This document shows positions 1 through 64,000 of a DNA stretch of 64,000 nucleotides, piece after piece. Each line of letters starts with the position of its first letter. The first letter of the stretch is position 1. The stretch spans positions 9,424,001 to 9,488,000 of the forward strand of contig OX597832.1 in assembly GCA_951406725.2 (NCBI GenBank), written 5' to 3'. The notes below the pieces were generated by a model. The model made no database searches, was not told where the DNA came from, and saw only the letters and a list, made by a program, of their open reading frames with translations. This DNA comes from Octopus vulgaris (Eukaryota). The position numbers and the translations under genes were made by a program.

Positions 1-29
1 TGAAACTAGAGCTTGAATCTTTATCGCTT

Positions 30-1100
30 TAAAGTGTATCATAGATATATACATCTACGAAAAGCAGCGACATATTCACCTATAAGGGAGACGAAAATGC
101 AATATTATATTGAATGTCAGATTTGTTTATTATAATAACATAAGCATTATGAACAAACGCAAATATATCCGGATATATTTCATACATTATTAAATCAATA
201 CTGTGAGAAATCTCTTAACATTCGGTTTTCTTTCGCCACAGAAGTCTAAAGTCTGCATAGATTATAAAAGATAAATATATAGAAGCCAACTAACAAGAAC
301 CAGTCAGGACATTACAATCAGTAGTATGTTTATTCCTCTAGCCTACCATCTAAGATATTTACTGAGAGAATCACAGCTCTCAATATAATCACACAGTTCC
401 TAAACTAGTATTTGTAAAAGATCATTAAATGTTTGTCCTAACCAGAAGAAATATCTATCCTCGAGCATTTTTATCTAGATGCAACTACCATATCAATCGA
501 ACAAAGAGAAGAAAGCAAGTTTCATCCTTCTGAAAAAAAGCAATGGCTCCATCTCCCTTTTTGTTACACCTGACATCTAGGTCCACCCCCTCATGTGATA
601 ACAACACCTCTTAGCATTTAATAAAAGCTACATGAAACAAGTCAAGAACCAGAAATTTATAGACGCTGATCGAATGCGTTTTATGCTGTCTCATCAACCT
701 ATGCACCGCTCGAGGAGTTTTGTTATTGAAATCCATTATCCCCTACAGGAAGTCTTAAATGCTCTTTTACTGTCGGTCAAGAACAAATCATTTTAAGCCC
801 ACAAACCCTGGGCGAAGTGCTCTTGCCTTCATATATGAAAACGAAGTAAACGGAAAGAATCCTAGCGAGGCAGAACAAATAATGGTTGTATTTCAGTCAA
901 CCATTAATTATTATCGAAGTCCGTTTGACATTTTTATGTGATCTAAAATTAACAGATAGAAGCCAGATTAAATACAGTCTTACTCTAGTGTACATATATA
1001 TTGAAGTTGTAATCTTATTGGCTTGTTTCGTAGCGCATCTCTGACTGAAACAGCGACAATAGCAAATATTTTGTGAAAAGCGTACCAAATCCTAGAAAAG
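30..1100 (+). mobile_element. Highly decayed Penelope-like element, RT C-terminal region
   Basis: Broken-frame translations give YHRYI...SDIFT (RYIDDIF-like) near 35-80 and I*KPTNKNQSGHYN (YRKPT..QYLHY-like) near 278-317. Many stops and frameshifts; boundaries uncertain. Confidence 0.4.
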
Positions 1101-3577
1101 GGCTATTTCACAATCCCCACGGGAGACCTTTTATTCATCTGTTGAATTTGATCTTTGAATAATATTTGATCTTTGAATTTGATCTTTGAATAATATGCCA
1201 AACCAACGAGGGCTGTGGTGAGTAAAGTAGAGAGGTATCGACATCTGCTGCCTCAAAGACTGTAGGTCGACAAATTTACGGTGAAACATCTACTTCAAAT
1301 GTGATCGCAATCGTAATATACGGGTCGCCAAATACATGAGGCTTGGCCTATTTGAAAAAAAGGTGACATCATGACTATTCCCTCTTTACCTTCTTAAAAT
1401 AATATACAGCATATTTGTTAAAACTGACCAAATTTGCTCCATTATCTGCTGAAGATCACTATCAGTAATTTATTAGAATTCCGTACACTCAGGCTTACCT
1501 TATTTGATAGGGAAAATATTACTGTGACAAGAATATTTCACTGACGTTAGCATGGGGCATACGTAAACACGTATACATTTCAATACAGAAACGCAGCGAC
1601 ATGTATAATTTGAAAGAAGCCTCATAGGTAATGTAGTCAGATTTTAAAAAAATTATATATGCGATATAATTTAACTTAAAATAGTCTTTCTTGGTGGAAG
1701 CAATTTGAAATCGGGTGAATGTATACAATTTTGATGACACCCTAATATAGTCTTTCGATAAACAAAGTACGATCTTGTAAGTATAAATCTAAAGATAGAA
1801 ATGAAATGTAGTCAATAAAACCGTTCCCAGCAAAACCACATTTCAATTAATTAGAGAAGGAAAATAATGAATTTGTGCATATTAACGCAGGTTAGTAACG
1901 TGTATTATTGATTATTGATATTATTTCGTACCTTAAACGTATCTAAATAGATAACTCAAGTATTTAATGAGATTTCAATACAGACACGTTTCACTAGACT
2001 GCCATTTATTTGATACACAATAGAAATATCTAATTATTAATTTGTTTCCCAACGAATAGAATTATTTGTGTCGTTAAAAAATTTAAATTCGTGCGGAATG
2101 TACTCGAATGATATTAATATAATTATATTATATGTTATATTAAACTCATACCCTATTGAATCTCTACATAAACAGAATTTCTCTGCCTTTCATAACTGTT
2201 TGGAAATAGGAAGTCGAAATACTATAAAATTGATGCGAAACTTAGTTTATCATTGACTAAGTAAAAGCTTTTGATTGTGAATTGTATTTCATTAAGAAGC
2301 TTGTTGGAAGCCAGGAAAATCTGATAGTCTTTAGAGGCATTCATTGCTGTATTCATTAGCCGTAAGTAATTAGCTATTGAAGATTTACGTAATGAAGAAA
2401 TTCTTAAGAACTAATGGTATCACATTAATTGAGATGGATACACGAAATTAATTAACTCGGAATGCAAAGATGCCAAGGTGAATACAATCTGAGTAATTAT
2501 ATGAATAGGAATGAATACAGAATGCATTTAATATCTAAGTATCATCCAATTTATCTTAAAAAGTCAGGCGACATCACACACACGCACGCACCAATGCAGC
2601 TACATATAGGCAGAATGCTTCGCAAAATATACGAATACATATACATGTATCATCTCCTCTCCTCTATGCTCTACACATATGTGCGTCTATATGTATATAT
2701 AGTTATATAAATATAGACACAACGTTTACAACAATCCTATCAACAGAGAAACATGAGAAAGTGAAGACAAGTAGTAATTATAAATAAAACTGAAAATGAA
2801 ATAAATGCTTTAAAATAACGTTTCAGCGTTCAGACCTCCTACATTAATTTAGGTTGATACAAGAGGAAGAAATATAAATGATAAATTGAACAGACAACTT
2901 TAACAAAAATATATATGTGTGTGTTGTTTCTGTGAAGTCATTACGATACTGCCATATATCGAATGATTAGATGTGACCACGGAGGAATAACGTTTCATTC
3001 GCCCGAGTGCAGAGGAAACATTTTTGTGCAAATTATGGATGGTTATGTGCTTACATGTTTGCAGTTCGAACACATCCTTTCTGATTCAATTACATAAGGT
3101 GTGTTTTTATGAGTGTAGAAAAATAGCGCACCTGCTGGTGTGTGAGCATTTGTGCATTAATAGGTATAAGAAGTGTGAATCTTTCCTTGGATGTTAGATT
3201 CAATTTAATTGCCAATTCTTGCCTGAATATACATGAGTATATATACGTATATCTACGTCAATACACACAACACACCTGATTATGACTCTTGAGTACCTTT
3301 ATTAGGTAGTGAAATATACCACATTCTCCATTCTGCTTTGAATAGCACAGATATTGTTTACCGAGGAATAATTCAATTATATCATGGGTGTTGTAATTTT
3401 TTGTGACAAAGCTCTGAGAAGGCTATACATCTGTATGATCTCACATTTCCCGTCTATATTTATTTACATGCGTGGTCTCCCAACTTTTGTAATTTTCATT
3501 AGGAGAGTAAAAAAAATATATAGCTTACATTGTATTCCATTGTAAACCTAGTCGGCGTGTGCACACTTAACACCTTA

Positions 3578-3616
<39 letters not shown>

Positions 3617-3619
3617 TCA

Positions 3620-3826
3620 AAATGTGACCGCGTGTGTACCGTTGGCGATTTTTTTCCTCCGTCTTCCCTTCTCTGGATCTTTCCTTTTCCTATGTTTCTG
3701 ACGAAGAGCTCCGCTCGAAACACTCCTTCTTCCCTTCCTTCCTGAGCGTCCAATAATACTATATTCGTTCCACGTCCTCGCGTTGTTGTGTTTTCTCTTG
3801 GTGTTTTCATGTTTAGATTAACTTTA
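3620..3826 (+). mobile_element. Penelope-type pLTR/retrozyme-like repeat (family A) with hammerhead motif, between (TA)n tracts
   Basis: Shares the downstream block ttcctgagcgtccaataatact..cgtcctcgcgttgttg with 23700-23895 and, more loosely, with 62665-62830 (-). Confidence 0.6.
3694..3725 (+). ncRNA. Minimal type I hammerhead ribozyme relic; stem III/cleavage site apparently deleted
   Basis: gttt-CTGACGA-a-GAGC-tcc-GCTC-GAAAC-act: both core boxes and a 4-bp stem II are intact, but no GUH triplet follows. Confidence 0.6.
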
Positions 3827-3927
3827 TATATATACACATATATATAAATATATATATGCATATATATATATATATATATATATGTATACAGTTATGTATA
3901 TATATAACGTATATATATATATATATA

Positions 3928-3995
<68 letters not shown>

Positions 3996-4612
3996 ATGTG
4001 TGTGTATAGGTATTGAATTCGGACATAAAGTTACCAGTAAGCTGCTACAGAGTGTCGAGCTATCGCATCTCTCAAATTTCAGTTAAGCGTTTTCTACTAT
4101 TAATCTAAGTGATCATTAACATTATATACTGTCTCTTATTGATGCTAAATATGTTAAAACGACGAAGACATTTTCATTTGTTACAATGAACACATTTTTG
4201 TCACTTGAACCGACACAAGTATTTTGTAGCCAATATATTTTAACGCAGCTTTCACCATAAGATTCATCTCATAGAACTCTTTCATCTCTGCATCGTTATT
4301 TTATAGTTTTCTTTTACAATAGCTGAGATATTTTGATTCAAAGTCAATTCTGGAGATTATTTACATTTTTTCACACACTTGAAGCCAAACTGCGTTTTTT
4401 GTAGCATTTTTTTAAAAACGTAGTTAACCTACACTTCTCTTCTAAAATGAAAGAATATATTGACTTTCCCATTTTGACCGCACATATTTCGATATCCTTT
4501 TTTTGGATGAACTATTCAATATGGTTGAAAAGTGAATTAAGGATGAAGACTAGAAGTCATAGGGTTTGATGATGTCTATCTATCTATTTAACCCTCTCTC
4601 TATCTCTCTCTC

Positions 4613-4649
<37 letters not shown>

Positions 4650-5394
4650 CCTGGCTGTCTCTCACTCTATCTACGTTAAATATATTAGTGTCATATATAA
4701 AATATAGTGTGACAGATACACACATCCCCTTATATTCTAAATCCAATGAGCATTGAATTGTTTTTTCCGTTAATTTTCTGTCGAAAAAATTATTTTAGTA
4801 TCGTGGACGAAAAGATTATTGAGTTTATAGTTTATAGAAGATACAGTGGAAGTAGTATAGGGTATTACCGGGAATATTATATTACCGGAATATTTGATAT
4901 ATTAATACGAAGACGCTCAAATACATAATATTCAGGTACTGATCGATACATGAAGTACAATTCGGGTACTTGGCAATTAATTGGGAAATTGTAATATTCT
5001 ATTCTTTTGTCAATACTGTATACACCATTTCCTTACGAAGGTACACGTATAGCATTTATAATTTCTACAGAAGCAGTTAGGTTGTATTCTCTGCAGCATT
5101 TTAGAAATAGGGATATTTAACGAGTATAAGTATTATTGAATCCTAATTAGATTTTCATTGATTTGTACATTCAGCAATACTTAAGTAAAACTTTTTTGAC
5201 ACTGTCATCATATGTAATAAAACGCTTTGGCATTGTAATTGTGTTAATAAATATTTTTGAGATTAATAAACTCTGAACACCTGCTGTTTCATTAGTAATA
5301 TTTACACTTAGAAGGTAAATCTCTATTCAATAATGAGTTCATATGAATAAGGAATATTTTTCTCCAAGAACAATTTCTAATATTTGTTTTAAAA

Positions 5395-5820
5395 TTTTGG
5401 CAGAATTCCATCAATTTTATGGAAATGAAGAAAGCAATTATATCGATAGCAGTAACAGAAATGTTTATTATTCTAATGAACCAAAGAAAATGAAATGTAA
5501 AATATACCTGGGTAGCGTTTGAACTCAGATCGTAAAATGCGAGCAGAAAAGTCGTTAAGCGTTTGCCTTGTAGATAAGAATTCTGAAAGCTCTCAACTTA
5601 TAGTTCTGTAATAGTACTTACTAAGCACCATCACTGAAGTTTGGAGGAATAGTGTAGGTCGACTATATCGAAAACAATGCCCAACTGATGCATATTTCAT
5701 TTACTCCGAAAGAATGGCAAAGAAAGTAGACTTTCGTGTATAATTCAACTGAAAATGTAATGACGGATTAAATGGTGTTAAGCATTTCCTCCTGTGTGGA
5801 AACTACTTTGTCAGGGCAAT
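5395..5820 (-). mobile_element. Two old, degraded copies of SINE family B
   Basis: Remnants such as tttgaactcagatcgtaaa and gtcgactatatcgaaaacaatgcccaactg resemble the better copy at 14925-15262. Confidence 0.45.
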
Positions 5821-6138
5821 GCCTTTATCAACCTATAAAACTGGATTTCATAATATATAGGGCATTCGCTCGTGTTTGCATTGCCATTGTTGTTCATGTC
5901 GATTTGTAGAAACGGAATAGAGCAGAGAGACGTTCTCTAATCCGGTGGAAATATCTACCATGCACAAAGCGATATACATATATAAATACATACGTACATA
6001 TAAACACATATACATACAATACATATATTTTTTTTCATATGTATATATATTTATACGTATATTTTTATATGCACATATATATATATATATATATATTAAT
6101 ATAAATATATGTGTATACACACACACACACATACATAC

Positions 6139-6185
<47 letters not shown>

Positions 6186-6201
6186 CGTGGTGGTGCAATG
6201 G

Positions 6202-6305
<104 letters not shown>

Positions 6306-6310
6306 CATAC

Positions 6311-6632
6311 GTGGTGGTGCAATGGCCTAGTCGTTAGGGCAGCGGACTCGCTGTCGTAGGATGTCGGTTTCGATTCCCAGACCGGGTGTTGTGAGTGTTT
6401 ATTGAGCGAAAACACCTAAAAAGCTCCACGAGGCTCCGGCAGGGGGTGGTGATCCCTGCTGTACTCTTTCACCACTCTTTCTCCCACTTTCTTCTGTTGG
6501 TCTACTCACTTAGACAGTGGGGTGGCGTCGTTCGAAGGCTAAAACAATGCGAACGCATTGTGACCAGTGATGTGTAGCAACATCTGATGGTCTGGTCGGT
6601 CACGTGATCACGTGATCACGTGATCACGTGAT
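6311..6632 (+). mobile_element. tRNA-derived SINE with (CACGTGAT)n tail
   Basis: A-box-like tggcctagtcg, B-box-like gtttcgattcc, about 320 bp, ending in four CACGTGAT units (6601-6632). Confidence 0.8.
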
Positions 6633-6649
6633 ATATATATATATATATA

Positions 6650-7456
6650 CAGGGAGCGATGAGTAAATTAATTTCGCGCATACGCATTGTTATTTTTCAT
6701 TTTGTCGACCACACAATATAATACAGGCAGTTGGGCACCGTCTGTGAGAAAAACAGTACTGTGACGCAATTAACTCAGCCAGAAATTTGTAAACGACATG
6801 CTGTTGTGCTTCGCATTGAAGACGGAAGCTGAAATTTTAAAGTGTTTTGTTGTCAATCTCAAGGCAGTGCAATTTGAGGACACGTAGCGAGAGTGATAAT
6901 TATAAAACATTTAGCCAACATCATGGTGTTTGGAGTGATCACTGGTGATGCCTCCGTTTCTCTTCTCACATGTCCTCAGACTCAACACGGAGGCCTACAT
7001 AAAGTTCCGGGAGGAGATAGTGCTGCCGTGGGTCAAGACAGTGGCTGCTAGAAGACCATATATCTGGCAACAATACTCTGCACCATGCTACATAGGCAAG
7101 AGAACCCAGTCATAGCTTTTAAAATATTTCTGCGACCACATTACCCCTAAAATTTGGCCACGTAACTCCCCAGACTACATCGCCTTGATTATTATGTACG
7201 AGTGCAGTTGAGCGACGGATCAGCGAAACTCCTTGTAACACCAAAGCTGCAACGAACACAAGGACACTGTCCAGAGGAGATGCGGGAGATTCTAAAGGGC
7301 CTTGGTTGAAGGCAATGGTGATTTTAATGCATAAATATACTCTGGGGTATTTCAAATTGTTTTATGTAATTTTGGTAAATATATCTGTTAAAATGAGGCG
7401 TCAGTGGTATTTTCATGTTTGCGTAATTTACACGACAATTTCTTCACTGCACCCTG
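6650..7456 (+). mobile_element. Internally deleted Tc1/mariner transposon, maT/DD37D-like
   Basis: TA|cagggagcgatgagtaaatt ... aatttcttcactgcaccctg|TA: imperfect TIRs with TA TSD. Peptide relics IMVFGVI, VLPWVKTVAARRPYIWQQYSAPC and ITPKIWPRNSPD. Confidence 0.85.
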
Positions 7457-8186
7457 TAAATTGAAATAAGGAAACTATGTGCACCATGTTGAATGACTTA
7501 CCCAACGTTTGGAATTATATCCCTTGCAATAGGAAGTGTCACAAACGATGGGACAGAATATGGCTTGATATTTTATCAAATAAATTTCAGTCAGTCTTAC
7601 TTTGAAGTGCACTTGTGTTTGCATCTCTTTGGGTGGCGTATTGCCTACAAAAATTAATATAATTATAGGCAGCTAAAAACGAGACCCTATTCTATGCATT
7701 ATCTTCATTACAAACCTAATTATAGAAATTGTTGATCTTGCAGAGAAATAACGTTGAATGAAATTTTATAATTAATGGTGACATATCTTGCTTTCAATTT
7801 CACAAATGTCAGTTTTCATTTGGCCATTCTTGATCTAAAGTCATGGGGATATATATTTGTATTATACTACATTTAATTTATCTTATTATCAGAATAATAT
7901 TTCGTAGCACAAATCAATCTCTGTAAATGAATTCACTAATCGATTTACTCAACAGGAGTATGCTTTCTCCAACCGAATATAAGGAGCCCATTATATGTCT
8001 ACACTAGTACAAATGCACCCAAATTAGACCTAAAATCTGAGTATATATGGTATTCTACATAGCAGGAATCGTGTGCAAGAATGACTAAAATACTGGCAAC
8101 TAATTAAAATGATGCCAGTTACATTCAAATAAAATCTTACTAGAAAGTGGTTACGAACTTTTACAGAAATATTGTATTGTTCGGAG

Positions 8187-8237
<51 letters not shown>

Positions 8238-8682
8238 TGTTTGTATGTGTGTGCACGCTCGAGTATGTTCCATATGCATTCCAAAACCAAATTGCCGATC
8301 TTCACGCAAGAGGTATCAAAAGAGTCAGTAAGCTTTTGGCGACCAACTAAACTATGTTTTTATTCACATATTTGCATTGCAAAACGCAACATTTTCATTT
8401 TTGTTTTAGTCACCTATTTTAAACGAAATTTTATATCACCACTACAACGACGATGACCTCATATTTTCTATATGAGTTTGCACGTTAGTTACTTACGTTA
8501 GGCTGATGATTGACAAGTATATGTGTGAATGGTGTGTGTCTGTCACTACACATACATTTTTATGACGACTGATCCACACACCAACACACATCTAAAGACA
8601 AGAACACACACACAGAGGAACAGAGATAGGATTCAGGTGTGCGTTAATGTAGCTGTGTGTCTCTTAATTTATATATATATAT

Positions 8683-8835
8683 ATAACTCCCCCCACCAAC
8701 AGTGAAACGCGCCGATATTGAAAGTTTACTTGCAGCCTGGAATTCAAACAGGCAACGTTCTCTTTCAAGTACTACCAATACTTCCAGGCACTACCAGCAG
8801 CACTTTCAATACTCACAAATATATCTGGGGGAAGT
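8683..8835. repeat. Degenerate inverted repeat, possible MITE relic
   Basis: actccccccac..tattgaaagt..gcctggaa is mirrored by ttccaggc..actttcaata..tgggggaagta. Confidence 0.4.
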
Positions 8836-10093
8836 AGAAAGCCTTAGCGCCTCTTTCAATATAATTACAGAAATATTATTCCATTCCTTCTAACTAACCA
8901 GTTTCAAGATAATGTTTTCTTTTTTACAGTCCTTGTATTCTTCATCACTGTGTATATCAACGTCACACAACATTTACTCAATATTTATTCTACGTTACAC
9001 AGTTCAAAAATATAGAGTAATGTGAAATCAGTTTATATCTTACTAAATACATCCTTCGGCAAATGTGCTTAAATTAACACTCACAACAACAGCGAATTCT
9101 TATGTATACACTTCGTTCAGCGTTCGTTTCAATATTGTAAGAGAAATCATTTTTGCATAAAAAAATTGAATTAAGCCTTCCGAATTCTCACTTTCTTCAC
9201 GATGACATTCATTCAATCATGAATTTTATAATATTTAGTATATGTCCCAAATAAATGTTCACTTTCTGTGCTATTTTGCATTGCTGACGCATACTAACTT
9301 TTGATAAATTGGTGACTTTTTATAGCATAACTATGCTACAAAAAGCATGTTTTGCAACCAAAATTACGACTGTGACGAAGTGTGAATAATGAATATAATG
9401 CTTCTCCGAATTAGTCACATGTGTATTAAAATAAAGAAAGCTGTTTATTATCTATCTACCCCAAAAGACTGTGTTTTTGACTCAACAACAAACTTTTACA
9501 ATTAAAATAACCTCGTAACTAGGTTGGGTCGCACAATTTTGAAGTCATTTTCCGGCAATATTTTGTTTTACTTCAAATGTATCACTTTCGTCACATGTTT
9601 CACACATGCGTAGAATTCTACTTTGACACAAGGGAAAGGCCGTAAATTTTACATTGAGCAAACTGATGATTCATTTAAAAATATTTATTGTAACCATGTC
9701 ACCAGATTTAAAAGAATCAATAAGAGACATTCAACATAAGTTGCCGATTATATATAGCGAGTGAAGGAGGCGAACATTGAGTAAAAATTAATTTCGAGGA
9801 TATACCGTCTCTGCTCCAAGGAATTCCTGCTTATTTTGTCGATCAATGAGAAGATGATTAATGGAATTTCTGAAAGTCGCTGAAGATATTTCCTTTGTTT
9901 TGTTGCTCTTAAATGTTCGAAATGAGAAGATACTTTGCGGAACTGCTATTTTATTGAGGTGTGCCTATTTATTACCCGATGAGATACATCTGTACAGCCG
10001 GATGCTCCTGCACAAGGTGTTAAGTGCCCCATCCCTGAGAGATCGATGCTAGACATGTCGAAAGAAGTCTCGTGATTAATAATAAATTTTCGA

Positions 10094-10312
10094 AGGCAGC
10101 GAGCTGGCAGGAACGTTAGCACGCCGGGCTAAATGCTTAGCGGCATTTCGTCTGTCTTTACGTTCTGAGTTCAAATTCCGCCGAGGTCGGCTTTGCCTTT
10201 CATCCCTTTCGATGTCGATACGTTAAGTACCAGTTGCTTAGTGAGGTCGATCTAATCAACTGGCCCTGTCCCCCAAAATTTCGGGCCTGTGCCCAGAGCA
10301 GAAAAGAATAAT
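10094..10312 (+). mobile_element. tRNA-derived SINE family B, full length
   Basis: ggcagcgagctggcagg..gagttcaaattccgccgaggtcggctttgcctttcatcc..; further copies occur in this window. Confidence 0.85.
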
Positions 10313-10659
10313 AATTTCACATGCATTCCATATTCCGTCTGCCATTTACCATTTACACACACACACATACATATTTGTATGTATATATATATATACATGT
10401 GTGTGTGTGCGTGTGTGTATTTGTGTGTACGTGTACATGTGTTTGACTTTGTGTGTATGTATGTACAAATATATACAGATATATGTAAGCATTTATATAT
10501 ACATACATACATGCATACAAACATACATATAATATTTCGTGATAGAAAATTCAACAAAAACGGTGCTCCATCCGGTGAGATATAAGTACTATTTATTTAA
10601 CGGGCACAATACTTGTATTTAAGCACTCCTAATAGTTTTATATATTGAAACATACGATA

Positions 10660-10787
10660 GGCTTCCGCCCCCAGCTTTTCGCGTTTCTTCTATTATACAT
10701 TTTCTTTTAGTTCGTTGCGGTATCTGGATTGCGCCTGCAGAAAACGTTTGAGCATATCTCAACATACTAAACTATCACTAGAATCTA
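10660..10787 (+). mobile_element. Truncated pLTR-like repeat (family C) with degenerate hammerhead
   Basis: Homologous to 27560-27700: gcgc-CTGCAGA-aaacgtttgag-catat-ctcaacata-CTAAAC-tatcacta. Confidence 0.5.
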
Positions 10788-10817
10788 ATTATGTGTGTGT
10801 GTATGTATTTCTATGAG

Positions 10818-10878
<61 letters not shown>

Positions 10879-10941
10879 GTATGTGTATGTATGTGTATAT
10901 ATATAAATATATATATATATATATACTTATATGTGTATACA

Positions 10942-11008
<67 letters not shown>

Positions 11009-11017
11009 GTATGTATA

Positions 11018-12013
11018 CCGTGTGCAGTGGTGAATAAATTGTCGTCTCCATTACGCAAAAGTAATACTGACATCTGATTTTAACAAATATTTTACCAAAA
11101 TTACATAAGAATATTTTGAAATACTACAGATTAAATTCATTCAATAAAATTGCCATAGGCATCAACTACCTCCTCCGTATGACTTTGGAATCGCCTACGA
11201 CTCTTCTGCACAGTCTTCTTGTTTAAGTTGGTGAATACTGCCATAATATTTGCTTTCAGTTCACCGTTAGTGATATAAAGAGATTTGTTGGTCTCTCACC
11301 ACGCATGATAATCAAGGTGGTTACAATCCGAGGAGATATGTGACCAGGTTTTAAGGGTGATTGTTTGACAGCCACGATAGGTTCTGCTGTTTGTGTTGCA
11401 TGATGCAGTGTATTGTTGCTAGACACAGAGTCTCCCAGCAGCCACCTTTTTGACCCATAGCACCACTACCTTCTCCAGGCACTTGATGTAGGCCTCCCTG
11501 TTGAGTCTCATGCGTTTGGGAAGATAAATGGAGGCCTGACGTCGCCATCACTGGTCATCAGTCCAAAAACCATGATGTTGATTGGATGCTTGTTTTTCTC
11601 TCAGTCGCGGTATATGTCTTGGGGACACGGGAAGCTAACGGTTGTTCTGTGTGTTAACCAACCGTTCATGGTAGAAATTTTCTCGTCTGAGACAAACAAA
11701 AGCATTTTCCTTTCGAGGAGATGATTGAGTGTGTTCAAAAGTTTCGTAGCGCGGTCTTGTCATGTCCTTCATGGCTTGAAATAAATTATTGTCCCGTTAT
11801 ACTACCTGCCTGATAAGAAACCCAGGCAGTTCCATGTACCTGGCGATGTACCTGATTGACTTGGAGGGATCGTTGTCAATCATGACTTGCATCTCACCAA
11901 GAGATTCAGGATTTTGTTTCGTATCAAAACGATCTGAGTGTGATTTCCCAGGTGCTGTACGTTCGTAATCACCATTATACTCATCCAACTCTTTCCGAAT
12001 TCTCTGCACTGTC
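11018..12013 (-). mobile_element. maT/DD37D-like transposon, 3' portion of the transposase
   Basis: Same family as 6650-7456. The minus-strand ORF contains TVQRIRKELDE..DNDPSKSIRYIARYM; TIR relic at 11018-11040. Confidence 0.85.
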
Positions 12014-12061
12014 ATATATATATGCATGTACATATCGATGTATATAATGTATATATATATA

Positions 12062-12385
12062 TAATAATAAATATTAGGGAATAAATCCAAACTTACAGGG
12101 AAAAATCAGATTTAGGATTGAATCCAATTTTATAGTAAAATATTATATTATATTAAATTAGAGACAAAACCACTATTAGGCAAATCAAACAATGAAAAAC
12201 TTAAGCCAATACATATGATTAATTTATATTATTTAAATATGTAACAAAATTATTAAAAAAATATAATTAATATTAATTATATTTTTTTAATAATTTTGTT
12301 ACATATTTAAATAATATAAATTAATCATATGTATTGGCTTAAGTTTTTCATTGTTTGATTTGCCTAATAGTGGTTTTGTCTCTAA

Positions 12386-12394
<9 letters not shown>
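12062..12394. repeat. AT-rich repeat end forming a perfect 246-bp palindrome (12149-12394) within (TA)n
   Basis: Base-by-base symmetry about 12271/12272 with no spacer; the left arm extends about 85 bp further without a partner. Confidence 0.9.
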
Positions 12395-12437
<43 letters not shown>

Positions 12438-12468
12438 GCATACATGTCAATATAGATAAATATAGATA

Positions 12469-12539
<71 letters not shown>

Positions 12540-13228
12540 AAAGAGAGAGAGAGATGGATAGATAGATACATACAAATACATATATATTTATGTAACTATG
12601 TATATACCTAAATGTATGTGTGTAATTGTACATATATATGTATGTGTATACACGTATATGTGGAGCATTTATATCATGTATGTACATATGTATGTACGAA
12701 TGTTATAGCCAGTCTCTAATCCAAAAGTATATTACTCAACTTCTACTGCACCATTTTAAAGTAAATAAAGTAAATATGTGTCGAAATATAGACAACTGAA
12801 ATGTAATCATTAGTAATGGAACAATGTAGTTACCAACTTCGGAAAGATTGGTAAGAAAATATTTTATATACTCACATGTATTCTTCTGAGACTTCTTCTT
12901 CTGGCGGTTCCCCATATTTAGCTGTATAATTTGTATAACTTAACTTTACTGATGCCTATATGAATAGCTGTGTAGAATGTGTGTGCGTGAGTAGTTACGT
13001 GAGACACTTTAAATCAATTTGAAAACTATTAATGTGTAAATTGATCCAATCGAGACTATTGCTTCGAGAATCTAAGTAGAGTATTTCAGTATATTTATGA
13101 AAAATTGAAGATAGTAATATTTCTTAAACTATGTTATATCAATTTACTTCCGCCATTACTAAGTGGAAGTTTTGTTGTTATGTATTAAGTAAATATATGG
13201 CAGCTTTACAATCTTCAGCAACTGAATA

Positions 13229-13470
13229 TACAATTTGCGATGGGTAAATTGACGCCATTTTATAATTTTAATTTCTCATTGTGTAATTTTGAGTTTGTAG
13301 ACTACAGTGTATAGTAGGCTCATGTGGCAACTTCTGGCTGTAAAACAACAACATGACGCAATCAATTCACTCTGTAACAAATTTGGAAACGGCATGCTCT
13401 TCTGCTTAGCATTCGTATCGGAAGCGCCAATACAAAAATTTCAGAGTGTTTGGATGTCAATTGAATGAGG
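13229..13470 (+). mobile_element. maT/DD37D-like transposon, 5' fragment with TIR
   Basis: ta-caatttgcgatgggtaaatt TIR relic, then atgacgcaa..IWKRHALLLSIRIGSANTKISECLDVN, matching 6760-6860. Confidence 0.7.
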
Positions 13471-14149
13471 TCGATCTTTATATTTTAACCTAAGAAACAT
13501 ACATTTTCATTATCAAATTATTCTTTAGGTTATTCGCTCCAGTATGAATGAATATGGATTCAGTAGAAAAGCACAAGATTTATTAATGCAGAAATAGTGT
13601 GGTTACCACAGTGAAATTATCAATGAGCAACATATTAGTTAGCCGAGTAGACGAATTATCTTACCTTATTTTGTATCGCAATATCCAGTTACAAGTATGC
13701 AAGTATTATCATTAGGATAGGCATCCGAATGATAAGAAAGTTTATGCACTTCAGTTATGTAATTACCGCTATGATGTTGTAAGTGCTTCATCTGCAGAAA
13801 TACCCATACTCGTATCGCATTCCCTTATCGTAATGATTGTGATAATGCAGTAATTTGTTATAATTAAAGTTATCATTAATACGATTAAGACCATACTCTC
13901 ATTCCAAACTCTATTAAAGATTGGGAGATGTGAGAAAATTCAACGCTTATAAACTCGTTATAGATTTGAAGCCCTACCGTGTAATTATAAAATTTAGTGC
14001 ATATAAAGGTACTGGCCATAAATAGAGCACTTTATGTGTTTATCTTAATTATAAGATTCAATTCATACATTTATCTTATGAATTCTAAGATCCGTTACTG
14101 GGTATAAACAACTTCGAACCACGTTTACAGCCTTTTTCGTTTTCGATCG

Positions 14150-14890
14150 GTGTATTAGTTTATTCACTAATGATGGATATTAATATTTTAATTATGGTTG
14201 TAAGTTATGTTATTGTTCCATAGATTTCTTGGTTGTTACTTCCATCAAGCTTGGGGGAGTATATATTTTACTCCACTTATAAAGTATTTCAGAATATTCC
14301 CGGATTTATGCGTAATATTGTTTACAGATTAGACATTTTCCCAAGGGATTCATACAAAGCGTTCGGTCAGATGTTAAGGATTTTATTTTTTCCAGGTAAT
14401 TCGCATTTGCAAAATTTCACAGCGCAGCATTGATTTGTTCAACAGAGATATATTTCCGTATTTGATGTTAAAAGTTCAGATTCTCTGGCATACTGATACG
14501 TCCAGGGAACATCACGATTATGGATTTTGACCAGATTGATTACCATAAAATTTTTACTTTTCGTCAGTGGTTGTGGTTAATTGTTATATTAGATGAAATA
14601 CTTCTAGAGGGGATTTAGAATTGTTCAGGAATATACGTTTACCCTTGAGGAAGTTTGTTATTTCCAGAGCCTCTTTATTCATGTTGCATTGCTTTGAATC
14701 AATCGCTTGGATCTTTCGCAACTTCATCGATTTCACTTATACTTTGTATGCAATATTTCCTATTCGGCTTCTTAAACTTGGCAACTTAGCAATTTCTTTG
14801 GTCTCGATGCCCTTCATTCGTTCTTTATTTGGCCTGAATACATTTATTTTCTTTTCAAATTCTGTCTATCGCTTTCTGTAGTTAGTATTT
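14150..14890 (-). mobile_element. Decayed R4/Dong-clade non-LTR retrotransposon RT region
   Basis: Minus-strand relics SIWSKS..HNRDVPW, ISVEQINAAL*NFAN..LPGKNKILNI and YFISGVKYILPKLDGSNNQEIYGTIT resemble the WK.PG.D / G.T.LIPK..YRPITCL motifs. Confidence 0.55.
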
Positions 14891-14924
14891 ACTTTCCGTT
14901 TCTGAATGTCAATCAATGCGGTAT

Positions 14925-15262
14925 TTATTCTTTTCTACTCTAGGCACAGTGCCCCGAATTTTTGGGGGAGCAGGCCAAACGATTAGATCGACACCACTAG
15001 GCAACTGGTACTTAATTTATCCACCCTGAAAGGATAAAAGGCAAAGTCGACCTCGGGGCAATTTGAACTACAATTTCTTTATTACCCAGAAGGGACTAAA
15101 CACAGAGGAGACAAACAAGGACAGACAAATGGATGAAGTCGATTATATCGACCCCAGTGCGTAACTGGTACTTATTTAATCGACCCCGAAAGGATGAAAA
15201 GCAAAGTCGACCTCGGCGGAATTTGAACTTAGAACGTAGCGGCAGACGAAATGCCACTAAGA
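14925..15262 (-). mobile_element. SINE family B, tandem dimeric arrangement
   Basis: Two successive actggtactt..ccctgaaaggat.aaa.gcaaagtcgacctcgg blocks with different 3' tails. Confidence 0.85.
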
Positions 15263-17295
15263 TTATTCAATGAGGAAATAAATTTTATTTTCATTCAAAA
15301 TTGATTTTATAACTGCATGCACCTTAAATATTATTCTACCGTTTTGTTTTGATTTACAAATGTTCGGGAGATCAATGCAATCTCATTTTTGTGTGTGTGT
15401 GTGTGTGTTCAACAGTCAACCACTCAAACTAGATTTTGACAAATTTAGTGCATGTGTTACCGTTTGCAATGGAATCAATCTCATTTTCTTCAATATCAGT
15501 GAGTATGTCTTACAATATATCATTTTGGGTATCTCGTGAACCAGGTTTCACAAAGAAAATGGTGCGATATTTAGTATCATTATTATCATTCTCATTCTAC
15601 CTTATCATATATTTGAATATGCTGGATTTCTATATCAGTCAAGTGCCTACTTTTTATGAAGAGCCAGTGAATGGTTACTAATTCATAGCTACCTAAATTT
15701 GGTCTATGTGGAGGGTTAACCTGCCTGCAGTTTAAATGATATTGCCCTGTATTAGAGCTATCTGATACAAAGTTTATTACCCTGTCATATGTCTCTAGAA
15801 CGTATTTGCTTCTATTCTTAACTCCAGGACTTGCACAATTCTATCTTTATCGAATAAGAATGGCGGGCATAGAAAATATTGTTTGGAAGTATGTTGTTAT
15901 CTGAAGCATTCATGCCGGTGTTTTGCGCAGGAAAATTAGACATTAGATTTGTTTGACTCTGTCGAACGTGATTAATATTTTCTATAAGAGTGACGAACAA
16001 TCTGGTATGAATGTTCTTTCATAATCATTTCCTATATGCATTCGTATTTTCCTTTTGCTAGGTGGTGTTTGCATATTGATACTAAATCATGACGTTCTTC
16101 AGAAGAAGGAAATCATGTCTCATTTTCTCTTTTATCGCAGACTCCTATCATTAAATGAAACTTACCTGTTTGCTTTTGGTATCCCATATATAAACATATA
16201 TTCTTTCGATGATATAGGTGTGGGTGAATCTTACAAGTTGTGTGCTTTTGACATTTTGTCAGGAGATTTGTCAGTTACCATTATTAAATGTTCATAAACA
16301 CTAGATCCCGGGAAATGGATGGAGGTATTTCAATCAGGAGATAGAAGAAAAAAGCAAAAATTATACAGGCAGATTTACAGATAGACTGGCACATTACTAA
16401 AAAGCCATACATATGAATAATCTATAAATGGATTATGTAGAAGTTCACAAGAGAAGGATTATAGTGTAAAAAAGAGGATTAGAATTGAAAACATGTTGTT
16501 TGATGCTGTTTGCCGTTATGGATAATTTTCGGTTAAGCTCATTATCAACATTTACATAGGGACAAAAGATGTGTGAAACTATTAATATCAGCCAATGATG
16601 ATTACAACTTTGAATGTGTAGAATTGTTGCCGGATTCGGTTATAAAATCAAGCCATGAGGAAATGCCGATTAGCTTGTTTTATCAATTGTTGTTATTATA
16701 CCCTATTCAAGGGGAGACACAATGGGGCTTCAAAGGCAGAGGTTGTGATAAACTCACTCCAACTAGATATGTCCCTGCTCGCCTAAAGTGTAACAACAAT
16801 CATGAAGGTGGAACTTGCAAATCCCTCTTAGGATAGACTCAGTATTTCATTCTAGCTGAAAAAAACCCCAGATATCAGTAACAACACCAGGCATCATTCG
16901 CTATCAAAGTCGGCTCGCTTGCGTTTCAGCTAGATCAGTGCACTGACTTGCTCAGAAGATTGATGAGGAACAGAGACAATTGAAAAATGCGACAAAGGAA
17001 ATACTTTTGGCGGCTGTGGTGAGGAGAAGGGAGGCTTCTATGCCTGCACTTGTACATTGGAGGGGGATTTTCTAGGTGCATCTCATTGTCATTCATGACC
17101 GATGGTGGTCTTCTATACGCTAGCTCTTACCGTTCTAATTCCTAGATTTATGCCAAAACGTGCACAGTCACATACACACATATATGTATATACTTGTATA
17201 TGCGTACGTGAATGTATATTATCTTAATTCTGTGCAGGTTTAAATATTCGTGTGTCCTATGTAAGGTAACGCTGATGAGAAACCAACAAAAGCAC

Positions 17296-17311
17296 AAATA
17301 ATATAATAATG

Positions 17312-17398
<87 letters not shown>

Positions 17399-17727
17399 CC
17401 CTGGGAATGATAGCAAAAGGGGCTGATAGCTACCTAAATCAGATACCAGGAAACCCAAAAATGGCAGAAATTCAAAAGATAGTGCTCATGGGAACTGCTC
17501 ATATCCTACGCAAAATACTTTCTATGTAATTTCAAGGTTTAAAACATACATAATTTTCGGGTTTTTTTGTAGACATTCATTAGTACAACACCAAAAACTC
17601 CACCCACCCCCAAATATATGGCACACTAGGCATAACAACGACATGAACTTCCAACCTGTTGTCTCTTGAGGTCTCTGGGTGAGACTTGGAGCCAACTTGT
17701 ACAAATATAAAGCAAAACTCAAACATA

Positions 17728-17792
<65 letters not shown>

Positions 17793-17817
17793 GTAATAAT
17801 AATAATAAGGTAATAAT
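17296..17817 (+). repeat. (TAA)n microsatellite split by an insertion
   Basis: TAA arrays at about 17300-17395 and 17729-17807. Confidence 0.95.
17396..17728 (+). mobile_element. 5'-truncated R4/Dong LINE 3' end inserted in (TAA)n
   Basis: Encodes ALGMIAKGADSYLNQIPGNPKMAEIQKIVLMGTAHILRKILSM*, like the C-terminus of restriction-like-endonuclease R4/Dong ORFs. Dong elements are known to target TAA repeats. Confidence 0.8.
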
Positions 17818-18045
17818 TGTATACCGTGCTCAGGTGCACCACAACTTGTCAAAAGTGCATATAAAGTACATGCAGTAATGTACGAATGTCTGGAAATCGA
17901 ACAGTGTATGAGTGAGATACATGCTTTCGTGTGTATGGAGGCGGGGAATCAGATGTTGTGTTGGCAAACCTTAGGAAGCATGGAAGTGTTGAAGGATGCA
18001 AACCTCCGACAACTAACAACTGATGCCGGCAGTCTGTTCCCGTCT
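17812..18045 (-). mobile_element. CR1/L2-like LINE 3' end
   Basis: Minus strand reads NRLPASVVSCRRFASF (WN.LP..VV...S...FK motif), then a 3' UTR running into (TTA)n. Confidence 0.6.
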
Positions 18046-19168
18046 GTTCAAAATCACAATAAACACAAAGAGGAATGTGAACCAGAGATTGGCAGTTCTA
18101 AATCTGTTACCAAAGAAGACTTATGATATTAGAAGAAAGCAATAATAATCTCCTATATATCATGAGTTTAAATATAACCGAAATATACAATTGATAAGCA
18201 TTATGCATCTGTGGAGTATTATACAAAAATGGTAATTCTAAATCAAACGCAACTGTATATTAGTGGCATTGATATCTTAAGTTCTTTTAAACAATTTTTC
18301 CGATATACTTTTGTCTATATCTCAATAAAAAGGTGCGCGCTTACGTAATGCGGTATATAATTTGAGGTGGTGACCCAGCAGTAACGCGTCTGAAAGGCTG
18401 GAGATTAAAAAAATAAAATAAGGTCTATCGGTATAATGTTTGTTTTTCAACAAATACTAAAATCTAAATTTACTGTTTCTTACTGTGGCTATTCTCCTCA
18501 GTATTTATGCATTGTAAATAAATTGGGTAATTGGAAAACTGGTTTGGAAAATAAAAACATAATGAAAATAAAACAATCCAGTATAAAAACTTAAACGTTT
18601 AAGTACTTTAGTCGCCTTAAAAATTAGAAAAATATATGTCGTTAAAGATATAAAAAGGGAATAAAAATTGTATAAAATAAATAGGAAATTTTACTCAACT
18701 TCAGACTTAAAACGCCAGACATTTAATAGAGGAATCAATAAACATTCCACTTTATATTCAGTTAAAATTTGTGGACTCTCATTTAGGAAGTTTCACTACA
18801 AAAATAATCTGCATAATCGATTTTTATTCAATGCAAATAATGAAATGAGCAAACGTATCAGTGTTTGATATATTCTATGTATAGAAGCACAGGTAAATAT
18901 ACACACACATATCTATACAAATGAGAGAGAGAGAGGGTGCATAACAGAGGGAAATGGATAGATAGACAGACATATATATATATATAGAGAGAGAGAGAGA
19001 GGGTAAGATAATGTGCTACATATGGAGGCACATTTATATGCGCATTCATACATATATATATATATACACACACACATATATATATACACACAAACGTATG
19101 TGCACATATGTAACACACGCTCTCTCTTCCTGTATGCATATATACATATATCTATATAAACACATACA

Positions 19169-19222
<54 letters not shown>

Positions 19223-20015
19223 GGGGGGTGCGTGTGTGTATATATGTATATATATATATCAAGTTAAGCGACTTAGTGTCGTCTATGAATTCAGCAACAA
19301 TGTGATAGATAAATATCATGAATATATGTATGAGCATTACATACATATTTTCTATTTAATGCCATGAAAGACCTATTTGCTGTGCAGGCTAAATAGTCTA
19401 TGGTTTGAAATAAATACAACACATATATTACACGTCAAATCATGTGAGTAAATGCTGACAGTTAACCATAGTCTAAGGCTGCCACACACAACAAATTTTA
19501 AAATACAATTAAATCTTCAATTGACTTCTGTAATGTATTGAAAATATTGATTATACATTGGGTCTGCTCACATTTGTTTTAGATTATATTAAGGATGATA
19601 CTTTAAAGAATTGAGGTTAGCGTTAACTTTTTAGTGTTTTATGATAGGTAAATGTCTTCCCGAGTATTTGTTTACAGGTTCTTTCCACAGCTTTGCACGT
19701 CTAGAGCAAACATCCTGTAGTCGTTTTTGTATTTGCATGTGTTGTGTGAATGTTTGCATGCGTTGTGTGTAGATGGATAGATAAATACATAGAGAGGCGA
19801 ATAGATACAAAGATATATGTACGTCTTTTTATGTGCGCTTGTTTCCCATATCTGCGTGCTCCACTTAACCTAAAGAGTTCAACAGAATAAGTACCAGTCT
19901 TAAGTATAAACGTTACTGGTATCCAGTTGTTCGATTAAATTCTTCATTTAAAATATGTAGCTTCAACTATATGTCCATGAGGGTACATAAACCCAGGTTG
20001 TATATATACCCACGT

Positions 20016-20065
<50 letters not shown>

Positions 20066-20195
20066 TATATATATATATATAGATAGAGAGAGAGAGAGAA
20101 AGAAAAACAGATAGATAGATAAATAGAGAAGATAGTTGGAAACACACAGGCGCATAGGTTTCAGTACGTACGCTTATGTAATTATGCATATATTG

Positions 20196-20300
20196 ATACA
20201 TGCATACATACATACATACATACATACATACATACATACATACATACATACATACATACATACATACATACATACATACATACATGCATACATACACACA
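20196..20300 (+). repeat. (ATAC)n microsatellite
   Basis: Seen directly. Confidence 0.95.
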
Positions 20301-20395
20301 TACTTTCAGACAGACATATGCATGCATGCACGAGAATACATACCTAGACTAAACAAACATGCATATACACAAACATACACACATACATAAAAAAT

Positions 20396-20495
20396 ACCCT
20401 GCTGTTGATGTTGAAATTCTAATGAAGGAACCTTGGATCTAGATTAAAAACCAGTTCTTTCTCTATAGGTAAGAAATCTTGAAATAAACTGAATA
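20396..20495 (+). repeat. Short dispersed repeat with hammerhead-like layout; inverted copy at 56543-56630
   Basis: ttctaatgaaggaaccttggatctagattaaaaaccagttctttctctat..aagaaatcttgaaataaactgaa matches the reverse complement of 56543-56630. Confidence 0.6.
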
Positions 20496-22023
20496 TATAC
20501 GAGTGGCTGGCCACTTCTGGGCAGACTTTATTTGTCTATGCCGGACATTTATTGTCTTTAAAACAAGTCCATAAGAGATTTTCTGCAAGGAAAAATGTCA
20601 CAGGTTGTGAACCACCAAAAATTGATATGCGTATATGTATATACATATATATATCAGTTATGCTCTTCAGATAGGTATTTTGTATTAAATACAACCTTAA
20701 TTGTGCACTTTAACTCAATGACGTGTTAGTTATCAGTAGGATGGCTTTTCACAAAATTATAATCTCTGTAGTAAATACTACATATTCTCGTACGGGCTTG
20801 TGACGTTAATATTTTACCTGCGCCATTAAAAAGCCCAGAAACACATAAAACCACCCTGCAATTTTTTTTATGTCTTTTAGCAAGTCCTTTATATAAAGCT
20901 GTGGAAGTTGTTCAAATGTGAATTTATACATTCAATAATTTTACATTCAGAAAACATTAAGTCCATCGAATTTAAGTTTAGAGAGATCATGTTTATCGCT
21001 TATTGAGCTAATATCGAAGATGTATTTTATTTCATGAACATTAACTTACGCAGTTGCTTTTTCAAGTAGTATGTCCGCTGATCGGTTACTAGTAGACGGA
21101 ATTGTTTTAATTATTGGCTGCGGCTCGAAGTTAAAATGACATATATGATATAACTGTATCTATTTTTCATTGAGTCTATATATAGTTTGCATGTACTAAA
21201 TATGTTTGTTTCAAAGATGTATCTTCCAATCAGCCAAATATACACAAGGTACACCATTCTAAGGACGCATGGGATTCAATAGGGTGAAATCTGTAGCATT
21301 TCCTTGTTATTATGAGCTGAATGTTGCAGTTGTAATGCTTTGTTCTGTATCTACAGTGAAACACTGACAAGCGTACGCCCACAGTCATATTAGTTTATCT
21401 ATAAATGTATTCGCACATATGTATTTATAAATGATAGTGTATGTAAGTATATATAAATATATATAAATTTGAATTGTAGCAATTGCAGCCTGCATCTTCT
21501 GGTAATAGACCGAAAATACTATTTGAAATAATTTATACAGGATTCCATTGAAATTTCGCATACCGCCATCGCCAATACAAAATAACGATATGTTATTGCA
21601 CTTGTTCCAATAGCAGTATATATTCGTATATAACACAAAAGAAAAAAGAGATATACTAGTTTACAAGAATGTTCTTAATGCTAGGTTCTCTTACTTTCAC
21701 ACATACATAATAAAGAAGCCTTCTAAAACAAGATTTAGCCAGTAGAAACATTTTTCTTTGGACTCACCAAAACAAAGGAACTGCATTAGTATCGGCTCAG
21801 TTTATCAGTTAAAGAAACCAAATCATACAACTGTAATGAGAAACCATAAAAGTATATACAGTAGAGATATATGAATTTCTATCTGAAAGCGCAACATTAT
21901 CAATACATTTATACGCACGCACGCTCAAATACAGACACACAGGCACACAAGTACAAACACACATTCACATACACGCACCAATATGCATGTGAGTGTGCGT
22001 GTATATGTGTCCGTGTGCGAGAG

Positions 22024-22262
22024 GACGCGTGGCATGATGCTTATGGTGCTGCACTCGCGTTAGCGAGATCATATGTTTGTTTCCAATACAGTGCAGTGCA
22101 TTGTGTTCTTAAACCAAACATTTCATGTCACCACATGTTACGTTCTTCAGCGATCCACTTACATACCTGACATTTTGCATATTGTACAGGTTTTCAGCTG
22201 ATGTCTATTTGATGGAAAGTGTGAGCGAACGTGCAGCACGTATATTTGATCGTTCTCGGTAC
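22024..22262 (+). mobile_element. Old tRNA-derived SINE family D
   Basis: Shares cagctgatgt.tatttgatggaaag.gtgagcgaa.gtgca.cacg with 22860-22968 (-) and, more loosely, 28378-28600. Confidence 0.6.
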
Positions 22263-22309
22263 GGATTGTTGCTTAAGTTGTGTTTCAGTGAGGTCATATA
22301 TATATATAT

Positions 22310-22452
22310 ATATTGTCCGACCGACGGGAACGGGGACTCTGAGTAATTGCTTTTGTTATATTTCTGTTGCTTTTAAATAAAGCATATTACTCTACCTCTG
22401 GTATTTGAGTACTCTTTTCCCTCCTTGTTTAACATTTATGTGCTTACTCCGT
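22310..22452 (+). repeat. 3' end of a dispersed repeat inserted in (TA)n, possibly a pLTR tail
   Basis: About 140-bp block with aataaa, bracketed by (TA)n on both sides. Confidence 0.45.
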
Positions 22453-22462
22453 ATATATATAT

Positions 22463-22494
<32 letters not shown>

Positions 22495-22859
22495 TATAGA
22501 GGGCATTATTATACATGAATGACACAAGCTACAAAGGACTCTGAAAGTAAAAACTACCAAAATAAATAAGCACATCGTATCGAATGCGAGGGAATGCAAC
22601 TCTCGAAGCGAGCCTTTTAAAAACATGATTTAGCTGCAAATCATACGATTTCATAAATAGTGCAAACATGTTAATCGTCAGTGCGAGCATAATTCAAGAT
22701 TATAACGAATGAATAAAAATCAACATACTTGATGTATACCCAATGTATCCAGCGCAGCATATAGAAATGTTCAACCATTATACATTTCTGTAAAAGGCGG
22801 GGTTTTTTTCGAATTGCATCTGGGAACAACGTGTTTATTCGGAATAAAAAATTCAGTAC

Positions 22860-22968
22860 TGAAATCAAATGTTCGTGATGCACTTTCGCTCACTCTTTCC
22901 ATCAAATACATCAGCTGAAGAGCTGTACAGTTTGCCAAATATCAGGTTTCTAAGTGGATAGCTGAGGA
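22860..22968 (-). mobile_element. SINE family D fragment, inverted relative to 22024-22262
   Basis: Reverse-complement similarity to 22145-22250. Confidence 0.65.
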
Positions 22969-22975
22969 ACTTAAA

Positions 22976-23018
<43 letters not shown>

Positions 23019-23664
23019 CAAACACACTCATACAAACACACCCACATATATACATACATGCATACATACAATCATATATACATATATAGACATATACAAG
23101 AATTACGGAATGTAGTATATAAGATCAGAGCTACATATATTTCATAGCGAGCAGAGCCGCTGAAGTGGTAAATATCCAGACGATATGTGTACCGCAGGCT
23201 ATTTTGAAGCAAAGGATATCTTAATTAAATGTAAGTTTACATTGCCACAAGGCAATCAAGATATTTTCCGCCTGAAGTGTAGCCTGCGATATATACCTCA
23301 CCTGGATACTTTCCACTTCGGAGATTTCCCTCGCATGAAACATATGTTACCCGGACCTTATCTACTCCATTCCATAACTCTTGTACTTCTTTTCGCACAT
23401 ACGGCAAACCTTGTCACCTACCATGAATTATAGAAGGAATTCTTTTCAGTTTAACGTACATCGATACGAAAAATATTCCAGTTCCTTCCGTCTCAAACAC
23501 TATTGTCCGTAAAACATAATACACAGTCAATCTACATATAAGTTATTGATATAGTAAACTATTAACTACAAATAATTTTGAATTAATTAGGCTTGGAAAC
23601 CACTTGTGGAGTTTGTATTGGATATATGTACCAACTTGGAATATACATTTATATATATTCTTTA

Positions 23665-23891
23665 ATTTAGTTTGAACGGGCGAAGTTGGACGTTTAACAA
23701 CTCACTGAAAGATTTAGGCCCTTGGGCTCTCCGCTGTTTTCTTTTTTCTGAAGAAAAGCTTTGTTCGAATCGTAAAAACCAACTTGTCTTCCTTCCCTGA
23801 GCATCTGCTAATACTTTCCATGTAGCACGTACTCGCGTTGTTGTTTTTTGTGTTTGTCCTTGGTTTCTTTTTTTTGGGGGGGAGTTACTAC

Positions 23892-23895
<4 letters not shown>
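23665..23895 (+). mobile_element. pLTR/retrozyme-like repeat family A with hammerhead relic at 23744-23778
   Basis: tttt-CTGAAGA-a-AAGC-ttt-GTTC-GAATC-GTA-aaaa; homologous to 3620-3826. Confidence 0.6.
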
Positions 23896-23942
<47 letters not shown>

Positions 23943-24162
23943 CTATAATCATCTTGTAGTTTTCTTTATAAAAGTATTTTTTTATAAAATTATTTTCTTT
24001 ATAAAATAATGTTTCTTTATAGATGTAGCAGAAGTTAGCAGATTTCTATTCCTTTATCAGAAGAGTTAAATAAGCATCTTTGAATCCTTACTAATAGATA
24101 AGTCACTATCAATGTTGTGAGTGAATATATATATATATATATATACACAAATACATACGTAT

Positions 24163-24237
<75 letters not shown>

Positions 24238-24711
24238 TATATACATATGTATATGTACACACATATATGTATACATATATGTGTGTGCGTATTTAGATAC
24301 AACTGACAGAGATCTCGACATCAGATGGTACAAACTGAAGATGAGAAACCGAAGATAATTAACCTGTCGAAAAAAATCACACTCCCAGTAGAGGCAATTT
24401 ATATTTTGTCAAACGTCTTAAATTTACTCCAACACTACACCACCCTAACTCCAATGAAATACAGAACGCTCTTTCACATTGCTGTTGCAGAATATGCCTA
24501 AAAGAGGATTTGTTCGATAAAGAAACAAGGAACAAAGCTACTGTAAGAAATCAGGGCGATCACAAGCCTAATAAATGTAACAAAATAGTTTTAAATACAT
24601 CTTGTGACTTTATATCCACCTTCCCTAACAATGAACTTGCACAGTCTAAATCAAGCCCAATACATAAACAAATACAAAAACAAGTTATACATAAACACAA
24701 AAACAATAAGA

Positions 24712-25130
24712 GCAAGTCGTTGAGCTGGCAGAAACGTTAGCACGCCGGGCGAAATGCTTAGCGGTATTTCGTCTGTCTTTACGTTCTGAGTTCAAATTCC
24801 GCCGAGGTCGACTTTGCCTTTCATCCTTTCGGGGTCGATTAAATAAGTACCAGTTACGCACTGGCGTCGATATAATCGACTTAATCCGTTTGTCTGTCCT
24901 TGTTTGTCCTCTGTGTGTTTAGCCTCTTGTGGGTAATAAAGAAATAGGTATTTCGTCTGCCGTTACGTTGTGAGTTCAAATTCCGCCGAGGTCGTCTTTG
25001 CCTTTCATCCTTTCGGGGTCGATTAAATAAGTACCAGTTACGCACTGGGGTCGATATAATCGTCTTAATCCGTTTGTCTATCCTTTTTCGCCTCCTCTGT
25101 GTGTAACCCCTCGTGGGTAGTAAAGAAATA
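24712..25130 (+). mobile_element. SINE family B with tandem duplication of the body
   Basis: gagctggcagaaacgttagcacgccgggcgaaatgc, followed by two units of about 184 bp, each starting ggtatttcgtctg. Confidence 0.9.
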
Positions 25131-25656
25131 TGTATAATATGTTAACAGCATTATAATTAAGAAAGTAAATAAGTTATGTGTTATAGTTATTCTGTATATC
25201 GAGCATTACACAGCGATATATTGTCTCCATTACAAGATACGACCTATTACGAAAAGGTAAACAATGACAAAAAATAACAGACACTAACTAAACTGAACAC
25301 ACTCATCGCTGACCACAAGAAGTTTAAAAAACAAAGGATGTGTCTACCTGACCCATTTTGGTTGCAAGACTAGCTACTTTTATTGTCTCTCCAAAATCCA
25401 TAAGAATCAAACTATGAAGAATGCATGTGAAGAACCGCGTTAAAGTTGAATAAACATACGATATCACATCGACCTTAAATTCAAACCAAATCGTAGCAGT
25501 CCTGAACTGAGGGACACACATACTCAGCAACTCCTTTTGGTAGTGTCACTACTTGTTCACTCAACCGTGTCAGCCTTAACTTACGACGCCAAACATTGGA
25601 CGTAGCACAGATCCTACAAAAATTTCTAAGACCAGTCATATGACTATCTTCTACCA

Positions 25657-26003
<347 letters not shown>

Positions 26004-26067
26004 GGGAAAGCATTTCTCTGTATATTTTCGTAGGAAACTGATTTTACCTGAGTAATTCCAAGATTTG

Positions 26068-26295
26068 ATCTTTTATCTTTGTTTTGTTTCAGTCAATTTA
26101 CAGCGGCCATACTGGGGTTTCACCTTTAAATTTTAGTCGAAAATATGCAGCCCGTTACGTGTTAATTTTCGTAACATTCGTCACATATTCCAAGTCTCTC
26201 TTCTGAAACCGCCAAGTTACGGGTATGTAAACATATTAGCACCGGTTGTTAAGCGGTGGGCAGGGGCCAAACACTGACATGAGGACACACAAACA
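26068..26295 (-). mobile_element. 3' half of CORE-type SINE family E
   Basis: tgtttcagtca..gcggccatactgg..ccgccaagttacggg is the reverse complement of the 57600-57800 region. Confidence 0.7.
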
Positions 26296-26299
26296 CACT

Positions 26300-26500
26300 A
26301 GTCTACTTCAAATGACCGCACAAGTTTGCGTGAGCAGTGAGAGCTCGCAGTGATTTTCATGGTGTGGTATACCGAGTTACAGCACTGTATTTACTTCGCA
26401 AGCTGTGAAATTTATGTTTGTGATTCCGTGTATGCAGTAGCCAGCGATTTTTCTTATGGACAGAAAGTTGGAGCAAAGAACTAATGTGAAATCTCGTGAG
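26300..26500 (+). mobile_element. Mariner 5' fragment
   Basis: atggacagaaagttggagcaaagaactaatgtgaaa encodes MDRKLEQRTNVK, like the mariner EQR..IKFC N-terminus. Confidence 0.5.
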
Positions 26501-26759
26501 TGAAATGCGTAATATTTTAAAACAAATTTTTGTTCCGTTAATTAGCTCCTCTGTTATGCCTTCGCGTGATTAGTTCAAAGGAAATACGAAGAGATTAAGA
26601 AAAAAGGAGGGAAAGAGAGGGTAAGACGAAGAGTGAGAGAGAAACAGGAGGGGTGTTTTGTATTAAATCCATAATCGTGTTTGAAGTATATAACGTATAT
26701 ATATGAAATGTATTATATTCCAATTTCTTTCACTTTTCAATGATTATCAGACGCGCAAC

Positions 26760-27715
26760 TATCTTATGATCCAGACACAATACAGGCTACACTTTCAGAG
26801 TTTTGGGATAAAGTTTTCAGAAATATCCCAAAACGTTTACCATTAATTCCTTGAAATGTCCACGGGTCCCGCTACTTTTTATTAAGAGTTCCAGCTTACG
26901 CAGAGTACAAGCAACAGAGAAAATTGAAGGGGTTGAAAAGAAGTGTTATAAGTCCAGCAACTATTTCTGAGGGCTCGGTAGATTTAGTTCGTCACAATAT
27001 GCGGCCATATGAAGGAAATTTACATAAGATAAGCCGAGACTTCGTCATCAGAATCGAAATAGTTCTTTCCTTTCAGATCTTAAGGCAGAGAAGTACAAAG
27101 ATGGAATGGATATATGTGGATAGCTAACTATAGTAGATGGGGGCTACGGGTTATTAAGACATGGAATGGTGAGAGGAGAAAAGATAGTGAAAAAAGAATG
27201 AGCGTTTAATAATGAGAGTACTAAGGGAGAATATTAATCTCTCATATATATACCTTATGTAAATGGATCAAAGAAATGAAGACTTCGACTGAAAGAGCGC
27301 AGATCCTGTTCAGATCTAAGATCCCTAACTCAATATTGAAGTCCACGTCCGAAATTTTCAGTGGTTGCATGCATAATGTATATTCTAAAGAATTGGAAAA
27401 TTCCACCTATTCCTGACTCACTTGATATCTTTCCAGTATAATCATTTAAAGTCTAATGAGGACAGCTCTTCTACCTTTTCACCTTTTACATTTTTGTTTT
27501 TGACATTTTAGCATCTGTATTTCGTTTACCGTTGTTTACTGTCTGCGCTTTCCATATACTGTCTCCTGAGATTTTTTTGCGTTTCTTCTATTATTCAATT
27601 CTTTTTTAGTTCGTTATGATATGTGGTTTGCGCCTGAAGAACATGTTTGAGTCTTCTCAACATATAGAACTATTAGTAGCACTGTAATACATGTATTGTG
27701 ACTTTAAACAAACAA
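26760..27715 (+). mobile_element. Decayed Penelope-like element with pLTR (family C) and hammerhead relic at 27627-27684
   Basis: YIPYVNGS..ILFRSK relic near 27245-27325; gcgc-CTGAAGA-acatgtttgag-tctt-ctcaacata-tAGAAC-tatta-GTA-gcac; followed by a long (TA)n. Confidence 0.5.
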
Positions 27716-27774
27716 TATTTATCTCCCACATGTGGAGTATTTTTGTTTCAATTTTCTATCACGGATAAGTAAGT

Positions 27775-28071
<297 letters not shown>

Positions 28072-28079
28072 AATGAAGA

Positions 28080-28345
28080 CACATGGCTAAGTGGTTAGGG
28101 CATTAAACTCTAGATCATTAGGTAGTGTGTCCGATTCCTGGACCCGGCTGCGTCTTCTGCTCTTCAGTAAGACACTTTATTTAACGTTGCTCCAGTACTA
28201 GTACGTTCAACTGTAGAAATGAGTTGCGGCGTAATTGGTGCCAATCTGTACCGGCCTTTGCTTTTCCTTTTGTTAACATTGGAGAAGGGAAACTTTCATG
28301 CGTGGGCGACGGTTTGTCTTCCATAAACGACTTTGTACCCAATTG
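28080..28345 (+). mobile_element. tRNA-derived SINE family F
   Basis: A-box tggctaagtgg; body aagacactttatttaacgttgctccagt is shared with 43745-44000. Confidence 0.65.
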
Positions 28346-28377
28346 TTCTTAGTACAATTCTAATCTGGTGGGGTGGG

Positions 28378-28600
28378 GGCGCATGACTTAGTGGTTAGAG
28401 TTGTGCATTGAGAAAAAACGGTTCACGTTGCTCTGCGATCACTTCGATAACTAACGCCTGGTACATAGAGCACTGGTTCAGACGACGTCGATCTGATAGA
28501 GGGGGAGTGAGCTAATTTGCGGCACGAACATTTGATCATTATAAACAGATGATTTTTGTAGGTCTTTCGCCTAAAAGCTATATGCTCATAGGTCTTCTTC
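28378..28600 (+). mobile_element. SINE family D
   Basis: gcgcatgacttagtggttagagt..ttgctctgcgatcacttcga..ggtacatagagcact is shared with 31653-31780. Confidence 0.7.
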
Positions 28601-31081
28601 GACGGGAGAGTCCATCGTGTATATAAATATAGTTTCTCGAACATCAAACTAATGCACTTTCTTATCGTTCCTTCTTTGTCTTTTGTTTTCTGTAGTTTTG
28701 AACGATATATACATATTTGTATGTGTGGGGGGGGGTGTATATGTGTGTGTATGCTGGTCTATATATCTTACGAATTATATCGACATACTTATAGATATTA
28801 AGAGCTATTTATGGACAATTACGTACTATAAATATACTAAGACGAGTCACCACACATACTTATTTATGTTTCATACTAATTTATATTTGTTGTCACATGC
28901 AACTAGATATCAAGTTTATATGAGTACTTATTTTAAATTCTTGGCAGAGAATGTACAATTTATGATTAGAATGTTTAATTTCGGAACTGAAATATTGTTT
29001 GAATTTCGAGAATGTACAATTAGAAATTGCAGGAATGTAGATTTACATAATTATATAGGAATTTAAATGTTTCCAATTAGTGGAGACATTCGCGTTTCTC
29101 TCTTGTTTACATCTGACGTGCAATGGAATACTACAACCACGTGACCAATAACCGCTTGAATCTAACTGCCGAAGGCTGTTCAGTAATTGGCGACGATCGA
29201 CTTTATAATTTTAGTTTCTTATGCAAATTGATTATTAATTCTTTATTATCATCAGTAAAGTGTTGTAGTATGATTCCAAAACTGCTGTATATCCTATACT
29301 TGTATTACTCTGCTGATGAAACATACACAGTGGCAGCTAATGTGAAGCCCTTAATATGCATACAATAAATCACTTAAATTTTGCTGTCCGCCTCATTGAA
29401 GCTGTGTTATTTATTATCTCTTCCTGAACGGAAAACAGGAACAAAAGAAGCAAGGGGAATAACCTTCTATATAGAATTAACAATAAGGATGAAGCGTTGT
29501 AGTGAAGAAATGCTATAATAACAATAAGTAATGAACAGGAATACATCGAATATAATTAAACTACACACAATTACACGAAGCGGTCCGTCGCCTTTTTCTC
29601 GGTGGTTATTGACATTACCTGGCAAATTTGAATAACATTTCAGCTACACGCCAGAGTTTGATTCGTCCTATTCCGGTAATGCGTATACGCAAAAGACGGG
29701 ACCTCCTACGAATACAATGCCTCCTGCTGAAGGATGTAAACATAGTCGTTCAAAGACTATGTCACTCTATGTATTCATTCATGAGGTCTTGTCGCCATGA
29801 TGTCTGTATGCCATCTATGTTCAAATGAGAAGAAAATCTAAATTCATTATAAATACATCAATTAGATTACTGTAATCATCCGGTTACATTCATGCACAAC
29901 GCGTAGCGTTACAGCTCTTTAGACCTTCGATATGTATCTTTGCTGAGATATGATTTTAACTAGTAAAATTCCATTTATAAATTAGATTCAATGAATGCTT
30001 TATCTCAGTACGAATACCACTTACGAAAATGGAAAAGAGAGTGATTTAGTGATTAGGGTGTTCAATTCGCTTCCTGGACCGGATGGTGCTTTGATTAATT
30101 CTTTCTTTGAGTACGTCACTTCGTTCATCATTTTACTATCAAATTCAAATGAAATTGATGACTGGCAATAACTGACAGAGTACATTCGAGGAAGCATACA
30201 TGTCGTTTTTGTAAGAGACTTTTTACAAAGGACCGCTTAAATTGCATTGGAGACCGAGGTAAACCCTATCCTATTGTGCCTGCATGTTCCTAATAGGCTT
30301 AACTTAAGGGAAGTATATAAAAACATATGTGGTGGAGAGCAACTGTAAGAAAAGTAAGGAGAAAAAGTACGCGGGACACTGTGTGACTATGATGAAAATG
30401 TTATACAAGACTATGTTTTTATTTTCTGTGAACGGTTGGATTATTAAATTAGTCTAAGGAAATTGAAATTTCACCAACGTGTATTGTCTTAGGCTAATTG
30501 TTTAAATATTCCGAAAAAACTAACAGAAATCTAAGAAGTGGGAAATCATCATTGCATTCTGTAAAACATGTCGGAGATATGAACTCCAAAGAACAGCTTT
30601 ACAGCACGTGGAATATTAAAAACGAAAGTGAAATTAGAGTGGCTTTTCTCAAAAGAATACCGAAGGATAGAAAGAAAAATACAGAATGTAAAGACAGCTT
30701 AGCAAACAAGACCAGCGGCTTAAATTCTCGATCGATCCGAGCGAAATTTAAAATAATTTTTTCGTCAAAACATATTTGGACAGGACTAGCAAAAATAAAA
30801 ATAAAAGTATGTTTAGAAACACAACATATCTTAATTGACACGTTATATACGTTGCCTCGCAGCATATTTCCATCATAATCTATTTGCATCACGAAGAAAA
30901 CTTTATAAATATCTAAATAAATACATGAATATAAATATCGCCTGATCGATAAACATACACATTTTATCTGGTAACCAAACCATATGTGAATTTGATCGAG
31001 ATTCAAGTATTTATAAACCGGTCAGTATATATCATCTGCAGTAGAGTATTTATATCTATCAATCTCTTGAATCTCTGTATC

Positions 31082-31144
<63 letters not shown>

Positions 31145-31652
31145 CTGTGTCTGCATATGCATATATTTATGTACACTGCAAATACACACAAACACACACA
31201 CGCATACACTGTTGTGTATTCATTCGCACGCCTGCATATTTACATGCATACAAATAGGAATTTCGTTCATTAAAACAGCAGAGATGTACATTGTCTATAT
31301 TGCCGACGACTTTGGTTCCACAAAAGAATTATTCCTCAAAACAAATGGGTACAACCAGAAAGAAAAGTACATGAGTTTATAGTTACTCATGAGAAATGTC
31401 AAAAAAAGTGTTTATATAAATGCAGACAAAGAATGCGTGATAATAAGAGAGATAAACACTCAGGGAATAACAGAATATAAGTACTACAATATAGGTGAGT
31501 ACGCGAGTTAGCAAGGATCAACTAAATCATATTTACGATTCTTCCTTTTTGCTTTGCTCTGTGTCCTCGTTACTAGATTATTTATAGAGTATGGTTTTCT
31601 CATGTGTCAATTCTTTTAAATATTTGGCATTTATAGATCAACTTCACATACG

Positions 31653-31780
31653 TTGCGCATGGCTTAGTGGTTAGAGTGGTGCGTTGTGCTTTTAAGAAAG
31701 ATCACTTCATTACCTTGCTTTGCGATCTCTTCGACCTCTAACGTTTGGTACATAGAGTACTTATTCAGACAACGTCGAGA
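31653..31780 (+). mobile_element. SINE family D, deleted copy
   Basis: Similar to 28378-28500. Confidence 0.65.
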
Positions 31781-32804
31781 ATTTAAACACGGAATCATGT
31801 ATGAATTTCTACAGAAACACAGGACATTCATTTGGATGTCAAAGTAAACGCATATAAACCTAAATATGCATGTATTTATGGATGATATTTAATAAACTTT
31901 ATATAGCTAAAACAACAAACAAAACCAGTAAGGTAATCAAACAGCAATTTATCTTATCTGGTACATGTAACTTTTCTCTTTATATATTTATTTAATGCAA
32001 ATGCTCCAAATAGCAACTTTTATATAGAAGATACACAAAATAGATTCAATAAAAGGAATTGCACAAAGGGGAATGCTGTCCACAGTAAGAAAACAGACAA
32101 GAGGTTTAATTCTGCAAAGCCATTTTTTCTTTATGGGAAACAAAATGAAATAATACAACAGCAACAGCAATAACAATAACAACTACAACAACGACTATGA
32201 TAGAGATTCGAATAGTCAAACGACATGCAACTATTGGTGAGTATGCGCAATCAAATTCCTCTGTACCGAAATTACCAACGTACGCTGTATTAGAAAATGT
32301 AAAGTTTCATATGCATTCAAAGGAATTGTTGTGGCTAAAAAAATATTCTCAGTAGTCAACTCGGTGAACAATATCTAGAAATATTTACAGAAAAGGAAAA
32401 TGTCACAAAATGTAATTCGCAAATTTTGTTTTAATATCTATCCTTTTGGAATCATCAGTTTTTGTCGTTTTTTCATATATTCACAGGCAACTCAAAACCA
32501 TAAAGTTTTCTTGTACATATACATTATATATGAGTAAACACTCTGACACACGTACAGTCGCACACACATATCTGTATATGTAGAAACATAAACACACACA
32601 CACACAAAGACACAAACACACACACAAAGACACAAACACACACGTATATATAATACATATATATATTCAGCTATCTATCAGCGCGTTTGCGTATGTTCGA
32701 ATTTTAACGCGATTGATCTATTGAAAAATAAACTTAATACATAGAAAACTTTCGTGTGAAACTACAAAGTTAAAATGAGTTATATAAGTTGTGTATGTAG
32801 CAGT

Positions 32805-32919
<115 letters not shown>

Positions 32920-32932
32920 GTATATGTATATA

Positions 32933-32975
<43 letters not shown>

Positions 32976-33974
32976 GTATATGTGTGATATGAGCGTCCAT
33001 GCGTGTGTAGTTATAATACGGAATGCTTTATATGAGTAATTACATTTTATAAGTCGAACATTTAGTAATTAATTTTGTGATACTCGTTTTTATTATTTTT
33101 CCCTGAAAATATATAATACACTACGTAAATAGTTTTTAATCTTACGTGTAAATTACGCATACTTCACAATTAAATTATCTTAAATAACTACTTTTGTGAA
33201 ACAGTTCACTACCCGCGTATATTTCCAAATGAAAATTCAGAACTATACCTGCAAACATTCAATCTATTAACATTATTACCAAAAATATGAAAATACGATT
33301 AATAAACTCTTGCTTATCTTAAACTGTTAATAGACGAGTGAACGTTGAAATGGTGCCAAACGTCGCAAAAGAGAAGATCAAATGAGATTTAATTCATTAT
33401 AAAACGAAAATTCCTAATAGTAAACAGACATATCGTGTACTGACAACAAGATATAGAAATAGGTTGTTTGTAAATTCTCTATAACATGGTATTTTTACTG
33501 CATGTGACAGCATTTTAATGTCGTTATTCTCCATCTTAAATGCGAGAACGGAATGAAAATTGAAGAAATAAAGATAAAAAGTAATTGGTATAGCTGTTGT
33601 TTAGTTGTTATTAACTTTGCGTTCTCTATTTGTATTATTTTGTATATACACAAATTTCCTTCTGTCTATATCTAAAGCTTATTCATACATACACATGAAA
33701 TACGCTAAGACAGGAAACGTACAGATTTTTTTACGATTGTATGAGATTCAATGGTGTCGTGTTATATATATATATATATATATATATAAATCAAGATATA
33801 CTATTAACTGAAACTTCGAATGCTTCATCTGCTGAGTAAATCTACGCAAACATTATTTCCCAATATATCAACATACTTACAATATATGTCCCTCCTTTAT
33901 TACAAATGCATTTTATAATTTCAAATGTAGAAATGTATAATATTTTCCTACAACGTCTAAAGCTACAGTACAAT

Positions 33975-35058
33975 AATAAATTGACCAAAAGTCCGTTTTT
34001 AAGCAAAAATAAGACACAAATTTGGGATAGAATGCGAAATATTCAATTACTGTATCTTTTGCTATATTGCGGGAAGACACATCTTTTCCTTTTGATATTT
34101 TTTTTTCATTTTTACTGGCAGAAGACTCGTCGAAATAATTTTTTACTTCCTCAGCATTGAAGGTCTTCCGTTTCAATGGATTTAGGAAAAACCGAAAGAG
34201 GTAGAAATCTGAAGTTGGGGTGAATGTACAGGGTGCAGTAAAACTTCCCAGTCGAGCTACAGTAAGTTCTGTCGCGTCTGAAAAGAAATGTGCTGTCTAG
34301 AAGTGTCCTGATGGAAGACGCTTGAGGTGCAACGCTGCATTTCACGTGTCTCAATGACCTGAGAAAGGGGGGTTTCTAAAAGACAACACGCTTTATATCA
34401 CAACAAGTTGAAATTATAATATTCTTCGTGTAAAGTTCTGTTTTTTAATGTTGTTTGCGGTGGTTCGCCGCACTTCTCTAATCGTCTACGCTTTACATTT
34501 TAATAGACAATACAAGTTTTCTTCTCACTCAATATTGTCTCCGAAAACGAATAATTTACTTCACGTTTTAGCAAACAAGCGCAGGGGGAATTTCATTGAG
34601 GTTGGCCTCATTCACTTGGTGTGGCAACCAAATGTCGAGTGACGTAAGCACTTTGATATATATGATTTTGATCACTAGATTTTGTAATTTGGTGTATATC
34701 TGCAGCAATCCTGGTCGGAAAACAGCCTATGGTGTGACTGTTGATTACAACTGGTATTTCACAGTAGGGTGGATATTGAGTCAAATAGAATAGTTTTTCC
34801 GAACGAAGACTTGACACCAATTTAAAACAAACATTCCGGAGCAGTATCCCCTTCAACGATAACACATATTTTCCGACGGTTTTTGGTGCCGTTTTGCATC
34901 TTCTTAAAAATGTGTCGGTAATGTGGCTCTCCATATTCAGAGTGATCGCATCACACAAATGACAAGCTCTCATCCCGCAACTTCGTATCTATGAGCATCG
35001 AAGTGTCAAGTATCTAGCAAATACGTATCACAAAGGGCGGACAAATGCCAGCTAATTA
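33975..35058 (-). mobile_element. Decayed near-full-length mariner (DD34D-type) transposon
   Basis: Minus-strand relics LDIWLPHQVNEANL (WVPHEL motif), IVY*NVKRRR..GEPPQTT, HPVHSP (HPPYSP) and KTFNAEEVKNYFDE; TIR-like relics at both ends. Confidence 0.8.
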
Positions 35059-35391
35059 TTAGAGATTTTGTAGTCTAGTGTTAACAAAAACCGAAGTGGT
35101 TTGCTAGCCGACCCAATACTCACTACATTTAGTAAGAACCGTGCTTCGACGACTGTTTTAATCACCAAATAACCACGTACTGCTTGGTGATCAGTACTTA
35201 CGCTGTCAATAAACCTGATTCTACAAGTGACACACATGTCAGAAAAAAAGACACTATTCACACATTCATACACGTCCATGAATTCATTTATTCACGCACA
35301 CGCATAGAAACAAACATTTATATATATATATATATAAATGTGTGTGTGTGTGTGTGTGTGTTTGTGTGTGTGAGTGTGCGTGTGTGTGTTA

Positions 35392-36125
35392 GATAAGTTG
35401 AGACAACAAGGCCAACGCAATGGGATATTTCTAGGATATTTATAAAGAGAAAGGTTGCCTTACAGCTGTTTCATAAAAAGAAATGATATCTCATCTTCAT
35501 AGACCAGTTAAGAGAGTTTGAGTAGAAATAATTCATTACGCACGAAGCTATTTTGGAAAGGGGGAAGTACAGAAAGTATAAAAGGAAATATGAAAATAAA
35601 AACACATGTTAGATGTTAAAGTTGCTGTTACGCCATTTAAGGAATCTGGTGTGTAGAATAGGTAAAGAGGCCTCTTGCCCATGTTACGTAAATTCCGATA
35701 GGAGTTCATATGTTGTTATTTCAAATGGGTAGTATGTAGATATTAATTCCCTGCGCTGTTCATTCAAAAGGATCTTGTAGTGTAAACGGAAGTTTGTGAA
35801 TATAGTGTCAGGGGAACGTAGGTAGAAAGAATATATAACAATGTTAGAAGGAAGAAAAATGGTATCAGTCAAACGGATAAGGTGAGAAAAAGAGAAGGAA
35901 AACGGGAGTGCTGGATACTGTTCAAGATTATGTGAGTGGGTAGGGAGAGCAGTGCAATCAGTAGGTAAAATGAATAGGGGATCCTGGGTAACATGAATAA
36001 AAGGAATCCTGGGCCCCACCCATCGGTTGTAAAACCTAATAAAATGAACGAAATGCACAGATTAACGGCAAGGAAGCAGCCTTTAATTTTGTTTGCTGCC
36101 ACGATGGTTTGAAGAGCACCACGAA
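35392..36125 (-). mobile_element. Penelope-like element 3' relic with hammerhead at 35457-35505
   Basis: Minus strand: GGTCT-aTGAAGA-tgagatatcatttctttttat-GAAAC-AGCT-GTA-AGGC, with palindromic stem III ACAGCTGT. Upstream coding similarity is weak. Confidence 0.55.
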
Positions 36126-36169
36126 ACAATGCAGTTGATTGTTATTTTTATCTAGCAAATATAACATAT

Positions 36170-37766
36170 TTCAATGCTTCTTCTAGAAAATATATCAAAT
36201 ATTCCAACCTTCCCTTAGCTATGAGAACTGCTGCCACTCAGATTATCTCCAAGTCCATACTCTCCCAGCAAATAAGAATCCTCTTCCTTCATCAGATGAA
36301 GAAATGCATTCAGGGGTAAGATTCTTCCATGTCGATCACTTCTGAAGACAAGGTCTCTTTTTATTCAGGTGCAAGTAGCAATGAACTCCACTGGATCACG
36401 TACGAAGATCTGAATGACCTTGACGTGATTTGTATCTATCTAAGCATATGTCAGAGCTCCTGTCGTTCCGGCTTACGCAGTGGGATCTGGTCAAAGCAGA
36501 TGTAAGGATCATTCTTCAACATAGAAGACGTTGTGCTACTGCACAAATATCTCTGGCCTCTTCACCTTCGTTGATTTCCCACACAATCCCACAGAGTGGC
36601 GTCTTTTCATGGACTCCTCCAAGCGAAATCTGAAGGCTGTGCTTCTACACAATGTGAATAAATACCCCAGACTTCCCATTGAGTACTCAGGCCAACTCAA
36701 TGGGTCAAATGACAATATGGAGATACTTTTAGAAGCTGTCATATACAACCATTACCAGCGGAGTTTCTGCGAGGACCTCAAAGTCATCGTGCTCCTTATG
36801 GCTATGCAAGCGGGCCTCACAAAGTACTGTTGCTTTTTCTGTCTCTGAGCAAGTCGGGCTGTGTCGAAGGACTATAAGCTGAAGGACTGGGGATCTAGGA
36901 GCATTTTTGAGCCTGGTGTCCAAGAAAATCCTCTGGTTGACCATGAACGATGTGCTTCTTATTCATTTTCACATCAAGCTTGGTTTAATGAAGTATTTTG
37001 TGTAGTCCATGGACAAAGGTTTTGCTGCATTCCAGCATTTGTGCACTCTGTTCCTACCTGCTGATTTCAAGGAGGGTATCCTCGTCGGACTTCAGATCCG
37101 AGATGTGCTGAAGGATAAGGACTTCGAGGACCTTCTTACCTTCAATGAACTGAGAGCATGGGAACCATTTATGTCAGTCTGCCATGGCTTCTTTATTAAC
37201 ACACGTGTACTGGATTACCAAGTGTGTATCGAGAAGTTGTTACAGACTTATGAGAATATGAAATGCTGAATATCATTCAAAATTCACTTTCTCCACTCCC
37301 GCACCCACGTCTTCCCTCCGAAGCTCGGAGCAGTGAGAGATGAGCATGGAAAAATGTTACACCAAGATATTACTAAGATGACAGCAACGACAAAAGCTTG
37401 CGTGACATCGTGGAGGCAAATTACATAAGATCGTCCGAAAACTCACTTCTATCTCCCTACTGCACTATAATTTGTGTGTAGAGTATTATGGAAGTAATTT
37501 AATTCAATCAATGTTCTGTATTTATGCTGTTCTTTTCTTTCTGTAATATGCATTTGTCACAAATGAAATAAACATAATATATTTTTTATTTATATGCAGT
37601 ATAATTAAAACGGGAAATGTGAAAGCAACAAAAAAAAAAACTCCAAGTGATAGAACAAAACTGTTCAGGAAATTGAATTCACCACATGAAAATTAGTAAA
37701 AAATAACTATTCACATAATTGCCTCAGAGCAAATATATATACACATATATATATTGTAAATCTGTG
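36170..37766 (+). mobile_element. Decayed Chapaev3-like (CMC) DNA transposon
   Basis: WRLFMDSSKRNLKAVLLHN, DLKVIVLLMAMQAGLTKYCCFFCL, KEGILVGLQIR and SFKIHFLHS..LGAVRDEHG..HQDI; 3' terminus ..ctgtg|taa. Family name assigned from memory of these motifs. Confidence 0.75.
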
Positions 37767-39841
37767 TAATCTTTAACCATATTTCTTAAGGCTTTCAATA
37801 TGCCTCAAGCATGTATGACCTGGTAACAAACCTGCTGCATCAGCAGTAATGTGTTTATAGCTGCTGAAAAGGCATAATCACTCTTTAAATTAATGTAGGC
37901 GACCATTTAAACAAAAATAACTTTAAAACATTTACTAAAATATGAAACAGCAACCTCGACGTTTTTGCCGAACCTTGTAGAAATAGTAACCTATTCTAGC
38001 TCGGAGCACATCCTGTTCCATCTGGATAAAAATGTAACACTGATTAATGTCGCTGTCTTTATTCTGAGTGACAAATAGATGCATCATGATATTTATGAAA
38101 TTGATCTTAATTTTAGTTTGAGAGGATTGACTTTTTTCTCAACCACAATCAAAACGACAAAAAGTTGCAACATAGTGTCACTCACATTACGCCCACAACC
38201 ACAATTTCCGCGCAGGCATGCTTACTCACTGGATTTCGCTTCAAAAGTCAACAGTGAAATATTGAGGCACATGGTAATTTTCGGGTATTCTTTGACTGAT
38301 GTTTCGCAGGAGCAATTTACTCTAACACCACGTAGTTGGCTCGACTTCTAGCATATGTGTAAACTTCATTAAATACATTCGCTTGTGGCAGATAATTCTA
38401 TCACAAACGAATTTAAGCTATGTAATTTTTCGGGTTTCTGCTCCGTTCCTCTTTAGAAAATTGAAACTCATGTGTTCTAATTGGCCTGTGGATATGAAGG
38501 AAGAAGTCGGATCACGATGTATTGAGGTTGAACACGAAATCCTTTAATTTGAAATTTCAACCAAACAATATGTGCAGTCTCAAAAATTTCTGAGTTTAAT
38601 AAATATAGAAAAAATGTAATATATTGAATTATATAAATTCAAATGTAACATATTACTTAATCAGTATATTAATCAGTTAGACTATAATTGTACTTATTCA
38701 AACATGAATCAATGCATAGGGAACATGTCCAATATATTCTAATCGGTTCCACATTGAACAAAAGAATATACATAATTGGAAACTGCTTTATCAGTAGAAT
38801 CGTAACCATTTGATTCTCTTCTCAATTCTTATACTGTAGTTAACTGCTAAATATGTACAATTCAAATTAGGCAGTAGAAGGAAGCCAGCGGGAATCCACA
38901 TTAGTGGCTCTTTATCCACTACAGGAGCTTACATAAAGACGTCCCCAGCATTATCCCTCTTCAAAAAACTATAACTTTAAGAAAGATAACGCATTTAATG
39001 TTTTTATTACTAGCAATATGTTGATTGTAATACAAAATTATATGGTATTCATCATTGTATTGCAATGCACTCGTTAATCTTTAGTTGACTATTGATTTAA
39101 CATTCATGAACTCAAAACATAAGTAGCAAAAATAAAAGAAAATATTAAAATTAAAGTGGAAAAACCAATATTAAAAACGATGTACATTATAGTTTCTTTT
39201 AATTAGTATTCCTTGATCATAATTTGCATATAGTTTGGAAAAACTATATTATTGATTTAGTCTAAAAATTCAATTAATTTACTTTTAGTCAATGTATTAG
39301 ACAAACTATATCCCTCTATCAATAGTAATTAAGAATGGCACTCAGATATTTCACGGTGATAAAATAATTTTGAATGAAAAAAAAAATAATAACACGTACA
39401 TAGATTTAATTGTCAGTGTGCGCATGCGTATGTGTGTGAAAGTGTGCGTTAAAATAATTTCAAATTAATACAAGGCAAAAACTACATAATTACACTGTTA
39501 ATGAACTGACTAAAATAAAATGTTTAAACCTTTATGCATTGAGAGTAATTAATTCTAATTAATTTGCTATTTTAATTTCTAAATATATAATTTTATTTTG
39601 TTTTCGAGTTTAAAATTTACTTTTCTACGGTACGCATTTTGAGCATTTTGTATTGACTTTTCCTTTAAACTGAAATGCAGTATAAGTGCCATGTATACAT
39701 TGAGCAACATACTTCTAATAGAATTATCTATCTTTCTATCAATTTATCTCTATCTATCTGTCTATCTACTAATATATATGCGTGTGTGTGTGTGTGTACG
39801 TGTGCGTGCGTATGTGTGTGTATATATACATACCCATATTC

Positions 39842-39900
<59 letters not shown>

Positions 39901-40001
39901 TACATGCCTTCTACCTTCCCGTCGACATATATATTTATAATTTGCGAATGTATATGAGTACTTATCCCTCACTATATTTCTCTCAATTTCTGCCTCACAT
40001 T

Positions 40002-40002
<1 letters not shown>

Positions 40003-40061
<59 letters not shown>

Positions 40062-40062
40062 A
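40003..40062 (+). repeat. (TCTA)n microsatellite
   Basis: Seen directly. Confidence 0.95.
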
Positions 40063-41202
40063 ATTCTATCTATCATCTATCGTTCTATATATCCATCTAT
40101 CCATCTATATATCTGTGTATGTGTGTGTATGTGAGTATGTTTGTGTGTGTGTGTGAGCATATGCATATAACTTTATCTATACAGTAAAAACTTTTTTCTC
40201 CATCTTTAATATTTTATTGCATATCACAGGGGAAAAAAACATGTTTATAAAATTTTCAGAGATATTTTTAGGCGTCTATGGAAAGAAAAATAATACTATG
40301 CTGCAGACGAATACTTATCCCAAGGGGTAAAAGTAATTTGCCTCCGTCCATTTGAATATTATAACGGAGTTAAAGACATACACAAACATTTCCTAATATC
40401 GATTTATTCAGAAACAATGTAAATAAATATTCTGTCACATGTTTCAATCCAGATATTTCATCGTAGGTAACGGAAAATATCAACGGAAAATAAAAACAAA
40501 ATATTTTTTCTCGTAGAATATTAATACTTTTTACACAGCCGCGCCCCTGCTACAGCATTACATACAACTTTTGTTTTAGTCTAATGCATCAACCAGCATA
40601 TTTATTCTAAACGATCCTAATTTATAAATCAGTATTTGCTGAAAGATTTAAGCGTCACATGTCGGTACAAATGAAGATAAAGCCATGTATCATTTAACAC
40701 ATATATTCACAATCACAGATGTATACAATCATATATATTTGTACACATACCAAACAAAATACACAAAATCCCACAGACACACTCTTATCGCACCCCACCA
40801 CAGACATATATACGACTAACACCATAATAATTCATACTACCTGAAGTAGGCAATCAAATTTTTCATTTCATGTCATGATTAGGTGAATGCTGCTTAAAGC
40901 AAGAATAATTTTGTTTCAATAATTATTACTGAAATTTTTTATTGCTTACTTTATTCTGATATAGTATATTTTCCACTTTTCCAGGATCTCCTCTTGATAT
41001 ATTACAAAATTTATAAAAGTTTGAAAACTATAGTAATGATCAATAAGATGTTTTAAATTTTGTTTCGTGACTGAGATATAATTAGAATATGATCATTAAT
41101 AACAAATGCAAATTAAATTTAAACATAAGCTATATTTCATCATACCAGAGCGGTTTGAATTATTTTTTGATGTCTAAAGCATGTACGTAACATCTCTATT
41201 AC

Positions 41203-41792
41203 ACACTAGTGCTTACGTCTAATAAACTCAATCATCATTTGTACCAATAAAGTCCTACGTATATCCAATTATATTATTTGAATTTACTTTCCAAATTTCA
41301 TGTAACGATCACTATATTATAGGAACAAACAAGGTAAAAGTTATACTTGTTTCTCTAATGTAAAAACTCCTACCTCATGTTAATCCAACAACAATTTCGG
41401 CCAAATTTCGTTAATCGGTAAATCAAAAGTCACCTTACGCTGTGCTTGAGTGGCCTAGGTAAAAATGTATTTGTCTCACCCGTCCTTAGCGCATAACCCA
41501 TCTGTATTAGTTTTCAAGAAAATTAGTTAAAAACTTTAAAATTTATGGCAGAAAACATATTTCATGTGAGAATTTGCATTGAAACGTCCTAATGCTTTTT
41601 GAAAGTCGATGCCGATTAAATATCGATTTAAAAAAGTTCCCTGTACGTAAGTGACCGCAGTGGGATAAGCTTCCTACATGTGCCATGTTTCAAGATCGGC
41701 TGGATAGTCTAAGAGGAGTTAAAGCAACAAATTCACAAATTCACGTACACACACAGACAGAAACAGACAGAAGTTGCCATTTATGTATATAG
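41203..41792 (+). mobile_element. Non-autonomous Helitron/Helentron-like element (DINE/Lep1-like architecture)
   Basis: actag start; terminal tgtgccatgtttcaagatcggctggatagt..(ACAG)-rich tract..ccatttatgtatatag. Confidence 0.4.
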
Positions 41793-42085
41793 TTGATACA
41801 ATTCTAAGGCATATATGGATGCATGTAATTGCGATTAAATTATAAATAACAGACACCACTTCAATATAAATGAGACCACAATTTTGACTAAATGAATAGC
41901 GGAGAAACTAATATAAAAGAGGTAGATTTATGCATTGCTCACTGAATGTTATTGTACCAAAATGAGGAAGAGTTGAACATTTTAATAAATGAATGCATGC
42001 ATATACAAGTAACGTAAAAGGTGAAAAATAACTGTTCTTAAAAAGAGAAATGATCATAAAGAGCAGAAACTTTGTGTTGTCGTTA

Positions 42086-42139
<54 letters not shown>

Positions 42140-42312
42140 TAGATAAGAAATATATATTTTTTAACCTTTTAAAACAAGCCTTCTGTAGTTTTTTTACTTT
42201 TTACTATTTTTTTCTCTCTCTCTCTCTCTTCTTCTCTCTCTCTCTCTCTCTTTCTACTTTGATCTTTGATAGGTTTCTCTCTAACTAGCACCACCTGGTA
42301 ATAGCACCACCT

Positions 42313-42363
<51 letters not shown>

Positions 42364-43175
42364 GTGTATATACTTATTTTACAAAATCGAAAGATACACA
42401 CAGACTCGTTCGCAAACATTCACAAGCATTCACACAAACATACACACGCACTCGCTCAATAAGGCACGTGCCTGTAGTCAGCTTGATTGCCGGTAAAGAT
42501 ACATTTGTTTAATCTACTAAATGACTGTCCATTGAGAATGTGTAACCGACAGAATTCTCTAAAATCATTTTTATTATCAACACATTTCTTTGGCAGAAGT
42601 AGCAGAATATGCAAGGTTTTACAGGTTATCCATTTCAAACTTACGGAAACATCCATTGGAAGGGCTTCTCTACAATTTCTGCATAGCAAATTCTGCTTAC
42701 AGGATAGATGTTGAACGAAGGCGAAAGGGATTTTTTTTTTAATAACACGTAAAGCGTATGGACGTAGGATCAAGCATAAGATCTCAGTGGTTGAGGGAAA
42801 CATATTAACCATTCGAGTATAATACAGCACACATTTAAACACATATAGAACCTTTTGCTTTCCCCTCCCATATCTCTCTATATACACTCAAATATACATA
42901 CACACGAATGCATAAATACATATATACATATATGCACATATTTATACATATACTAAATTCACATATGTCCAAATGAATCCTTTTCAGTATCTATTTTTGC
43001 TTGCAATAGCCGGTTCTTTTGGTCAAACTACCGTATGTCTAACTGCTTCTGATACCAAGATATCAAAAATTGTCAAAGTGTAGTACAACGATATTGATAT
43101 GGAATAGTGAAATAATTTTTTCTGTTTTCTGATGACGCTACGTTTTGGACCGGCGACATTGTTGCATAATAGCAA

Positions 43176-43239
<64 letters not shown>

Positions 43240-43616
43240 GTTGTACGTAGCTTGCTTACCAAGCACATGGTGCCGGATTCAGTCCCACTGCGTGGCACCT
43301 TGGGCAAGTGTCTTCTACTATAGCCCCGGACTGACAAAAGCCTTCTGAGTGGATTTGGTAGACGGAAACTGAAAGAAGCCCGTCGTATATATGTATATAT
43401 ATATATATATGTATGTGGGTGTCTCTGTTTGTATGTCTGTGTTTGTCACCCCAACATCACTTTACAACCGATAGTGGGCTGTTTGCGTCCCGTAACTTAG
43501 CAGTTCAGAAAAGAGAATGATAGGATAAGTACTATGCTTACAAAGAATAAGTCCCGGGGTAGATTTGCGCTACTGCAGGCGGTGTTCCAGCATGGCTGCA
43601 GTCAAATGACTGAAAC

Positions 43617-43620
<4 letters not shown>
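43240..43620 (+). mobile_element. CORE-type tRNA SINE family E (OR-like)
   Basis: gtggcaccttgggcaagtg CORE-like motif, internal TA/TG microsatellite and 3' cagtcaaatgactgaaaca. Confidence 0.85.
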
Positions 43621-43675
<55 letters not shown>

Positions 43676-43744
43676 CATGCATGTATGTATGCATGTATGT
43701 ATGTATGTATGTATGTATGTATGTATGTATGTATGTATGCATGA

Positions 43745-44000
43745 AGGCAAATGCTTCCGTGGTTAGACCCTCGGGCTCACAATAATGAGGTATTGAATTT
43801 GATGCCTGGAGTAAACTGTGTGTTGATTTCTTGAGCAAGATACTTAATTTCACGTTGCTCCAGTTCACTCTGCTGTAAAAATAAGTTTCGACCTCACTGG
43901 TGCCATGTTGTATTGACATTTGCCTTTCCCTTGGATAATATCGGTAGCGTGCAGATGAAAGGATGGCATGCTTGGGCGAGTGCAAGGCATACATGTTGCT
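43745..44000 (+). mobile_element. SINE family F
   Basis: Similar to 28080-28345. Confidence 0.6.
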
Positions 44001-44004
44001 GCAA

Positions 44005-44545
44005 GTCTTTTCATTGTCTGAAACTTCATTGACAGGAGCATCAGGACACAACAGTCATATCAACAAGTTCGTCAATTGTTCGGCGACCATCCTCCCGTAT
44101 CAGATTACGAATTTTCGTGATGTTTACATACGTTTGAAAGAAAGACAGGTGTCCTGAGAGAGGTTGGACTTTAAGCGATAAGGAACTATTCCTGAAGCGT
44201 GAAAATCACTCGCAAACCAGTGTTTTGCTCATGACAACGTCCTTGGAAGCTATTTGAAGAATGACAACTGCTTCGGTCGCCTTGTTTTTATTTTTCAGCA
44301 CAAAACAGAATTTCCTGGAAGAATGATGTTCTTCTCTTTCAGCCATCGCAAAAATCGGCGAACAAGCGAGAAGCACTGCGGAACAAAGATACATCACGTG
44401 GCAGTACGAAGTCTCTCGATGACGCCGGTCAACAAACTGATGCTGCAGGTTTGCATCAGATGGCATCTAGCGGCGGAAGCCTCAACTACAACAAGCTTAT
44501 CCAACAGAGAAAGTGTTTAGGTTACTTTTGGGTTAACCCTTGTGA
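44005..44545 (-). mobile_element. Mariner 5' fragment (TIR and N-terminal HTH)
   Basis: MAEREEHHSSRKFCFVL..KATEAVVILQIASKDVVMSKTLVCE*FSRF resembles EQR..KFCF.LGKTATET..L..A....MS.T.V.EWF.RF. Confidence 0.75.
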
Positions 44546-44550
44546 ATATG

Positions 44551-44629
<79 letters not shown>

Positions 44630-44644
44630 GTAAATATATATATA

Positions 44645-45300
44645 TTCCAGTCGAGAGATTCCCACACTATTATCCTTCTCTTCTCCACTTTTGCCCGACC
44701 CCACCTTCAATACTGCTGTCCACTGTGGTCTCCCTACACAAAACAAAATATTATGAGAATTGAAGCTCCCCGAAGGTCAATCACAAAAAAGATAGATGGC
44801 ATGTCAGACCTTGACTACTGGGGTAGACTAGAGAAGCTGAAACTGTATTCACTCCAACGACGCCGTGAACGCTACATTATCTGTATGATGTGGAAAATAT
44901 TCCATCAGCACTGTCCGAATGATGTTGGCATCACCTTCAAAATACATCCTAGGGTTGGACCACGTGCAATCCGTCCACAACAAAAATCTAAATCGCATCA
45001 CATAACGACAATACGGCACAACTATTTCACCTCAATTGGACCCGCTCTCTTCAACATTACACCAGGACACATCAAAAAAGAAACTGACCACACAAAATTC
45101 AAGAAGTCTTTGGACGAATTCCTTCAAACAGTCCCGGACAAACCACCCACTACCGGATATGTCTCCGCAAACAATAACTCTCTGCTCGAATGGGCCTTGG
45201 TGCCCAAATCCTGAATTGAAAGACGTCGCCAGGTGGTGCTATTAAGTTAGACATGGCCTGGGCCAATACTGGCCGAAACCTTTCTAAGTTATCCTAAGTT

Positions 45301-45301
<1 letters not shown>
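44645..45301 (+). mobile_element. 5'-truncated, relatively young CR1-clade LINE (RT C-terminus plus 3' UTR)
   Basis: Open frame to 45214: LFSTFARPHLQYCCPLWSP..DYWGRLEKLKLYSLQRRRER; tandem tail ctaagttatcctaagtta; flanked by (TA)n. Confidence 0.9.
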
Positions 45302-45332
<31 letters not shown>

Positions 45333-46154
45333 TATTTGTGTGTATGTGTGTGTTTGAGTGAGTGTGTGTGTGCGTGTGTGTGAATGTGTGTGTGTCTGTT
45401 TATAGGAAGGAAGAGAGAGAGAGAGATAGAGAGAGAGAGTTAGAAATCGACATAATACGTGTATTGTGGAACAAAAAGATACAGAATACAGAAGAAAGAC
45501 AATACAGTAACTGATTTGTGCAGTGCTATATATAGAAAGAGTATCTATATAATGAATGTGTGAGCGTTTGTGTGCGTCTATTTTCTAAGCTGACGTAAGT
45601 TCAACAAACATAATTGTAATGAGACTAGACTCTTTCATGTAAATTTCTTAATGCGTTCATTACAAATTATTCTTAGCTCCAGCGAAAAAAATAAATAATG
45701 AAACGTATTAGAAACTTGCTGTTCAAGCACGCACACAGCTCAGATTTAAATACATGACCACAGCGAAATAAACTTTGTAGAGCAAATATATTTAATGTAA
45801 CATTGCTACTTGAATATTTTGAAATATCTCATCAAAAAGAAAAAAAAACAGGCAAATGTCAGAGCAAACTCAAGTATAGTAATTGAATTTCAGAATAACA
45901 AGAAAGTTATATTAATCGAGTTAGAAGAGAACTGGTCAATATATATTATAATATTTTTTAACGATTAAATTTAATATAAATATACTTCTCTTATTTTCTA
46001 GATTGATGAGCAGATTAGAATAGATTTTAGAACAAATTTCACCTACAAAACGCATTTACAAACCATTAATTTGTATTATGCTAAGTTTCCTTAGAGCTAA
46101 AGACGCAACGAAAAAAGCCCACTATGTTTATCATATAGTTCATACATTCTAAGA

Positions 46155-46320
46155 CAGTAACTTGGTAGAATCGTTATCACAGTTTATATTCTGAGTTCAA
46201 ATGCCATCGTGGTCACCTTCGCCTTTTATCTTTTCGAGCTCAATAGGTAACTGTGCAACTCATGGTAGATGTAATTGATTCACTCCCTCTCCCAAAATTG
46301 GTAGCCTTATGCGACAATTT
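46155..46320 (+). mobile_element. Degraded SINE family B
   Basis: ttctgagttcaaatgccatcgtggtcaccttcgccttttatc. Confidence 0.55.
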
Positions 46321-46406
46321 TAACCGATATAATTTTTTATATTATATATGAATACATACATACATACATACGTACATATATACATGTATGTATTATATCT
46401 AATATC

Positions 46407-46462
<56 letters not shown>

Positions 46463-46569
46463 GAAAGAGAGAGAGGCAGAGATACAGAGAAAGAGATACA
46501 TACGTATACATGTATTCATTTATTTTTCGTATGTCTCTGTGTATAAGCATATTACTTAAAGATATACGC

Positions 46570-47770
46570 GACATACCACCAAAGATTGGTTATTCGAAAG
46601 ATTACGATAGCGTTCACCACCAAAATTTGAAGGCCGTCCTCACAGCAGCCTGTTTCGTATCTGTCTTTGGAGGTTTGAACACAGCTATATAGCACTAGTT
46701 GAATGTGAATGGTCACCTATTGCAAACACTCATAAAGTTTTTCCCTAATCTGTTCCCTCCTTTCTTAGAACACGTGCCGTAACCCTGACAATGCATCATT
46801 CGTGCTTAGCTTTGAAGAATTGATCCAAGACAATAGTGACGCTGGGACGGTGTGTGCGATGACTTTGAAAAGGGCATTTTCTAAGTTACGCTCTAATTCA
46901 TTGCCTTTTTATCGCTAATTCCTAATGGATTCTACTCTGACTGACCTTTTCAAGGCAAATTACCATTTCCTACTGACGATTGTACCTATCAACGCTTAAC
47001 TAATTCGCTACCTGCTAATCCGATCTTTCAAAGTTTAGCATGCCAAGAGTAACCTGTTCGGCTGCCAGTAACCGTGTTCCTGCCTACGAAGTGTGTCTTA
47101 GTCGACCATGCAAATCGCAAATTTTTAATCTGTTTAGCCGAACTTATTAATACATGGACAACTTATACTATACCGAATACACGATCTAAATACAAATTAG
47201 ATGAACCAATGTGGTTCGTCCATGTCCTAACTGATACATTTTGGAAATCCAGTTGGCATCTATCAGTCAGTAGGAAATCTTCTAGCAGCTAGCACCACAC
47301 GATCTAAACGTGCCTCCAAGATAGCGTTCCAGTCACCCTTCAGCATCAAATATCAAGATCTTCTCAGGAAAACCTCCTGAATTTTGAAGAATTCTCTTTG
47401 TCTTCTCATGACGGAGCATTATTATCCACCATTTTAAAGGCACCCCCGTCACTAATGTTCATATCGAGGAACACAAACTTAATTTCTACGTGCAGGGAGA
47501 TCGTACACATCTTCAGATTCAGGCTTCTCCGGAACTACAGCACAGTTAAATCAACCTCCATTCAAGGTTGATATGGAGATAAGTAAATATCATATCCACC
47601 AAAAATAGGCATGAAAGCTTGTCGGTCGGAGATCCGGTTTTTCCTGGTAACCACTACAACTAAACTCAGTGGCCTGTAGTTATGTAGTAGATGGGCTTGT
47701 TTCCGAGGCGACCCATGGCCATGTGCATTTGTACTACTTATTCTGAGCAAGGCCTTCTTTATCAAAATGA
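46570..47770 (+). mobile_element. Decayed L1/Tx1-clade LINE RT region
   Basis: SKDYDSVHHQNLKAVLTAACFVSVFGG..AI..NVNGHL resembles Tx1 DQSKAFDRV.H.YL..VL...GFG..F..WI..Y..VNG. The 3' boundary is uncertain. Confidence 0.55.
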
Positions 47771-48689
47771 AAAGTATTACTTACACTATTTATGTGGAGA
47801 GTTATATGATCTGTCTTTCTGGCTATTTCTATGGATCTCCACAAGCATTTCTTTGTAGATCATTTTCTTTTTAAGTACACAAAAATCTCCCATTCCCTTG
47901 GAATATTTTGCTTTCAGTCTGATTATATGTTTGTTGAGATGTTTTTATAATGTTTATGTGAATAGAGGCATTTGGCGGGGCTGCAATGTATTAATTTAGA
48001 GTAATGGCTGTGGCGTTTTGAATATGCATTAAGTTTCTTGTTGTTTTTGTCTGTAGCCGTGTAATTAATGATGACTTGGGAGCGCTGTTGTTGGTTTGGA
48101 TTTCTGTGTTTCTACTTGTCACAGTGTTTGTAATGTTGGTAGTATTTATAGTCTTGGGGATGTTTGTAATTGCGTTGGTGTAAGGTATGTGGGTATGTGA
48201 TTGTTTGCTAGATGCTGCTTCATCTCTTCTGTTATTTTTTCTTTTCATCTCATACCGCAATTTTCATTTTCTAATTAATATTTTTCTTTTTTTCTTTTCA
48301 CCAGGATAAATTCTGTTGTTTCCATGACCGGTTTTTTCGCTAGACGAGATTTCACAGTCGGAAAATTCTGCGAAAGGAAGGAAATGTATGTCTGTACCTT
48401 AGTGCATTTCAAAGATGGTGGTCTATTCGAGTGGTGTTTTAAGGCGTAACTTGAGGGCGACAGTGTTGTTGCTATTATGGCTTTTCTCGTGTGTGATACT
48501 GGTGCTCCATGCTAACGTTGTTGAATGCCTTTCTCCTGCTGCTGTTTCTGTTGATGCTATTACTGTTTTACTTTTGAATGCATGCTGCTGTTCATGGCAT
48601 CAGTGGTTTTTGTTTCCTGCGCTGCTGTTGTTTTTGATGCTGTTGTCATGATAGAGGTATCTGGAGCAGCGGCTCATCTTCCTTTCATT

Positions 48690-49075
48690 GCATGTGCAAA
48701 AAGCATTTAAGTGGTTTGATTCACAATAATGGTGGTATCCCGGCTTTGTACAATCTACAGCTAGAGATAATTGTTTCCATTGGCTTGATAGATATTTCTA
48801 GATGTCTAGATGCTTCCTTGCTTCTCCCACACGGATGTCTGCATGAATTGATCGATGCTTTATTCTTTGCTTCTTTGGTAATGTTGAAAGGGCAATTTCT
48901 TCAGTGGCTGTTACGAGATTATTATATTGTGTTTCAATGTCGTCAGTATGCTCTGTGAGCATTTCAAATCGGTTTTTAACATCTACTGCAAATGAGTGTG
49001 CTAGGTCTTTATCTGATGATACATTGGATGAGTCCATCTGTTTCATGTGGTTTGGAATTGGTTTTGTTTGTAGTC
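48690..49075 (-). mobile_element. RTE-like LINE fragment (EN-RT linker)
   Basis: LAHSFAVDVKNRFEMLTEHTDDIETQYNNLVTATEEIALSTLPKKQR fits the NRF..L / A.E.L pattern of RTE ORFs. Confidence 0.6.
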
Positions 49076-49084
49076 TAGGCTGAG

Positions 49085-49500
49085 GCAATGCGTACCTGTT
49101 GTGTGCGTTGCACTTGTTTGAAGTGGCAAAGCGAAACAATAGGAGAACAGAGAGGAAGTAATAGAAAAGAGAGAAAGAAAGAGACAGTGAATGGTGACGG
49201 CGTTCGTTTTGTGTTTCTAAATGTTTCAGAGAGGACGTAAGAGAGTAAAAAAGAGAGTGAGAGAGACAGTAAGAGATTGAGAGAAACAGTAAGTGGTGAC
49301 GGCGTTCGTTTTTTGTTTTTAAATGTTTATCACGCAGCAAGAGAAGTGGGTACATAGATACATATACACATTTTTAAATTGTTAAAACAAAAGCGGGAGA
49401 GAAGACGGACACAAAGTAAGAGAAAGAGAAAGAGAGAAAGTGTAAGAGACAGAAGATTCATAAATCCAAAGAAAAGCTCTTAGATACATAGACAGAGCAC
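49085..49500 (+). repeat. Purine-rich repeat with two ~100-bp-spaced direct units
   Basis: tggtgacggcgttcgtttt..taaatgttt occurs at about 49192 and 49293. Confidence 0.7.
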
Positions 49501-49539
49501 ATATTGGCTGTCAATTTCACTTTTCATTATCACATGAGG

Positions 49540-49665
49540 ATAAAATCGACTCACAAGTGGTTGAGTACTCCACAGACATGCATAACATTAAAGTAGTTCC
49601 CAGGGAGATTCAGCCTCACACAGACTATTACATGGCTTGCCCCTTTGAATTGCAGCTACAACTCG
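49540..49665 (-). mobile_element. SINE fragment family G
   Basis: Reverse complement resembles 56075-56180 (ctgaatctcc.tg.g.actac.ttaa..ccacttg). Confidence 0.5.
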
Positions 49666-49799
49666 AGGTATATATATATGAATATATATGTGTGTGTGTG
49701 TGTGTGTGTGTAATATAGGTTAGTTAAAACATATTTGCAATTATAAATGTCACGTGGTGGAAATAAAAGCAATTACCAAACTTTCATAAATCCATTTAT

Positions 49800-50522
49800 T
49801 ATTTCGTTCTTTTGCATTTCAATTTGTACATTTCTGCCCAGAAATTTTCAACAACTGCACTCCAAAAGAAATGGGAAAACGAGTAGTTTTATCTCCTAAA
49901 AGTTCTGACTCTCTTACAATAAATTAACACAGTTTTTAATGTTATACCAGAGGCGCTTAAAACGTACTTCAGCACATATTCAGTGTCCTGCAATAATGAG
50001 GAGAAGGTTCAGAACTATCCATTTGAATTCATAAACTCACCCACTCCTATCCGGTATGCCTCCTCATTGCCTCAACTTAAAAGTAGGGGCCATTGTAATG
50101 TTGCTAAGAAATGTTTTGGATCAGTCAAGGGTTATGTAATGGAACTCGCATGAAAGTGCAAATACTTCATGAACATTGTGTAGAGTCATCATTAGTAACA
50201 GGCTCCAACAGAGCTCGTACCGTTTTAATTCCTTGAAATAAACGTGCTCCAAGAGATACAAATATTCCATTCACACTAATCAGACTTCAGTTTCCACTTC
50301 GACTTGCATATTCAATGACAATTAATAAAGCTCAAGGGCAAACATTTGAAAAAGTTGGATTACATTTGCCTGAACCGGTATTTCCTCGTGGCCAATTATA
50401 TGCCACATTTTCAAGAGCATGAGCTATGAACAATATCATCGTAAGAGTTATGATACTCAATTGGGATGCCACACAAGGACAAATCATGGTGTGACATGCA
50501 CACAAAATATTGTCTACCATGT
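49800..50522 (+). mobile_element. Helitron PIF1-type helicase C-terminal remnant
   Basis: RVVLSPK..KTYFS..NYPFEFIN, SGMPPHCLNLKVGAIVMLLRN, GLCNGTR and LQFPLRLAYSMTINKAQGQTFEKVGLHLPEPVFPRGQLYATFSRA; frameshifted. Confidence 0.9.
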
Positions 50523-50700
50523 AGTAATGTGGGGAAGACCACCGCATGAGCTAGCATCACCAGCACACCAGCCACTCCAACATTACTCATCCACATTACA
50601 CCTTTAAAATCGGGGAACCAGTTAAGGCCCTGCAGGATCTCTCTAGGCATACCAGCAAACCACAAAATCGCGCCAGCCAGCATCATTACTACCGCCAAGC

Positions 50701-50750
<50 letters not shown>

Positions 50751-50789
50751 TATGTGTGTGTGTATGTATGTATTATGTAAGTGTGTGCA

Positions 50790-51000
50790 TTTGTGTCTGC
50801 GTTTGTTCCACCACAAACATTGCTTGATAAGCGACGTTGGTGTGTTTGCAACCCTGAAAATTAGTTGTTCAGCAGAAGAGACAGGGAGAATAAACACCAG
50901 GCTTACGGGGAATAAGTCCAGGGGCTCAATTTCTTCGGCGGAAGAGTGATGCTGTAGCATGGCCACCGTCGAATGACTGAAACAATTACAATAATGAAAG
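50790..51000 (+). mobile_element. SINE family E, 3' half
   Basis: cattgcttgataagcgacgttggtgtgttt..agcatggccaccgtcgaatgactgaaaca. Confidence 0.75.
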
Positions 51001-51179
51001 AATACCAGAAAAAAAACATTACGTACCACTAATCCAAGAAGGCTCTTTCAATACGCACGATGTATTTTAAGGTTAAATAGTAATTCAGATTACGTTTGTA
51101 AAACTAAGATAATTTGTTTGGATTATATAGTCATGGGTGTTACATTACTTTCAATATTCTGTAACTCTCACAATACACT

Positions 51180-51328
51180 TTTCTAGGTCGGAGATTTTCG
51201 CAGGGAGGGGGGCAGTTGATTAGATCTATCCCAGTGCACAACTGGTACTTAATTTATCGACCCCGAAAGGACGAAAATTACAGTCGTCCTCGGCAGAATT
51301 TGAACTCATAACATAAAAATAGGCGGTC
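51180..51328 (-). mobile_element. SINE family B, partial
   Basis: actggtacttaatttatcgaccccgaaagga..cctcggcagaatttgaactca. Confidence 0.8.
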
Positions 51329-51431
51329 ATAATATGCAAACATTCCTCATGACAGTAGTACACTGTTTACAGATGCTTACACGTTTTATGTTTTCCGTGA
51401 ATTTTTCATGGGTCTAGCTAGTTATTATTAA

Positions 51432-51486
<55 letters not shown>

Positions 51487-51488
<2 letters not shown>

Positions 51489-51807
51489 TGAAAGAGAGAG
51501 CAGCGCATGCCATCAAAGTGATACTGGGTTGAAATAGACGAAGCTTAGTATAACCATTATGACTACGGGGCACATGCATCACAACCATATATGCGCGACA
51601 TGGGGATCTCCCCTCAAGATAAACAGTTCATAACCTTGCAGTTGTGGACCAGTGAGCATTTTCTTCAGGTCCAGTAGACCACCCCGCTCAAATGGTCCTT
51701 GAATAAGGGTTATTTAAGGATGTTGAACGAAAAACCTACGTTCCCAGACGTTATTTATTCAAACCCCAAAGAATACTTCTAAACACATGGCTATTATGTT
51801 CCCCCAA
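51487..51807 (-). mobile_element. ~320-bp non-coding element embedded in (TAA)n
   Basis: Block flanked by (ATT)n on both sides with no ORF. Orientation is inferred from the longer TAA tract. Confidence 0.55.
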
Positions 51808-53001
51808 TTATTATTATTATTTTTAATATTGTTGTTGTTTTTGTTATGCTGTTGTTGATGTATTTGTTTTGCCATAATTTTTAATGTTATCAACATCATC
51901 TGCCTTTCTGATTATCTTTGTCATCAGTTCAACTGCGCCATTATTGATATTGATATTACCTAGATTACTATACACGGGATGCATTACTAAAATCAATAAT
52001 AAACACCCACCAATTACAAACATAAGACTGTGCGTCGATAAATCAATTGTTAGCACACAGCTTCATATTTGCCTTTGTCTACGTCTGTAAATAGTTTATT
52101 CTTTCACTGATATCTCATTTTCTTAATATGACTCCACTCAAAATGTTTGCTAATCACTGATACAACAAATGAAATCAAATACCGATCTCAACACCTACAG
52201 TATTGATAATAATCTCCACCCTCTTAATCCTTTTTCCCTTATTATGTCTATTTAGCGAAAATGAATTGGAGGTGCTTTGCGAAGTAATAGAGAGCTCTTA
52301 CAACGTTATTTCAGCAAATAAATCGAAAGATACTTTCAGAAACCGAATCACGACTGTTTTTACAATGCACACACTTCGATGCATTTCAACATACAGAAAC
52401 ATATAGGCGCACATACATAGTCTCATGCGTGCATATATACGCACAGGCAAACATACACGTAAGTACACACAAGCACACACACACACACACATAAATACAG
52501 ACAAAGACTCATATGTAGTTTCTGCGTCTATTCGTGAGTGCACGTGCGTGTGTTTTTTTTGCGTGTATGTGCATGTATCCAATTTTTTTTTAATGTTTGT
52601 TGCAGAGGAATCAGAGGAATGAATTTACAGAAATATTTGAGGAGTGACAGAATATATGCCTTGTATCATTTGGACAGGCCCTTTACATACTTAATACAGG
52701 ACCACCAATATCAAACTGTAATTTTACACTGTCAGTATGAATAGAGTAATGCGAAAACCAATTGAAATACTAAAACAGACTACATCGACTTCAGCATCGA
52801 CCTCTCAAAATTATTGCATTTATGCCTACCTGAAGATGTATATTTTAAGCAACTTTAAGTATAAAGTAATAGTGTTGTCAGTATTTACACAGAGGAATAG
52901 AGCCAACTTTCTTCTGTAATTCCTTGCCTCTCGAAATTGAATATATATATATATATATATATGTATACACACATACACACACACGCATACACACACACAC
53001 A

Positions 53002-53069
<68 letters not shown>

Positions 53070-53325
53070 CAAAACTAAGGGTGAAAAAATTGGATATTAA
53101 CTTAATAATACCATCAACTTAACACCAAGTGTCTTAGCGCATAAAAAACAGGGATACAATAAAAATTTATACACAAATATTAGAGAGTGTCCACTATGTT
53201 GTCGGCTCTTGCGCTAAAAATAGATCCGCTATGGTTTCAACCACCAAAAATTGTTTCCAAGCAGAATTAGCACAACTATGAGCGTACACGAGCAGAGCAA
53301 ATGAAAAATAACAAAAATGTAGATT

Positions 53326-53404
53326 AATTCTAGACAATTGTTTTACTATTAATGAATTATGCAATTTTACTTACACAATATATCTATAGCCCATCAGTTG
53401 AATT
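53326..53404 (-). ncRNA. Type I hammerhead ribozyme, mutated copy
   Basis: aattcaa-CTGATGG-GCTAT..ATAGT-AAAAC-AATT-GTC-tagaatt. Confidence 0.7.
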
Positions 53405-53786
53405 TGTCTTGAATACAATTTACTAAACTGCACGCCAGATTTTAACATAACGTCAAACACACGTGTGGTTTAGTCGATTATATTCGCAGTTATGATTCGA
53501 ATGCCCTCATTATAGCGCGCCAAGATACCCGGAAACAAATACTGCATAAAAAATTTAATGCAGTATAATTAAAATAAGAAATAAGGGTGAACAAATTGGA
53601 TATTATTTTAATAATAATATGATTATAATGCAGTAAATTTTTTATGCAGTATTTGTTTCCGGATATCTTGGCGCGCTATAATGAGGGCATTTGAATTATA
53701 AATGCGAATATAATCCGCAAAACCACACGTGCGTTTGACGTTATGTTAAAATCTGGCGTGCGGTTTAGTAAATTGTATTCAAGACA

Positions 53787-53865
53787 AATTTTACTGATGA
53801 ACTATGTATATATTGTGTAAGTAAAATTGCATAATTCATTAGTAGCGAAACGATTGTCTAGATTT
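53787..53865 (+). ncRNA. Type I hammerhead ribozyme with intact catalytic core
   Basis: aatttta-CTGATGA-aCTAT..GTAGc-GAAA-C-gatt-GTC-tagattt; predicted cleavage after 53858. Confidence 0.8.
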
Positions 53866-54045
53866 AATCTACATTTTTGTTATTTTTCATTTGACCTGCT
53901 CGTTTACGTTCATAGTTGTGCTAATTCTCCTTGGAAACAATTTTTGGTGGTTGAGACCATAGCGGATCTATTTTTAGCGCAAGAGTCGACCACATAGTGG
54001 ACACTCTCTTATAGTTGTATATATATCTATATGTATATATATATA

Positions 54046-54116
<71 letters not shown>

Positions 54117-54117
54117 T

Positions 54118-54580
54118 CACAGCTTTAAAAGCATAATTACTCAAAATACAACACAACACGAAACCAGCTGTTCCTGCAGGGATAAAGACTTGTGCCCGCT
54201 AAATGGAGTCTGCATCACCGAGGCCATTATTTATGGAGCCACCGTCAATTCTACGACCGCTAAATTTACAGTTTCATCGAAGAGATATATGGGTTTCACT
54301 GAGGGAAATTTCAAAGCAAGATTCAACAATCCCACCTAAAGCTTCAGAAAAATTACCACATTATCTAGTTATGTGTGGTTCTTAAACGAACAAGGTGTCA
54401 TTATTTACTGAAAGATCTTAGCCAAGTGTAAACCTTATAAAAACGGTTGTGGCAAGTGTGTTCTTTGTAATATGAAAAGATGGCTCATTCGGAATAGCAC
54501 CTTGTAATCCGCTACATGTCTAAATTCAAGCAATGAATTTTTTCTATCATATCGACATATCACAAAATACTTGCTACTTG
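54118..54580 (+). mobile_element. Penelope-like GIY-YIG endonuclease remnant
   Basis: CSCRDKDLCPLNGVCITEAIIYGATV..KRYMGFTEGNFKARFNN, then TTLSSYVWFL, KCKPYKNGCGKCVLCN and LNSSNEF..RHITKYLL. Confidence 0.85.
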
Positions 54581-54915
54581 TTTTGCCCCCACCCAAGACC
54601 ATAGCTATAATCCACATTTTTATTATGTTCCACCACAATCTTCCCCATGTGTTTTAATTTACATGTTTTTATTCTTTTATACATATTCTTACATTTTTCA
54701 TTTTTCCTCTTAAATTGTGTGAATTTATACGTGTGTGTGTGTGTATGTATATATATGTATATGAGTGTAAATCTGTGTTCGGTGCATATGTGCGAGTTTG
54801 ATGTACACGTCCCCTTCATTTATACGGATATGCATATGTTTGTATACATGCGGCTGTAGGTGTGTGATAGGAGGATGTGTATATGTGTGTGTGCGCGTGG
54901 AACTGTGGATGTATG

Positions 54916-54974
<59 letters not shown>

Positions 54975-55269
54975 GTATATGTATACGCATAAATGTCTAA
55001 ATATATATGTATTGTGTTACGTCTATGCATGTACAGACGTATGTGTGTATGTATGAGGACATACATGCAAACATGTTTTCGTGAGTATGTACATGTACGT
55101 ACAAATATTGTAAGTATGTAAACATTATGAACGCAGGTGGTTTATGTCTATGTATCGTGAGAATATGTTTGTGCATGTTTTCTTTATTTTCTTTACTTTT
55201 TTACTTTTTCTACCTATTAAAGTAAATTCCCTATTATCCAATGGTCTTTCATAGTGTCTATTGCCACGA

Positions 55270-55328
55270 ATAGTCGACAAGATTGCATAGTATCTCTTCG
55301 CTCTGACATTCGAAACTACGAGTACTAT
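55270..55328 (+). ncRNA. Degenerate type I hammerhead ribozyme downstream of the GIY-YIG remnant
   Basis: ATAG-tcGACaA-gattgcatag..ctctgacattc-GAAA-CT-acg-A-GTA-CTAT: stems I and III are perfect, the first core box is mutated. Confidence 0.6.
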
Positions 55329-55372
55329 AATGACAGTTTTTTACTGTATGTTCGAAATTATAACATATATAT

Positions 55373-55445
<73 letters not shown>

Positions 55446-55959
55446 CGCACACGCTCACATATGATGTGTGTTTTACACTTTTGCGAATACCGTCTATTTT
55501 GCTTATGTCAAATCTATTTCGTCCTCTTGACAAGGGGCTCCACTTTGGCGAAGATGAACAACAAACGAGTGCATTATTTACTTTACCTTCTTCTAATACA
55601 AGCGCAACGCAAGCAAAAATAATCGTCGACTTGAGATTAGCATTAATCCTGCCTGAGCTTCAACTTCTATACATTCAAGACTAAACAAACCATGTTGTCA
55701 TAAGGATTTTTTGCCGTTGATATGTGAGGTAAACAGAAAGGTTCAAATAATTACCTGCTTTCAGAGGATTGAAACATAAGTTGTACTTGAAAGGCATGTG
55801 CATTACTCTACGTCAAATAGCAAAGTTAATACCATTCGTAAAACAAGAATACTTTGTTATGAACCTTCCATTAACATGACTATAGAAGAGACGCTACTTT
55901 ACTGGGGATGACAAATATTAGTAGTTCTTTGTTGTTTAGGTGAAGGCATTTCGAGGTGG

Positions 55960-56230
55960 TATTCAGTTGACGATCGTAGTTTCTTGAATGTGATACCTTG
56001 CCACATATTAAGTCTTTGAGCGGAACATTTAATTTCACCTTGCTCCACTCCACTCAGCCAGCAAAAATAAGATGTACCTGTATTTCAAATGAACAGTCTC
56101 ATCCCATTCTATGTCATTCTGAATCTCCTTGAGCACTACGTTAAGGTACACATGCCAGTCACTTTCTCTGCCACTTGCACGTTAATTTCACTAGCAAACT
56201 CTTCCGTTCATCGTAACCGACGGAATGCTT
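55960..56230 (+). mobile_element. Old SINE family G
   Basis: atttcaccttgctccactccactcagc..gagcactacgttaagg..ccacttgcacgttaatttcac. Confidence 0.5.
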
Positions 56231-57394
56231 TTTCTTGTCACATATGCATTTATACACACACATAAATACATACATACAAACATTTATACGGATATGCATA
56301 TGTTTGTATACGTGCGTTTATATATGTATATATATGTATGTGCATGTACGTACAAATGTTTGTACGTATGTAAACATTATGAACGCAGGTGGTTTATGTC
56401 TATGTATCGTGAGAATATGATTGTGTATATTTTCTTCATTTTTTAAAAATATTTTACTTTTTCTACCTATTAAAGTAACTTCCCTATTATACAATTGTCT
56501 TTCATGGTGTCTATTGCTACTAATAGCCACTAATATGTCATATTTCAGTTATCTTTCAAGATTTCTTGACAATAGAGTAAGATCATGTTTCTAACCTACA
56601 TCTAGGGCTCTTTCATTGGTATTTGAACATGTGTATGAAAAAGTGCAGATTTGTTTGTTTTGCGTTTCGTCTGACTTCTCATGCATAACTAGACTTGCAT
56701 AACTAGACATGCCCATATACACTTAAATGATAAAACTCTGGCAAGTTTTACAGATTTTACAATTCCTGTTATGGGTTCGATCTGTAGAATGCAAATCGAT
56801 TCTCCCCTTTCTGGATTTGAGAAGCCTCATTTCTCAAGATTCGTGTTTAAGCAGTGGGTTACTTATCCCAGTGCTCCTATAATGATATGCATGTATGTAC
56901 ATACACACAAAGCAAACCACCACCACCACCACCATCAGAGCGTCATCATCATCATCATCATCACTACCACGACGACCACCACTACCACGAAAAACCATAG
57001 CTAAACGTTATTCTGATATTGGCGTTCGAATCTTATGAACATATTGAGATTGAATAAATAAGAATGAATGAATCCTTATTGCAGTTAGATTCTCACGAAT
57101 TATCTGTTTAGTATATATGGTTTCACTTCCGCAAAATTTTGTTTGTTTCTAAAGAACAAAGAGTCTTGTTTTTCTCATGGCTTCCTTAAATTCACTTATG
57201 CGGGTGTATCTCCCGTATTCAGAATTCAGATGGTTTAAGAATGAAGACGTCCGGCGATAAGGGAAAGCAAAAGCATACAAAAACAAACGTTTTAATTTGT
57301 TGTAGTATATTGAGAATAAATAGACACGTTATTATTTATAGCATCGATGTTTTGCGAGTACCCGGAAATTATTATATAAGGAATTATAAATAGA

Positions 57395-57800
57395 TGTAAG
57401 AGTGGCTGTGTGGTAAGTAGCTTGCTTACGAGCCACATGGTTCCGGGTTCAGTCCCACTGCGTGGCACCTTGTGCAAGTGTCCTCCACTATAGCCTCGGG
57501 CCGACCAAAGCCTTGTGAGTGGATTTGGAAGACGGAAACTTAAAGAAGCCCGTCGTATATATGTATATATATGTATATGTGTGTGCGCGTGTATGTTTGT
57601 GTTTGTCCCCCTAGCATCGCTTGACAACCGATGCTGGTGTGTGTATGCCCCCGTCACTTAGCGGTTCGGCATAAGAGACCGATAGGATAAGTACTGGGCT
57701 TACAAAGAATAAGTCCCGGGGTCGAGTTGCTCGATTAAAGGCGGTGCTCCAGCATGGCCGCAGTCAAATGACTGAAACAAGTAAAAGAGTAACAGAGAAA
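57395..57800 (+). mobile_element. CORE-type tRNA SINE family E, full length
   Basis: gagtggctgtgtggtaag..ggttcagtccca..tggcaccttgtgcaagtg..tail aagtaaaagagtaa. Confidence 0.9.
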
Positions 57801-58312
57801 AGAGAGATGAACTTTTTCGGCCACAAATATTGATTATGAGTTTTCAGATGTGAATTGCGAATTTCATTGAATTTACGCAGAACTAACTGAGCATTCTACA
57901 GAATATGAAGAACGTTCATGTTATACAGCTTTACAGGCCTGGCACATTAAATATCATGTACAATCCTTGTAATATAATAACGAGCGTTGTGTTTTTATAT
58001 ATATGTTTGCCCAAAATCACGCAGAAGGTAGTGGGAGAAAGAGTAGCATAAGTGAAGGGAAAGGAGAGAAAATAGTAATGCAGTATAGGAGAAGTAGTGA
58101 GAGTAATAGCCATAACTCAGGGAGAGTGAGAGAAAATAATGGCAATGAGAGAGAAGAAGCGGCAAATAGACCGTCGTATCTACTATAATAATATTCTTGT
58201 GTTTTTCTCCGTCACAACAAATGAATGAGGTAGAAAGGGGTGATAGATGAATAAGGAAGGAAAGGAGGATGGCAAACCGGTAGTGGGATGATGGAAATTC
58301 TACAGTGAAAAA

Positions 58313-58520
58313 TAAAGTCAAACAGCGTTTCAACTCTGTGTGAATATATGTGTGTGTATGCAAAAGTGAGGTATGTGAAAGTATTTGCGTGTGCAATGGA
58401 AGTGGTATGCTACATATTCAACGCTGTAAAAGAAAATCAAACAGCGTTTCAACTCTGTGTGAGTATATGAGTGTATGTGTATACGTGTACAACGAAAGTA
58501 TGTGAAGGTTTGTATGTGTG
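58313..58520 (+). repeat. Two-unit tandem duplication, about 119-bp period
   Basis: tcaaacagcgtttcaactctgtgtga occurs at 58318 and 58437. Confidence 0.8.
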
Positions 58521-59948
58521 AACCAGTTCTTTCAGTAAAAACCGATGATCGATGTCATATCTTAAAAGAAAACCACCAGATAACATTGACAAGTGTATTA
58601 ATTTAATTTTCCATCCATAATTTATCCCGTATTTAGTCACGGCCAGCTTTATGCGGCCTTAAGATGTACAAGAGGGAAGGAAACTTAAAAATTATTTTGA
58701 AGGAAACAAGCAGTCAAATGATGTTAGTTGCAGAGTGATTTTTCATTAAAAAAGTTGGTAATAAACTAATTATAGAACTAAAAACTTTGTTTTGTACCTT
58801 ATTTATATATAAAACACTACAGTTAGCCCTCATTTTTGACAGCACGGGGCCAGCTAGTTTGTAAAAGTTCTACACAAAGTTTTTTCCATACAATTCCCAC
58901 TACAATGCATGTGTCAACACGAAGCTATAGACAATACCATTTCCAAAAGATACTGCACGGTGAAAAGTGAAAAAGAACTCAATACGTAATGATTGTGAGT
59001 CGAATCTGTTAAACGTTCGGTCATACTGCTCCTACAATATTTAAGTACTTGTAAATTGTTTTACTTCAAAGACGATGTAGCTAACGTTTAAAGTTTACTA
59101 ATGTTTAATTGAGTTATAGTTCAGATTTGGCTTACATTTAAGTAAAATATCTGAAATATGTCTAATAACAGTACATAGAGAAAGGAATAAACATCCTTCC
59201 AAAATATCAAATAGCAAAGTAGTAAAATGATTTTAACAGAAAAAAAAATATGTTCTTTATCCCAGCTGTAAAATGCCCACTTGATCTAACTGAATGTAAA
59301 ATTCAACAAGCCATCTAGAGACTACACTAATGCGTTTCTCCTTTGAACAGAATATTAAATATAAAAAATACGCGAAAAACAAAAGCATAAAACAATATAT
59401 GTATACGCACTCTTAGGATTTTTATGAGAATAATAAGGAAAAAAGCTTATACATAAAGGAATATTAAGGCTCTTAAAAATAGAAGCATACAACTGTATTT
59501 TGCAAGTAACCAGGAAGACAATGGCAAATGGAAAGTATAAAACAAAACTATCAAAACAAAATAATCAAATATGCACAGCTGAATAGCATTGCATCGTTTG
59601 TTTGCAGAGTTACGACTTAAGAAAAAAATACAGTATAATTTAATAAAACGAGCGAAAGAAATGTAAACAAAAAAGTTAAAATTTCCTCAAACATGAAAAA
59701 TTGAGTTATTTTACATTTATCTTATTCTGCTTTACTTCGTGGAATTCTTTCTTGTATTTTTTATTTTTATTTTTATTTTGTATTTTTTTTTCAAAGAGAA
59801 TTTATAAATTTTCGTAAATTTCACTGGAAATTCTTTGAAAGGCTTAATTCCCTTGAGACTGACAGCTAAGACTAAATATCAAAATATTGTGGTTACAGAA
59901 CTTTAATGTTAAAAGAATACAAAAAGGCAATACAGCTATAGCATCAAA

Positions 59949-59951
<3 letters not shown>

Positions 59952-60042
<91 letters not shown>

Positions 60043-60068
60043 AAGAAGAAGACGAAGGAGAAGAAGAA

Positions 60069-60099
<31 letters not shown>

Positions 60100-60241
60100 A
60101 AGAAGAATATTGATGATGATTTTTATGATGATGGTGATGAAAATAATAATAATAAAAATAAAAATATTTAACATAAGAATGAGAAGGAAGTGGGGAGGAG
60201 GATGAGGAAAGATATTCATGATGATGATGATGATGATGATG
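59952..60241 (+). repeat. Compound trinucleotide array (TAA)n(GAA)n(GAT)n
   Basis: Seen directly. Confidence 0.95.
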
Positions 60242-61450
60242 CAGCTGCTGAAGGGTATGTGGATGATGTACAAATGCACATAAAATGAAAGTCGGCTTCA
60301 TACATTTGCCATTTATATATAATATATATATATATATGCATTATTTGATATATACATATGGTTTTAAGCAACGATTCTTAGATTCTTAAATCTAAGTCCT
60401 AAGGATGTACAAAAGATGCGTGCATTACATGCAACTAAAATCTTATTTGTAATTTGCGAGTGTACATATAATAGCTGTTACATTAAAGGGATTAAAATGT
60501 GTGCGCTTGGAAGTATGTGTCTGTCTATTATCTATACATAAATAACATGAGTATATGGAAATAGATATGTATATATATATTTAAGTACATGCATAAAGGA
60601 CCGTACGTTTATATGTGTTCGTGTGTGTATGTTTCTTTGTGTGTCTACATGTGTGTATATATGTTTGTATGTATCACCTAACCTTAGAATATATCTAATA
60701 TGCAGTGTAAAATTCGACATCAAATTGTATTTGCTGATACTACATTTATGCAAGTAACAATGAGAGTAACAAAGGTTCTTTTTTTTTCAGTTAAATTTAC
60801 TATCGCATCATTACGAAAGAGAATTCGGGAGCATTTTCTTTCATATTCTTAAAAGTTCTCATGTTGTTGATTTCTTGTATATAACGCAAATGTGTTCCTT
60901 TTTGGGAATGTCGTTTACGGGCATATTGAATCATATGATTACCAAGCTATTTCTCCAATTTATGCAATATTATTTCCATCATACTATAAACTGGATCAGC
61001 ATGTTTGAGAGAATACATCTGCCTACATTTCTTACTTTGTCGTATAGGCATATAAGTATGCATGTATATAAAAAGATATATGTATATATGTGCTATCTAC
61101 ACACACACGCACACACTCACATATATATATGATATGATATATGAATACATCTAACTTTATAAATTAATATTTACATATAGATAAATTTCTACGCGTGTTT
61201 GTATTTAATATCAGCGAAAATTTAGTCACCAGTTCAATGCAAGTAGATTTCCTTGTAAAACCATATTTGATATATCTTTTCATGTATGTCCCTTGCCCCA
61301 CAAAATGAATTATTTTATATGCATACATACCATGTATCTATGTAAGCTGATACGATTTATAAGAATTATACATATGTTATAAAATAAGACGAATGAGAAT
61401 ATATGTATACATGTGTATGTGAGTAGATCTATATTTACCTATGCACGCAT

Positions 61451-61527
<77 letters not shown>

Positions 61528-61689
61528 AGGTGCAGGAGTGGCTGTGTGGTAAGAAGCTTGCTTCCCAACCTCATGATTCCGGGCTCAGTCCCGCTACATA
61601 GCACTTTGGGAGAGTGTCTTCTACTTTAGCTTCGGGCTGACCAATGATTTGTGAGTGGACTTGGAAGACGGAAATTGGAGATGCCCGTC

Positions 61690-61728
<39 letters not shown>

Positions 61729-61950
61729 CGTGTGTGCATGTGAATGTGTGTGTGTATATGCATGTGTGTCTATGTATGTCTCCCAACCTTTGCGTCACAA
61801 CCGATGTCAGTGTGTTTACATACCCGTAACTTAATGGTTCGGCAAAACACATAAATGAAGTAAGCTACAAAGAATAAGTTCCGTAGTCGAATTGATGCTT
61901 CAGTATGACCGCAGCCAAGTGAGTGAAGTGAATTAAGGAATAAAAGAATA
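61528..61950 (+). mobile_element. CORE-type SINE family E, diverged full-length copy
   Basis: Collinear with 57395-57800. Confidence 0.85.
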
Positions 61951-61969
61951 GACATATACACACACGCAT

Positions 61970-62000
<31 letters not shown>

Positions 62001-62020
62001 CACGTATGCATATATATGCA

Positions 62021-62079
<59 letters not shown>

Positions 62080-62604
62080 GTATATATGTACCTATGTATA
62101 TGCATACACACACACATATGTTTACGTAAGTATAGTAATAGTAATAATAATCCATGTATGGAATTCATAAATGCTTTAATTCGTCGCTCAGATTCTTTCC
62201 TCATATCTCCTGTTTCTTGTGATCATAATCCCTATTCCTGAAATAATTACAGAACAATACGTACTTTCCATGGACATCGGATGGATTGTAGTGTATGCGT
62301 TCATTTCATCAGGCGATATAGCATTAAACTACAATAATCGAATATGTAAGTGAAGATGTTTAGCAATGTTCATTGCGGTATGGGGGTAGTTTGTATATAT
62401 TTGTTTGGGAAGAATAGATATTGATGGAAAGAGAGAACCGTATGGTAATAATAAATCGGAGAGAGGAGTGTGTGATGATGCTAGCCTAATTTTGATATTT
62501 GTGATGTACAGATTGACAGTATAGTTCATTTCTTTGATCTTAGTCACAGCAGACACTCCTGCAGTATAAACGTGTATACATACACACATACGTACGTACA
62601 TACA

Positions 62605-62640
<36 letters not shown>

Positions 62641-62664
62641 CACGCACACACCCTCACATATATA

Positions 62665-62960
62665 TATAGGGGGGAGAATTCCCAAAAAAACAAAAGACGA
62701 ATACATGTGGTGTAGACAACAAACAGATGTATTAGTTTAACGCTCGGGAAGTGGAAAAGTCTTTAATGTTTCGAGCTTACGCTCTTCCACAGAAAATAAT
62801 ACAGAAGGAAACAGAGAGAGAAAATAAAGAATGAGTAGTGGCTAGTGATTTATTATGGCGAATTCCAGACAGAAGAGTCACACAGGAGCGCTAGGAAGAA
62901 GAGGAGATAATGAAGTAATGGTGATCACAAAACAAAGGTGCGCGTGGGTTTGCATAAGAG
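62665..62960 (-). mobile_element. pLTR/retrozyme-like repeat related to family A, with hammerhead-like motif at 62761-62796
   Basis: Minus strand: tttt-CTGTGGA-a-GAGC-gtaa-GCTC-GAAAC-aTTA-aaga, then ttcccgagcgttaaactaatac; ends at (TA)n. Confidence 0.6.
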
Positions 62961-63042
62961 AGTATGTATGTGCGTGATGAAGAGGGCCTCCTCATTTTCG
63001 AGGGAAGCCAGTGTGTTAAAACATGCCATTGGATTCTGCATA

Positions 63043-63650
63043 TTAAACCTATTTTTGTATCACTCTTACTTATCACAATGAAGGGGCAGTTTTATGATAT
63101 CCAAGCAGTAAGTCACAGCAGATCAGTATATTGGTGAGAGTTAACTGGTTCCTCGCACACTTTTTAATTTCGCAGTTTTTCAGTAATTTCAAACGTGTTT
63201 GTGTGTGCTGAGTGACATCATTCTCTGTCATATGAACGGGTTTTTCTGCAGTAGCTAATTTCCGGTTTATGGCATAAATGTGCTGTTTTCAAGGGTTCTA
63301 ATTTAAATATTGTCGCTTTAGCGTTTTTATCGAGGCCCAACTAGATATATCGCAATGTCGTCAGAAATCTTTTTCTTATTATAGCTCAATGGCATTCCAT
63401 TTTTGCCAAATTTCATGGAAAATTAAAATCATATGTGTAAAAGACGTAATTGATTGATTCGTTGCATATTCTGTAGATCATTCGTGTCACTTAACAGCTT
63501 ATTTCAGTGAACGGCTATGAAGCAATATAAAGCTTTTGATAGGGAATCGCTTCGTAAAATGCCTCATTTTCTTTCACTGGCATCAGCGTTTGCAGTATTT
63601 GCCTCTGAATTCAATGTTAGAGTTTTAATTTCAGAGCTTTACAATATTTA
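63043..63650 (-). mobile_element. Possible piggyBac-like transposase remnant, internally deleted
   Basis: Minus-strand relics RKRFLTTLRYI (MSRNRF..ILRYL-like) and KNCEIKKCARN (Cys-rich C-terminus); ttaa at 63043. Confidence 0.4.
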
Positions 63651-64000
63651 ATAGAAAACCACTAATAACCGTAGCGATATTGTGGATCTCCCAATATTTC
63701 TCAATGTATTTATAGTGTAAGATCTTCATGGCTTTTTATTCAAATCATGCAATGGAAATTTTATTGTATCATTCACGACAGTTCTCTACCATCATTTTAT
63801 TGATAAAAAGCCGATTTTTACACCCTTACAAGATTCTTTTACAAACTTTTTTAGCAATATAATCTCAACCATCGTAAAAATATCAATGTATTCAGTAATA
63901 ATGGTTATAAAGTTTTATTAGACTCATAACATTTGGGCAGTAAGTTATTATTGGCCAAGGAGGGATTTTATCCTAGGGTCAGGTATGCAGGTTTCTGACA

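Follow-up and report, generated by a model that had tools for sequence, protein, structure and literature searches.

The window analysed here, a 64,000-nt stretch of Octopus vulgaris DNA, carries two neighbouring insertions in (TA)n: a head-to-head pair of retrozyme arms and a 5'-truncated Hydra-type Penelope-like element (PLE) remnant (Table 1). The first contains two inverted arms of 388 nt each, which align without gaps at 92.3% identity (30 mismatches, 18 of them transitions), much as an earlier note on this DNA had described them; a repeat search lengthens them to 418 nt at 91%, reaching into their AT-rich ends. A 45-nt direct repeat (53066-53110 and 53572-53616, 87% identical) gives the period through its spacing of 506 bp, so that the 506-bp monomer of the earlier note stands, while the "52-bp spacer" it saw between the arms is nothing more than additional 5' sequence of the left arm, and the head-to-head junction lies at 53621/53622. 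In the sense of the ribozymes, the left arm ends at a position that recurs in the family as the "long" site, about 267 nt past the cleavage site, and the right arm ends at the "short" site and runs into (TA)n. The stretch between these sites, referred to as the tail, occurs on the left arm only and contains a motif common to sister retrozymes (CACTTGGTG...TCACCCT), with 3,941 matches in the genome vs 35 in the control. Local GC content is 33%, and none of the 10 candidate frames of the window matches Pfam at E<=0.01. The locus is an ordinary decayed copy, and its value is that of a pointer to its family.

Table 1. Features of the retrozyme insertion and its surroundings (positions in the window).
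Feature	Positions	Strand	Method
(TA)n target microsatellite, left flank	53018..53066	.	TRF
Retrozyme insertion as a whole, between two (TA)n tracts	53066..about 54020		
Left arm, 1.1 units (556 nt) of the 506-bp monomer, by ribozyme sense	53066..53621	-	
Tail, about 93-100 nt from short to long 3' end site	53066..53158	-	
Gap-free inverted arm, left copy	53182..53569		alignment
Degenerate type I hammerhead, CUGAUGG core, AAAA for GAAA, predicted inactive	53326..53404	-	
Second unit of left arm begins, repeats 53066-53110	53572..53621	-	
Right arm, 0.8 unit, 5'-truncated, by ribozyme sense	53622..54020	+	
Gap-free inverted arm, right copy	53622..54009		alignment
Type I hammerhead, core letters intact, stems decayed	53787..53865	+	
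(TA)n microsatellite separating retrozyme from PLE remnant	54018..54113	.	TRF
Separate 5'-truncated Hydra-type Penelope-like remnant, ends in (TA)n	54112..55365	+	
Decayed hammerhead-like motif of the remnant, TCGACAA ... GAAA CTACGAG TA	55270..55330	+	read by eye

A type I hammerhead is present in each arm, as had been noticed. The plus copy keeps the type I core, with CUGAUGA at 53794-53800, GAAA at 53847-53850 and a GUC ending at 53858, arranged around stem I (53787-53793/53859-53865), a stem II domain of 46 nt (53801-53846) and stem III (ACGAUUGU); cleavage is predicted after C53858, in agreement with the 3' product start at 53859 given before. Its changes comprise an A-C mismatch at the base of stem II, others in stems I and II, and one in the loop of stem III. 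The minus copy is without core bases, reading CUGAUGG (53397-53391) and AAAA instead of GAAA (53344). The canonical ribozyme that the earlier note rebuilt by merging both copies proves to be the family majority in stems I to III and in the core. The A-C mismatch of stem II is not private to this locus: the A occurs in 17 of 55 aligned segments and is an inherited subfamily variant. Later mutation, amounting to about 5% per arm, would have disabled the minus ribozyme and probably also the plus one. In a scan of 50000-57000 that covered these decayed window copies, the Rfam hammerhead models, proposed earlier as a check, are absent among the 55 matches at E<=5, a miss that the long stem II is likely to have caused.

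The GIY-YIG remnant had been linked to the repeat, a connection that has to be given up: the remnant was inserted separately, into a target of like kind, and is self-contained, with its own 3' UTR, its own hammerhead-like motif and its own TA end. Its frame, which extends from 54112 to about 54620 with three stops and without an RT, matches residues 537-704 of the open reading frame of an autonomous family (family A, described below) at 56.5%, beginning at residue 537 of about 708. When the translation is read against PMC8557442, the CxCX5C linker, the lack of CCHH and the TA flanks are those of the Hydra clade. The 3' UTR beyond the frame is homologous to other Hydra-type copies and reaches a TA end near 55365, and the hammerhead-like motif, undetected by the descriptor scan, matches the motif and its position in family A and in paralogous copies (L082).

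Searching the 2.8-Gb genome with the right arm yielded 1,853 candidates, of which 40 were scored, the best 30 loci being 87-93% identical. Exact matches in the genome to a core pattern whose spacer is 45-60 nt number 2,330, vs 0 for the reversed control, and the window hammerhead is therefore not a product of chance. Most of the 100 matches listed of these 2,330 belong to a young subfamily organised in tandem arrays with as many as 13-14 units of 534 bp, whose monomer is 70% identical to that of the window; across the family group, monomer lengths are 493, 506 and 534 bp. The monomer is non-coding, as the open frame of family A matches only the flanks of retrozyme loci and never the monomers. 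Hammerheads in at least two consecutive units, one criterion for a retrozyme, are found in the family, whereas the window locus has one ribozyme per strand. The full core is kept in 28 of the 33 ribozyme-covering segments, from 29 loci picked by BLAST alone. In the family, all four bases occur at core position 7, and the stem II domain measures 45-52 nt.

Covariation was assessed in 61 distinct copies selected by the core pattern, a set in which the invariance of the core is a matter of construction. Paired cells amount to 88.4% vs 82.4% after shuffling (0 of 500 shuffles) and 30-37% in slid controls, and double-change cells number 108 vs 41.9 (0 of 500); two of the five measures failed to exceed the shuffles in these 61 copies (102 and 270 of 500). 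Changes on both sides are seen in 8 of 11 pairs of stem I and 3 of 5 pairs of stem II, and the inner hairpin of stem II shows one-sided changes only. The earlier reading as a retrozyme family linked to Penelope is supported, its type I hammerhead being conserved and covarying and its stem II long. In 17 of the 61 copies the basal position of stem II, 10.1-11.1, is unpaired, so that some lineages have spread with a weakened stem II.

The young monomer folds with a z of -7.2 (-3.4 for the window monomer), a value compatible with expression as linear and circular monomer RNA. Stems I and II are predicted in the young monomer with probabilities of 0.73-1.0, and the 2-bp stem III with a probability of about 0. 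PLE hammerheads reportedly cleave as dimers. The palindromic stem III is predicted to form an 8-bp intermolecular duplex of -6.4 kcal/mol, by which the family ribozyme would fit the dimer-type hammerhead design with palindromic stem III described in PMC4209133.

The apex of the stem II extension bears the letters GTRAGT, in the window at 53817-53822 (+) and 53374-53369 (-), and so do 60 of the 61 family copies. GTRAGT is a splice-donor consensus. An intron inside the ribozyme was considered and kept as a lead only, because several lineages lack the candidate acceptor, an AG lying about 95 nt downstream, and a G-U pair also accounts for the A/G variation at this place.

The ends of the insertions were surveyed in 93 non-redundant copies lying fully within the sampled loci. 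Two-armed insertions account for 46 of the 93, and all 46 are head-to-head, none being convergent. Among the 38 two-armed insertions that could be classified, 36 combine one long and one short end, one is short+short and one long+long, and the remaining 8 have one unclassifiable end; under even odds, the binomial probability of this pairing is 2.7e-9. Single-armed copies divide into 24 long, 22 short and 1 other. In the sense of the ribozyme, 5' ends are distributed at random and 3' ends cluster at two sites. Counted from the point of cleavage, these sites lie about 161-165 and 291 nt downstream in the young family; in the subfamily of the window the distances are about 156-178 and 267 nt. The insertions target (TA)n, with a TA run on at least one side in 89 of the 93, and these flanks mask any target-site duplication. 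The family thus displays 5' truncation, a head-to-head inverted copy and a tail at one end, that is, the Penelope-like insertion architecture to which the earlier note had attributed the inverted structure. A tail on one of two inverted pLTRs is already known for PLEs (PMC8557442, PMC3846280), and for a PLE protein it has been described that it cleaves and extends both strands, that it is a predicted dimer and that two internal RT starts define the tail (PMC11167929). The same source also reports no strand preference for the RT start site, that cleavage is not needed in vitro and that RNA ends at the cleavage site were not found.

Haplotypes were compared at 15 young loci, picked for their tandem or two-armed look. 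Between units of the same arm, 274 of 101,493 compared bases differ (0.27%); between the two arms of a locus the figure is 107 of 44,347 (0.24%), and between loci the difference is 2.3%. All nine two-armed arrays carry the haplotype of the locus in both arms, although in two of them (L062 and L065) this equals the family majority. Among older copies, 4 of 6 arm pairs are sisters at support 96-100 in a tree of 49 segments and one pair falls within a three-leaf clade. The window arms are not resolved as sisters in this tree, with terminal branches of 0.048 and 0.051: they are 8.4% apart vs a median of 11-12% to 42 other copies, among which they rank as third and sixth nearest to each other, and they differ at several polymorphic sites. 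The shared haplotypes could equally stem from gene conversion, from unequal crossover or from one dominant source locus.

The most probable reading of the locus, to which a probability of about 0.7 is given, is an old and decayed head-to-head insertion of a non-LTR retrozyme in (TA)n, likely made in trans by a PLE that would have primed both strands on one RNA. According to this model, whose array transcription, cleavage, circularisation and PLE mobilisation are drawn from retrozyme and PLE biology (PMC7229834), tandem transcripts would cleave themselves as dimers via the palindromic stem III and then circularise, and the RT/endonuclease of a Hydra-type PLE would act on the retrozyme RNA in trans. 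The enzyme would cut both strands in (TA)n, and two primers, one per target strand, would be extended on a single RNA, giving one cDNA that begins at the long site and a second that begins at the short site. Each cDNA would be of random length, in young arrays amounting to several rounds of the circle, and the two cDNA ends would then be joined bluntly. More tentatively, and with odds slightly short of even, each two-armed array may be the product of one reaction, in which a dimeric Hydra-type PLE primes both (TA)n strands on the same circular RNA at two starts and copies round the circle. If true, this would constitute genomic evidence for PLEs mobilising animal retrozymes by rolling-circle reverse transcription, and it would explain in general why Penelope-like elements have an inverted pLTR and a tail on one side only. 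L1-style non-overlapping twin priming is a known model for inverted copies, and it was rejected here because the junction points are not at the start site of the other arm.

Of the other explanations, the one that survives best, although it is unlikely, is fold-back or self-priming, in which one strand is made or supplied at the outset and serves as template for the other arm. This directly gives head-to-head polarity and identical haplotypes, and self-priming on an antisense template has been proposed for a rotifer Penelope from palindromes at inverted junctions (PMC3846280); in one array (L066) the junction indeed sits within an internal palindrome, with an overlap of 31 nt. However, 11 of 13 junctions overlap by 0-7 nt, the remaining one having a 17-nt gap. 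Besides, a copied arm should be no longer than the strand it was made from, and yet the arm that is longer by several units is sometimes the long-end and sometimes the short-end one: the short-end arm exceeds the other in 4 of 13 cases, with the long-end arm measuring 6810 vs 345 nt in L061 and the short-end arm 4307 vs 2360 nt in L062. The copy would furthermore need to halt exactly at the other fixed site within its template.

Satellite growth appears rather improbable. It holds that a single terminal repeat or monomer inserts and expands by unequal crossover, so that a circular RNA template is unneeded, a model discussed in bioRxiv 10.64898/2026.07.22.740005. The 1.1 units of the left arm in the window would be enough to seed such an expansion, and in L061 one variant is common to 4 non-adjacent units. 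Against this, the most uniform array, L062, with one substitution in 14 segments, already comprises about 12 units across both sides of the inversion, and the older 506-bp copies examined have under about 1.5 units per arm. The arrays are also dispersed, each with its own haplotype and with precise PLE-type ends, and satellite growth addresses array length while leaving these ends unexplained.

A functional RNA switch kept by the host, with the antisense arm preventing cleavage and supplying a substrate to ADAR or Dicer, is very improbable. The sequestration suggested in the earlier note is borne out in silico, the antisense arm pairing with the ribozyme region at a mean probability of 0.92 within a predicted hairpin of about 373 bp (-604.6 kcal/mol) in the read-through transcript, and many two-armed loci genome-wide make a family dsRNA plausible. 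The locus-specific regulatory role attached to it did not hold, as about half of the surveyed insertions are two-armed and the window arms are as decayed as other copies. The minus copy has lost core bases, and the plus copy fails to fold in the prediction, its stems I and II having a pairing probability near 0 even without the antisense arm. A gene matching Pfam is absent among the candidate frames of the window, and among inherited variants A>G changes are not significantly enriched (12 versus 8, p=0.11; 16 versus 16, p=0.37). On this reading the long hairpin is a by-product of insertion. Finally, the view of the repeat as an inverted pLTR belonging to the neighbouring GIY-YIG element, all of it forming one truncated autonomous PLE, is close to untenable despite the distance of about 95 bp, the (TA)n target in common and the strand shared with the right arm, since an RT and GIY-YIG open frame between pLTRs is missing, the monomer being non-coding and the neighbour, which sits 3' of the end of the arm with an end region of its own, a separate insertion with DNA similarity at 0 of 28 other retrozyme loci.

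Two autonomous families, candidates for the Hydra-type PLE that would act in trans in the preferred reading, were found in the same genome. Family A, found by searching with the GIY-YIG remnant, has a 717-codon open frame with RWK, DKT and CxCX5C, for which Pfam assigns no family and which has 1,037 unnamed homologues; at L107:2323-4848 (G000:C1:101157500-101164000) it is young and Hydra-type, with a tandem period of 2.6 kb. Its hammerhead is a variant with a CCGAAGA core and an extra U ahead of GAAA, present in 3,249 copies. Family B was found via a divergent RT adjoining one retrozyme copy, and its 899-codon frame, 39% identical to that of A over the RT, contains DKT, CxxC and CPH and a long low-complexity linker; its young representative at L257:941-8189 (G000:C1:119513500-119522000) has a period of 3.6 kb. 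The family B hammerhead, with 3,190 copies, combines a palindromic stem III of 8 nt with a stem II domain of 47-55 nt (55 nt at L257, where the lower helix covaries visibly), so that the long stem II emphasised in the earlier note is genuine but not unique to the retrozyme. The pairing of a long and a short end was read by eye in 8 of 8 loci of family A and 8 of 8 of family B, loci that were partly picked as two-armed and from which three ambiguous ones (L273, L095 and L105) were omitted. Arms versus loci diverge by 0.39% versus 1.04% in family A, which is too uniform for this contrast to discriminate at most loci, and by 0.32% versus 7.6% in family B.

Homology between the pLTRs and the retrozyme was tested for these two families. 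Local scores of the retrozyme monomers against the family A pLTR are 33-44, with shuffle maxima of 37-41, and against that of family B 25-32 versus 36-44, the latter also without an nhmmer match; no homology was found in either comparison. A partner search in 41 loci of other hammerhead motifs had as its sole match a retrozyme copy in a flank, and the tail-motif matches listed (100 of 3,941) are retrozyme-type sequences. On its ribozyme architecture alone, family B is a slightly better partner candidate. At L193:1480-2621, the RT frame of family B continues directly into the 3' half of the retrozyme at a short shared motif. This chimera has two near-identical copies, L270 and L271, on C1, and it has 3.9 kb in common with the intact copy L264, including upstream flank. 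A retrozyme-PLE template switch was considered for it, but rearrangement of the duplicated segment explains it equally well, and the chimera is ambiguous.

Non-LTR retrozymes, PLE hammerheads, inverted pLTRs and tails have all been described before. The metazoan non-LTR retrozymes of coral, mussel and axolotl (Cervera and de la Pena 2020, PMC7229834) and of Xenopus (bioRxiv 10.64898/2026.07.22.740005) resemble the family in being tandem repeats of low GC that are non-coding and have a single type I hammerhead in each unit, whose short palindromic stem III suits dimer cleavage, in their highly self-paired monomer, in their thousands of copies and in their co-occurrence with PLEs. The family differs from them in its stem II domain of 45-52 nt, and its monomers of 493-534 bp exceed the 150-450 bp of PMC7229834, which is a reported range and not a strict criterion. 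The available text of both sources makes no mention of head-to-head arrays with fixed long and short ends, and the main text of the bioRxiv report does not mention octopus. In these two sources, the involvement of PLEs in the spread of retrozymes has been inferred from co-occurrence and pLTR homology, and in bioRxiv 10.64898/2026.07.22.740005 a PLE origin is argued from vertebrate data. Insertions of EN+ PLEs (PMC3846280, PMC8557442, PMC11167929) likewise show 5' truncation, partial tandems, an inverted 5'-truncated head-to-head copy, a tail at one end, a hammerhead near the 3' end and an AT-rich target. Unlike these, the family is without an ORF and its tail measures about 93-130 nt vs 30-40 bp, both of its arms can be multi-unit, and its rule of one long and one short end has been counted and linked to a shared haplotype.

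Regarding the Hydra clade of PLEs (Craig et al. 2021, PMC8557442), both the neighbouring remnant and family A share its CxCX5C, its (TA)n target and its lack of CCHH, family A also having RWK, DKT and a hammerhead and the remnant a decayed hammerhead-like motif, and family B shares DKT, CxxC and CPH, with a long-stem-II hammerhead. The supplement of PMC8557442 lists a Hydra element with a hammerhead in Octopus bimaculoides, and the published hammerhead of Hydra-1_oBim has a sequence unlike that of either family A or family B. Seven Hydra clade rows of that supplement give a stem II plus loop of about 12-23 nt. Plant PLE hammerheads are listed with loops of 29-35 nt in stem II. Additionally, 235 Rfam hammerheads have been counted in the giant squid (PMC6962438). 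In full-text searches of the openly accessible literature, no description of a cephalopod retrozyme or of paired-end head-to-head retrozyme arrays was found, and the end rule is useful at the level of the family. The questions that matter are which enzyme moves animal retrozymes, whether their arrays are long from the start, through a circular RNA, or expand later in the manner of satellites, and, further, how PLEs produce inverted copies with a one-sided tail. Since a very young retrozyme coexists with two young intact PLE families under the same end rule, these questions become testable with existing assays.

Other features were observed in the window and in the genome. The window contains open frames at 44546-45214 (+) and 48798-49373 (-) that resemble LINE fragments, neither matching Pfam at E<=0.01, as well as two tandem copies of a 184-bp unit with 90% matches at 24763-25135. 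The descriptor scan also reported CCGATGA ... GAAA ... TC at 9976-10070 (+), with a 5-bp stem I and a 77-nt insert, which may be due to chance or represent a further hammerhead family. Elsewhere, a 493-bp relative of the retrozyme (L210:1127-3030) combines a CCGAAGA core, the same core change as in autonomous family A, with a GUA site, and a diverged tandem member of the retrozyme group (L242:2950-3826; nhmmer E 4e-19) adjoins a family B end. Hammerhead cores with a short stem II number 4,132 in the genome vs 360 in the control and include tandem families of 353 and 545 bp. Tandem hammerhead repeats of 545, about 564-571 and 353 bp were seen at six loci (L208, L209, L212, L213, L225 and L226), several of them head-to-head, and the 545-571 bp group has CACTTGGTG...TYACCCT just ahead of its end, in common with the retrozyme family. 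Lastly, two near-identical head-to-head hammerhead pairs lie 4.45 kb apart at G000:C1:8394609-8399099 and 8767710-8772199 (L160-L163, L215); their flanks match, a long ORF between them is absent, and they are probably a segmental duplication of another family.
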